A stretch of DNA of 62,585 nt, filler included, from Circinaria calcarea (lineage: Eukaryota), in assembly GCA_051942165.1 (NCBI GenBank). It is 15 parts of 15 records of this genome, joined end to end, with 100 filler letters (N's around TTAATTAATTAA, not from the genome) between each part and the next. Parts side by side here need not be neighbours in the genome. Positions count along the whole stretch, not along the records: positions 58,532 to 62,585 come from JAVECS010002489.1; 14 more parts are not named here. One strand, given 5' to 3'. Under the pieces are notes generated by a model. That model worked only from the letters and a program-made list of their open reading frames with translations, ran no database searches and was not told the origin of the DNA. Positions within the stretch are counted from its first letter, which is position 1. The number at the start of each line of letters is the position of its first letter. The translations under genes were made by a program, and so were the position numbers. Positions 1 through 62,585 of the stretch are shown here, in pieces.

Positions 1-869
1 GAATGGATTACGAAGAAATCAGCTCCATCTTCCACGAGTGGACTTCAGACGGTTTACTGAAACGGAACTTTCTCGTCTTAATTGGTGCCGATATTTGCGA
101 AACCTGTGACTTAAATGATGACACCTATGTCCTCACTAAGGTAAAAGACAAAGTTGTTTAGGACGTGGATGAGTCTGAAGGAACTGGAATTTGGACTTGC
201 CAAGAAGGCATCCGGCTTCATGCTGCTACAGCTACCATCACCAGCGCCCATCTCTTCAGAATCGCATCCGCAGATGCAGCTCAACGTGGCCTTGCTAAGA
301 AGAGCTTAGATGGTGGCATCGTCGTTGGAACAATCAAATTTCCCAGTGAAGACGGAAGGAAATCCTTCGTCGAAGATCTCCGATGTGCTACCTTTGCAGC
401 GTTCCTGATGTCTTTCATCCAGGGCTTCGACCTTTTAGAGAAGGCCGACCTGGAAAACAAGTGGAACCTGAATTACGCTTCCATTGTCCAGATTTGGCGT
501 GCAGGATGTATCATCCAATCAGACTACATCTCCGATCTCCTCGAAAAGGTCTACCATGAAGGCCACGGCGATGGCAACCTGGTATGCAACCGCCACATTG
601 CAGAGCACCTTATGAAATACTATCCTGCTCTGAAAAAGGTCGTGCTAAGGGCAACCGAGGCCGATGCAAATATCCCCAGTCTGAGCGCCTCATTGGAGTT
701 TGTAAAGTATTCGGGATCAACCGATTTACCGACGCAGTTTATGGAAGCGGAGCTGGACTATTTTGGAAACCACATGTTCGATTTGAAAGGGGCTGGGCCT
801 GGGAAACCGAAGACGGGATCGCATCATTTTGAGTGGCAGCCTGCTCGTGGGATCCACGAGACTAAATGA
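1..869 (+). CDS. 6-phosphogluconate dehydrogenase-like protein (fungal paralogue), 3' part; in-frame TAG at 159-161, possible pseudogene
   Basis: The frame from nt 3 reads MDYEEISSIF...NFLVLIGADIC...KDKVV*DVDESEGTGIWT, then IWRAGCIIQS and QFMEAELDYFGNH, which are typical 6PGD C-terminal motifs. Confidence 0.85.
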
Positions 870-1272
870 GACCGTCACGAGGAGCGTGGAACCGAATTCG
901 GTGGTCTTGTCGCCTCGGTATGAAGGCCATCAAATGAGAACTACCTCTTGCAATGTGAAGTGCAGGAAAGAAGGAACATACCTTTTACTCTTCTTGATCT
1001 AAATGAATCATTACAGTGGATACTGACAATGGGGCAAATTCTCATGCATACTTGTGTGCTTTTGACTACTGCGCGAGAGCCGAAACATCCTAGAACAAAC
1101 CCCGACCGCGATTTCAAGTTCCCAAATTGTCCTTTTTCTGCCCTCCCATATACATGCTCCTGGAACCCTATACTCCGTATATCGTTCCATGAAATTCCCC
1201 ATCGTCAATCTGATCGACTGTTGTTCTTAGAGGGCCGGATGATTTGACTGAACTGTTCTAGCCCCTGTGGAC

Positions 1273-1308
1273 GAACGAGGGAGAGAACGAGGGAGAGAAC
1301 GAGGGGAA
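1273..1308 (+). repeat. 12-bp tandem repeat GAACGAGGGAGA x3
   Basis: Seen directly; third copy is imperfect. Confidence 0.8.
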
Positions 1309-3787
1309 GAAGAACGAAGTGGAGAGGTAAATGGAAGAAGTTTGAAGCATGGAGGGAGGTAGGAAAAGGGAAGGTTGTGAATTGGATATTACGAGGGTAA
1401 GGGATACAGTATCTGTATGGGAAACCAGTCAGTCTTGGGATTCTCGCAGATGTGACGGGAACAAGCGGGTAGAGAAGCCTTACCTACTATTACATAGTTC
1501 TAGAGCAGGTCATGGTGAGAAGGATGATCGTAGAGGTTATGTTGCTCTAGGATGTGGCTTACGCTGGCCTGGGGCTTTCAAGGTGCCCATGGCTGATTCG
1601 AACGAGTTGCATTGTATTTGTAACGCAGGTGGAAAGGGGCAGCTGCCTGTTCCTCCTTTGTGATATTCATGGTCTCTGCGACAGCGCGGGATGTGGTAGC
1701 TCTGAAAGGCATTTTCTTAATTTTGAACTGTTGTACAATGCGAGGGGCTCGGTGTCGGTAGGGAGCTTGAGAGGAGGTTAGGGAGACTGCCAGGCGAGTC
1801 CCGTACGTGGCTTCTGGAGGATATTTTGATCATGGTTCTTTGGTATTTATGACCGTTTGGAGATATCAAAGGGAATCGAGAGTGCAGATATTTGGGAGCT
1901 CAGGAGGTGCGCTATGGTATGACGTCAGGAAGTAGGGAATATAAGGCTCATGTCGATATTACTTACTGCTCTCGTGCCTGTCGCTGCTTTCCATGACATG
2001 TGTATCTAATATCCTGAACAGTCACCATTTCTTATGATCAATTATGCAGACGAATATGGCTATCTTTCTTGGGGTTATAATATTGCTCGTTATCACGGAT
2101 ACGTACATGGTTCGTACACCTGAGCGGGTAGAATATTAGATGGTGCTTGATGCTGGCTAGTATCTTCAGCTGGGTTTTGTTCCTGCGTGCTGCTGCGAAT
2201 GTGGTACTATGAGTCTTTTTGTTCACTTGGCAGTCGCAGTCTTTATTGGCTTCAAAAGCCACTTCTAGAAGAAATTAAGGCCAGTTACCCCAAAAGACAA
2301 GGTAGTGCACATCGTGTACATTCCCCCCCCCCGGCCCTTCTCAAAAATATTCGTCTCTCACTCAACTCTCGTTTGGCACTGTTTCGGTACCTCATGCAGA
2401 ACGTCTTTGAAGTATTCTCAACTACGAACTACTATGTTTTGCATGGCTTCATGTATTTAACGCTACGAAGTCCCTTTCCCAGACAATATTGATATGATCT
2501 AACCAGCCAGGAGTCAGCGTTACTGTTGTGACTAAACTGACCGGATTGCCTAGGGCTGCTGGCAGTCTTGGCTTGTACGAATGAGAAATTGATGACATTG
2601 GATGGATAATTGGCAAATATCTTCAGTCGGTGGCAGTTGGAGATATCTGAGCCCCCGTCGACGCGCTCCTAATTGCGGCAGCTACTAAGTTGTTTTATCG
2701 TCAGAGTAATACCCACCTTGTGGTTACCCCAGAATTACTGGTAGGGAACCAGAGATTGAATGTCGAAACGCCCTGCTTGTTGCATACGACTGCAATGGAT
2801 ATGCTCTCAGGATAACAATAAAGCTGTTAGCCGAAGACATTCTAGCGCACTACAAACCATCGTCAATGTCGCGCATAGCTCCGTACCTAAGGAGAGCTCA
2901 GATTCAATCGAAGGCTACTGCTCAACTATTAGGTCCTATGGCATCCTGGTGGTACTCGATAAAGCACTTGAGGCTGGGTTGTGACAACTAATGCTGCGAT
3001 GGTGAAATCTTCTCTTCGAACAGCAGAGGGGAGGTGACGCAACTGGGAGATGACTTTCATACGTTAGTATATAGCTCGCCCAATCTTGCGCCCAAATTGT
3101 ACTGCTTCTATAGGGTATCATGCGTACGTTGAATACCATGAATTGGATGAGGAGATTCTTTCATGCTTCAAGGAGCACTAGGAGGTCCTTGTGGTTTGTG
3201 GTCTATCATATTCTTTGTAAGACAAAGAACTATTTTTAATTGCTCTATGGGCTTGGTTTATATCATGACATTCGCGACCGTTAAGCACTCGATGAACAGT
3301 CAGCATGTTCAACGCAAGGCCACATACATATATGTTCAGTATTAACCATTTCAGTGCGATCTTCGAGCTGCACAAGAAGGGTGGTTTCACCTGTCGTTCA
3401 AAGTTCTCTCCGGTCTTGCGTGCGACCATGACGTCGTTTATGAGCATAATGGATATCATGAATGTGGGAAATTCCATTGTCTATTTCATCTTTTGTTGCG
3501 TACAAAGCCTGAAGTATGTCATGACTGGATGGACAATCCCATTGTCGTGCTTTGTTCTCCCCTAGTGCAATATATATACCCCCTCAAGGCTCCAACCACC
3601 ATTTCCTCTGTGTCAGGCCTCGCGTTACTAACATTATTATTGCATCTTTGGATACCTTCAAAACCTGCTAGTCAAGCGTTTCGAAGCTATTGAAAGACGA
3701 TATACCTTTAAACCAGGACCTGATCGAAATCGAAAAGAAGTTCTTCGGCCATCTTCCTAGATAGACTCTAGAAAGCCCCAGAACAAC

Positions 3788-4102
3788 ATGGGAAAGGTGA
3801 CTCAATTCTTCCGGAAGCTTACTCGCGCGTCCACTTATAAGAAGACCAAAATTTTTCGGACTCTCTTCTCTAATATCTCTGGAGAATCACCAGAGATCGC
3901 TGCGACTCCAGTATTCGAAGTTACTCCAGCAACACCTCCAGCAACACGCCCAGCAACACGCCCAGTAACGGCTCGATCATGCCAACAACGATATGTTACA
4001 CCCCCTTCCTCAGAAGTAAGCCTACAACTGATAAATGATAGAACTTTTCGGGTCTGCAACGCAGATATCGAGACTGCTTCTTCATTTACGGTTACCACAG
4101 TG
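3788..4102 (+). CDS. Hypothetical protein, 5' part (truncated by contig end)
   Basis: ATG in ACAACATG context, TATATATA about 210 nt upstream, frame open to the gap, with short PAT repeats. No family recognised. Confidence 0.4.
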
Positions 4103-4202
4103 NNNNNNNNNNNNNNNNNNNNNNNNNNNNNNNNNNNNNNNNNNNNTTAATTAATTAANNNNNNNNNNNNNNNNNNNNNNNNNNNNNNNNNNNNNNNNNN
4201 NN
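4103..4202. other. Artificial contig-joining spacer (N44-TTAATTAATTAA-N44); first of 14
   Basis: Identical 100-nt spacer with stops in all six frames also at 8302, 12500, 16693, 20885, 25077, 29268, 33441, 37612, 41781, 45949, 50114, 54278 and 58432. Intervening contig lengths fall from 4102 to 4054 nt. Confidence 0.99.
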
Positions 4203-4727
4203 AGCACATCCACAGGTGTCTCTGGTTTGATGGCTATCCCTGCAAGCATCCTGTTTTCATGGACGTATCTGATCAGCTCCTTCGGATTTGTTTTCTTATC
4301 CGAATCATCGGCAGGGTTCTCGGCGGCCGTGGAAGTGATTGCAGCTTCGTAATGAAAACAGTACAGATCGCATCCAGCTTTCTGGAAATCCTTCACCCAT
4401 TTCTTCGGCTTAATCAATGTACAGGCATTAGCTCCAAGTACTCCAACGATGAGCATGGTCAATGGAAGCCTACATAAGGCGTACCTCAGCGATCATCATG
4501 TGGCAATCAAAGGTGCCTCTGCCATGGTTGGATCGCGGGCGCTCGACGTGGGAGCGTATCTTTGTTACGACAGGCGCTCCGAACGTGATGTTGGGCACGA
4601 AATGGCCATCCATGATATCTACGTGCAACCAGTCGGCGCCATGGCCAATGGTGTCTGAACACGCGGCGCCTAGAGCAGCAAAGTCTGCAGAAAGGATTGA
4701 CGGGGCAATAATGGCGGGCGGAGACAT
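4203..4727 (-). CDS. RPE1: Ribulose-phosphate 3-epimerase, 5' part
   Basis: Exon 4727-4485 gives [27 protein letters not shown] and FDCHMM. GT-AG intron 4484-4409. Exon 2 gives PKKWV...FHYEA...[11 protein letters not shown]. Confidence 0.97.
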
Positions 4728-5549
4728 GGTACCAGATGGCCGAATAGTATGTTGAAGAGAAAGCTGCGCAAGCCCAAGATAATCATCCACAATGAAGGAA
4801 AATCATTCTCATCAATGTCATGGAGCAAGCTATCAACGTCCTTTCTCCAAGGGAGAGTCGACCAGAGGATGTGACGTTAGGATTACCTAAGAGGGGAGCT
4901 GGTGTGTGGTGTGCTTAAGCGAAGCAACTCTCCTCCCCATCTCAAGCCTCTGCAATTATTGCAACCGCCCATGGTGCCACGAACTCCCTTAGGCGTGGCG
5001 GACCTGCATTGGGCGGAGAATCAGAACAACGATTGGATGGGCCGTAGAGATCGAAGAACAAAAACCTTCTTCTCCTCTCATCATGCCTACTCGACCAATA
5101 GTTTCAATGTTCGCGCCGCCGTTTCTTGCACGCGCCCACGACATAGCGTCGACCACGTTGGGCAAATGGGCGCTTGCTCTCCACCCAATCACCGCCTTCG
5201 TGCAAGTGATCGCATCTCACATCCCCAGATCTTGAGGCTCTGTCGGCCTTCTCGTTGGCTGGTTCACCGACAGGCATCGACTACTCCTTCAAAGGGTTCG
5301 ACGGGACCAGTCGGTAGTACCTGCATGGTGCTAATTTGTTAAGCTCTCCTGCCGTACCGCCAATAGGTGCTGCTGCCGCCGTGGTGGAGATGCCGTTTTC
5401 TATATGTCAAGGGAGGCCGCGACCTTCTTCGATATACTCATCCTTCTAGAATTGACTCGGCCGTCTCTCATTTTTGTTCGTTGCTCTTCTTCTCTTTCCT
5501 TGCTTTTCCTTCCTATCCGTTGATCGGACAAGCATTCTTTACTATAATA

Positions 5550-8301
5550 ATGGATTCCTACATTCTGCCCGCGACTACATACCAACCCCCACCCCGGCCG
5601 GTCCGGAAACATGTACTTAATACGATAATAGAGGATGAGATGAGCGAGCATGAAGAGGAACCCGTCAGAGGTCGCCGGGCCCGATCGCAAAGCCCAGCTC
5701 CGACACAGTCGAATGGCTCTTGCTCACCGGTGCCGTCGTTAACATCGTCCATTTCATCCTACTGCAGGAACAATCGACGATCTCGAGACTTTGATGATCT
5801 GTACGACATCTCGGATAGCGAATCAGAGCTGGACTCCAATTCACTGCCTACTTTCAAGTTCAGACCAGCGAGTGACTGTTCCACCGTATTCCAGCGGGAT
5901 TCCATGAGCACTAATGGCAGCCGAAGCCGATACCCTTCAATCGTTATCCCAAGCCCAAAAGATTGGCCCGCGGTTCAGAAGCTTCGCAAGAACTCCTCCG
6001 TTCCTCCCACTCCTCCACCGAAGATTCCAATTTCCCCAGCTGTACTTTCCCTGCTTGGGCAAAGTCTGTCATTGTCCACTGCGCCACCTTCTTTGAATGG
6101 CAGTCTTACATCGGACGAGATCACCAACTCCACCGCCCCTCCTACACCCGACACGCAGAGCAGTGCCGATGATGGAGAGCAGTGGGGTCCCATCAAGGTC
6201 GCAGAATCAACGATTGAACTCGAATTGGGGGATGCCGCTCATCATTGGGAGCAGACCATGATCCAACTAAGCCAGCCGATCCCAAACATGGATTCTATTT
6301 CCGTTTCAGTGAGATCTGAAAGTCCAGTGCTTGATCTCGCAGATGACTCTACTCCTATCGAAAAAGGAGTCCAGTTACCCGAAGGCGCATTGGACACCCT
6401 CCGCCACCTGTGCCTGCAGTTGGTATCAGAAACTTCATCCACGATAGATGGTCAAGTTTCCGAGGAGATGCAAGAAGTTTCTGCCGGCATTACCCGTTGC
6501 GAAAGTGTAAATATGACCCCAGCTTCTGCTGTGTCAAGCTACAGCTTTTCTCAGATGAGCGTTCCGTCTCCTGGAGGCTTTTTCTCGTCCTTAGGTGCAA
6601 ATGCGAGGCAAGCATGGTGTGGCTCAGGATCGCCTGTTCTACCATCGTCTGCTGCTGCTGAACGCTTCTATACCGCGCCCTGGCATGCTGATTCTACGAT
6701 GACCATTGAGCGCACTTTGGAGACCGACGACAATAACACCGAAGGACCGCCGACCGCAAGACAGATGCCATTTACTGATAGCATCCCTATATTCTCACCC
6801 AGTTCGATGAGCAATCCACTAACGGAGGCGGACTCTGATATTACTATCAAGGAAATTCAAATCAAGCAAGAAGACAAAGACTTTGATGAAGAGTACACCA
6901 GCAAGATCCAGCAAACCGCAGAATCCAGCCTTGATCGAACGAGTACTTGGTTGGCTGCGCAGAATTCTTACATGAAGGCATTGCGCGAGACGGTTCCGAT
7001 CAACCACTTGACTATTGATTCAGGATTGGCAACACGAAGAGCAAGCAAGCATGTTCGCGAGGATTCCCTTGACTCTCCTATGAAGAAAGCCGTCAAGTTT
7101 CTCGATACCGAGCACGCAAAACGTGAAGGCGCAAAAACTGCCTCGCAACCGAATGCAGATCCTCTATTCTACCATGCTTTTCAACACATCTCGAGTGTTA
7201 CATCGCCTACTGATTCTTTTGTTCACCAGCACGTACGATACGATTCATTGCAAGCCAGCCGTTCCAGTTCACCGAAAGAGCATGTCGACCAACTTTTGGG
7301 ATTCTTCCACACCAATGAAACTGATCGACCAGTACCACTGAGACCCATATCAATGATGCCAGGAAGGGAGTCAGTCGAGGAAACAACCGAGCAAAGAGTC
7401 TTCGCACGTGTCGAAAAAGAGCGTCAAGCCTTGGATCAAGTTGCTTCCACCATGTGGGTTGTTGAAGCCGCTCGTTACTTGAATGGCGGTCGCCTTCTGA
7501 ATAGTCCTGCCAGCGATCTCTTGAACAAAGCTCCATCAATGAAATCCGAGCTAGTTGAGAATACCAGGGTCTTGGATCTTGGAGGCCAGCCGAACTGCGA
7601 CTGGGCCTGGCATTGCGCTCGTGACTTTCCACATGCCAAGATCTACACAGCGACCAGCGATCATCGTGCAATGAACACCAACCTCCATGGGCCCAGCAAT
7701 CACAGTTTGGTCAGAGTCGCCAACCTCTGGCAGCTCCCCTTCCCATCCAACCACTTCGATGTCATATCCGCCCGCTCTCTCTTCACCTTCCTCAAGAACG
7801 AGAAACCTCTCGGCGAAACCGTTGATGAGTACGACATGTGTCTACGTGAATGCATCCGGTGCCTCAAACCAGGCGGCTTCCTCGAGTTCTTCCTGCTCGA
7901 CTCCGAAATTGTCCATTCCGGTCCTCGCGGCACTGCCGTCTCTGTTGAATTCGGCTTCAACCTACGCTCCCGGGGCTACGATCCGGCGCCCACCAAGTCC
8001 TTTCTCGGGCGTTTACGCCGCGCAGGCCTTGTCGACATCAAGCGTGCTTGGACTTTCCTTCCGTCAGGCGCGATGAAACCGGAGGCATACGTGCCACCGG
8101 AGACACCTCCACCGCACGTGTCGATGTACGAAGATAGAATCTTGGAGGCCGTGAGGGGACCTTTGGGGTCCGGAGCTGATGCGGCGAATGTGAGCGGGTT
8201 GGTGGGAAGTTGGGCGTGGGAGCAGTGGATGCTGAAGTTGCAGATGGAGATGGGGAGGGAGAGCGAGGGCTTGTTGGAGGGGGTAGGCGCTGTGCTGGAG
8301 G
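5550..8301 (+). CDS. Conserved fungal protein with long Ser/Pro-rich N-terminus and C-terminal class I SAM-methyltransferase-like domain (3' truncated)
   Basis: Open frame of over 900 codons from ATG 5550, with motifs RVLDLGG, LPFPSNHFDVISAR and ECIRCLKPGGFLEF. Confidence 0.85.
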
Positions 8302-10474
8302 NNNNNNNNNNNNNNNNNNNNNNNNNNNNNNNNNNNNNNNNNNNNTTAATTAATTAANNNNNNNNNNNNNNNNNNNNNNNNNNNNNNNNNNNNNNNNNNN
8401 NAAAGGGAGGGGGAAAGGGAAAGGCAGGAAAAATTAAAGAGAAGATTGTCGGTCGGATAATAAGGAGCAGTATCTTTCTTTTTGGCGGGGGAAGGCCAGG
8501 CTTCTGGAGATAGAGGGTTCATTGACGCAAGTTTTTTTTTCCACCAACCGCAAAACCAGAACCGGCAAGGAAAGGGGTAGCTGAAACCCCCGGACGCTGT
8601 TGAGCAATATGTATGGTGGCATGTATTGCTGTGTGAGTGTGTAAAACGCTTTCTAAAGGTGTGTGGAGAGTGTGGAGCATGGACCACGCAATTTCCCGTA
8701 GGTAACACGTGACTCGGTAAGCCTATATGCTTTCCAACAGCCCTGTTCAAGCGGCTCAGACCCTTTCTTTAACTCGGAAACCCCCCTATTGTTATTTTGG
8801 TTTCTTTCTCATCAGATTTCCCGCTTAATTTTCCCCAATCCCCCCCTTTAGCTAAAGCCTTGGAGTTCTGGATAGCCGTGGCATAACTTGACTAGTCCTT
8901 CCCGGACTCGACGACTGCCTATATGAATATATCTCTAAATCAGGAGTCGCCTGATACTTGTATGAAGGTGATGCATTGGCTCTAGGAAGGCACCGTATCG
9001 GCGAGGTCAACGCTGGTCGACGTACTTTTAGATAATCCAGGGGCGTCCCTCAAATCGGGCTGCTGAATCGGAGATATTCAAGTCCAAAGGCCAAATAAAG
9101 CGAACTCACAGCTAGATGCATCTGTTCATGCAAGCAGAGCATTCCGTCAAGCAGGAAGGTGCAACTTTCAGAATAGCAGTCTTCTTGTAAATCAGTTGGG
9201 GTCACTAGTTCTTTGCTGTTTCAATCTTGCCGGTTGCTGATGATCTCCGTTTGTCCCAGATATTCTTGCCGACAACTGCTTTGTGAGAGAATCTGTTGAA
9301 ATTTCATGATTAACAGCAAGAAGGCTGTTGATTTTTCCCAGAAGCGTATTAGCGTCTTCCTTTGTTATTCTCAAATTTCTTCCGATACAAGTTTGAGAAC
9401 GGTATTTGATAGAACTCAACTTCATTAGTAGTAGTGGAATGGTGACAGTTCCAGATTCACTCCCTCGGCTACAATCAATACGTTTGCTAGTACACATCGT
9501 TGTTGGCAAAGCTTTATCGAAATAAACCGTATTATCAGAGATTGTATTTTGCTTATATCTCCTTGCAGATGGTTACTGGCCTTCGCCTGCCGTCGAGCAG
9601 CCCGATGATGGTATAGACCATTTCGGGTCAATCACTTCTGGGTTGTTTTCAGTTCTTCTGAGGTCTTGTAGCTGCTTGCTAACACCGACATTGAGTAAAG
9701 CCTTATGCCGGTTGCTGACAGCAGTCCGTGTATTTCGAATCCGTAATTCTATAGCCATGGCCTTCACCTTGCAGTATATGCCCCAACTTTACCTAGAGTA
9801 GAAACCTCTGCCGAGAATGAGGCATCAAGGTTACCAAGTCCGTTCTGAAGCGCGCTGAACGATTTATACAATGTTGTCTTGACCTGCAAGAAACCCTTCT
9901 TGTACCTTGTGAAATGTATGGGACTAATCTCATACCCTCCCAGCATTGCCCAACGCCACCGCAAGCATAATTTTGAATCGTCCCATGTCTCTAGCAAGAT
10001 CACACAATGGCTTTTTTTGTTGCTCAAGTATCTAGTTCCATCGAAACCCTCCAGCTTACCTACCTACATACCTACCTTTCCTTCGCCAAACCCAATCAAT
10101 CACAACCGAGTCGACTTTTTGACCCGACGAGTTTATTTTCCCGTAGACTCTCGAACACACACACTCTCTCCCCCCCCCTCTCTCCCTCTCTCTCTGCGCC
10201 ACTCCATGCAAAGAAGAGTATAATATGTACAAGGCCCCAAAGATTCGCCTTTTCTTTCAAAGTGATACCATAGGGGCGTCCGTCTAAACCCGCTCGTTGT
10301 ATCTGTCTACGTATGGTAGTATTATAAGTTCGGTTTTAGGCTTCTAGCAGCCGAAAGGCGCGTTCAAAAACTACGGAGTACCACAGTACAGTACAAGTGA
10401 TAATCCTATTCCCCATACTACAGTATGGTACAGTACAGTACAAGTACAGTACAAGTAATAATCCCAATTCCCCA

Positions 10475-10616
10475 TACTACACTACACTACGCTACACTAC
10501 GCTACACTACACTAGGCCCCCCCGCGGGGAGGCAGGTTCATCAGAAAATTACCATAGGGACTATCTATCTTTCCCCATTTCACAGGGCGAGGGCGAGGGC
10601 GAGGGCGAGGGGCGAG
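10475..10616. repeat. Microsatellites: (CTACA/CTACG)n at ~10475-10514 and (AGGGCG)4 at 10584-10607
   Basis: Seen directly. Confidence 0.85.
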
Positions 10617-11361
10617 CGGTAGATAAGTAACAAGCTCGCGCCCAAAGAGGGGGTTTTGGGTGCACAATTAAATATTTAATAACTCGGGGCAACGCAACGG
10701 AACGGAACGGAACTGGAATTTTGGGGGGGGGGACCCCTACCAAATAGCCCCTCGGGAATTTTTTCCCCACCAAAAACGCACAGGGAGAGGCTCCAGGGGC
10801 CACGATAGCTCAACGAGAAGAAAATACGGAGTATAGTCCCAAAGACAAAGACCTTTCTCGAGATACTTTGCTTTCGATAAAATGACTTCCAAGCTCTATT
10901 TTGGCAAAAAAAAACTTCTTTCGAACAATGTTCTCATGAGTGAGTGGATGGAAGTTCACCATCGTCTCAATGATGACAATCCTCTCCGAGATGGCCATCT
11001 GTCTATCTATCGAAGGTTATCCCGGTAACGTGAACATCCCTCGTTGTAACGTCCTGCCTGGATGGTAAGGTGCACTACTTAAGCCAAGATGATCCCATTT
11101 CATGCGGCTATCCGAACCTTTGGCCACAGTCGACACCGTCCACAATCCCAATTAGTTTTCCCCTCCCTTTAATTTATTAATTAAAGTCAAAGTAAGCCCA
11201 GCTCCTTATGCATAGCTCGAATGATCGCAAATGGCGTCGACTAAACAACAGATAAACAACAGATACGCACAAGACCGAAGAAGCCATGCAAACTCCACAT
11301 CATAGACCCCACTCCCTATCCACAATCGAGACCCAATCTGGCGTCATACTGGTTGCTGGGT

Positions 11362-12499
11362 TTAGTAAAAGCGGCCTTTTGGAACCGCAACGAAAATCCC
11401 CACGAGGATAGCAGAAAGGACGGTGGCGCCAAGGATCGATTGAAGGAAGATGGTATCTTGAATTTGGCGTAGAGCTGGCTCTTTGATCCATACTTCCTTG
11501 TCAAAGACTTTTCGGATAATGTTGCGCTTTTCGTACTTCACAACCCACGGTTCGGACTCGTAGCTATTACTGCTCCCAAAGCTATCGAACGACCCTCTCC
11601 CCATCTCGTATTGCGAAGTAGCATCTTCTTCGTCAGTAAACAATTCCCAAGGTCGGATATGACGATGATGCATGCCATGAAGAACCTAAACGGTTTTAGT
11701 AAAGTCAATAGGCAAAGCGAGGATCTACGTTCTTACCACACACATGCCCTTCCAGGCGGCAACCATGGTTGAAATTCCAACCAAAAACGCAACAGCAGAT
11801 AAGGCTCTCCAACCCCTTCCCCCATTACTCAACGTGATGAGTACTGCGGTGATGGCACCAGCTACAATAAGGAATACACCAAGACCACGGGCAAATATTA
11901 CACGGGGACGATTGCCATTGCAGATAGTCCAACGGATGAAATTAGGATGGGCCTGGTGACGTAAGGACCACTCAATGGTGTGAAGAATCTCCGTGAAAGC
12001 GGTGGGATTCGTAGTGCTTGCCAAGGCCTGGAGCACTTCGGCACGTTCCTTTGAGGATAGATTGAGCTGGCGGCAGCTATCATCGGAGATGTAGGTTGCA
12101 ATCACACGGGTGATTTCCTCACGAAACGGCTGGACGGTAACTGGTGTTGCTGTGAGCTTGGTGTGCCGCGATTGATTTGCCATCTTTGGACTTACACGGC
12201 TGCACTTTGACATTTGCTGCCTCGAATGCTCCAGCCGCTTTTTGCCGAAATGACTTCCCACCAGTACTCTGAATAGTAGAAGCACCGTCATCCCAACCAT
12301 AATCAGATCCTGCCGCAATACTTTGCCTTCCCGCGTCTGGACTATATGGCGGTGTGTAGAAAGGGTTATTCCCACCGTATTCAACAACGCTGACCTTTGG
12401 TACCGCAAAATCCGTATCCTTGAAAATAGCTGCAGTATCCGCGCTGATCTTTTTCTGGGCCTTCGAGTTCCCGTAGCCCGCTGTATCGGCTTCGGCCTT
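11362..12499 (-). CDS. RAX1: RGS-domain membrane protein, RAX1/RgsB family, 3' part
   Basis: Introns 12195-12141 and 11736-11686. Spliced product has QPFREEITRVIATYI...RQLNLSSKER...HPNFIRWTICNGN, two TM helices, KGMCVVLHGMHHRHIRPWELF and a final TM helix. Confidence 0.9.
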
Positions 12500-13518
12500 N
12501 NNNNNNNNNNNNNNNNNNNNNNNNNNNNNNNNNNNNNNNNNNNTTAATTAATTAANNNNNNNNNNNNNNNNNNNNNNNNNNNNNNNNNNNNNNNNNNNNG
12601 GGGAAGAATGAGGGAAATGTCGGGGGAGAAAAAGAAAAAAAAAACTAACAAAGAGAAGTTTCAGGGGGTATTCGACAAAGGGCATGCCACTGGGTATACC
12701 GCGGAGTATGCCACGGGGTATACCACTAGCTTTGAAGAAGGTTAAAATAATAGCTTTCTGCCTTTTCGTAACTTACCTCTTAAATTATCAAGGCTATTAG
12801 AAATAACGCCGCTAATAATCCGGTAATCCGAATTAAATTAATAATTCGAGTTATTATTTAAATTAGATTGTTAATTTTAATTCATTTTTAAAATTATTAA
12901 ATTAATTATAATTTAGTTTCTGGACTGAATTATTTGAATTACTGACGGCGCTGGTTGGGAATCCTACGTGTAAGAGAAAGTCTACTAGCAATAACCATAA
13001 TGAACCTCCATTGCCTCTGCACCCTCTCTTTCTACCCCGGCTCCCACCCCCCCACTCATTTCCACAATCCCAATCCAGCCATTCTTCCCCTTCCCTTTCT
13101 TCTCTATTATACTCACTACATCCATCTCTCCCTATCGGTCCAGTTATTCCAATCCAATCCGACTGCGGAGCCCGTTGTCGTGGTCGTCTGGGCGGGAATA
13201 CAAACAAAGGATTTAAGTAGGTAGAAATAAGTGAATTAAAGGGGAAGGAGTTTAGGCATGTCTGGGATAATGCCGATTTGTATAGTAGGGGAAAGGGCTG
13301 GATGAGGTAGGATTAGAAACGAGAGAACTGGGTGATTGGAGAAGCTAATTCAAAATATCAAGCAGCTTTTGTACGAATCAGCTAGGCACACCCAAAGTCT
13401 TCAAATATCAATGAATGTACTCCATGAGAATTAGCGGGCCCACGAGGCCAGTGATATAGTGTAACCTCCTCGCAAGTGAATCGAGCAAAGCTACTTCCTG
13501 GAACCTCGACGTTTTCAA

Positions 13519-14906
13519 TTACGGCTTATGGCATGCTCCTACAGACTGGCGGTTTTCAACCGCCTTCCACGTACACGAATCAAGTTCGATTACTTCTCCC
13601 CTCCACGGCTCCGTTTGCTGGAAAATGGTGATATTAGCGTGCTGGGGTAGAGCGTTCCAACCTGTAGCTGTAAATTAGCGATATCATCCAGAAAGGTGGT
13701 GACTGCTACACCCACAACCTACCAGTCAACTTATCACGTTTCTGCAATCGCCTACCGATCCGCTGGGGAGCTGCCGAGGGCCAATGGTAGGCCCGACCTC
13801 CTTGGGGACGTCCAAATGGAGCCTGTATGCACATGGCCGTCAGTGCAGCTACAGCGGTTCGAACCTGGTTCCAGCTGAGTACGAGACCGATCGAAGCGGA
13901 AACGGCAAGGTAGCAAGTGTTAGAGTGAAGAAACAAGGTATTTCCCGGCCCGACAGTGAGCGTGTCCGAGGAGGGATTCAATTGATTCCACTCAATCTGC
14001 GTGCAATCGACCTGACTCGGGCTGCCCAAGTTCGCATCGCATTCATATTTCATCTGTTTATGCAAGGCAGCATTTTTATCCAAGTCCCACCACGGCACTG
14101 TATTGCCTCTTCCCATCCGATTTGCCTGTTCTATCCATGTTTTCTGATCTGCTTCGCTTCTTAGTGCTGCTGGTGAGTTATGGGTGTTTTTGTTCCGATT
14201 CGTTAAAAGGTTGTGACTCGCAATGGCCAGCGGCACCGAGGGATCGAAATCACCCGGCTGGTAGCCGGAGGCTCTCGTATCGGATATTGTCAGAGTGACA
14301 AAATGTGTATTCGAAGCTGCGATGAACAAATCGTACATGAGCGTCCCTCTCTATGTTGCAAGGGCCACGAGAGAGAAGCTTACGGTAGGGGTTGGTAAAT
14401 ACCACTGCAGGATTCATGGTGTATGCAATCAAACTTCTTATTCCATTCGTGACAAAGCCTCCTAGACCGTTTCCTCTGACTACGCACTGGTTTATAACCC
14501 ACTGAACCATTTCGGCGGTACCCACCCTGCTTATACTGATCGACGGCGCCGAAGGACCGGCCACCTCTATTGTAATATGGCATCCACCTAAGATTATTCT
14601 CAACTCATGTGCCTATCTGAGTATGAGTAGTCAATGGAATTGCTCCTTACCAGAAGAGGAGGTTACTGGAAGAGTAAGAGGAGGTGGGTTTGAAGCTGCG
14701 TAGGAGGCTGTAGGTTGAAGGTTGGCGACAAGGTTGATTCCGGCATTCCTGCAACTTGCTATGTAGAGATTTTCCCCGTAGTGTTTATCGCAAATGTGAT
14801 AGTCAGGGTACGCGGGAGAGGTCAGAGGCCTACGGAATATCAAGTCCGCCGTGACTACATACGATAACGGTGCGTTATTCAAGACTGCAGGTGGTAAGTT
14901 CGCCAT
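13519..14906 (-). CDS. Cysteine-patterned hypothetical protein with two KP4/Ecp2-like modules (4 exons)
   Basis: Spliced frame MANLPP...ICDKHYG...GCHITIEV...WVINQCV..GLGGFVT...YECDANLGSPSQVDC...TCYLAVS...MCIQ...GGRAY...SCTWKAV...C. Last intron 13722-13662; stop TAA 13521-13519. Confidence 0.7.
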
Positions 14907-15693
14907 ATCTTTTTGCTACCAACAGGTGTGGAGATGTTTCCGGAACAGTAAACCGCCACAAATCATGGAGAGGAGAAAGATAGACTCAAGTCATGATGAA
15001 CGAAACCCCACGTGAATGGTGCAGGTCCTTACCAAATGCGCCTCGATAGCCTTTTTTGGGCAAAGACATGGAACTGACGCATATTTGTGTACAAGACTGA
15101 AAGATCTTGCCGCTCCATGCGCTGAACAAGATCCCATTTCATGACATAGTTTGAATTAAGATGAAACTCTCCGAGACTCCCTTTGCTCTCCTTACACATC
15201 CAATAAGAGGTTTTGTTGGAAACGTTCAACCTCGTTCAAGAACTAGAAACATTGCCCATCGGATAATACATACAGAAGCCAGATTCTATGCGCAAGATGG
15301 TAACTGTACTTGATTACTCATGTTAACGCATAATCTTCCTCGACATTCAAACAAGAAAGACAGCAGCATAGTGCAAGGAGCCACACTCCAAGCAAATATA
15401 ATGGCCTAGATGGAGTTCTGAGAATTCGCCAGACCTTGTGGTGTATGGATGAAGCGGCTTTCGCTTCTTATTGAATACACTTTAAAATGACGTACTTGGA
15501 GTTTCCGGTATACGTGGATAAATCTCGATTTTTTAATTCTACGATCCTATTTACCGGTATGTACTTTATATATATCTACCGCAATGTGTCGACAAGGATA
15601 ACGGCTCATTTCGCAGTCAAGTCACCCCTACAATTAAAAGACAACTCACTTCAATCTATCCAGCCACATAATCTATTTGTTGGTATTGTTTCT

Positions 15694-16692
15694 TCAAGGA
15701 GCCTTGGACGATGTTGCTGGTTTGGTCGATTTGGTCGGTGGTACCAGTAAGTTTAACTTCGTGGAAGATGTCAACAGCGTCGACGGTATTGGCGATGAGG
15801 ATTGGCTTGACGAGGACTGAGTTATCGTCGGTGTACCTGGGCCTATGGTCGCACATGTACCTGGTAGATCGCGAGTATTCTTGAAGCCATCCACAACTCG
15901 GCTGGATCCACTGCCAATTGAAACTTCAAACTTGGTAGTCTGACCCTGAGCGGGATCCAATGCGTAGGTAGCCACATAGAGATTATAAGGACCCACAGTA
16001 GATTGTTGCGTCATTGCCACGGACGCCGTCTGCAAGGCTGGAACAATGATACCACTCCTTGGGACCTTCAAAGTTAAGACCAGGTTTACCGACGGGGCAG
16101 ACAGCGTATTACGGACCTAGACACTTGTCAGTACGACGACTTCAGGAGAGAACCGGCGCTCGTTGGCCAGGTATCTGTGGTACAATCCCTGCCCCTACAT
16201 GCGAGCTCTTTTAACATCATAATCTAGGGAGAGCACTCACTGCAGCAACAATCGTTAAACTGTTCTTTCCACTTGCATCGGCTGTTGGGCTTAAGCAGCT
16301 CTGAGGAGATTGTAGCATGATTGTATCCTGGATAGGAAATCCAGCACCATTGTTATCGTACAATTCAGTAGCTCCGCCTGCAAGGGTGATAAGCACGTTG
16401 AAGGCCGAAATCGAAGAGCTAGACGGCAGGGAAGACGAAAACCCATAAAACTATCGAATTTGTCAGCAACAAACTTGTTAAACTTGTATTAAATTGTCAA
16501 CATGATTGTTAAAAAGTCCTCACCGTAAAGCTATCGTCAAATCCTGCAGCGACCCCTTTCTGGCTAGTGCTGATGCTACAACTGCCACAACCATTGCTAC
16601 CACTGCGGTCTTTGTACACGAGCTGAACACTGGCGATTTGGCTAGCCGCGCGGACGGTGGTCCTAACGCGAATCTCACCCGTGAACAGGATC
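15694..16692 (-). CDS. C-terminal region of a fungal heme-peroxidase/WSC-family secreted protein (5' truncated)
   Basis: Spliced: TGEIRVRTT...VQLVYKDRSG..CGSC...GFDDSFT|FYGFS...YDNNGAGFPIQD...PQSCL...LTIVAA|VRN...FKNT. I recall this as the post-peroxidase domain of the family. Ends in a Ser/Thr tail. Confidence 0.7.
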
Positions 16693-16792
16693 NNNNNNNN
16701 NNNNNNNNNNNNNNNNNNNNNNNNNNNNNNNNNNNNTTAATTAATTAANNNNNNNNNNNNNNNNNNNNNNNNNNNNNNNNNNNNNNNNNNNN

Positions 16793-18534
16793 TACTTCAG
16801 CTCCCCTCTCAGGCAGTTTCCAGGTCCATTCCTTGCCAAATTCACCAACCTCTGGCGCTTCTTCGATGTATGGGGAGGCCGGGCGGAGCTCACACATCAG
16901 TTTCTCCACCGACGACATGGCCCCGTGGTCCGCCTGGGGCCTAACTTAATCAGTCTCAGTGACCCGGGGCTGATTCGCACCGTCTACTCTACCAAGGGCA
17001 ACTTCGTCAAGGTCTGTTCTCTTGCCCCAAACCGTCAGAGGACATGGAGGCCACTAACAAAGAGATGCAGACCGATTTCTACAGTGTCAACGATGTAAAG
17101 ATGGGACCAAATACGATTTCCAACATTTTTGCTACTCGGAGCAACGAGTTCCATGCCGCGCAAGTGCGGCCAATCCAGCAGTTCTACACTATGAATGGCG
17201 TCAAGGAGTTTGAGCCTCTGGTTGACAACACAATCTCCGTTCTCCTCGGTAAGATTGACGAGCAGTTTGCGAATTCCGGGAAAACACTGAGCCTAGACTT
17301 TTGGCTGCTATACTGTAATGGCCCTTCCTAAGACCCATCTTCGAATTCTGACTAAGGATTCCATAGTCACTTGGGATGTCGTCGGCGAGATCACATATAG
17401 CCAAACTTTGGGATTTCTGGAGAATGCTGCAGATGTGGATGATATCCTCTCGACCTCCAGCAAAACCCTCGACTACTTTGCTGCGGTAAGTCAAGCTAGA
17501 AGGTATCCCATTACCTTATGTTATACAGGTGCATTGATCCATTGGTATAGATATCCCAGATTCCTCTTTTAGACTCTTTTCTTGACAAGAATCCCGTGTA
17601 CCGTATTGGACCCCCGTCCCTCGGACCCATCGTGAATTGGATCATTCAACGACTCGTAGCGCGCAGCCAAGGAACCGATAAACGTACAGATAACCAGCGA
17701 GACTACATGGATCTTTTTATCGAGTTGAAGAACAACATCGACTGGGTGGATGATAACCAGATCACCTCCTGGCTGATGATAAATGCAAGTCGTTTCAGGC
17801 TCGAGTCCGGAAAGAGGACACTTACAGTGTTCTAGATACTGGCAGGTTCCGACACAACGGCCCTCACCCTCCGAGCCATTCTTTACTACACCCTCAAAAA
17901 TCCCCAGGTTCAACGGAGGCTGTGCAACGATTTAGCTATTGCCAAACTCACCCTGCCAATCAGCTACGACTCCACACAAAAGCTCCCTTACCTAGACGCC
18001 GTCATTCGAGAGTCCATGCGTATGCATCCAAGCGTTGGCCTCCCACTCGAGAGGACTGTTCCTCCAGAGGGCCTAAAGCTCCCCGATGGCCGTTTCATCC
18101 CTGCCGGCACCGCCGTGGGTATGAACGCTTGGGTCATTCACCAGAACAAAGAGGTCTTTGGGGAAAACGCCGAGTCCTTCGTGCCGGAACGATGGCTTCA
18201 GTATGAGCACGAATCGGAGACGTCGTTCCAGGCGCGACGCAGCCGTATGCGCGAAGCAGACTTGACATTCGGTGCTGGGAATCGGGTTTGTTTGGGTAAG
18301 AACATTGCCCTGTTACAACTCTACAAGGTTGTCGCAACGCTCTTTATACACTATGATGTGAGTTTAGACCAAGTATCCTTCTTTAGAATCCTATATTAAC
18401 CCCTTTCGTTCGGGTAGATGGAACTTGCGGATCCGGTCAAGGAATGGCATGTGCAAAACTCCTGGTTCGTAAGGCAGACCGGGGTGGATATCATCATAGC
18501 CAAAAACCTCCTAAGCCGGAGGTCGTCTCAGTGA
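16793..18534 (+). CDS. Cytochrome P450 (pisatin demethylase / benzoate hydroxylase-like clan), 5' truncated
   Basis: Motifs FPGPFLA, HGPVVRLGPN, ILAGSDTT (I-helix), ESMR (ExxR), FVPERW and FGAGNRVCLG (heme). Five introns; stop TGA 18532-18534. Confidence 0.95.
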
Positions 18535-19027
18535 TGGCCTAGAGACGGTCTCGCGTGGAGCTTTCAGGGTTTATATCCATGCATGTACTGCGTGAAAATG
18601 GACATGTCGAGGGATTTTTTCCGCCAAAAGCAACTTGGCTGATTACGCACAAAAAAGCAGCTGCTCATAAACAAACAGATCTTCCTTTATCCTATAGCGT
18701 GGCCTTCTTTGCAAAGAGTGACTTGACCGTAAACCCAAAAGAGCAGCGGATTCTCACATGGAAGGAACCCCCCTTGTATCTTTATGATGCGTTTCGGCAC
18801 ACATGGCTCGCCCCGGGTGTAGAATACTCCAAACCACGCCAAACGAATCATAATACCCACGTCCCTCTATTATAATATATAAACCAAGAATCCATTCGTT
18901 GCTCACTAAATGAAAATGCCCCCTTTAGCGCCTTGCTACCATGTCATGCCAACTACAAATTTCCCCTCCACCTTCGCCCGTCGTCAAGACTCAATTTTCG
19001 CCCGTTAGCAGCAAGCAAATGCTAAGC

Positions 19028-19062
19028 CTACATGCTACATGCTACATGCTACATGCTACATA
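19028..19062 (+). repeat. Heptamer microsatellite (CTACATG)5
   Basis: Seen directly; last unit imperfect. Confidence 0.85.
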
Positions 19063-19710
19063 CTAACAGGGAAAGGGAACGGAAAGAAAAGAAAAGAAAT
19101 TAACTTGGGGGGGGGGATTGGAACCCAATAGAGATGATGACATGTACTTTAGTCCGGTATTTTCCACAAGATGTCCGTCCTCATGTAACCCACCTCTAAA
19201 GCTAACATCTGATGGGCACTATGCAACGCTGGTAATGATTTATGATTGGCATATAAAGTTTTGGAGATCTCCGGAAGCTGTCTAGGTATGGCGTGTTGTA
19301 GTAAGGTATTCGTTTTGTGGGAGGTTTGGTAGAACCATTCTCTAATAATCTTCAAGCCTATACATTGTCTTTTCTCCCTGCTTTCTCATATATATGACTC
19401 GATTTTCAAACTGTTCATTCCATATACACAAGATTTTGCTTCCATCTACACTTTTCAAAGGTTTCTGCATACGCTATCCTTATTGAAATCTTCCCCGTTC
19501 AAATCTAAACCCAAGTCGATATCCGATTTATATTCCAACTGCACCCAATGGCAGGTTTATAAAGCCTCAGCATTCCTCTCTCAGGAATAGACTCTATCAT
19601 ACATCCTCTCAACTTCTCCAATTCTAGTCACCATATACAAAAAGACCTACAGCAACCAAGTCCTTCATCATCCTTGCCCCAACTTACCTACACTCCCTAC
19701 AACAACAACC

Positions 19711-20001
19711 ATGTCTCTCATAAACCCGTCCTCCACCGCCCCTCTCATTCCAGCAACCACCCACTCAACCTCCTCCTCCCCCGACTTCACATACGCCATC
19801 GTCATTCCCGGCGTGCTAATCTTCCTCGTTGGCGGCCTCATCGCTAGTTGGTATCATTGCCGGCGGCGCAACCCTCAGCAATCCAGGGAGTGGATCGGGA
19901 ACGAGTTGATGGAAAGCGGATTGGGGGCGAGGGAAAGAAGATTGAGGCCGAGGGAAAGAAGATTAGGTCGGAAGGGAGAGGTGAGGGTATGGTGGATATA
20001 G
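19711..20001 (+). CDS. Small single-pass membrane protein (hypothetical)
   Basis: TATAAA at ~19558, C/A-rich leader, ACCATG start, Ser/Thr-rich N-terminus, hydrophobic helix AIVIPGVLIFLVGGLIASWY followed by CRRR. Confidence 0.5.
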   Translation: MSLINPSSTAPLIPATTHSTSSSPDFTYAIVIPGVLIFLVGGLIASWYHCRRRNPQQSREWIGNELMESGLGARERRLRPRERRLGRKGEVRVWWI

Positions 20002-21324
20002 GGAAGAAGGGGAGGAAGGCGGGGGAGAAGAGGAATATTGTGGGGGAAGGTGAGAGGGGATGATATAGGCGAGGGGTGAAATTGTTGCTTGCGGAAAGAG
20101 AAAAAGAAACCCATAGGGAAGTTTACTTTGGTCAGATGGGGAAGCTTGGTCCCGAGGATATTGCAAGTTCTGTCAATCGAGAAAGAACGGACAAACCTCT
20201 GCGTACCCGACCAGCAACCGTCTCAACGGAGATCAGATACCAAGCAGCCGGCCTCAACTTATGCCACCTTATGAACACTATATCCCACGCCTAATACGAA
20301 GACTTCGTCCTTCACCGTTGGCATGCTGAGCTCAAAACTCACAGCCTTGGCGCAAATCGTTTCCTTCGTTTCAATAACAACCATCGAAGATGCGTGCAAG
20401 AGGACTGCCGGCTATGCAGAAAGAAGTATGGATGGCCGTAAGCGGGGAAAAGAAGCATGCAAGATAACAATAGGGGATAGATACCTAAATATCACCAAAA
20501 GGCAAAGGCTTCAAAGGGACATATATGCTCTAACCCCTGGACTTTAACGAGAGGAACAGCTGTGTTGATAACTCATCAAGGAAGGAGAGAGAGCCTTTAA
20601 GACTGGGGTTTTGGTTGCATCCGCTGTCGCTTGGTACCCCGGTCCTTCTTCTATCCTGCCGCATAGACCAGACAAACGATTTAGATATGGGTCGCTAGCA
20701 GTTAGCTAAATTTATACAAAAATTCCATCCCGGCCCTCATTCCACCCCCAAGAGAAAAAAACCTAACGGTGTCATCTCTCAGCCTTGCGTTATGTTCCCC
20801 CTCCCCCCCTGACTGTGTGAATCACTCGCAACGAACTCCAAACAGTCACGCTCTATTCGATTCACACACCCAATCCCCCCAACCNNNNNNNNNNNNNNNN
20901 NNNNNNNNNNNNNNNNNNNNNNNNNNNNTTAATTAATTAANNNNNNNNNNNNNNNNNNNNNNNNNNNNNNNNNNNNNNNNNNNNAGGTTACTTGAAACTT
21001 GGTTGGGATGAAGGAGGAGGAGGGGAGGGTTGAGGTTGAGGTGGAGATGGGATGGGATGGGAATAGTGATAGGTACCCTTGGAGTATGGTATGGCAAAGT
21101 ATGGCCAGGTAAGGTTAGGTCGATAGATATTATTTTTTGCCATCACGGACGAAACGCAATGAGTGGCACGAGTGAAGATTTTGTAGATTGGAAAGCAAGA
21201 ACGTTTCTTTTTCTCCCCCCACGATTCAAGCCATCTAACCTATTCGAGGTACCCTTTCCCTTTCCCTTTCCCAACTCAACAAACTTCCAGTTGCGTGTGC
21301 AAAAATCTCTCTCGCTTTTCGTGT

Positions 21325-22506
21325 TCACTCTCCCTCCTCTAACCAGGTCCTCTCCTCCCGGGGGGTTCCACCCACCAGCGGTAGTCGACAGCTGCCTATG
21401 CCTGCATCTTGAGATTCAGTGGGAACCTTACAGGACAAGCAGAACCGGAAGTGAGTTCCAGAAACACTTACAGGCGTGGCGTCTTCGGGAAGAGCCTCGG
21501 CGTCACGGTCCACGAGGTAGAAGTCGCAGCAAGTGGACGCGTCTGTGTTTTCTTCCGCGCGGGCTTCGAGGTCACGTTTCCAGCTGTAGCCGACTTTGGT
21601 TTCGGCATCAGAAGCCTATGTATTGTTAGATGAGTATCTGTGGAATGGAAGGATGTCGACTTACCGCGTCAGTCTCGGTGTCGACGCTACGATCCACGAG
21701 GTAGAAGTCACAGCAGGTGGACGCGTCAGTGTTTTCTTCGGCACGAGCCTCAATCTGATGGAGTTAGTCGCACTTCTAGAACAAGGAAGACGAGGGTACT
21801 CACTTCACGTTTCTGTTCGACAGTGTCTATCCAAAAGCAAAGGTTGGTACGTCAGCACGGATACACGATAGAGAATTAAGAGGATGAATAAATGGTGCAA
21901 TGAGAGATCAAAAGAGGACGTGGGGAAGTCAAATGGGCATTTGGCTTTTTCGCCATATTGTCATGTTGAGAAATGCATTATAGCTTTGCTCTTCGACCGT
22001 AAACAATCACCTTGAGAGACTATTGGGGAGAGTGGCTTACCTGCAACAAAGGTTGGGATTGGTTGAATGGTGGGACGGGATAGAGTTGCAGTAGAGATCA
22101 AGGGTGGGTAAGGAAGACCAGGTACGGTTGTGGGAAAGATCTTGAAAGAAAAAGTTCTTGGAATTGCCTTGGAGGAAGTAGTGGCCTTTAGGGTTGTACG
22201 GGTACGAGTGACAGTATAAGTTCGAGAAAGCTTATGGGTGGGCCTTGGATTGATGACTGAAAGAAACCGTTTTTAGTGAGGCTGTCCAATAGCAAGTGGA
22301 CGAAGGGAAACTTACTGTAGCCAGTTGTAGTGTGGGTGGCTTCAGACTTGAAATCTCCATCACGAGCAACAAGACCAGCTGACAGAATATTAATGTCTTA
22401 TTCACTGATCGAGGTAGGAGTGCGGCTCACGGTTGGGTAGGGCAACAGCTGCCACATCCTGGATGATGGCCAAGCCAAAGACGACAAGAGCTGCTTTAAA
22501 CTGCAT
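21325..22506 (-). CDS. Secreted Kex2-processed repeat protein (KEP)-like precursor, 7 coding exons
   Basis: Exons 22506-22431, 22378-22316, 22256-22041, 21826-21804, 21754-21665, 21615-21472, and 21426-21325 (alternative last exon 21395-21339). All are GT-AG and phase-compatible. Signal peptide MQFKAALVVFGLAIIQDVAA; two KR sites; repeat EARAEENTDASTCCDFYLVDR x2; TATAAAA at ~22915-22921. Confidence 0.85.
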
Positions 22507-23853
22507 GTTGAGGGATTGTATCTACGTTTGCACAAGCCTGTGTTAATAATTAGCAGGATGCAGGAGAAACAAGTGGAAGTTGCGGTCATAGTGGGGAAAG
22601 GGTGGATGATTAGAGAAGATGGAGGCCATAGCCTGGTAAGTTGGACCAAGCCTTGCTGATGTATTGGTACACAAGTTAAGGTCACCAAGGGCTGTCGAGG
22701 GAGATGTAGTGTAGAGATTGAAAGGTCAAGTTTGCACAGATGGGTGAAGCTGCTAGATAAAGGCTAGATCGACAGCAGACATAGCTGAAGGGACTTACTT
22801 TGAGAGATATTGATTGCTAGTGGTGACGAGTGCGGATGATCTAGACAAATGTAAGAGAAGGTATTGGTCCAAAGGGGAATATGGATGGGAGGAGAAGGTG
22901 GAGGTAAGGAAACCTTTTATAGCACAGAGGATGAAAAGCCAGTAGCGTCGTAGTCATTTGGAAGTGAAGCATCTCGCGGAGAGTTGATCCATTTGTGCTC
23001 TAGTGCTATAGCATGAGCAGCTTAGGGAGATTTATAGAAGTGAAACATTCTGGATGAAGACTAACGTGTCGGGAATATAGTATATGAAAAGATCAATATG
23101 AAGGAAAAGCCGAGATCTGATTACTCTATCCTCCGCCAAATCTTTGTTGAGACACAGGCCCGGCAGCACATGTCCACAACCATAATGCAATGTCTCAATC
23201 TCCCGAATATGAGAAAGGACCCCCGAAATGACAGCTCAGCTGACAAATGAACGGTAAGAAGATGCGGGTGCACTTGAGTGTCCCCATCATGTCAACCCCG
23301 ATTGCAGTTATCCGTTGCAGAAAGGGAATATGTAAACTGCATAGTGATGTTTGGCCATGGAGCGTGAAGACCTTTTCATATTTGCTCCCAATAGCCGGAT
23401 ACCTTCTCAAACTAGGCTATCGTACCTTTTTTAGGTAAACCAAGTAAACTCCGACCTTCAACGATAGAACGTGAAAACCTCAATCTAGTTGGTATAGGGT
23501 TTACCAATCCTTGAAGGTGAGCGTTATTGCAGTCTCTATGTGAGAGATATATCGGCATCTCGCACGCTTTTGATACGGCAAGTATAAATATAGAAATACT
23601 CCCACTCCCATACAGGTGTTGATATCGATGTTCAACGACACCTCCGTCGAGGTAAAGTATTCCTTCAACTGTTGCTCGAATGTCATGGACCGTGCCACCC
23701 AAGCAGCTGGACTGTGCAAACCCAGTACTAATAAGCGAACCGCTTAAAATAGCAGGACCTGAGCGGCGAATCAGAGTTACTCTATTGATATGGAGTGACG
23801 GCAGTTCATCCAGCTCAAGATATTACCACTGAAAGCTCTCATATCAAAAGAAA

Positions 23854-24896
23854 ATGGCATCCAAGATATTACCTTTCTTTTCAAGGAGTATAGTTCGCAG
23901 ATCAATAGCCATACAACCACCTCAATGCCGTTTCCTCACCTCCACAGCACGTGTTGCAAGTGATGCCCTACAAGTCGTATGGATCAAGACCTACTCTTAT
24001 ACATAAAACGCTTGTACTAACACGAAGACCTAGCACCGAGACACCCCCAATAATAACCCCTCAATACCCTTCCAATTCAATGCCATCAACCAAAAACTCA
24101 TCGCCGAGATCCTCAAACGATATCCCCCCCAATATAAAAGAGCCGCCGTAATGCCCCTTCTTGACCTGGGCCAAAGGCAGCATGGCTTCACAAGCATCAG
24201 TGTCATGAACGAAGTCGCTCGGATACTAGAGATCCCTCCGATGCGCGTCTACGAGGTCGCAACTTTCTACACCATGTACAACCGGGACCCGGTCGGGCGC
24301 TTCCACCTGCAAGTCTGCACAACGGTACAAAATCCCCTTCCCCCCCCTATCTTCTCACCCAATACACATATAACTAACCCGGCAACTCTCGCTCAAAACA
24401 GACCCCCTGCCAACTCGGCGGCTGCGGCTCCGACCTCATCATGCGCGCCATCGAATCCCACCTCGGCGTGCACGCTGGCCAAACCACGCCCGATGGCCTC
24501 TTCACCTTCTCCGAAGTCGAATGCCTCGGCGCCTGCGCCAACGCCCCCATGGTGCAGATCAACGACGACTACTACGAAGACCTGACCCCCGAGTCCACCA
24601 TTACCTTGCTCAAAGCCCTGCAAGCGTCTGCCGAAACCACAGGAGCGGCAGGCGGCACGGCCGGGATAGGAGGGGAGTCGACGATGGGGATGGGGGGTAT
24701 GAAAGGAGAGGAGAGGGGCCAGGGTGACGTACGTGTGCAGGAGAACGCGGGAAGGACGTACAGTGGCAAGGGCGTGACGTTGCCGAGTCCTGGGCCCATG
24801 AGTGGCAGGAAGAGCTGTGAGAATTCGGCTGGGCTGACGAGTTTAACCGAGGAGCCGTGGGGCCCGGAGAAGTTGAGGACGGATGGGGCGTTGTAG
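23854..24896 (+). CDS. nuo-24: NADH:ubiquinone oxidoreductase 24-kDa subunit (NDUFV2), mitochondrial
   Basis: Basic presequence, [51 protein letters not shown] and [11 protein letters not shown] (2Fe-2S ligands); two introns. Confidence 0.97.
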
Positions 24897-26895
24897 GTTA
24901 TATATTTTGGAAAAATGGGGGGGCGGGGTGGTACAGTCTACTGAAATTCGGATTTTCCCTTTGAATACTTGTATTGGGAAAAACTCCGATCCTAGCACAT
25001 GTTTTTCTCTTTCCTAACCAATCAACCTCGTCTCCTTTAAACTTCCCCACCCATTCCTCCCCCTTCTCCATAATCCNNNNNNNNNNNNNNNNNNNNNNNN
25101 NNNNNNNNNNNNNNNNNNNNTTAATTAATTAANNNNNNNNNNNNNNNNNNNNNNNNNNNNNNNNNNNNNNNNNNNNGTGAGGAGCTTCATTGTCTGTTTA
25201 TGTTGGTGTTTGAAAATGCCGAGATTGTGGATTCAAGCTTTGATGCTTTGGACTGACTGGATGAGATTGATGGTTGGAGGAGGAGGAGAAGATTGATCTT
25301 GGATGATGATGAGGAAAAAGAAGAAGGGAAGAAGGGGTGCTTATATACTTGGGAGCCAGACAGCAATGACATTTGGGTCTGAATAATGCCAAGGTCATTC
25401 CCTGGGGTTCGCCTCGTCCCATTCGCATCTTTCACGGCCTGGACTCATGTCGACGACTAGCAGATCGTGGTATTGCATATTCGCCAAGCTGCTTGCCGCT
25501 TCGTATAGTCGTGCCATTGGGCCTCAAACCTTGACATTTGCAAGGAAAGGTGGAGAGGGGTGCCAGGGGCGAGGAGGAAGTAAGGGAGGTGATGGGATTA
25601 GATCAACTGAATCAGCTGTTCAACTGGAGTCGAGCGAGGCCCATTTTGCCCTAACCATTGGATTTCTGAATACCACCACCTGTTTGTTATTGAAGCCAAA
25701 TTGGGAGTTGAGGAGACTTGGTTCAAGTCGATCAGTGTTCCAATTTGATCGAGCGAGGCCCAATCTTGCCCCCAAATCGTTGGTTGCACTGCTGAATGCA
25801 AACGGTCAATTCGCCGTTGGAGCACGGCTGGATGAACGCCACCAACGGGAGTAACTCTTAACCGCACAAATAAACCGGCACCGAGATTCAGAAAGCCTGG
25901 GTATAAAGCGAACATCGAAACAGTTCCTGGCCATTGAGTCTTGGAGTCTCGCTCCGCTTCATCAGATCCAGTTAAGCCTGTTGCTAAGAAGGGTATTTTC
26001 TATACGTAAGTCTTACCCGTGCCGCCGGCTACGTTACACACCGCCCAAATCAATAGGTCTGGGGAATCCGGGGTAGTCGCAGATCGGCGGGTGCCTGCCT
26101 AGCGCACGTTGCAGATACGAACGGAGTTCTCTGCGGGGGGCGGTGACACCGCCGAATAAGTAGTACTCTAAAAGTCCTTGCGTCGAGTCGGAAATTCACC
26201 ACCGCAATTTCCGATGCCAAATGACATTTTTTAGCGACAAGGTTTTTATCCGACAAAGCACTTGAGAAGTTACTCGTCTACGGGATGCTGCATGGGTAAC
26301 TTTTGAAGTGCGAAAGCCCATTGGAACCATCTGGGTGCTCAGGATTCTGCTGTCGCTGCAACGGAAATAACTGTTAACACTCGGCACTACCTGGTAAAAT
26401 AAGTGCCTTACCATACGGAGTATCTTATTTGGGTTTCTAAAAACAACTTTGTTATTTACAACCCGGTAATTATTCCGGTCGCATGCAGCAAGCAGAATAG
26501 CAGCGTAGAATGCGCCAGTCACGTAAGTAAAAATACCCTAATATGTAAAAATCCACGTTAAAATAACCAAAAGGGATTCACTAGCCGAGACTTCTAGAGC
26601 GTGTGTGGTGGAGTTTAAATAGCTATTTTCGTTATCCTATCCTAATTAACAACCACTGTACCATAACAAAAGGGGGCCAAAAGCTACCATAGTGTTTATC
26701 CGAATTGGGGAAGTCGCGAGAGAATTACGAAAAGCTCAGCCCAGCCCAGCGGGGGATATTATTTAAAAAAACAACACCTACATTCATTTTTTTATAAATC
26801 ATAAGTATGGAAACAAAAGCTGAGTGCGTAGGTAAATTTTTAAACCTATGGGGCTGGGCTGGGCTGGGGCTTGGAATTGCTGCCAAAAAATACTT

Positions 26896-27272
26896 TGGTT
26901 GCAGGGGTAATAGCTATTAGCTCCAGGCTAGAGCCCGCTAAATTCTTCGGTTATTTTACTAACTTTACATGTTACTTACCTGCGTGCCTGCGTGCTGAAG
27001 CTGTATAGAATTAGATTGAAGAACGCTACGGTGAAGAGGATAAGTTCTCCTACAATACACTAAGAAAGGCAGTGAGGGAGGCGTGGGACACTGTCACAGT
27101 GGAAAAGTTACATGATTTACTTAAATCAATGCGAGATCGCTGTCAAGCCGTAATAGATGCAAATGGCATGCAGGCGAAATTTTAGATGTCAATAACAAGC
27201 CTTTTTAACATCTAAACTGCATTAGGCATTGACTTACTAGCCTGGATTTAACAGCTATTACCCCTGCAACCA
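26896..27272 (+). mobile_element. Internally deleted Tc1/mariner element (non-autonomous)
   Basis: TIRs of ~36 bp (TGGTTGCAGGGGTAATAGCT..., 3 mismatches). 27015-27185 encodes ...LRKAVREAWD...LLKSMRDRCQAVIDANGMQAKF*, the typical Tc1 transposase C-terminus. Confidence 0.9.
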
Positions 27273-28198
27273 TTTGTAGCGTTTGCCCGGAGTATGGTAT
27301 TTCCCCGCCCGCTTCCCTTTGTAAAAAAGCGGTAGCGCGCACGAAACATAGGTTCTGTACGGATCCTTTACGAACAGTACGATGATCTTACGATTAAGAG
27401 GTCGGTAAACTGTGTTGATAATGTGCTCAATTGATTCGCATAGCGGATGAATTCTTGCTCAAGGATTCTGGGGTATGGTAACGTTCCGCGAGAAAAGAAA
27501 ACCTTCCTCGCTACCAGAAGCCAATACCTCGTGACCTCAGTATACCATATGGTTCACCCGTAGGGTTCGTAGGGGTTCTCGCGTAGAGACCCTTACACAA
27601 CTCGCCTATTTCCGGCGCATTTCAAAAAGCCGGGTTTCATGGGGGCGGCTGTGACACTATGCTTATTGGCTACAGTTTCAATCTAGATTACAGTATTATT
27701 TAAACAGTATCATGTTGATTTAAAGCTCCTGTTCAAAGCGGCAATTGTTTCTTTTTGGTGGCGATGAAAAAGCCTCCAAAGGCGGCCATATATACCTCGC
27801 AGAAGCGATCTCACCATAACCCTCGTGGCTCCGGCGTGCCCGAGTTTTTGAATGACACGGACGGGTATACCCGGTAGGTAAGCACGCGACCCTGTCCCCG
27901 ATCCGGCCATTTTCATGTTACGGTGTATCTCCGGGACGGAAGTTGGAAGAGCCGGCATCCAATCAATCACCTTTCCCAGCTGGCTCGTCGATGATTCACG
28001 TCATCCATCCATAATGTTGAATCGAGGGAATTGACCAAAGACATACTTCATCATCGGTGGCAACGGCGTTCCTCTTCCTTCTTGATTTCCTGTCCTCGCT
28101 CTCTGCTTTTTTCCCTTTGCGCCGTGTACATAAATCTACAGTTATACAGGAGGCTTACTCGCGCTGAAACACATCGAGACCTGTGATTATCCGCCGGC

Positions 28199-29267
28199 AT
28201 GACATCGTTCCTCTCTTCCCTCAATCCCACACCGTCTTTTCCTGCATACACCGGTCCTTATCATGTCGGCACGATAGACGTAGAAATACCAACAGTGGAA
28301 CTTCCCTCGCCAGCGCCAGCGCCAGACCCGACCATTAGCACCGTTAGCTTCCGTTTGTTCTATCCGTGCGAAGTCCCGGCCAAGAAGCCGCATCCCGTTT
28401 ACTGGATCCCTGATCCTCAACATGATATCGCCTCGGCCTATGCGCGATTCCTCGGAGCCTCATCAAGGCTGGCGTAATTCATGGCGTGAGTTCTCTGCGG
28501 GGGTGCCGGAGCGAGATGTCGAAACTCGGAAAAGTCGAATGTTGACAACCGTATGATAGATATCTCCCTAGACTGCTCTACCGCACCACGATTCCTGCCC
28601 TTGGAGATGCGCGAGTCCTACCACCTGCGACCAAAGCGAAGAGATGGCCGGTGATGGTGTTCTCGCATGGCCTGGGTGGGTCTCGCAACATATACAGCCA
28701 CATGGCCGGCTTGTTGGCGAGCTACGGAGTAGTCGTGCTGGCACCGGAACATCGTGATGGCAGTGTACCGAGGACTTATATTGGGGGACCAAAGGGAAGA
28801 CCGGTTGACTACAAGGCGATATCACACGTACAGTCGAAAGAAGTGGAAGATGCCCGCGATGAACAGTTACGAATTCGGCTATGGGAACTGGGCTTGCTAA
28901 ATGAAGCGCTGCTGAAAATTGACAATGGCGAAGAGGTCTCGAACGTACTGTCAAAGGACCACAAGGGAAATTTCTCCATGTTCGCGAGCGGCCTCGATGT
29001 CCATACGCCGGGCAAAATCTCGTGGGCTGGACATTCCTTTGGTGCAGCAACGGTCTTTCAATTTGTCAAGTCCGTCTTCTACCGCTCGTCACCTGTACCA
29101 CCTTCGAATCGATCGCTTTACAAACCCGCCGAGGATTCGGCTATCGTTCGGCAGATCACTCCATCCTCGACAGTGTGCCTTTTAGATCTCTGGGCACTAC
29201 CTCTCCGAAGCGCGGCTACGAAGTGGCTTTGGAACAAACCAGCTCCATGTTATAACCCAGATGGACC
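28199..29267 (+). CDS. Platelet-activating factor acetylhydrolase-like (PAF-AH II) alpha/beta hydrolase, 5' part
   Basis: Motifs YTGPYHVGT, FRLFYP, WPVMVFSHGLGGSRN, EHRDGS and the nucleophile GHSFG. One intron ends at 28559, with two candidate donors (28474, 28486). Confidence 0.9.
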
Positions 29268-29367
29268 NNNNNNNNNNNNNNNNNNNNNNNNNNNNNNNNN
29301 NNNNNNNNNNNTTAATTAATTAANNNNNNNNNNNNNNNNNNNNNNNNNNNNNNNNNNNNNNNNNNNN

Positions 29368-30200
29368 TATCCAGATTTGGCACAAGCGGAAGTCAAAACC
29401 TCGCTGTACGCGAAGCAGAAGGGTTTTGGGGGTTTGGACAATGGGTTGCAGCCTTGCTATTGCTTCTTCCAATTTTGACGCTGGGCGAGGCCTGTTATGG
29501 TAAGCGAAGACGGTTTTTAAAGAATATATTCCTACGCAATCCGTAGCTAATACTATCACCAGAGACCTTCAGCAACTTCAACCTGGAGCAAAGGACGCTG
29601 AGTGCCGATTGGCCTTCAACTCCGCTGTCTTCTTCCCAAAGTAGACTTGCAGGATCAGCATGCCCGTCAAGCTCAATAGTACACCCGAGGGACAGTCTCT
29701 TTCCAATGCACGCAGTCTCAACAATTGGTACAGATTTAGTGCATGAAGAGCAGAATACTGGTTTGTCGCAAAACGCGAGATCACAAGATGGCCTAGTGGC
29801 TGCCAATCCTTGTTTCTTTGTGGGGGGCACCTTCTATTCGTACGCCTGGTTTCGGGAATTACTAATATTGTTACTGGTATTAGTTTCCGAGCTGGCTATC
29901 TTTCTTCTTATGCTGTCTAACGCATTATACGGCGGCGATTTGTTATCAAACATTTTCAATGTATTTTTGAACGGCTTTCTTTCACTTTTCACGATTTTTA
30001 GCATTGTATTTTGGACCATTTTTTTCGAAGGCGATATGCAACCCAATCATCAGTTCGTGAAAAAGGACCGTCGGTTCCGTAAGACGAGAATACCTATCGG
30101 CATGGTTATTTGGGTCCCACGCGTCGTTGGAATTATGCTTTGTATTCTGATTATTGTGTCCTATCTGAGCTTGACACCGGCAATCGATAAATCAAGGTAG
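29368..30200 (+). CDS. Fungal multi-pass membrane protein of unknown function (WGFGQ motif), 3' part
   Basis: Exon 1 gives EGFWGFGQWVAALLLLLPILTLGEACY. Intron 29500-29562 joins in frame to the 29706-30200 ORF, which has about three more hydrophobic helices. Confidence 0.65.
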
Positions 30201-30423
30201 TTTATTCATAAAATAAACTAACTTGATGTGTAAATCGACTTGACGTTCGCAAAGAAACCATTTACTCAGAAACGGACCAAATCTATGTGTTCCAACTGAC
30301 GCTGTATTTCCACGTGGGGAAATTGGCAACAAAGCCACTGAATTATGGGCTAGGAATTCCGCTGACACACCGCGTCGCGGCCGCCCACCTCCGTTCGTGA
30401 CCGCCACGCACTTTAACGATTGG

Positions 30424-30579
30424 TGTCACGCAGCCTAAGTCGTCCTTGTCATCCGAAGGAAGGAGCAGAGCTTAGCTGGCTACCAAGGCCCTTCGGGCCT
30501 TAAAGCCTGCCTTCGGGCATAGATAGAATTAAATAAATTCTTTCACCTCTTTTGATACCTGCACCACCCTCCCGTGACA
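30424..30579. mobile_element. Probable solo LTR (156 bp)
   Basis: Starts TGTCACG and ends CGTGACA (TG...CA, 7-bp inverted termini), with internal hairpins and an AATAAA. No target-site duplication visible. Confidence 0.6.
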
Positions 30580-30908
30580 GTCTTGCTCCGCCATCGGTAG
30601 TTGGCGCCAGTCACAGTGCTAATAAGATAGCAGAGATGAGAGCGAGGTCGCGTGGCAGCAGCGAGTTAAGCCTTGGTGATCAGCATTTGGGACTGAATAG
30701 TAACAATCAGCACGACCGTAGCGAGGTAAACGAAGCCAGGGCAATCCGATAGCAGGGGCTGTGGTGATGTTAGGGTTATAGTGTATATAATTTAGGTTAG
30801 ATTAACGGATGCGGATAAACATTTGATTGGAAAGTTCGAATTACCGAACAAACGCCGGGAGTATGTGGCAAGTTAGATAATTTAGAACCTAAGCCATCCA
30901 GTCCTCTG

Positions 30909-32181
30909 CTATCCTGTAGTCCAGGCGTCGAAGCGTATTAAATATGCCGGGCAGTAACACAAATTATCAGGACCGTCTTGCTGACAGCGGAAAATATCCG
31001 AGAATATCACACTTGAAATCCAGATCGAGCCTCCACCACAGCCCCTCAAACGAGACAAATCTGCTCCGTTGCCGATATATCCAAAAGCGCCAACAACGTA
31101 TTCCATGTCGTCTGCAGGTTCACCGGTAGGAATTCGACGCACTTCGACTTTTACTAAGATGCCTTCACAGCGACCATTCAATGGCGTATCTATATGAATG
31201 AGATTGCCAACCTGGGGCTGACTGATATCGAGAAGGCTTCTGAATCCGCTGACAGGGGCATCGGGAATCGAACAAGTCTCCCTAGAGTAGTGGATATTGG
31301 CAAACTCGGTCAGAGCTATGTTTGTTTCTCCAGAAACTTTGGACGCCTCCGGCATGCATTGACCGCCTCTATTCGGATGCAGTGCTTGGTCACTAACACC
31401 GGCAGGAAATCCATGCTTCGCCGGTGTATTGTACTTGTTCCCCGACGGAGACTGTAAGTATACTCCGGAGGCTTTCATCATACCGTCGTTCTCATGCCCC
31501 GAAGCGTTTGAGGCCACCATCAATCCCGGTTGTAGTTCCTGGTACGCTTCACCATCCGGGATCCTACCCGCTGGTAATTTTAGGCGCAGGACCTTTTCGC
31601 GGACGGTCTGCTCTCCAAAGACGTACCCTATGAGTATATTGTTGACGACAAATGGTAAGCGAGTCTTCCAGTCCGGATAAGGTTCTCTGGCTCCCAACGC
31701 CAGGAAGCACCACCCAATCCATTGGATTCGGTGGATCTTTGCGTCGAAGCTGTCAAACATCTTGAACAACTTCCTTGTATGTGTCGAGATCCGGCGTTTG
31801 CCAGGACTTAATGGTAGCATCAACAGATCCCTTTGGACCACGAGCTATTTGTCCACGATTTATCGGAGAGGCCTCGTCATCAGTCGTCATATATAGCGGC
31901 AGACCTGCAACGGTTACGGGCCAAGGTCTGGCTGGCAGTTTCCTACACGTTATAATCAAAAATGGCGGTTCAAAAGAGAGTTTCAGACACGTGGGGAACA
32001 GCGACAGTATTGCATCGATTTGCTCTTTTGATGGAGTGTACTGTCTGCCATTTCGGAACAGTTCGAAATCCATTTTCACGTGCCTCGTATTCACAAATTC
32101 GTTGCCTTCACGGATGAAGTGTGGTGTGTCTGAAATAACTGGAAGAGTAAATGTAGCTGGCGGGGGGTGCTGGATAAGCAT
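30909..32181 (-). pseudogene. Frameshifted gene of a fungal trypsin-fold peptidase-like family
   Basis: Overlapping ORFs 32181-31753 and 31841-30909 join by a 1-nt shift near TPDLDTYK/KLFK (~31775). Motifs PWPVTVAGLP, LQPGLMVAS, SGVYLQ, AKHGF, LHP and NIAL resemble a decayed His/Asp region. Confidence 0.6.
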
Positions 32182-32623
32182 GTGGGTGACCGGTCAGTTG
32201 AAGAAGTGAAGAACTTTGCGTGGTAACTTGTAGGGTGAAAACCTTGCTGATTTAACTGGCAGGGCGGAGTTCTTTGGATAAGTCCGATAGTGAAAAGAGG
32301 TTCGTAGGCTACAAGTAAATCACAGCCATTAAACGATTTGTTATGCACCTGTTTCTACGCCTGGAAAGTTTAGTGGAGTAATTTGTTTTCTGGACCCCAC
32401 TTTAAGAATACACGCAAAAATAGCGCACCTTCCCACATGGGGCAGGAAAGCGCTCCACAATGGTTATCAGTGGTGTTGGGGAGGCAATCTGAATTTCTGA
32501 GACAACGGTTCGGAAGTTATTGCGCCGATTAGTAACCCCTTCGACTCATGAGCTCGCTACTCTGATGCCAGAATCCTGTACCCTTTAAGATAGACTATCC
32601 ATCCCTTAACAGTACACATCGTA

Positions 32624-33440
32624 ATGGCGGTCAGTCTCAACTGTCAGCTCGACAGCGACAATCAATTTGGTCCTCGAATAGATATCTACTGTCGTCCCTT
32701 CGACTTCACGCTGCTATTTGAGGATGCATTCTTCATCGCCCTTCCTGCAGCACTTCTTCTGTTGCTCCTACCACCACGATTGCGAGTACTTCGCCATGCT
32801 ACTATCAAGGTTGATTCCCATAGGTTGATGACTCTGAAATTGGTATGATTCGAGTTCCGAAGATTCGACTTCTAAAAGGAATCAATCTTTACTAATGATA
32901 TTTTGCAAAGACTTTCCTCGCCCTCTTGTTTGTTCTCCATGTTCTGTTCACCGCATTCCAAAGCGGATCATTAGCTCTCCAGACCAAGCTATCAATGGCC
33001 ACAGGAATACTCAATATAGCCGCAACGTTCGCAGCGGCCTGCGCCTCCTTTATGGAAGATCAACGCTCCGTTGGACCCTCGGACCACCTCGTTCTTTACT
33101 TTTCGACCTCCAGCGTTTTGGCGCTCCCTCGTTTGCGCTCACTGTGGCTTATTCAAGGAGTAATGGTCTGTAGAGCTTTGTGGACGAGTATCTTCATTCT
33201 CCTAGTGGCAATGCTATTCATCGAGTCCATTAGAAAAACCAAATTTCTGCAAATTCAATACCACAACGTGACTAAAGAGCAAACTTGTGGATTCTGGGGC
33301 CGAAGCTTTTTCGTATGGGTGCTCCCGTTCTTTCAAGTGGGCTACACAAAGATCCTTCATCTTGAAGACATACCAGATGTTGATGGAGACCTTAAGGGAC
33401 AAATTGCTGGTAAAAGGCTTCAAACAGCATGGGAGTTTTC
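32624..33440 (+). CDS. ABCC/MRP-type ABC transporter, N-terminal TMD0 region (3' truncated)
   Basis: Motifs DNQFGP..C..FDFTLLFED, EDQRSVGPS, RLRSLW and EQTCGFWGRSFFVWV...GY.KIL..EDI; one intron after MTLKL. Confidence 0.9.
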
Positions 33441-33540
33441 NNNNNNNNNNNNNNNNNNNNNNNNNNNNNNNNNNNNNNNNNNNNTTAATTAATTAANNNN
33501 NNNNNNNNNNNNNNNNNNNNNNNNNNNNNNNNNNNNNNNN

Positions 33541-34290
33541 CAGGGGAGTATTCCTGCGACCTTACCGGAGGAGCCGCCTTGGCTGAAAAACATAGATGGA
33601 AGCTTGCCGAGCCGCGTACTCCCATATATGTATCTAGGAAACATCAGCCATGCCAACAATCCAGATTTGCTGAAGGCAATGGGTATTACGAGAATATTGA
33701 GCATCGGAGAAACTGTTAGCTGGCCAAAGGGGAAACATCAAAGCTGGGGCCTGGAGAATTTACTTTTTGTCGACCGGGTTCAGGATAACGGGGTTGATCC
33801 ACTTACTGATGAGCTTGAGCGATGCTTGGAGTTTATTGGTGCGTTGCCGAATCATTGCTTGACTCCTGCTGCCGGAAGCGATAAACTGATATAAAGGGTT
33901 AGGGAAGGGAAAAGCGGACGGTACGGCAACGCTCGTTCATTGCCGTGTCGGGGTTTCCCGATCGGCAACCATTTGCATAGCAGAAGTGATGGCTTCGCAA
34001 GGTCTTACTTTCCCGCGTGCTTAGTAAGTCATTTTCAATCATCCCCCCCCTTTTCTCCGGATCCCCATCTCGACTCTAGTGGATAGGTCCGTACTAAAAT
34101 CTCACCTAGCTGTTTTGTCCGGGCTCGCCGCCTCAATGTGATTATCCAACCCCACCTCCGCTTCGCATACGAATTGCTGAAGTGGGAGGAACTCCAGCGA
34201 GTGAAGCGCGGGCTACCATTGCGCCGAGAGTTAGAGTGGCCAACGATTGCCAGGGAGATCGCTGCGATGAACAAGCCTTATACGAGATGA
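33541..34290 (+). CDS. PPS1: Dual-specificity protein phosphatase PPS1-like, 3' part
   Basis: Motifs LPSRVLPYMYLGN, VQDNGVDPL, active site LVHCRVGVSRSAT and FVRARRLNVIIQPHLRF; two introns; stop TGA 34288-34290. Confidence 0.92.
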
Positions 34291-34759
34291 CAATGTAGGG
34301 TGACGAATTATGAGGGATGTTTTGCCCCTTTTCAATGATTATGTCTTATGAAACTACGGATATGAAAACTTGGACGATGATTTGCTGGTTGTGCTTTTAG
34401 CCTGGAAACGGGAACGGCAACGGAAAGGCATTAGGGATGAAGGGATGATTTATATACGGAATGCTCGGATTATGGCGTCAGGGGAACCTTGAAATGGATT
34501 CTTTTCGGAGATGGAAAACGGGTTTTCGGAAAGCCGGGCGATCTCGCATGCAAAACTTTCCCTTGTCCATTTATTGTGGTTGCGGAACTGGCTGTTGCTG
34601 TTTGCCTGGCTGTTTACTCGGGCGAGAGCTCAATCAATCAATAGGTTCTATTATCTTAAATTCTAGTCTAGTCTGGTACCGGAAAGAATGAAAAATAATG
34701 CCCCCTTTTTCTTTTTTTTTGCTCAAATTTCCCGTCTATTCCATGTGCATCATGATGAT

Positions 34760-35411
34760 GGGTCCCACTGTATGTACACCCCTATTACCTAGGCGTACAC
34801 CCCTATTACCTAGGCGTACACCCCTATTACCTAGGCGTACACCCCAATTACCATAGTTGTACACCCCCCCTAATTAGGTAGTAAATTTGAAATTTTGATA
34901 TTCGCGCTATACGCGCGTTTTTATAATACTATAGATATAAATAATATAATCCTTAGGGATTTATATTGCGACGGTCGAGAGGCCGCCTATCCACCCCCTA
35001 CGATAAATAGTCGAGCCTACGACTAATCGGCGGTCGAAATAGGCCCGCAAGAACCCGCGGAGGACGTATACCAGGCGGTGGAAAGGGTGGAAGAGGTCGT
35101 GGAGCAGCTACAAAATGGCAGAGGAGATAGTGCAGGCAGTAGACGGAGGGAGGCGCATCTATCAATTTCAGAGTGTAATTCCAGACATTGACATCACGGA
35201 TCCAAAAGCAGGAGAATTCAATGCAATTTGTATGGCAGCATCACCTAATTACAATGTCAATCCCTAAGAGTTATATCGTTTATGTTTATAGCGTTATGAG
35301 AAAGTGCGTGTGGCGCGAATATAAATTTTACTACCTAATTAGGGGAGGGTGTGCAACTGTGGTAATTGGGGTGCACGCCTAGGTAATAGGGGTGTACATA
35401 CAGTGGGACCC
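34760..35411. mobile_element. Non-autonomous DNA element with long TIRs (~90 bp); left TIR carries extra 21-bp units
   Basis: The left end GGGTCCCACTGTATGTACACCCCTATTACCTAGGCG...CTAATTAGGTAGTAAA is the reverse complement of ~35323-35411. The interior has no convincing ORF. Confidence 0.85.
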
Positions 35412-38306
35412 TTCAGAGACCATTCAGCGGCGGTTTTGACTGTGACTCTCCGAGACGTGGAGCTCCTGCAACGCGTTATCGTAAATAATCTAGGTCGACT
35501 GCAGTTCATTAGGAGCGTTCTTGCAGGGCCGTCCAAATATTCCGGTGTAGCTGGTCCCGGATCGTATCGCTACCCATTTTGCCTCGCAATACTTGTCCAA
35601 TCTTGAGATCGGCAGCCATGGTGGAAAGTTGCAGCGTCAGATACAGTTGTGGAAATTCTACCCTTAGCTTGCAGTTTTGGTGTACGAGTCAAGCTGGACG
35701 GGGAGGTTACAGGCCAGACAGGAGGGTCCAAACCTTTTTTTTAAAAAAAATGTTCATGTGGAATATCTGAAATGACAATTCGATACATCACCGAGAGAAG
35801 CGTAGGAAGTTTTGAATGGAAAAACGATGCCTGGGGTCAGCCTATAATATATAAGAAATAAGCTTCAATAGCAGGCGCTCCGTTTTCAGGAGGTTAAACA
35901 CTAGTCGCAAGCGGAGGTAACTAGGGTTATAATTTCTATTCCGGTCTTATTGCTTTTAATTTAGAAATACTATATCTATTTTAATTAAGATATCCGGCTG
36001 ATTCCCCATCCGTCCCGATTTCTCTCAAGAAATTCCTTGTAAATTTCTAGGGGTATTACCGCACGCCAGTAAATATTCTAGATGAGGAAAATAGATATTC
36101 TATCCCCCGCCCGCCCTCTCTTCTGTATATAATTTATAATAAACGATTAGAACACACATCAGATCCCCCGAATTCTGTATAATATCTAAGTCCCCGGTCT
36201 CTCCCGGCCTTAATTCCCATTTTCCCCATCCTTCCCGTTCTACACAAGTAACGAACAAAACCCTACGTACCTCCTACCCTCACCCTCGTATTAAAAAACA
36301 ATCCTTACGTCTACCCCAAGGATTCTAGCCTACGAGTAAATTATTACAACCAACTTCCTTTCTTTCTCCTAGAAAAATAAAATCTCTCGGGAACAGATAA
36401 CCGATCCGCCTAGCCAACCCTCTGGCAATATCTCTCACCCTCCAACCTTGGCTCTTGCACTTCTATAGAGATCCGAGCCGATGTACATCACCCCGTCAGA
36501 TGAGTATTTCCCCCCGTCCTCCGTCCCTCTTACCAACGTGACCAGTCCATACATTGTTATAGAATTATAGTGAATTCGCCTCCATTGTAGAAGACTCGAA
36601 TAGATTGACAGAAACGTCTCGTCTCTCAATTGCTTAGCGAAAGGGATTTTGAATATGGGTTGCCTGCTTCATTCCCATAACAATCGACCAGTGACGTTTC
36701 CCATCTCAAACGGCATAGCACATATCACATCACATCGGTTGAAGACTTCCCGTTTCATTTCAATTTTGTGATTTTTCTCTAGGCCAGAAGAAAAGCGCAA
36801 AGCTAGAAAATGCCTCCCCAAAAAATAAACAGACCGGGAGCGAATCACCGGGGTATCTTCGCAGCACACTTGAGCAGAGCCGAGCACAGGACAGGACAGG
36901 ACACACACGAAAACCACACGAAAGCCCCCTCCGTCCCCCATTACCTATTTCCTCCAAACATGACAAGACAAAAATAGCACTACGTCGACATCCGACACCC
37001 CCCCAAAGTCACCCGGTATCAACCCTCCGCCCGAAAGCGAAGGAGCACACGACGATGAGATGGGGTGGGCCTCCCCTTAACCAACCCCTACAAGCAGAAC
37101 CAAGCCCACAAAACACCGAAACACCGAAACACCAAGAGAAAAGACCCGCCCCCGGCATTACCATCCCACCAGATATCGACCCTCCCCAAATCCAAGACGG
37201 CGCAGAGCGCAGCATCAAGGAGGGAGAGGCACACAACGGTGAGTTGATGTCAGATGAGTTGTTACAGGAAAAAGAAGACTAGCAATCGATTCGTGGAAAA
37301 CACCTTTGGACATGGTGCTAGAGAGCTTCGTCGTCGTGGAATATCGTACACCGTATCGGAACAGACAGTTGAAAAGCCTTCCGTAGGAATCGTGAGCCCA
37401 TACGCATCGCATCGCATAGTGTCGTGCATCCACCAAGGCCTTCGCCCGCCAGGATCAATCATTCCTCCATCACCGGCTCGAAATCACCAGTGAAACCCCC
37501 ATTAATCAATTCCGCCGCCATCCGCATTCTCTGACACGGCAAATCATCCATGTCGTACGCTTTCTTGGGGTCATATCCAAGCATGATCATCTTCGCAGTC
37601 GTGGCAACAAANNNNNNNNNNNNNNNNNNNNNNNNNNNNNNNNNNNNNNNNNNNNTTAATTAATTAANNNNNNNNNNNNNNNNNNNNNNNNNNNNNNNNN
37701 NNNNNNNNNNNTAGCGTGGCTTGGCGCCCACACCTGTTTATATTCGCGTGTTCCATGTATCTTACCTCCTTATGTTATTCTAGGTTTATATAGCCCACAA
37801 ATTGCTTTGGTTCTAGGCCTGCTATCTTTGTGAATTGGCTTCACCCTAACAAGTTGAAAGCGAAAAGCTAATATTAAAATAGCTCAAACCGGACTCTAAT
37901 AATAGTAACCTTGAGACCCAGGAAATAAGATGGGACAAAATATGGAGAAAGAGGAGTTTTCCCTTATAATTCTCGAAGAATTGCTATTTCGTGATAAAGA
38001 GAGCAAATATAAGGAATCGGCTGTAGCAGAATTTAATTTTCACGTTGCTACGAAAGCTCTTGAGAAGTACCCCTAAGCCCTTATATTTTCGCAATCGCCA
38101 GAGCTGGTTTCAGATTCTTCGAGTACGTTCATAAGCATTTGCCAATCGTATGGCATTAAGATATATTTATTTAATTAGTTAGTATTATATATCGTTTAAC
38201 TTTATTTTGGTCGCGATTGTCGTTAGTCCGCCTATAGCTCTGGCACAGAATTACCAGAATAAGCTTTTTCCCCGGTGCTCCCTATTTGTTCCCCTCCTTT
38301 AATACT

Positions 38307-38511
38307 CCCCCTCGCTCCCTCGCTGCTCCCTCTAAAGCGGCCTTGTTCTCTTTCCCGACCCGGAACGGCAATTTTCAATCCTAAGTTCGGGGTATATATA
38401 ATATAGAATATCTATATTATATACACCCCGAATTTAGGATTTGAGATTATTATTTTCGATCGGGAAAGGGAGCAGAGCCGCTTTAGAGAGGGCCCCGAGG
38501 GAGTAAGAGGG
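38307..38511. repeat. Degenerate fold-back palindrome (~100-bp arms, ~5-nt loop)
   Basis: Inner 30 bp of each arm match with 2 mismatches (AATCCTAAGTTCGGGGTATATATAATATAG). Outer arms still align (CTCTAAAGCGG, TTTCCCGA). Confidence 0.8.
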
Positions 38512-39059
38512 CCGTGCCTGAGCCGCGCCTAAGCGGGCAGTGTACCGTAGGGGCCCCAGCAGGCAGGAACCCGAACCAGCCCCGCTGGAATTGCCCTCGG
38601 GTGTTTCACCCCAGGCTGCTGCCTGGATACCTCCCTTCAAGACAGCCTTGCCGACTCTCTAACTTGAGTATCTAATCTTGCCGACAAGATTCTCATTCAT
38701 TCCAACAGACAACATTACCTAATACAGAAGAAAAAAGATATAAAACATGACACCCTGTTCCAGGAAGGGAACCAAATCGTAAGGATAGTTCGATCATTGC
38801 CCGGCTGGTGAGGCTTGAGCCTGAGAGATAGAAAATACTGGCAAGGCGTCAAACATGCAGCTAAAAGCCAACGCCGCCGTTCTAAAACGATGCCGGATAT
38901 CGTTTGCCAGTAATCTGGCGGGCTGGCCAATAAGGTGTATAGGATCCTACGTGGATTGGACAATGCTTTCTCTTTAGTCCCGTCGCCTGCCTCTACTGCC
39001 AGCTTAGTTGGGCAATACGTCGTTGCATTCCTTCCTCTGCATAATGTTCCTCCCTAAAT

Positions 39060-41280
39060 ATGATTCTTCCCTCTCATTCTTCCTCCCCCAAATCCTCGGT
39101 CAACTTATTTTTTGATCGTTTGTATGGAACTGAGAGAAGAATGTCACTCCATCGCGGCGACGGCGACGTCGAGGAAGTTAAACCTTCCTATGCTTTACCG
39201 TGCTCTGACGCGCAGAAGGCTAGTAATGTCGAACTCTTGGAAGATCCCTCATTCGACAACTCTCTTCAATCAAACTCGACGGTTATAGCTAGAAACAATA
39301 AAAGATCAATTTCACGGGCCAAATTCTATATTAGATTATGGGCCCGCGTTTCGAACTCATTTACTGACTGGTGGATGGGAGAGCTGCTGGCAATCCTACT
39401 GAGCGTCATCGCATTCTTTGGCATTATTCTTATACTTCGCAAGTACGATGGCCACACGCTTCCAAGGTTACCCTACAATGTCCCTCTCAGTTTTGTTGTC
39501 TCGACCATGGCTACGGTCTCGAAGAGTTCGCTGCTCCTTGCGGTAGCATCTGCACTCGGCCAATTTAAATGGCTATGGATGTCCTCCAAGCAGCGTAGGC
39601 TGAAAGACTTACAGGTTTTCGATGAAGCTAGCAGAGGTCCTTTAGGTGCTTCTAAGCTGCTCGTGTCTAGGAGAGGCTTGTAAGTCTGGTTCCTTGAAGT
39701 CAAAGCCAATCAAAGCCTTCCAGCTAGCTGACTGCTAGAAGATCTTGGGCTTCTTTAGGAGCAGTCGTCACTATACTTTGTCTTATCTTTGATCCTTTTA
39801 TTCAAGCACTGATCAGTATTTCCGAGCGAGTGGTCTATAGGGATGACCCAGCAACGCTCTTGAAAAGGATGGAGACTTATCCTATCTTGAGCAACTACGA
39901 CGGTACGTGATCCTGGCAGTATCAATATGCGTACTTCTGCAAAGAGGCTATAGTTCCTTAAAATCGGCTGCTGACGTATAAACAGACCTCTTGATTTTTA
40001 ATTTTCAACTTATGAACACTATTAATGGCGCAATTTTTAATTCAAACCCGGTGTCAGAAACGCCACCGTACTGCGTAACTGGCAACTGTACCTGGCCCCT
40101 ATTTACATCGCTGGGATTTTGTTTTAAATGCGAGGACATCAGTCAGCCGTTACGAAATGGCTTCACGTCCGTTGAGTTGCCCTTTAACCCCTCGGAATAT
40201 CAGGAATGCCTAGCATCCTCACCCTACCAAAACCATGGCACTTGCTCGGTCACGAAGAGAAATTACACTTACAGACTCCCTGAACTGAATAGCCAGATCC
40301 TAAGGACATCGATATCCGGTGGCAATGTGCTGGACTTTCCCCGCTCCTTTTCTATGATTTCTGAAGCACCCAGGATACCAGCATTCTTCGTAATTCCGTT
40401 ATACGGGGATTGGTACGCCAACATAACGGTGTTCAATTTCACCGACGGCACCTCAGTCCCGATGCCTGCCTTGGTTGCTCTCATTCGAACATCTTTACAC
40501 GATGATGGTAATTCTGGAGGCGTTATTGCAGCTGATGTATGCGCTCTCAGCTTTTGTGCCCAAACACGTAATGTTTCGGTATCTCTCAGCCAGCCGTCTT
40601 TCACCGTCCTCCAGACTGTGTACGGTACCCAACATACTCCTCCTAACTGGGAGGTTGCAGACACTGGGCGGCTGTCTTTCACAGGAGATAACCTCGATAT
40701 AACATATCGTCCACAGGCAACGGGTGCTAACCTTGTTAGTCCTCTATTCGGATGGAGAGAAAGCCTGTGGGCGTTAGTACAGTCTCTCGCCGGTAATATG
40801 ACTGCACCCAACCAGACCATGTATGGTTCTGTTGGGTCTTATACCGCCTCAGATATTACTATAGGTGCCTTTAACGCTTCCTCAGATATCTCAATGACCA
40901 TGGGCAACATCGCCACCGCACTGACAAATTACTTCCGCGATTCCAGCAACGTTACAGTCACTGGCAAAGCCGGCAAATCTGAGTCCTATATCCATGTAAA
41001 TTGGGCTTGGATCACTTTTCCGGCTCTGCTCGTTATAGCGGGAATAGTATTCCTATTACTCGCCATGTTCGAGACTAAAAGACGGGGAGCACGTGTATGG
41101 AAGACTTCCGAATTAGCACTCTTGTTCCACGGGTTGGAGAAATGGGACCAAGACTTGAATGCACCTGACCGATCGAGCGAGATGGAGCATGCGGCCTCGG
41201 GGATTAGGGTAAAGATGGCGAAAACTTTGAGTGGTGGATGGATACTGCGTCGAGAGGGAACTCCGATCAAATCTACATAA
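39060..41280 (+). CDS. DUF3176-family membrane protein
   Basis: Motifs WWMGELL, YDG, LGQFKWLW, FDEASRGPLGA, DPFIQ, CVTGNCTWPLFTSLGFC..C, IHVNWAWITFP and VWKTSELALLFHG; two introns. Start is 39060 or 39141. Confidence 0.88.
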
Positions 41281-41880
41281 TAGATATGCGACGAGCTTTT
41301 ACTTAGCCCGTCAGATCTTTTTGTTTAATATATATGCAGTATTTCTACGGGATTTCCATAGCATTTACTTATATATATTCCGGTTATACCGTGCAGGAAT
41401 CGTGGCGGACAAAGCTCTAGCGCTACGGAAAATGGCACCAATTCGGAGACACCTCCGTACCGAAGGACCCAATATAATCGCCTTCTACACCAGAGGAGCT
41501 ACTGTATGTTTTAATTTATTTATATGCACAGGAGAGGAGAACTAGAAAGGGCTAGGTACGAGATGGCCTGATTTGAACACCTACACTCGGGCCGCGCTTC
41601 GACCACCTTCAGCCCTATGGTATTGCCTTTGCGCCGGGAAGCCCCTGGGCAATGGGCATATTACTACCAGGGATCGTGGAAATATCGTTTATAATAGCAT
41701 TAGGAACAATACCTAATGCATTTTAATATTTCTCATAAATAGAATTAATTTCCTTCGTTAATAAAATATTATTATCATCCNNNNNNNNNNNNNNNNNNNN
41801 NNNNNNNNNNNNNNNNNNNNNNNNTTAATTAATTAANNNNNNNNNNNNNNNNNNNNNNNNNNNNNNNNNNNNNNNNNNNN

Positions 41881-44800
41881 GAGCATAATCTCGTATGTCA
41901 TCATTGTCGTCGAGAGAGCTCCCGTAACCTAGGCTAACATCGCTGAACCGACCCTTTGGGACACCTTTATGCTCAAGCCTTTTTTCTAGGAGTTTGTTAT
42001 CTGACCTTAGTATGGTACCAATAAAGTCGCTTTGCATCGGAATTGCGAGAAATTGGGCGAAGCTATTCGATAGATCTGAACCATTAAGCACATAGTCCAG
42101 AAGCAGTGGGTCTTCAGGAAAGTAGAGGCGGAGTCCGGAGGCGTCTGCCGTTTGCATAACAAACTGGCCGTCTGTTTCCACGATTACCGGGGTCTTACCA
42201 CCGTTGAGCGTACGGGTAAGTACGATTCTAGCAGCGCTGTACACTTTCAATTGGCGTAGCTGCTCGTATATCTCCTGGGACTTCTTCTCCGTCTCTGCTG
42301 GCTTCCAATGATCGGCGCATCTGGGGCTTGTTTAGTCGGATCGGGAAACGGAAGAGCTTAACTCACCTCATCAGTGCAGAAGCTTTATCTGCATATGTTG
42401 AAGTTAATAACTTCTGAAGCTGCGTGATTCCATCTGGTCTACTGACTTCTGTAACATTGGCTGAAAGAAGCTTGCCCTTAACGCCCAGCGCCTGAAGAAC
42501 TGGCATGAGCTTATGCACTTCGTCGACGGAGAAATCAAGAAGGGATACGCGGCCAGAGAAATTGGCATACAGGTGCGGATGATCAGCAATGTAAAAGTAT
42601 GTGTAATAGTCCTTCAACACATGCTGAGGGGTGGGGCCTGGCATGATGACAGGAAAAACCTTTTTGCCTCTCAATTGCTGAATTTCGGCATTATAAAGGC
42701 CCTTGCGATTCAGCCATGACAAGTAAAGCAGAAAACCTTTCAAGTGCTCTATTTCACTCTTACTTGACCTCTCACTTATGCTTAGGATTTCGTTGATGAT
42801 ATCCTTTGCCGAAGCATTGTCTATCTTGAGCGTCCGACGGAAGAGGCCTTCGAACTGAGGCCACTCTTGATGTAGTATGGCCTTAGTTTGTAAGCCTGGC
42901 GGAGCCTGCCAGACGCAGACTGAAGGAGAGACCCATTTCGACTCCTGGCTGGAGGGCAGATATATCAGTGACTGGGTTTTGAATTTGGATCTAATGATTG
43001 TTAGCTAAGTTCACCTACATGATCCATTCCGACCCCAGTGGCCGAACAACCAATCAGACTTCAGTCTGAGATATATATGTATATATCTGATCTCTTTGCC
43101 TAGGCAAGGGTTGACTAAACATATGGCTTACCTTATATCTCCTCGATCGGTTCGATCACTAAGCGCCGTGTACATGGAACAGATCTGTTCTTGTTTAGGG
43201 CTTGCTTGCTCTTTTATGCATTGCAGAACACCGGTATAAAAAGGAGTTCCAGCCAAAGTCACAACGCCCAGCTTATTAAGTTGGTCAGCCCACACCTTGT
43301 CGTTAGGTTCGTCGGTGTTGACAAATGGAAGATCCATAAGTGCGGTGAGCCCCAGCTTTGTACTGGCTTCAATCAGTGCCGAAGACGGGAGGAATGTCCC
43401 CTTAAGCGTATGTAAAGACCCGTCGGAGCATATAACCGGTAGAGATGATAGTTCTTGGCAGACCTTTGAGAACTTTGGCGAGCTTAACTTCGTGTCAGAT
43501 CTTTTCAGCAAAGTGGACTTCAAGACCCCTAACCAGATGACGGAGTCGTGGTTTTTTGTGATGGACTGGAACGCCCGTGATAAACGTTCCTTTTCAGCTA
43601 AACGGAGAGCTGTTGACAGCCCGACAGACGTCTCTAACCAGTCAAGCCATTTGGTACGCTCATCTCCGATGATTGCATTGACGTAGATGGGATGAACGAA
43701 ATTCAAACACTGGGGGTCCTTTTCGAAGAGCTTGCTAAGGCTATTGCTGTCAGATATGTCGAGATACAAGTCCTCAGCTCGGACCCAGCGGTTCTTCTTG
43801 CTTAAAAGCCAGAGACGACCATATTGCGAAGACGGATAAGACTTCCGAACCTTGTATAGATAGACTAGATGAACTAAAGAATCCTGTGGTGTGTAAGAAC
43901 GACCCCCGTCAACTTCGCTGTTGTGTTTCTCAAGAATCCTGCCAACGACTTCTTGAGCTGTAGAATGCAAAACTCCAAGGCGTTTGAAGAGCATCAATCT
44001 TGCCGGATTTAGGCAAGCTTTGACGTCAACAAGTTGGATTCCAAGATCTGCAGGGACGACGATGCCGGATTCATCGTCGAGAAGAACTCTACCACGAGAC
44101 AGATTGTATGAAGTCCAGTTCCCGTCTTGCAGCGGTATGAGTTTCAGATTCGGAATGTCTGAGACCCAGAATTTGTCTGCCAGTCGGTTCAATACACTTG
44201 CCACATCTTCGTGCCATTCCTCCTGACGACCGGCCCAATGTTCGGAACACGGATCTATCAATTTGGCAAGCTGAATAATGCACGCATCGATAGAAAGCTC
44301 TCTTACTCCGAGGACCTCCAGGATACTACGATCGGTGATCCATGCATAACGCGGTGATAAATATGACTTCAAGTGCAGTGCATCACCAATAAGAGGATGC
44401 TTGTGGCGATCGAGAAATTGCGCTGGAACGTATGACAGTGCCCCTGGCTGTACCAGAGTTCCTGCCCAGCTCCAAAGAGATGGTGTATCGCGCAAGGTTT
44501 GTATCAAGAGATTTTCCAAAGGAAACAGGAACGACTTTGGCAATTTCGTAGGAAGATACCGAATCCATGTGTAACGAAGTGTTGGTATCTTGTTTAGCTT
44601 TTCCAAAGCCTCGCAAAAAGCCGCAACAACGCCATTGAGCAGGGATAAGTTCCAATCGTTGCTTAATATATCCTCTCGACTCGCAGAAAGCATGAAATCT
44701 GCTTGGATAATGAACTAAGCCATCAAGAAGTATTAGACCTGTACTAACTTTGATAGCTCGGTCAAAGGCTACTTACTTTGAATCCAAAGTCGCGGATTGG

Positions 44801-45752
44801 AAGGTATGCATAAGTATCCTGGGTTGCTTCATGTGGATATCCGTTATACATGGTAAGGAATGCAAGAGTGATAGCTGTGTTCGTGCCGAGTCTTTTTGAC
44901 GAGCTTGGGATACTTTCTACCCGACGTCTTACAACAATATAAGTACTTGTAAAAGTCGACTTGTGCACTCCATTTACCATTGTCTTGGTTTCAAGTAAGA
45001 TAGAACCGCTTGTAGCGCCTGAGCGACAAGTCAGGACACTGTGGAATCCGTTGTCCAGATAAACATCCAGACGCTTGAGTCGTCTCAGGAACATAAGAAG
45101 GCTAGGGGAAATTTGTTCGAGCTCCTTCTTCAGCAGTTTTCTCTTGTCTTCAGTTTTTATCTGCATGAGAAACTGAGTGTGTCCACTTACAAGTTCCCGA
45201 ACCGGGAACTCAGCGAGCTGCGGAGCAATCATCCCAAGTTCTGCGTTCCTATCAAACATGAAAGAAAAGCGTCCGGAAGATACTGCTATCGAATCTGCTA
45301 TTTTGAACACAGACTTAAACCCAACGCCTTTCTCTCCGATTGTACCGGTCGTTGTTTTCGTGCTCTTGTTCACGTTGCAAAGGGCACGTACGTTTTGTTC
45401 GCTAAAACCAGCCTCGTTGCAGTCAATGCGTAATTTTGATGAGCTGAGATGAAAACTAAGGCGAGGAGATACCTCAGGAGGATATTGGTTATCGTCTGCA
45501 TTTTGAATCATCTCATGGACGAAGTGAACATCTGCGGAATTCAATTGCTCCGCGAGACTATGGTCTTAATAAGTAAAGACGAATTTGTAGATTAGCCAGA
45601 TTCACTTACAGTGCCACTGCGCTCTCCAACGTGCGTTTCAAAGGCAGCATTTCTTTCGCGGAGTTGTCATTGGATACTCCATAATCCTCTCGTATAGATC
45701 TGATAACTGCGTCTCCTCCGCCGCGAGACATGATAGGCTTTAGGCTCTCCAT
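41881..45752 (-). CDS. Large sacsin/NO VEIN-like protein with N-terminal GHKL (HSP90-like) ATPase, 3' truncated
   Basis: Motifs HFVHEMIQNADDN, CNEAGFSEQNVRALC, STK, IGEKGVGFKSVF, YAYLPIRDFGFK|FIIQADFMLSASREDI...WN and IPLQDGNW. Multi-exon, over 1100 aa within the contig. Confidence 0.88.
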
Positions 45753-46048
45753 GGTTCAGACCCAATTTCAAGGCGAGGGTCCAGATGAGTGACTACCGCG
45801 AGGTAGGAAATTTTCCCAACTCAAGGGACCCTATCATTGATCGACACTAGATAGGGTTCGCAAGGCGATACAACGCGAGGTGAGCTATAGTCCCCTGCTT
45901 TTTTGTTAGAATTGTACCAAGGTTGTTGGATGTACCTGAGATCCTTACNNNNNNNNNNNNNNNNNNNNNNNNNNNNNNNNNNNNNNNNNNNNTTAATTAA
46001 TTAANNNNNNNNNNNNNNNNNNNNNNNNNNNNNNNNNNNNNNNNNNNN

Positions 46049-47029
46049 CCTTCGCCCATCTGTACCATGACCTCGATAATGGCTTCACGCCCTTGAATTT
46101 CATGCTTCCCTGGGCTCCCTTACCCCAGAACAGGAAGCGTGATATAGCTCAGAGGAAGACGACGCAAATGTACGCCGCCATCATCAAAGTCCGCCGAGAG
46201 AAACCAGGTGGAAAAGATAGCGAAGACATGCTCTGGAGTCTCATGCGCAGCGTCTACAAAGACGGCACCCCCGTTCCCGACAACGAGATAGCCGGTATGA
46301 TGGTCGCGCTCCTTATGGCGGGCCAGCACTCCTCCTCCGTCACCAGCTCCTGGGTGATGCTCCGTCTCGCTTCGCAGCCCGAGATCATGGAAGAGCTTTA
46401 CCAGGAACAACTTCGGGTTCTTGGGGATACCACGAAACCCCTAACCTACGACGACCTCCAAGCCCTCCCTTTAAACACGTACGTAGTGCAAGAAACCCTC
46501 CGTCTCCATCCACCAATCCACTCCATTATGCGAAAAGCCAAAAACCCCCTCCCTATCGAAGGTACAAACTGGGTCGTTCCACCCTCGCATGTCCTCCTCG
46601 CCGCACCCAGCTTCATGAGTAAAAGTAGCGAGCACTTTCCTAATCCGGATACCTGGGATCCTCACCGCTGGGATAGTATGACCGACCCAAAGGACGAGGA
46701 TAACGAAAAGGAGGATTACGGGTATGGGCTGGTATCTACGGGCGCTAGTAGTATCTACCTACCGTTCGGAGCGGGAAGACATCGGTGTATCGGGGAGCAG
46801 TTTGCGTATCTGCAGTTGACATTGATTGTGGCGGTTATGGTGAGGGAGTTTAAATTGAAGAATGTCGATGGGAGGAAAGGGGTTGTGGAGACGGATTATT
46901 CTGTAAGTCCCCCCTTTCTCGGCACATAATGCAAGCTCCTAGCTGACGCAGGCATCCTTTCAGTCCTTATTCTCTCGACCGCTGGAGCCAGCGCAGGTTG
47001 TGTGGGAGAGAAGGAGAAAATCTACCTGA
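46049..47029 (+). CDS. CYP51: Sterol 14-alpha-demethylase, 3' part
   Basis: Motifs [47 protein letters not shown] and [18 protein letters not shown]. Terminal intron before SLFSRP; stop 47027-47029. Confidence 0.97.
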
Positions 47030-47326
47030 TTGTAACACAAATGGAAACTTCATCCCAACTTGTCTGACTGGGGACGGTCAGCTGCCACGTTTACTAGGAA
47101 AAGAAAGGATCGAATCAATCCACACCTGAGAGGGACACCTACTAAACCAAACCCCGAACTCTTCCCCCACAGGAGATCCCTTCCTTTCCACTAACTCACT
47201 TTAGCGGACGCCGCCCTTGCTTGATGGAGTCTACCTACTCTAGAAACTCTCGAGAGGGGAAGTGAGGTTTGGAGGGGCAATACAGTAGATGCAACTTGTT
47301 CCACTGGGCGATCTACTACGTGTAGC

Positions 47327-47709
47327 CAGGGCCGCCAGTAGTCCAGCAGTCCAGCAGTCCGGACTGCAGTCCAGACTGCCAATTTGCGCACTGTCAGTCC
47401 CAGTCCAGGGTAGCTGGATTGGACTGGACTGTCAGTCTGGACTAGGTATTAATTTTAAAAGAAATTAATCGTAAGGAGAATAGTGGGTAGCTTTCGGAAT
47501 TTCGATTCTCCGGATTGACGCTAGACTTAAGCTAGTCTTGATTAGGCTTTTTCTGACGTCATATCGTGTAAATTAAGTCTTGGCAGTCCGGGACTGAACT
47601 GGTAGTCCAGACTGCAGTCCAGACTGCCAGTCTCAGTCCACCCTTTGGACTGCCAAGGCAGTCACAGTCCAGCCTCTGGACTGGATTGTTTGGACTCCTG
47701 GCGGCGCTG
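47327..47709. mobile_element. MITE-like element with CAG...CTG termini and many CAGTCC/GGACTG subterminal repeats (hAT-like)
   Basis: Left end CAGGGCCGCCAGTAGTCCA versus reverse complement of right end CAGCGCCGCCAGGAGTCCA; AT-rich core; no clear 8-bp TSD. Confidence 0.7.
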
Positions 47710-50700
47710 TTCCTAGTAATCGTGCACACCGGAGTGACTCTATCAACGATGCTGTTCACCTAATTGCCATGGTAGATTAGTATAGTAGTCCGTAGTTCCG
47801 AGCATTGCTCGTGGGTTTTCTTCAGCAATATGGGCGAGAAACCTTCAGCCGTAGCCGTGGTCTGATTCTGATATCCCTCCTAACAGCATATAGCATCTAG
47901 CATCCACGAATAAATCCCAATTGGACCCGTGATGGTTGACTTATTAGATAATTGCGATTGACTGGACTTGGTATATTGATTTTGCTTAAGCTTTTCAAGC
48001 ATCCTGTTTCGGCAGGCATCTTTATATAATAAGCATGAGAGTTTCCGCATCGATTAGTTCTTCGGCTTATCACATCGACCAGTTCTTGGACTTATCGGCT
48101 TCCTGATTGTCCTAGCTCACTTAGCGGGGTGTTCCTGCATAGCTACGCTATCTCTTTTTAGTACATTGTTCTGCGCTGCCTCTGGATGGTAAGTTCAAAT
48201 TGGAAACGAAAATCCATCCGCGTCGTTTAGGTGAAACAGAAGCAAGAGGATGTCTGTAGAAAATATCCGGAGGCTAGTGTTTACTATACTCTCGGTATTT
48301 ATAGATGCCTAGATCTGCTCATTACTTGTTCCCGTATTATAATAATAGCGCCAGAGTACATGAATTCTCTGATGGCCGTGTTGGACGTGATGTACCAGTG
48401 TAAGGTGGCTTCTCTAATAATGCACCAAATGTGTATGGGCTATCTAATTGGGAACAATGATGTTATGGGAAGGAGCAGGCGGGCCTGCGGGGGTATATAG
48501 CCCCAGAATAGACAGATAGAATCAATCAATTCTATTCCTCTGCATACTCTGCCGTGACAAGTGATGTGCACAGAGAAGATTAAATATCTTTATTTTTCGG
48601 CAGCACCGAATGCTGGGTATGCAAGTCTAATAGCAATTAATAGCTTATGGACAATAATCATCCCTACCTCCTTTGCCAAGAATTTGCTTCATAAATCGAA
48701 TTGCGAGCTCCTTATGGCTTTCACCTATGTCCTCGCCTCCTTCCCCCTTCCCCCTCTTAAACCATCCTCGCTCCGATGACCTGCTTAAAGCATCTATTAG
48801 CACACCGCAATCTAACTTGAAATGTCGGTCTAGGTAGGGTTTTGGTAGGTTTGCCAGAAGGTCCCTATTTCAGCTACCAAAAGTGGACGTCGATATCTAG
48901 AATATTAATTTATTCAAAGTGTCCAAATGCTCAGAATGTCAAGAGTGCTCGGACTTCCCAAAGCTTATATATCCGAATGCGTATAGTGTTATCAAAGTCT
49001 CCTTAAGCCTGGACTGTCCGTTTATCTAGAGTGTAAAACTGCCCAGGGGTCCCCGTATATCGAGACTTATCCTAGATGCTTAAATATCTATATGTTCTGT
49101 ATATTCAGATACCTGTAATCCCTCTTGGGTTTTGCAGAGGAACACCGTGATACAGGTACAGTCGAACTCAGAAGTGAATTCTGTGGTATATGGAGTTGTA
49201 AATTCGTCGTTGATGATCAAGGAGTTTGGAAAGCAGTAGAATCAAAGCCTTGTTGCGGGTGCTGTTTCGGGCATTGCTGAAATGCTGGATGAGCTTGGAG
49301 GGCTGCTATTGAGAACGAGGAGGGATTTGAGGTGGTCGCCTGTGCGATTTAAAGGTTGCTTAGCCATTCACGGATTTTAGAAACCTCTATTTCATTGATT
49401 AGCCGTGATATGTAGGAAAGCCCCAGTCTTTGAGCTTAAGTAAGTGGGTGCAGCTCGTTCCTGTATACACACAAAAGGAGCTTCTTGAGAGCCTTTCTCT
49501 TCTATGGAGAGCTCAATCATCATTGCGACAACATGCAGGCTGCCATCATGACACCAGTTTAATATGAGTCGCCATTTGTTAATATGACTGAGAGGAGGTA
49601 ATAATACTTTATCTTCTGCCATTGTCTGAGTAAGATAGCAGCGGGCCGTGGTTCCATCTTCTGCCCAAGTAATCGCGAAGCTTTCGCGCCGAGACAAGCC
49701 CGTCCACATCGAGCACCATCAACAGCTGGCGGTTCCTGAAGCCAGCCTCAGCAGGTCGATATCGCATAGTACGAATGAAGACGAGGATCGCGGCGATTGA
49801 AAATGCCTCAAAAAGATACAGCACTAGTCTTAAGGAGTATACTAAACCTGCAATTGTGCGGAGGATAATTGTCAAACCTTTTAGGTTCGGGGCTCGGGTG
49901 TACTGTGGGCGTTTCTAAAACTCAGCGGTATAGAATTTTTAATACCAGCCTACTGCAAGCCACCAACAGCCTAGAATATAATTAGGAAAATCACGTCCTT
50001 GGTAAAAATAATTAGAAAAATTAAGACAGAATTTTATGTAGATCACATTCATAGTGAGAATTATATAGGATTTGAAAATTTGCATTAAAGCTATACTAAG
50101 TTATATATAATAGNNNNNNNNNNNNNNNNNNNNNNNNNNNNNNNNNNNNNNNNNNNNTTAATTAATTAANNNNNNNNNNNNNNNNNNNNNNNNNNNNNNN
50201 NNNNNNNNNNNNNTGAATAGAGTCTTGCTAGCATGTCTGAGGCTGTAGAAATCCCTTAAGCTCAGGGACGCGGTGATGGCTCCAATCAGCTCTAATGGTA
50301 GTGCTTGAATACCCAATGGCATGACCAATCAGGACCGGACCGTGATCACATCAAGGCATTTGAGATGTTTTCTTAGACTGGTGGTGTTATGATATAAGAT
50401 GAAATACAATTCGACGACGCAACGGAGATTCGGCAATGCCATAGACATACATTCACTCTGTTAAAAGGAACGAGGGCACAATGGAACAAGGCTAGGAATA
50501 AAAGCAACTTGTCTATTATAGTCTATGACTAAGGCAAGAGCCGCAACATGGGACCATTATCGACGTTGGAGCAATACAGAGAGGCTCTTTGACCTCCATT
50601 AGGATAAGTTAGACCAGGGAAGATAGAGCGTGCAACCCTTTGACAAGGAGGCTCCCATCAGTGACTGCACTAGTCATGGTGTGATGTGAGGGTTTCCGTA

Positions 50701-53468
50701 TCCGTTTAGGCTGACTCAACACGAGGCCCTGGTCGATGGTGTGTGATCCGCGCTCCTTGAGCCCCAAAGAATGAGGCTTAAAAGAAGGCCTCCATGCTTA
50801 TGGAAGGCAGAAATGAAGCAGGATCTAGTCGGGATGGCATGGGCCTGTATGAAGCCATATCTGTGGCGTGATAGTTGCGGCACAAGCGGGCATATTGCCA
50901 GAGGCTAGATGCGAATTGAAATGACTATGCCGTAATCTCACAGGTAAAGTCGAGCTTTGAGTTTGAGGCATGAAAAGCACAGCCTTGTCCTTCAAGATGA
51001 TGTGAGTCGTGTCGGCACCCAAAACGGAGCGATGCGGCTCTGCGCTCAATAAATCCGACACACACACTCGGTGGCCGTAGTGACACGCCTAAGATCGGGC
51101 CTAAAGTTTGCCTTCAGATACAGGGACGCAGTAGCCTAACTATTACGCCATTAGCTAGAGGCCATAGAGTTTGTGTGTCGGACTTCTTTTGTCGCCGGCG
51201 TGCCTCGGCAAGAGGCTACAGGGAACATGACTCGATTCGGCCCCCGCAATCCATGACTTCAATCAGGGCAGTACAAGAATGCGAGGAAGCCTATTACCTA
51301 TCAGTATGCTTATTCTCTCCGGCGAAAGGTCCACCTCAGGCTTCATAACAAATGCCTCAGGCATTACGCTTAGGAATAGCTACTTCATAATCTACCATAG
51401 AGCAGCCGGGCGGAACATGCCGCTAGGCGTTCCTGTGTACTGGTTCGCTGGCTTGCTTTCATCCACTATTCTATCAGCCTGATGGATTAGTTCGGGTTCT
51501 AGTACGGCGTGGTCGTACTAGCAATTGACTCTCATGCAATTCACATCGAGGAGTCTGGACCGTGTAGCTCTTCCGTCTTTTTGCAGCACAAGAGCGAATC
51601 TGTGCATCAACGCACAGCAGCATGTGTCCTGTAGGTGTTGCGGCATTCATGCAACACAAGTGGATACGTACATGGAAGCAGTGGAGAAGCTGCTACCCTC
51701 AAGACCTCTATTTCATGTTATTGGATGCGGTTCTTAGCAGAAAAGTGGTATAAAACGATGCATGTTAGTGGACTCAAGCATTAACCGGACCAATGTAAGG
51801 AGACCCTACCAGACAACAAATACCCGCAGCCAGTTGATGCCTGCCCTCCAATGCCATTGCAAACGCATCAAGCCATAGGTGTCAGTTGGAGTGTATCCTC
51901 GCGCAAGCAGCCAGTATAGTTCCTCGTTTAATTGCATATAATGTGCTCGTTTGGTAGCCTCGCCCAGAACTCTAAAACCCCTCAGAAATGGTGTCAAGAT
52001 GCTGTGGGTTCGTTGAAGCCTTCTCTCGCATCGTCGCTGCCGGCTAGGGCCTGCAGTTTGAGCCGACAACGATGCACTCTGTTGCTGTAAATCCAAAATG
52101 TGGGTACCAAGGATCGCGGTCTAGGTGGTGGAAATGTAGGAGAATGAGTTGGCCTCTGAGCTGGGTTTGAGGGATAGCTGCGCCTGGTCGAGGAGGATGA
52201 TCCGATATTTGATGGCTGGGTTCCTGAGTTCTGTGTTTCTAGACGAAATGCACACAGCAATTGCTAGCAATTTTATAGGCGTGTTTGTGAGCGGGAAGAA
52301 AGCGATATAGGAGAAAAATTAACAGGATTGGATTGTGGGGATACGGGAACTTAAAGGAGTTGGATGAGTTGGTAGCACAAGGAACTGAATAGGTACTAGG
52401 CAGATAGATGTGGTAACGTCTGCCTGAAAATGTGGGGAGGCGTGGGGGTTGAATCTGGAGTCACGAGATTATGATCTGATGGTAACAACCTACATGCAAT
52501 GGAAACTATTAGGGGTAGGGTGAGAGTAGTTCTGTGAAAGACAAGGATGATTGAGTACGAGAAGTTGTTGAGCGCGGCCACCTCCTAAAACCTAGAAGAC
52601 GCAAAAGGCGTCGACATCGATGCTCTGGGCCATCTTGCAATGTAGAATCCAGTGTCTTCGCATAGAACTTTTGGTCATAGACTGATTCCTGGTCTACTAT
52701 TGGATACGTCCACGTGTAGACGCCATAATAGGAGCAATATTAACAAGCTGCGAGAATCTTTTAGATTATCTTCAGGAACCCTATCCCGAAGGACGAGGGT
52801 ACCTGAATATCGAAGAACGGGTTTGAAGTGAACGGCCATGTATGGGTTTCTCTAGCCTTATATAATTGTGCCAGGAAGATAAAAAGGGGTAACGAGGGAG
52901 CATTCAAGGTACTGCTGGGATTGGAAGAATATTCACCTACTATTTATCCCATATATGTAGTCCTTTGATACTTAAACCACCCCTGCATCACAATATATAT
53001 TTATGGGATATTCTAGTACAAACGATAGAGTATCTATCTAGCCATCCAAGGGAATACAAAAACACGCTACAGTGAAATCCCCCTATTTCCAACTTCCCCG
53101 CAAAAACGGAACAACGGAAAATGATAGTGTCATTTCCCATCAATAACCTCTGTTTAAAAAAAGGCAGTATAGCAAAGCTCGAGATAATCGAAGTTCTTTC
53201 ATGTATGACTGCCTTTCATCAACAAAAATACGTTCTCAAAGTTCGGCACTTTTTCACCTTGAAGCATGTAAAGTGACTAGGGCTTCAAGACAGCATAACA
53301 CAATTTTTTCATTAATAATAAACGCTAATTCATGCTCATAACTCGTAACGATGGTACTGTGTAATGATACAGGGGTATTCCTTTTCCCAAACCCCTGGCC
53401 AAATCCCAGCTAAAAAGCTATGCCAAAAAACCCACCCAGAACAAAAGAAGCAATGTCCTAACTATGCG

Positions 53469-54277
53469 CTAAGAATACTTACACAAGATTACTGGTCTCC
53501 AAGTCCTCTGGGGCTGTGGGTGCCACAAAAAAGTAGGCGGATTTCCCAGGACCGGCTCTGCGGAGAGGAGTAGTGCTCGACCCTCACGTGGCCTGGTCGG
53601 CGGCGTGTAGAAGACGTCGTCCTCGTCGTTATCGTGCTGGACGGGCTTGCCTGAAGATTTGAGCCCGAGGGCCTCCTGCAGCTTGGTTGATGCAAAAGCA
53701 TTGGGGTCGTTACCCATCGCCTTGACTGCCATCGCGCGGTATCTACTTTTTAGCTTTTCGATTTTCTGGGCGATGATGTCGGTTTCTGAGGTCTTTGGAG
53801 GAACACAGTTACCGACAGCACGGATTGGTGTTTGAGGAGTCGGAGGCGTGCAAGGGATGGAGGTACGTGGTTCGGTGTCGAAGATTGGTTCCGGGAGGAC
53901 TTCGATGATACTAGGATAGGAGGTGCGAGGTTTGATTTCAAGAACTGATTGCTGAAGGGCGTCGGCTACCTCGATGTTTGTGTCGGTAGTAGGTTGAAGG
54001 AGACTGTCACCGGGCATATCGAATTCTATGGAAGGCAATGGGATATCTGGATCAATACCGAGACCGGGGATGGAAGCCAAGTCGATGTCATCGGTATCAC
54101 TGATAGCGACAATGGAACCGCAGTCGGCGAATTTCCTGCGGGTGCTGGTGATAGTAGCCCAGTCAGGGTCTTGAATATCAGTGCGACGAGGGGTGATGAC
54201 AGGTTGATGACGGCAGTCTCCAAGAACCCCGATAGGCTCTTCCGTTGCCTTGAGTAAGTCCCCAGCGATGTTAGGAT
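53469..54277 (-). CDS. Hypothetical acidic/Pro-rich protein, 3' part
   Basis: Frame open from the contig end for about 269 codons; no family recognised. Confidence 0.5.
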
Positions 54278-54377
54278 NNNNNNNNNNNNNNNNNNNNNNN
54301 NNNNNNNNNNNNNNNNNNNNNTTAATTAATTAANNNNNNNNNNNNNNNNNNNNNNNNNNNNNNNNNNNNNNNNNNNN

Positions 54378-55241
54378 TATACCGACGAAAAATAGTAAAG
54401 GTACAAGGGTTGTGAATGTGCCTGTCGTCGATAATCCGGGGATCATCTGAAGGATAGACACGGAAAGAAAATAAAAGTTTGCTAACTTGGAGAATTGCGC
54501 CACGAGCTGCCGCGGCAAAAAGCTCCAGGCATTGTACTTATTTGAACGTATCATATTGTTTATGTACGGCCGACCAGTTCGCTGATCTATCAATGGCTTA
54601 TGCTGTGCGTGACCCAGCTGGATATGCCTACCATCTGTGCTTGGTGGTATCTCATTAAATCGGGTTATGAACTTCTTCGCTTCCCGACATGCATACTTGA
54701 TTCTTTGAATAGAGGTAGACAACGCTATTCTATGCCGTGCCCATATGTGGTTTTTCGACGAGTATAGGGTGCTAAGTCCCTTTTTCCGAGGACGAATTGG
54801 TAATTCTAAATCTTCCTCGAAGTCAACGGCTGGTAAGACTGTAATGTTGGTCTTGGACTCCTTCCCAGCTTTGGTGCCTGCTGCCATATATATAGGCGGC
54901 GATCCCTGGGTTGTGGATCCAGCTGATTGTATCTCTAACGACTGCACATCCGAATTTTCAAGGTTTCTGGCCAAAAAAGATCTTCGTAGTGAGTAACCTC
55001 TGTCGCGACTGCGCCAAGCTCGGTGTTGACTCGAGGACAGCCGCGGATTTGATGGTGCTACATTCAATTTTGGCTTTTGCGGATCTCCCATGGCTTCTTC
55101 TTGGTAATTACCCTGTCGAGAAATTCCAAGGGGGTGCGACGCATCGCTCCTTCCTAACGGCAGATCTGTAGTATCGTTTGTTCGCCCAATAGGTTGTTCT
55201 GCTTCTCCCTGAGAAGACAAAGAAGCCTGCTTTCCCTCCAT
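54378..55241 (-). CDS. DNF3: P4-type ATPase (phospholipid flippase), DNF3-like, 5' part
   Basis: PPSTDGRHI and LIDQRTGRPYINNMIRSNKYNAWSFLPRQLVAQFSKLANFYFL...LQMIPGLSTTGTFTTLVPL. Confidence 0.9.
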
Positions 55242-55909
55242 CTTTCCATTGTCATTGGCCTCCAGTCTAACATCGCTCTATCTCGACTCCGTGCACAATC
55301 CTGAATTTGACTCTCCTGTGTTATTGTCGATCATCTCCCGTTTCGGATCGAAGGTGGCCTGGTCTGTTGACTTCGAACAGTCGCGGCGAAAGGCGAGAAT
55401 AGGAGGTCGAGTGTCGATAGAATGTCTCTGTTATACCTGGAAGCCCCATAGCTGTGATTCTCTAAGGTCGGAACCCTGATATTTGGAATATTCCTCTAAA
55501 CTGCGTGCGCGACGACGGCAGATGTATTGGCGCAGCAGAGTACGGAGTACGGCTCTGTTTCTGGCACACACCACTATCACCACTCGCGATAGTGGAGCCG
55601 CTGACGTACGCGCCAGGGGCAAAGGTCGCCCTGCATCTGCATGAACCCTTCGTGCAGCGACAGCAATTGGCCAGGACTCGGCCGTCAACTGGCTTAAAAT
55701 GAAATGCCCCCGACCAGATTGAGCAACTCGCGGTCAAACAGATGTCGCAGCGAAGGCAAACAGCCATGTTCCCGGAGATGTAAAGCGAATCATACTTCAT
55801 TCGTTAACAACCAGCATTATCCCATATCCGTTTTGAATTCTTACAGTATCAAGGCAGCTTTCTCTTTGAGCAAGCGGCCGCTTAACCAGCTGGAATACTC
55901 GGGGCACCC

Positions 55910-56084
55910 CACGCGGGTGACAAAATAGTTGGCACACCAAAATAAGGCCGACCGTAATCGGCCGCCTAATTATGATGACTAAAATTGTGATGACCTTCAA
56001 GAGCTAGAGGTTACCGTGGCCTACTGCTAGGGGCTCGGCTTAAGCCAAATTGTTTGGCGTGCCAACTATTTTGTCACCCGCGTG
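55910..56084. mobile_element. MITE (175 bp) with 32-bp TIRs
   Basis: CACGCGGGTGACAAAATAGTTGGCACACCAAA at the left end and its reverse complement (1 mismatch) at the right end. Confidence 0.85.
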
Positions 56085-56788
56085 CCCCCCATGTTACGCG
56101 GCACAATAATCTTTCAGTGTCGAATTCAGCAATGACCATCACTAAGGTCCTCCTCTAACGTGCAGTAATTATTTCTTCTCCAAAGCCCCTGAATGGAGTG
56201 GCTCCCCGTCAACCATCTACAAGTCTATTCAAATCCCAAAAAGCGTGACCGGATGCTCTCCTTCCGTCTTTGCAATTCCTCGAGATACCTCGATGAGATC
56301 ACTTGTTGACCTCTCAAGAGGAATTCGCCAAGTCGAGCCTAAGTGGATGGTCATACCCCAGGTCCTCTGGAAATGATATCTCAGACTGGTTGGAGTGCGA
56401 GCTAGCCCAGGGCTGAATGTATAAGGTTCAGTCGAAGAAGTCGAGGAGATTTGGGATAATAAGCGACGAGAATGGTGGCTGTGTCATTCCGTGTCATTAT
56501 AGAGATCAATAAGGTACCATTGTATAGAATAACATGCAAGCATATCAAGTTCTCAGAACAACCTCGGAAAATTGTACATAGGACCCATATTACATTGACC
56601 ATGTCTTTCCCAGTACCGTTTGCGCAGCATGAAACGATAGAAACGAAGGCAATCGGCTCAATATTTGCCAGTGAACTAAGAAGAGAAGACCCTATGATAC
56701 AATGTTGTCCACCGGTAACTTCCAGCCCTTCGTAGTATGATAATTCTACCCTACAAACCCATATGCACATCACACTCACCGTATTAAC

Positions 56789-57349
56789 TCACAATGCCGG
56801 TCGTCCCTGCTGCTGACCCTGGCCACTAGTTCCGGGTGCAATCAGCTGAACTCCCCATTAGCCCACTATGACCTCCCATCTGCACCCACCGATCGTTCAA
56901 CTCACCTCACCCGCCGCCTCCCTCGCCTTCTGCTCCTTCTCCATCTCAATAAACTGCTGCTCTTCCGAGAATGCCAGCGCCCACGGCACCCCCACCATCA
57001 GCGCACTCGTGCTCACCACAAACAGGGTCTTCCCTCCCCAGGTGAGTAAGGTCTTTGCGTAGGAAACAGCTGTAGAAGAGGTAGAGGAGATCCGGCGCCG
57101 GGTGGCGGGCGGGACCATGTCACGAAGGGCGAGGATGCGGTCGCTGAGGGATTCGGAGCTTGGGAGCACGGACAGATCGTCGACATCGGAGATTTCGCTA
57201 TCTATGGAGAATGAGCAGGTTAGCGGTGGAAGGGTGACGAGGAAGAGGAAAGAGGGACCGGTGTCGGTAAAATCATCATCGTCGATAAATTCCTTGCCCA
57301 GCTGGAGCTGTTTGAGCTCGTCGTCCTCGACTTCTTCGAGTTGGACCAT
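56789..57349 (-). CDS. TOM22: Mitochondrial import receptor subunit Tom22
   Basis: MVQLEEVED..., DDDFTDT|DSEISD, ESLSDRILALRDMVPP, TM segment VVSTSALMVGVPWALA. Introns 57258-57202 and 56905-56846; last exon LIAPG...PAL*. Confidence 0.95.
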
Positions 57350-58109
57350 TGCGAAGGGACTCTATTTTGTGTGTCTACTGAGAGAGCACTGTATGATGTC
57401 GAATTGAAATTCACAGAGATTCGCTGAATAGAGGCGTTGAGAGTGTTAAAAGATGGCAGTTGACATTTTTTGGCTTCGAGGTTCGCTAGACTCGGGAAGC
57501 CAAGAATGACGGGGGTAGCAGCAATTACATGTAAGATTTATTTTGTACACCCGTCCCTTTTACATAACGCCATGCATATTCCCCCAGCTAAAATCTTTTG
57601 TACACCCTCAAATTGATTACTTTCCTAACCACTGTGGATCCTGCACCTGTTGTGCTCAAGCTCAGTCACAGCGCACAGCAATAATGTTTTTTTCTAACCC
57701 TACTATATAGCTACCCTGAATACTTCATGTTTTCTACTCGAACTTTGATTAGGATGTGCAGGTGGTTAGGGCTAAGATATGTCAATCGTGCAGGCCCCAC
57801 AGTAGGGGGGAATACAACTAAACTTATAGGGGCGTACATGTGTTTAACAATGGTAGACATGTAACGGAAGTCTAAATCTATAGGGCATTCTTCTCTACCC
57901 ACAAGAGGTCGCCTAATCGGGCAGAGGGATTGCAAACTTAGTGACCGGAAATGGGTGACCAGCTACGGATCGGCCTTTTTTTTGGCAATGCTTGTACTAG
58001 CAGGCAGGAGGCCCGCCACTATCAGTGGTGGGACTCCATTCTATAAACCAAAGGTATCGAGTTGGAACCATATTTATAACACGACATTACAAGACTCTAT
58101 ATCTGTACA

Positions 58110-58431
58110 TTATCTCCTCCCCAGCTTCCATTTCGCAATCCTTTCCTGTATCTCGCCCCATCCAAAATCTCTCCTCTTAACCCCTTCCTCGTCTCCCTCT
58201 TGCAGTACCACCGTCGGAGCGCCACTTCCATTACCCACATTCTGGACACCTCCCCTAACGACCATCCTCGCCACCCTCCGTAAATCTTGCACCGTCAACG
58301 CCTCGATCTTGCGGCACATCTCCTTGACCCCTACTTTCCGTCCATGAACCTGCACCTGCCTTCCCAGGTCTTCCAACTCCACCATTCGACTTTCGAGGTT
58401 CATTAACAGGCTACTTCGGAGCTGGTTCTTG
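58110..58431 (-). CDS. MAS2: Mitochondrial processing peptidase alpha subunit, 3' end
   Basis: [32 protein letters not shown]...[17 protein letters not shown]. Confidence 0.93.
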
Positions 58432-59492
58432 NNNNNNNNNNNNNNNNNNNNNNNNNNNNNNNNNNNNNNNNNNNNTTAATTAATTAANNNNNNNNNNNNN
58501 NNNNNNNNNNNNNNNNNNNNNNNNNNNNNNNAGAAGATCAAAGAGCAGACGCGGCGGGGGTGGTATAGAGAAGTGGCATAATCATGGGCGGGCAGGGACT
58601 GCACAGGGGCCGAAGCATAGGAGAACATTGTACATAAGCAATGCTGGACGACAAGGACAGTTAACATGCCCACATTCGCCAATGCTCTTCACTGGCTAGA
58701 ATGGGATTGCGTTATCGAGCAGTGTCAAGATAGTGCTTGTGTTCAACCAGATCACTCTAAGGAGGAAAATCAGTTGTTCAATCAGCGGGTCTCAACCACG
58801 GATGTGAATGTATTAATTTTCAAACTGATATAATGGAGGCTGATTATTAACCGGCCGATGGCTTGGCTATCAAAACAGTAGAGCTGATTCTCACGACACA
58901 GCCCCAACAAGAAGCAATGAGAGACTGCAAAACCTAATACTGTTGGTAATTGCTGGTAATCCTCCATCCTCCAACTGACAGGCTGACCCCAAGCCCATAC
59001 CTAATCAATCGAACGGAATATTGAGTATTTAATATTTGATTCAATAATTTAGCTCGCGTTTACAACAATGCATTGATTTTGGAGTTTAATATATTTATAA
59101 TATAATACCCTTTATTCTCAACCTTGTAAAATATGTTTGAACAACCGTGTTCATACTTTCATATTAGCCCTAGCTATGCAAATAGTGAATCGAATACCTG
59201 TTGTTAAGCAAGCAGAACCAATTTACTGACTTAGTCGATGACCCACCATTGGTAGAGTATATATTCTCCAGTAAATCGATGCTCCCGGACCATATCTGCT
59301 CTTTTCTCCGACAGCTCAACCTTGGCCAAATCGTCTGCTGTCAACAGACATCTCCACCTACAACGCGTATAACCTTCTTCAGTTTCTTTGATTGAGCATC
59401 TCCACGAGCAGGGCGTGCTTGGAGGCATTGGATTTTGGATGAGAAAAGACGATGGCCGCCGATCCTGCAAAGTTGCTGGGAAAAGTCTCCTC

Positions 59493-60297
59493 TCAGGTTT
59501 GCGCCAGGCCTGAATTGTGGAGAGTAACCAAATAGCCCGTGCTGTCATGCGTCACAACGGAACTGTGCGGGACCGGAATTTGAGGGTGAGAAGTCAGTTT
59601 TAGACCGGAATAGAACATGGCGAGACCGAGACCGAGACCGAGACCTTTGAGATAAAGAAACGGCGGCGAAACAGGCATTCAAGCCTTGGATTCGGCTGAA
59701 TTAGGTGCGTCTGTGGTCGGTAAGACTGCTTTGTCCCTAATGCCGTATGATGCCAGATATGTTAAAGGGCCCCCCGGAGATCCCGATGTCTGCAATCTGG
59801 CCCCCGGGCGAAAAGCATTGATTTAGGGATGGGCAGTTAATTCATAGGGACACTTTCATCCTATGCTGAGAGGTGGTAATGACACTTGGAAATTCAGAGG
59901 CCTATCCACCGCAACAGTCTCAGCCATATATTCCCAGATAATATATCCCCTTGAGATCTGTTTCCGCCTCCGACAAGCTGGGCATGCGGTGTCTCCAGTC
60001 TTCTAGATGCTACTTCAGCTCTGTGGTCCTGATAATTTCTTTTTCGCATCTTCATCAAGCATGCGAATCTTCTTCTAGAACCTTAATCTCAAGCATCGAT
60101 TCTAGAAGGCCGAAAAAGAATTTTTATGCGAACGGCCGCCGGTATCCAATTCATCCCCGCTAGTAGAAGGCTCCCAGAGCGACGTCTCAACATTTACGCT
60201 GAGGGTAGGTGAGAAAATCACCACCGTCCCATTCCTCAGGGTAAAGGTAAGGGATGACGATTGGGGCTGTAGCACCCGTGAAAAGCAAATGTTCCAT
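59493..60297 (-). pseudogene. Decayed gene resembling the N-terminus of fungal HET-domain proteins
   Basis: MEHL...IPYL...WDGGDFLTYPQRKC*...*KFFFGLLESML matches the MDHL..PYL..YDGG.F..YP.R.GW..WLFFGLL pattern as I recall it. Many in-frame stops; 3' limit approximate. Confidence 0.5.
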
Positions 60298-60659
60298 CAC
60301 GCAACTGTTTGATATCAACCAACTCCCCAGGGCGAAATGAGAAACGTACATTGTAAGCAGCGAGCTTGAAAACAATGAATCTATATCTTACCTTTGGGCT
60401 AAGCCTGTCTAGAAGTATTGTAATAAGTTGCTTCAAACTTGACGCTGAGAGTTTCCTGAATCTGATTCTTTAAATTCGCCTATATCACATTAGCGTGCCC
60501 ACAAACGAACCTAGGGTTTTGCGCTGCAGTAAATCTACTAAGCCTGACGTATCTCGAAGTTGTAAAACATTGCGATTTGTATTCTCTGTCCGCAAGCACC
60601 CACCAAATATACCCTTCCACTGCAAAGCTTAGGACCGGCAGCGTTTAATAGTGCCCAGC

Positions 60660-61931
60660 ATGGCGGAGCAATTGGTGATGCGGGGAACCCTCGAGGGCCA
60701 CAGTGGATGGGTGACCAGCTTGGCGACTTCGTTGGAGAAGTAAGCCATTGCCATAGGAATGACTGAGGTTTTCAAGCTCACAGGGATTCAGCCCAAATAT
60801 GCTTCTTTCGGGGAGCCGTGACAAGTCCCTCATTATCTGGAACCTCACCCGCGACGAGCAAAACTACGGATACCCAAAGCGAAGTCTACACGGCCACTCC
60901 CACATCGTCTCTGACTGCGTATGTGACCATGGTCCCTAAAGCCATGATTGGGAGTCGAGCTGATACGCTATTTCATAGGTCATCTCCTCTGACGGTGCTT
61001 ACGCTCTATCTGCCTCGTGGGACAAGACCCTTCGACTATGGGAACTCTCAACCGGCGCAACAACACGTCGCTTCGTCGGGCATACCAATGATGTTCTGTC
61101 GGTCTCCTTCTCCGCTGACAACCGACAAATTGTCTCCGGCTCGCGCGATCGTACAATCAAGCTATGGAACACCTTAGGAGACTGCAAATTCACCATCACT
61201 GAGAAAGGACACACCGAATGGGTCTCCTGTGTACGGTTCAGCCCAAACCCCCAGAACCCCGTTATAGTAAGCGCGGGATGGGATAAACTCGTCAAGGTAG
61301 GTAGCTTGACTTTGCCTCTTGGGGTGTGGAATATTCCCTGCCGGGTCACAGGATGCTTTGCTATTTACAAGTATTTGCTACTTCAGAGCCGATAGGCCAT
61401 GAGACAATCATTCACCATATGCACTGATGACCACCCGCTCTTATATCATTAAAAACTATCACTTATTACCAAATACGAGCCTGGCTAACCCCACATTCTC
61501 CCTAGGTCTGGGAACTCGCCTCCTGCCGCATCCAGACTGACCACATTGGCCACACTGGCTACATCAACACCGTCACTATCTCCCCTGACGGCTCTCTCTG
61601 CGCCTCCGGCGGCAAGGACGGTACTACCATGCTGTGGGATCTCAATGAGTCCAAGCACCTTTACTCCCTAAGCGCCGGCGACGAGATCCACGCTCTTGTA
61701 TTCTCCCCCAACCGTTACTGGCTATGCGCTGCCACATCCAGCAGCATCATCATCTTCGATCTCGAAAAGAAGAGCAAGGTGGATGAGCTGAAGCCCGAGT
61801 ACGTGGCCGTTGGCAAGAAGAGCCGTGAGCCGGAGTGTGTCAGTTTGGCGTGGAGTGCGGATGGGCAGACGCTGTTTGCCGGGTACACAGATAATTTGAT
61901 CCGGGCTTGGGGAGTCATGTCGAGGGCTTAA
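60660..61931 (+). CDS. cpc-2: RACK1 / G-protein beta-like WD40 ribosomal protein (Asc1/Cpc2)
   Basis: [24 protein letters not shown]...[16 protein letters not shown]. Introns 60740-60791, 60919-60978 and 61297-61505. Confidence 0.98.
61344..61432 (+). ncRNA. snR24: U24 (snR24) box C/D snoRNA in RACK1 intron 3
   Basis: Terminal stem GGTCA/TGACC; guide plus D' box TATTTGCTACTT-CAGA as in yeast U24; C'-like ATGAGA; D box CTGA at 61424-61427. U24 is known to reside in ASC1/cpc-2 introns. Confidence 0.85.
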
Positions 61932-62585
61932 GTTAGCGCTTCAAGCGGTTGGAGACGGGAAGTTGGTGGAATAGCTGGGGATGCCATATCTGAAAAGCTA
62001 GCACAGGCAGTGTAGCAATAGATACACTCCGTGGCTTTGAGAAGAATGGAAATGTATCCAATCACCCAGCTTACTGCTAAGATCGGTCTTACGGGATATC
62101 CACTTGGTCATTACATATAATTCCGAGATTCTAAGATTAGTCTTAGCATCTCGGAATTATGTGTAATGTCCAAGTGGATGTCCCGTGTGACCCATCTCAG
62201 CGGTAGCTGGGTGATTGGATACATTTCCATTCTTCTCAAAGCCGCGGAGTGTATCTATTGCTAGACTGCCTGTACTAGCCTTTCAGATATGGCATCCCCA
62301 GCTATTCCGCCAACTTCCTGTCTCCACGTACTTAGAACGCTAACTTAAGCCCTCGACATGACTCCCCAAGCCCGGATCAGATTATCCGTGTACCCCGCGA
62401 ACAGCGTCTGCCCATCCGCACTCCACGCCAAACTGACACACTCCGGCTCGCGGCTCTTCTTGCCAACGGCCACGTACTCGGGCTTCAGCTCATCCACCTT
62501 GCTCTTCTTTTCGAGATCGAAGATGATGATGCTGCTGGATGTGGCAGCGCATAGCCAGTAACGGTTGGGGGAGAATACAAGAGCG
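61691..62585. repeat. Long palindrome (arms >=445 bp) centred at 62138/62139
   Basis: Centre reads CTAAGA-TTAG-TCTTAG; arms align throughout with one 1-nt indel. Confidence 0.97.
62345..62585 (-). CDS. cpc-2: Second, inverted copy of the RACK1 3' coding region (runs off window end)
   Basis: Reverse complement encodes [10 protein letters not shown]...WGVMSRA*, identical in protein to 61691-61931, with 5 synonymous differences. Confidence 0.8.

Follow-up and report, generated by a model that had tools for sequence, protein, structure and literature searches.

The question raised by this locus is what kind of product is made from a small interrupted gene that encodes two copies of an acidic repeat with the core STCCDFY: a linear signalling peptide, a cyclic peptide of the dikaritin type, a mating pheromone, or a secreted peptide with some other role. 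The gene belongs to Circinaria calcarea, which we take to be a lichen-forming ascomycete, and it lies on the minus strand of the contig at positions 20985-25076 (JAVECS010002480.1; G000:C2480) of the window, as we call the whole stretch of 62,585 nucleotides that was analysed. This stretch is a chain of contigs of approx. 4.1 kb with N-linkers between them, and the source assembly comprises 31.5 Mb in 5,512 contigs. The contig covers 2.6 kb upstream of the ATG and ends 354 nt past the stop codon; no other contig of the genome overlaps its 3' end.

Judged by its reading frame and splice sites, the gene is real, being encoded on the minus strand in seven exons with GT-AG junctions. One open frame runs across six of them (22506-22431, 22378-22316, 22256-22041, 21826-21804, 21754-21665 and 21615-21472), and introns 1-5, of 52, 59, 214, 49 and 49 nt, all show GT..AG ends as well as branch-like hexamers. 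An independent public gene model, P0002 (partial, hypothetical protein, labelled Circinaria calcarea), has the same translation except for the exon-2 acceptor, placed at 22396, and an open end at exon 6. The features of the gene and of its neighbour are the following:

22915..22921, minus strand: TATA-like box, present in the sequence, with a putative function.
22538..22798, minus strand: probable 5'-UTR intron (GTAAGT ... CTAAT ... CAG), predicted from the sequence.
22431..22506, minus strand: exon 1, with the start codon and a predicted signal peptide (approx. residues 1-22), from hydropathy; the same in P0002, and aligned with the N-terminus of the homolog P0005.
22316..22378, minus strand: exon 2, with an LVAR site at 22373-22362; P0002 takes acceptor 22396 instead.
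22041..22256, minus strand: exon 3, a frame-symmetric Thr/Pro/basic pro-region, absent from the homologs and skippable without a frameshift.
21804..21826, minus strand: exon 4, a microexon of 23 nt in which the first dibasic site lies (QKR, 21815-21807), from the sequence.
21665..21754, minus strand: exon 5, with an IEAR site, the first STCCDFY core (21721-21701) and an LVDR site, from the sequence.
21472..21615, minus strand: exon 6, with a VGYSW unit (21594-21580), KR, LEAR, the second STCCDFY core (21537-21517) and LVDR, from the sequence.
21339..21395, minus strand: exon 7 in the preferred model, with a VDYRW unit (21389-21375), an RR site and the stop codon; the VDYRW codons agree with those of VGYSW at 13/15 nt.
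23854..24896, plus strand: NADH:ubiquinone oxidoreductase 24 kDa subunit, a divergent housekeeping neighbour (PF01257, E 3e-24 and 5e-26).

The predicted N-terminus is hydrophobic (Kyte-Doolittle, 11-residue peak of 3.0) and aligns with that of P0005, two findings that agree with the signal peptide proposed in the initial annotation and point to entry into the ER. Alignment to P0005 is slightly better with the exon-2 acceptor at 22378 than with that at 22396 (score 37 vs 31), and the exon 4 microexon resembles the TVEKR spacer of the same homolog. Since exons 2 and 3 are frame-symmetric (region 21805-22315), either could be skipped with the frame kept, and the Thr/Pro exon 3, which the homologs lack, may be alternatively spliced.

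The seven-exon model of the initial annotation holds for the six exons in frame; its last exon, however, was placed with an end at 21325, which needs acceptor 21426 or read-through. The acceptor at 21395 is the counterpart of the intron-5 acceptor (CATAG/GC), and it leads to a stop at 21339 and a protein of 222 aa. The codons that it opens are identical to those of VGYSW in 13 of 15 nt, a level reached in 6 of 20,000 shuffles, and are the sole other match of at least 12/15 to these codons in the window. Against this choice counts that both mismatches alter the amino acid. The rival acceptors are 21401, 21407 and 21426, the first of which (CAG, 6 nt upstream of 21395) runs into a stop after one codon. 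From the sequence it is quite likely that exon 7 begins at 21395, and the last exon would probably span 21395-21339 and add a second V-x-Y-x-W unit, the duplicated unit being made of a core exon, an intron and a V-x-Y-x-W exon. The peptide content first listed, two copies of CCDFY and one of VGYSW, is present in the DNA but probably incomplete, as the VDYRW unit of the last exon had been missed.

The Y-x-W unit is not present in the homologs P0003, P0004 and P0005. In pairwise alignment the VGYSW unit sits where a homolog has a CCDFY repeat, and for this reason it may be a diverged copy of that repeat; the V-x-Y-x-W units also resemble the A[IV]AYAW cores encoded beside DUF3328 genes on contigs C883, C830 and C946. 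These two candidate origins, a diverged CCDFY copy and an AYAW-type core, cannot be told apart here. The pattern V-x-Y-x-W-K has five further matches in the whole genome, none of them in a precursor context.

The clearest mark of function is the conservation of the repeat. As had been claimed, the two 21-codon repeats (21751-21689 and 21567-21505) differ at synonymous sites only: our recount gives eight differing sites, 8/8 of them synonymous, for which the chance is approx. 0.246^8 = 1.3e-5, and purifying selection appears to act on the repeat. When 1.84 billion representative proteins were searched exhaustively with HMMER, the gene itself and two homologs, P0003 and P0004, were recovered; a profile search, whose scoring covered the 8,000 best candidates with lengths of 95-368 aa, added P0005, labelled Trapelia coarctata. 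This protein has an N-terminus that resembles a signal peptide and five repeats bounded by KR, and it is 80% identical to P0003. The family as found has these four members. STCCDFY is identical in all 16 repeats of the four proteins and is followed by I, V or L, while flanks and spacers vary; the repeat number is two in the C. calcarea gene and four to five in the homologs.

The gene is single-copy, with no paralog in its own genome, since a search of the genome contigs matched only itself; CCDFY codons gave two real matches in the whole genome, those of the gene, and two chance matches. Pfam assigned no family to P0001 or P0002 and none above the cut-off to P0003-P0005, PDB sequences gave no match for P0005, and the ESM Atlas provided weak pheromone-like leads only and no usable further cluster. 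In the JGI metagenomes, 0 of 125 pattern matches were confirmed as homologs, and the 94 exact matches to the STCCDFY codons, 14 of which had short flanks only, all stood alone, with neither an acidic leader nor a second core in any of them. No mention of the core turned up in the open-access literature, a scope that ends before the sequence tables of two KEP (Kex2-processed repeat protein) surveys and the subscription papers, nor did titles or abstract openings of the lichen pheromone and lichen KEP literature yield anything on the family. It is provisionally regarded as undescribed, and the two KEP surveys may include the family in their sequence tables, or subscription papers may describe it.

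The second line of evidence is the processing signature of the repeats. KR sites separate the repeat units in 3/3 homologs. When trimming is predicted by a cut after the nearest upstream Arg and removal of XA/XP dipeptides, 12 of 14 homolog repeats end up with the same start, at -6 relative to the first Cys, eight of them through ladders of 1-7 dipeptides and four directly; the two exceptions are the first repeats of P0003 and P0004, which have long leaders. A or P occupies 27/29 second positions vs 4/31 first positions, in a register test that left out four empty and two long leaders. As the -6 position was chosen from the data and the repeats are non-independent, the Fisher P of 1e-10 is too strong a figure. 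The predicted homolog products after trimming have mostly 14 residues, and the pattern as a whole is the signature of Kex2/Kex1/Ste13 processing.

The C. calcarea copy departs from this scheme. XA/XP ladders, found in 3/3 homologs, are absent before both of its cores, where the cut would stop at -9. A KR lies between the two repeats, but the sites immediately on either side of each core have a single R, so that 17-residue peptides are predicted between IEAR or LEAR and LVDR. Peptide release in this species would accordingly depend on the monobasic sites IEAR, LEAR and LVDR, the last with Asp at P2. In the alignment each of these sites falls on a KR or a single R in the homologs, where VVSR, ITGR and LKER are in use too. 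KEP products cut after single arginines are reported (PMC9769878), processing is described with other P2 residues too (PMC2515848), and LXXR appears in a list of Kex2 motifs (PMC12141369). Among the genes of the genome are one for a kexin-type protein with a P-domain and one of the dipeptidyl peptidase IV/Ste13 type.

With a predicted signal peptide in P0005, KR-flanked repeats and an invariant core in the homologs, and kexin and DPPIV/Ste13 genes in the genome, the KEP architecture proposed at the outset is supported, and the precursor is very probably a KEP. The sequence data mark it, provisionally, as a new type of KEP from lichen fungi whose conserved Cys-Cys core is unusual, within a class that is known and very diverse. 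It shares with described KEPs the signal peptide, the short repeats between basic sites, several repeat types per precursor, and Ste13 ladders like those of some non-pheromone KEPs; it differs from them in the adjacent cysteines of STCCDFY, a core not found in the papers searched, and in the monobasic sites of the C. calcarea copy (PMC6339444, PMC7329392, PMC9769878). KEPs are common, one survey counting 7,878 of them in 838 types and a further 2,560 as singletons (PMC7329392), and the architecture as such is therefore unsurprising. What stands out is a core with adjacent cysteines, given that few fungal ribosomal peptides are described as disulfide-bridged (PMC10840396), and one that is kept unchanged across two lichen genera, whereas lichen RiPP clusters are reported to be mostly species-specific, with no repeated cores in the conserved clans of that study (PMC12048977).

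For the mode of action of the products we lean towards a linear, ligand-like one. The signal peptide would carry the precursor into the ER, where oxidation would probably join the adjacent cysteines in a vicinal ring or link them between chains. Kex2 in the Golgi would then cut after KR and after single R at the aligned positions, Kex1 would trim the basic residues and, in the homologs, Ste13 would remove the XA/XP dipeptides. The product would be an acidic, linear peptide, 14-17 residues long and secreted with no cyclisation by DUF3328, and the C. calcarea copy would deliver two 17-residue peptides (21742-21692 and 21558-21508) and two V-x-Y-x-W peptides. The released peptide would most likely act as a receptor ligand, hormone-like and not as a mating pheromone; we infer this step from the core of seven invariant residues, the defined N-terminus and the free flanks. 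According to PMC6339444, precursors of toxic cyclic peptides lack the STE13 signature, which instead marks peptide-hormone candidates. Against linearity speaks that both C. calcarea copies lack a ladder and are bounded by monobasic sites alone, and against a hormone-like role the patchy range, with four members found. A more speculative extension, which we put forward tentatively and consider unlikely as a whole, is a non-mating hormone of lichen fungi with a vicinal Cys-Cys ring or as a disulfide-linked dimer, unchanged from Circinaria to Trapelia, serving fungus-fungus or fungus-alga signalling, with a precursor that also releases Y-x-W peptides, possibly DUF3328-modified in trans. The predicted products are short and synthesisable and their masses can be calculated, which makes this candidate lichen signalling peptide directly testable; for the 17-residue peptide the monoisotopic mass is calculated as 1894.72 Da in reduced form and 1892.71 Da with one disulfide.

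As to the cysteines, the nearest parallel is acalitide, a fungal ribosomal peptide with oxidised Cys for which an ER disulfide isomerase is proposed; it differs in having a single 30-residue core, the peptidase AcaB, a head-to-tail ring and non-adjacent cysteines, and Kex2 is not mentioned in its paper (PMC10840396). No open-access paper was found on a vicinal disulfide in fungal RiPP peptides.

The alternative that survives best is that of a dikaritin-type RiPP precursor, in which a copper oxidase of the DUF3328 kind, with its gene beyond the 3' end of the contig or in trans, would act after Kex2 cleavage and cross-link the Tyr in the CCDFY cores, the Y-x-W cores or both, giving cyclic and probably defensive peptides. 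We regard it as possible though rather unlikely, and the linear reading as more likely. Like the dikaritin precursors UstA, PhomA, AprA and GigA, the STCCDFY gene has a signal peptide, E-D before a Tyr core and KR after it: Tyr is found in 16/16 cores, with E at -5 and D at -4 in 12/16 each. The repeats read as E-D leader, Tyr core and x-D-KR follower. Tyr after E-D occurs in UstA (PMC6514808) and in a DUF3328-linked precursor of the same genome. The Y-x-W units resemble the DUF3328-linked AYAW cores of this genome, which has 71 PF11807 matches on 36 contigs. Approx. 30% of ascomycete KEPs have a DUF3328 gene nearby, and Tyr is found in 65.6% of DUF3328-linked KEP repeats vs 38.2% of others (PMC7329392). 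Unlike dikaritin precursors, the STCCDFY gene has Cys in the core, Ste13 ladders in the homologs and a housekeeping 5' neighbour, and its contig shows no match to DUF3328 or tyrosinase.

The location of the modifying gene can be compared within the genome, dikaritin clusters being defined by DUF3328 proximity (PMC9632046). No PF11807 match was found on the 4.1 kb contig, including the 3.3 kb upstream of the core and the 354 nt covered downstream, in line with the earlier statement that the contig carries no DUF3328/UstYa gene. These 3.3 kb are taken up by 5' exons of the gene itself, the promoter and then the complex I 24 kDa gene, which is 74-83% identical to named homologs and belongs to no peptide cluster; no Trapelia-labelled protein was among the best 120 of its 1,203 matches. 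In a crude repeat screen of stretches of all 36 DUF3328 contigs, 13 of them not covered end to end, precursor-like repeats were found on 7/36, giving seven precursors beside DUF3328. These represent approx. four independent types, with less than 1 kb of downstream room in 4/7; DUF3328 lies upstream in 7/7, and within 1.8 kb of the first core in 6/7. The precursor studied here has no DUF3328 in that place. Ste13 ladders occur in 3/3 STCCDFY homologs vs 1/7 DUF3328-linked precursors; of the 26 units of these seven precursors, one starts with XA/XP. The dikaritin option suggested by the initial annotation keeps its Tyr core after E-D but is weaker than implied, with ladders in the homologs and no DUF3328 upstream; it keeps some probability because the 3' side of the locus is missing from the contig.

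The control precursors are diverse in their own right. Those on C883, C830 and C946 have EDAD-x-A[IV]AYAW cores, in three repeats on C883 and one each on C830 and C946. C1887 and C3542 carry near-identical precursors with seven and nine KR-flanked AEDAV[TS]YPDSY repeats, C1070 has four repeats with an AFSYLDYFH core, and C1815 two with an EAVVYS core. On C812 a tyrosinase gene lies beside two DUF3328 matches; a DAIEYRW string just past a DUF3328 stop there has neither start nor signal peptide and was judged a chance occurrence.

It is quite unlikely that the product is a secreted peptide outside signalling, either a metal chelator of acidic character built on Cys-Cys, Asp and Tyr or a surface peptide that polymerises through disulfides like Ustilago Rep1. 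Both named carriers of the core, Circinaria and Trapelia, are presumably rock-dwelling lichens, which would suit such a role, as would adjacent cysteines amid acidic residues in a repeat region of pI approx. 4.1. Thiols in the secretory pathway, however, are normally oxidised; the fully invariant S-T and F-Y flank suits contact with a receptor or enzyme better, and two to five repeats are too few to fit bulk chelation as well as they fit such contact. Structural KEPs of the Rep1 type do exist (PMC7329392).

Very unlikely, too, is that the family is functional while the C. calcarea copy is drifting, having lost its dibasic sites and leaving its cores unreleased in a small secreted Thr/Pro-rich glycoprotein. 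Neither core of this copy is directly flanked by KR, and the extra Thr/Pro exon has no counterpart in the homologs; against drift stand the 8/8 synonymous differences between the repeats and the alignment of every single R with a KR or single-R site in proteins that themselves use VVSR, ITGR and LKER.

That the gene encodes the alpha-type mating pheromone of these lichens, an option of the initial annotation, is highly improbable: although MF-alpha and ppg1/ppgA precursors share the Kex2/Kex1/Ste13 signature, two cysteines per peptide and a linear product with this family, whose homologs carry Ste13 ladders and whose nearest ESM Atlas clusters are pheromone precursors (at 0.79 and 0.76, leads only), the STCCDFY peptide is acidic with adjacent instead of C-x6-C cysteines, the precursor proteins have no MF_alpha Pfam match, and the option is unsupported because another contig carries a fragment of a canonical precursor in which FCYRPGQPC is repeated twice, in two copies. 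This fragment (G000:C3624:50-265), cut by the contig start, is the 3' part of an alpha-type precursor with KR/RR sites and an EA/EP-rich spacer. It was found with a looser C-x-x-P-G pattern, while W-C-x3-G-x2-C patterns yielded no repeated pheromone. No paper describing a sequence of the FCYRPGQPC type was found in the lichen pheromone literature searched; the motif resembles one from Xylona quoted in PMC6339444.

Follow-up and report, generated by a model that had tools for sequence, protein, structure and literature searches.

Does a draft contig of Circinaria calcarea (assembly GCA_051942165.1) that runs through a RACK1 gene and then returns along a mirror image of its 3′ end depict a structure present in the sequenced DNA, or one made during library preparation or assembly? 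RACK1 is an essential, usually single-copy ribosomal scaffold gene, and the preliminary description of this locus, made from the sequence alone, had inferred there two functional convergent copies forming a nearly spacer-less palindrome.

Results

The window, i.e. the whole stretch of 62,585 nucleotides that was analyzed, is made of 15 size-sorted draft contigs (4102, 4099 ... 4054, 4054 bp) joined by 14 linkers (N44-TTAATTAATTAA-N44). The last of these contigs according to the linker positions (58532..62585, 4054 bp) bears the palindrome, which occupies its right end, position 62585 being the contig end. Since the 15 contigs lie within 48 bp of each other in length, the assembly probably comprises thousands of contigs, and its source is presumably a short-read draft or a metagenome-derived bin and not a long-read assembly. 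The all-versus-all comparison detected no similarity among the 15 contigs, and only one of them (1/15) carries a terminal palindrome. The tRNA scan of contig 58532-62585 detected no tRNA. The palindrome also sits right where a 4-kb contig of a very fragmented draft stops, and this location counts against a real duplication.

A complete RACK1 gene of the cpc-2/Asc1 type (copy 1) is located on the + strand at 60660..61931. Its four exons (60660-60739, 60792-60918, 60979-61296 and 61506-61931), whose borders were deduced from the sequence with GT..AG introns (the end of exon 2 at 60918 being set by eye), sum to 951 nt including the TAA stop codon (61929-61931). Over its 141 aa, the last exon aligns with positions 176-316 of two solved chains of 316 residues, 7olc_A (E 2e-97) and 7r81_h2 (E 4e-97), two entries that we take to be filamentous ascomycete ribosome structures; human RACK1 comes next (1e-78) and yeast RACK1 is found at 1e-55. 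The visible part of a second copy lies on the − strand at 62346..62585 and includes the last 79 codons and the stop codon, whose TAA reads TTA at 62346-62348 on the + strand. WD40 domains (PF00400) were detected by Pfam in exon 3, in exon 4 and in the copy-2 fragment. After translation, the last 79 residues and the TAA stop are identical in both arms, and 414 nt separate the two stop codons. The 2.1 kb located upstream of RACK1 contain no long frame and have no tblastx match in 80 related fungal loci.

The inverted-repeat search and the global alignment agree that the 3′ coding end and 3′ flank of RACK1 are mirrored about 62138/62139, as initially described. The left arm (61691..62138, + strand) consists of the 241 nt that close the CDS, stop codon included, and of 207 nt of 3′ flank, and the right arm (62139..62585, − strand) is its mirror image up to the contig end. 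The self-match of the palindrome (896 nt, 93.5%, E=0) is far beyond chance. The inverted-repeat search divides it into outer arms of 381 nt with 95% identity (61691-62071/62205-62585) and inner arms of 65 nt with 86% identity and 4 nt between them (62072-62136/62141-62205). At the axis (62131..62146), a 6-nt inverted repeat (62131-62136/62141-62146) surrounds a 4-nt loop (62137-62140), and the tip of the hairpin in the DNA fold is a 6-bp stem with this 4-nt loop, within the limit of 4 nt previously given for the loop. This stem and loop are indistinguishable from the palindrome itself with two mismatches. The junction between the arms is base-contiguous, without any Ns.

A 625-nt diverged core (61826..62450) holds all 29 arm differences. 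The longest exact inverted runs within this core are 50, 42 and 38 nt, the latter pairing 62033-62070 with 62206-62243. Folded as single-stranded DNA, the region 61932-62345 reaches −203 kcal/mol (z = −33). Rfam matches to miRNA families were obtained at the axis, all of them below the gathering score (best 59 bits vs 100); an assignment of the axis to a miRNA family was rejected, these sub-threshold matches being a generic hairpin effect. The region 62100-62180 is devoid of exact even palindromes of more than 4 nt, the longest reaching 4 nt, and a de Bruijn inverted loop as a pure graph artefact was rejected on this count. Another near spacer-less palindrome, also imperfect, is found in contig 10 of the window (38307-38407 / 38411-38511, 76%), with unique flanks on both sides; the centre of the RACK1 palindrome has no similarity to this element.

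The global alignment of 61691-62138 with the reverse complement of 62139-62585 revealed 28 substitutions and one 1-nt indel. The preliminary description, relying on a manual count, had attributed about 22 substitutions and one indel to the non-coding flank: the indel is present and the number of substitutions was a near match, 23 being measured in the 207 nt. Its other counts were recovered as they stood, i.e. five differences in the last 106 coding nt (CGT/CGC, TTT/TTC, GCC/GCG, ACA/ACG and TTG/CTG), all synonymous, no difference at all between the arms in the distal 135 nt (61691-61825), and changes that go both ways and include transversions (20 transitions and 8 transversions). It had also considered that the differences do not follow a RIP pattern, which is corroborated by the proportion of transversions (8/28) and by the context of the transitions, 9/20 of them being at CpG and only 6/20 in a CpA/TpG context. 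As far as this spectrum tells, RIP is not the main source of the arm differences.

The distribution of the substitutions is uneven: only 5 of the 28 fall within the coding part, which represents 240 of the 447 nt (54% coding; P=1e-4), and all five are synonymous (5/5, P=0.002, given a 0.29 chance per random change). These two deviations uphold the earlier statement that the palindrome is not a simple fold-back chimera. The pattern shows that the arm mutations look natural and filtered by purifying selection, and that they do not look like sequencing noise. On the sequence evidence, the two arms are naturally diverged versions of one sequence, which may be paralogues, alleles, or orthologues from two genomes sampled together. 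The five coding differences were compared with 57 distinct relatives, in which these sites are saturated and the polarity of the changes is not readable. The transitions do not show any significant wobble bias that would favor a hairpin in the + strand RNA (13 vs 7, hand count).

The preliminary description had also proposed a gradient of divergence along the arms. This claim did not survive measurement: divergence is flat at about 12% at neutral sites and then drops abruptly, without any slope. From the axis outward, the flank diverges by 16.2% (62071-62138), 4.3% (62001-62070) and 14.5% (61932-62000), and the last 35 codons carry five changes on 30 synonymous sites (16.5%). The 45 distal codons carry none on 38 synonymous sites, where 2.8 to 6.3 would be expected (P=0.06 to 0.002, respectively), so that the drop is mildly unexpected. 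These distal codons are also more conserved among relatives (third-position mismatch of 0.35 vs 0.54, in the 57 distinct relatives from the 70/80 loci with full ungapped matches).

Furthermore, the identical tract is bounded on one side only, the other side being cut by the contig end. The main reservation is one of ascertainment, the contig end being itself set by the point at which the arms can no longer be told apart. Past the last discriminating site (62450), the shared sequence that an assembler can append is limited to roughly the length of a single read or k-mer; the 135 nt fit this length, and the tip is therefore silent on the extent of the identity. The suggestion that the identity of the distal arms caused the break of the contig is plausible. 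The length of the 135-nt tip corresponds to no common default k, and would be explained equally well by an overhang limited by read length and by a branching of the graph at 61690/61691. That the contig ends at 62585, opposite 61691, points to such a branching, which would reflect either the next site at which the copies differ or the limit of the duplicated segment.

The last RACK1 exon was scanned against public metagenome contigs, and 80 fungal RACK1 loci were obtained, the sequence available downstream being at least 500 nt for 65 of them and at least 1000 nt for 55, lengths that exceed the 414 nt between the two stop codons of the window. The closest of the 80 has about 78% DNA identity over the gene, and none of them has a homologous 3′ flank. 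The same arrangement, which the preliminary description had proposed to look for in related genomes, did not turn up: a second copy of the last exon was found within the fetched flanks of 0/80 loci, a result that is silent on the present genome itself. A limited literature search found no report of a RACK1 duplication or of a tail-to-tail arrangement of this gene in ascomycetes.

Among public runs, a single one, from a biocrust metagenome, has words in common with the contig (share 0.07). A relative that is about 93% identical is represented there by one unbranched contig of 1807 nt, which shows 102 differences and 10 gaps over 60459-62054. It starts in the 5′ UTR, and its last 197 nt, past 62054, are too diverged to align, the first 30 letters of this continuation being loosely alignable, by eye, to both arms. 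This run contains no second contig over 61660-62067, which weighs against a duplication, and does not cover 62068-62585, a gap that is uninformative about the organism of the window itself. The two arms resemble each other more than either resembles this continuation, and therefore the split of the arms is younger than the split from the relative, so that the state of the relative does not decide the case.

Discussion

We estimate at roughly 0.5 the probability that the sequenced DNA held a real fold-back, i.e. a tail-to-tail inverted duplication whose minimal extent is the final 240 coding nt of RACK1 plus the 207-nt 3′ flank. Its second copy may be a whole gene or a mere 448-nt fragment. Such a duplication could have arisen when a broken or nascent 3′ end folded onto itself at the 6-nt inverted repeat (62131-62146) and went on to copy its own strand, as happens in the hairpin-primed or ODIRA-type duplications of yeast. 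The divergence of about 12% at neutral sites would have built up after the duplication and, by interrupting the centre, would now hinder the extrusion of a cruciform. The contig would stop at 62585 because the arms are identical over more than a read or a k-mer, or because the next branch lies at 61690/61691. Extracts of PMC10622511 and PMC4689423 indicate that fold-back and ODIRA inverted duplications are recognized by a short inverted repeat where the copies meet.

The way in which assemblers handle palindromes also bears on this question. As stated in an excerpt of PMC9528984, an inverted loop in a de Bruijn graph needs a k-mer with a palindromic (k-1)-suffix. Since the axis is devoid of exact palindromes of more than 4 nt, k-mers or reads bridging this axis must have existed in the data. 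Moreover, the longest exact inverted run of the core being 50 nt, the 625-nt core forms a single unbranched path for any k >50. The palindrome of contig 10, with its unique flanks, indicates that such structures exist in this genome and were assembled through. A real duplication has a cost of its own: a spacer-less palindrome that holds an essential, usually single-copy gene would have had to outlast the accumulation of about 12% neutral divergence.

The preliminary description had gone further. Developed in full, a scenario along its lines would have two convergent RACK1 genes in a biocrust or lichen-type ascomycete, with bodies kept identical by conversion and a core of about 625 nt that drifted and thereby disarmed the cruciform. 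Read-through of either gene would then yield a hairpin longer than 400 bp, a potential input to the silencing of this ribosomal scaffold gene by RNA. We consider this complete scenario unlikely.

Artefacts that need a second genotype (a mis-join or chimera on the one hand, a walk-back on the other hand) are, taken together, a substantial possibility that falls short of even odds. The mis-join, taken on its own, appears rather doubtful: it would bring together two diverged haplotypes, strains or sibling species with one RACK1 each, the contig running out along one of them and back along the other, either because the template switched between molecules at the 6-nt inverted repeat while the DNA was amplified or the library prepared, or because the assembler made a U-turn via unused bubble branches. 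The differences between the arms do resemble allelic or orthologous variation, being synonymous or non-coding and including CpG transitions, but a divergence of about 12% at neutral sites is very high for alleles of one species, and the mutual dissimilarity of the 15 contigs means that there is no direct sign of haplotigs in the window. The join is sited at a contig end of a highly fragmented draft and RACK1 is single-copy in 80/80 related loci, and both points favor a mis-join. A weak hint in the same direction is that contig ends fall within long open frames in 13/30 cases, compared to 23% at random positions (P=0.012), with Pfam domains in 4/13 of these frames; an excess of this kind would arise where the graph merges exons that are conserved between two related genomes. 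Allelic palindromes of a bdelloid rotifer draft reportedly vanished in a later chromosome-scale assembly. These ‘palindromes’ made of allelic regions, presented with a misassembly warning in an extract of PMC7953838, are the precedent for a mis-join. The junction itself is more difficult to explain in this way. It is devoid of Ns and therefore is not a scaffolding join, and its axis without any exact palindrome of more than 4 nt would oblige a graph loop to rely on real bridging k-mers. The weak point is that two genotypes would have to be joined at the mirror position, with a rare chimera beating the true continuation in coverage. Furthermore, the arms of a fold-back artefact are normally identical, both deriving from a single molecule.

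A walk-back would start from a natural imperfect hairpin (±70 to 105 nt) in the 3′ flank of RACK1, from which an assembler using a small k would have re-entered the left arm via the 38-nt run. This route finds some support in the comparable internal palindrome of contig 10 (±101 nt, 76%) and in the fact that divergence peaks in the inner 68 nt (16%), which the perfect 38-nt run follows. However, the central sequence is unlike the contig-10 element, and the route requires both k <=38 and a path that reuses visited nodes. It also needs a second genotype to account for the 17 differences beyond 62244, without which the return would be identical to the left arm, and we regard it as quite improbable. 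A fold-back chimeric read, resulting from whole-genome amplification, a missed hairpin adapter or a nanopore template-complement read, with uncorrected errors in the second arm, has only a minute chance of being the cause. Amplification and long-read chemistry are known, from extracts of PMC6218980 and PMC13265396, to yield spacer-less fold-backs at contig ends. However, the errors of such a read would be even and indel-rich, whereas 28 substitutions were found for one indel, with a deficit in the coding part (P=1e-4) and only synonymous coding changes (5/5, P=0.002); the thousands of contigs that we infer are also unlike a long-read assembly. The arm differences thus bring a single-molecule fold-back chimera with read errors close to exclusion.

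The kind of structure discussed here is already known. If the fold-back duplication is real, it would be a new and unusually old gene-bearing example, i.e. a natural and aged fold-back duplication carrying an essential, normally single-copy ribosomal scaffold gene. It would then offer a tractable case for the stability of palindromes, for the exchange between arms in fungi and for a built-in hairpin of a gene against itself. If it is an artefact, it would warn that what passes for a gene-bearing palindrome may be a diverged mirror image at a contig end of a fragmented or mixed-genotype draft; its identical tip would be a product of the assembler.

Among known systems, the RACK1 palindrome is similar to the duplications formed in yeast by fold-back (hairpin-primed) or ODIRA mechanisms in that its inverted copies meet at a 6-nt repeat with a 4-nt loop and almost no spacer. 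Extracts of PMC10622511 and PMC4689423 describe a short interrupted inverted repeat at these yeast junctions. However, those duplications are recent, having occurred in the laboratory or in tumours, and their arms are identical, whereas the arms described here have diverged by about 12% at neutral sites. Given such a divergence, the fold-back event would be old or would involve two different templates.

The palindromes of the human Y chromosome have kilobase spacers and arms that are nearly identical throughout. Like the gene-bearing palindromes of sex chromosomes with arm-to-arm gene conversion that an extract of PMC7953838 cites, the RACK1 palindrome has a gene in each arm, and its abrupt block of identity could represent a conversion tract. 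It differs from them by the lack of spacer, by an overall difference of 6.5% between the arms and by a visible identity of 135 nt that is cut by the contig end. The allelic palindromes of the bdelloid rotifer draft (extract of PMC7953838) also show diverged homologous copies mirrored in a fragmented draft. However, the rotifer case concerns gene order at the scale of scaffolds, whereas at the RACK1 join one base follows the next with no intervening Ns, and the symmetry holds down to the single nucleotide.

According to the inverted-duplication model, hairpin-RNA and miRNA loci are born from their own target genes. Similarly, the inverted copy of a part of RACK1 would give a long hairpin in case of read-through; unlike the loci of this model, it is known from DNA alone, and its Rfam matches are sub-threshold. 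Finally, like the chimeras due to amplification or to missed adapters (extracts of PMC6218980 and PMC13265396), the palindrome folds back without a spacer where a sequence ends. However, those chimeras derive from one molecule and differ between arms by errors only, whereas the differences between the arms of the RACK1 palindrome follow a selective and mutational pattern.

Results and discussion

The two arms of the palindrome at the end of the RACK1 contig, which meet at 62138/62139, differ in base composition within its diverged core. The left arm (61826-62138) has a lower GC content than the right arm (62139-62450), 0.489 vs 0.522, and fewer CpG (14 vs 18). In addition, a hand count from the alignment of the arms places the A/T state on the left arm in 14 of the 20 transitions between them. 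Taken as a whole, this bias places most of the CpG losses on the left arm, the one joined to the complete RACK1 gene.

For positions 60459-62054, a biocrust metagenome run contains a relative with about 93% identity over the RACK1 gene, its introns and the 5′ UTR, and single exons are matched in the same run by more distant fungi.

The window comprises 15 contigs ordered by decreasing length (4102 to 4054 bp) and separated by N44-TTAATTAATTAA-N44 linkers at 14 places (4103-4202, 8302-8401 and so on up to 58432-58531); any feature crossing a linker is non-contiguous DNA. The inverted-repeat search of the window returned a "palindrome" at 58432-58531, which is simply the linker sequence. A second imperfect, nearly spacer-less palindrome lies in contig 10 (38307-38407 / 38411-38511), with arms of 101 nt, 76% complementarity, a spacer of 3 nt and an AT-rich, TATA-like centre. 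It is internal to its contig and has unique flanks; comparison of the window with itself revealed no similarity between it and the RACK1 flank. Contig 9 (34756-34870 and 35343-35415) contains an array of a 21-nt unit (4.4 copies, 34774-34867) and, about 500 nt away, inverted copies of this unit facing it. Together they make up a roughly 660-bp element of foldback- or MITE-like type.

Thirteen of the 30 contig ends lie within frames of at least 100 codons without stop; for internal positions chosen at random, the share is 23% (P = 0.012). Pfam domains occur in four of these 13 frames: a methyltransferase within an open frame of 978 codons (5367-8300), a PAF acetylhydrolase (28546-29265), a cytochrome P450 (46051-46926) and the N-terminus of a P4-ATPase (54378-55277, minus strand).

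RACK1 intron 3 (61297-61505) is long (209 nt). A search against Rfam, snoRNAs included, found no family at E ≤ 1 in this intron and, in the rest of the contig, none at this threshold except the hairpin at the axis. In yeast, the RACK1 orthologue harbors a snoRNA within its intron.
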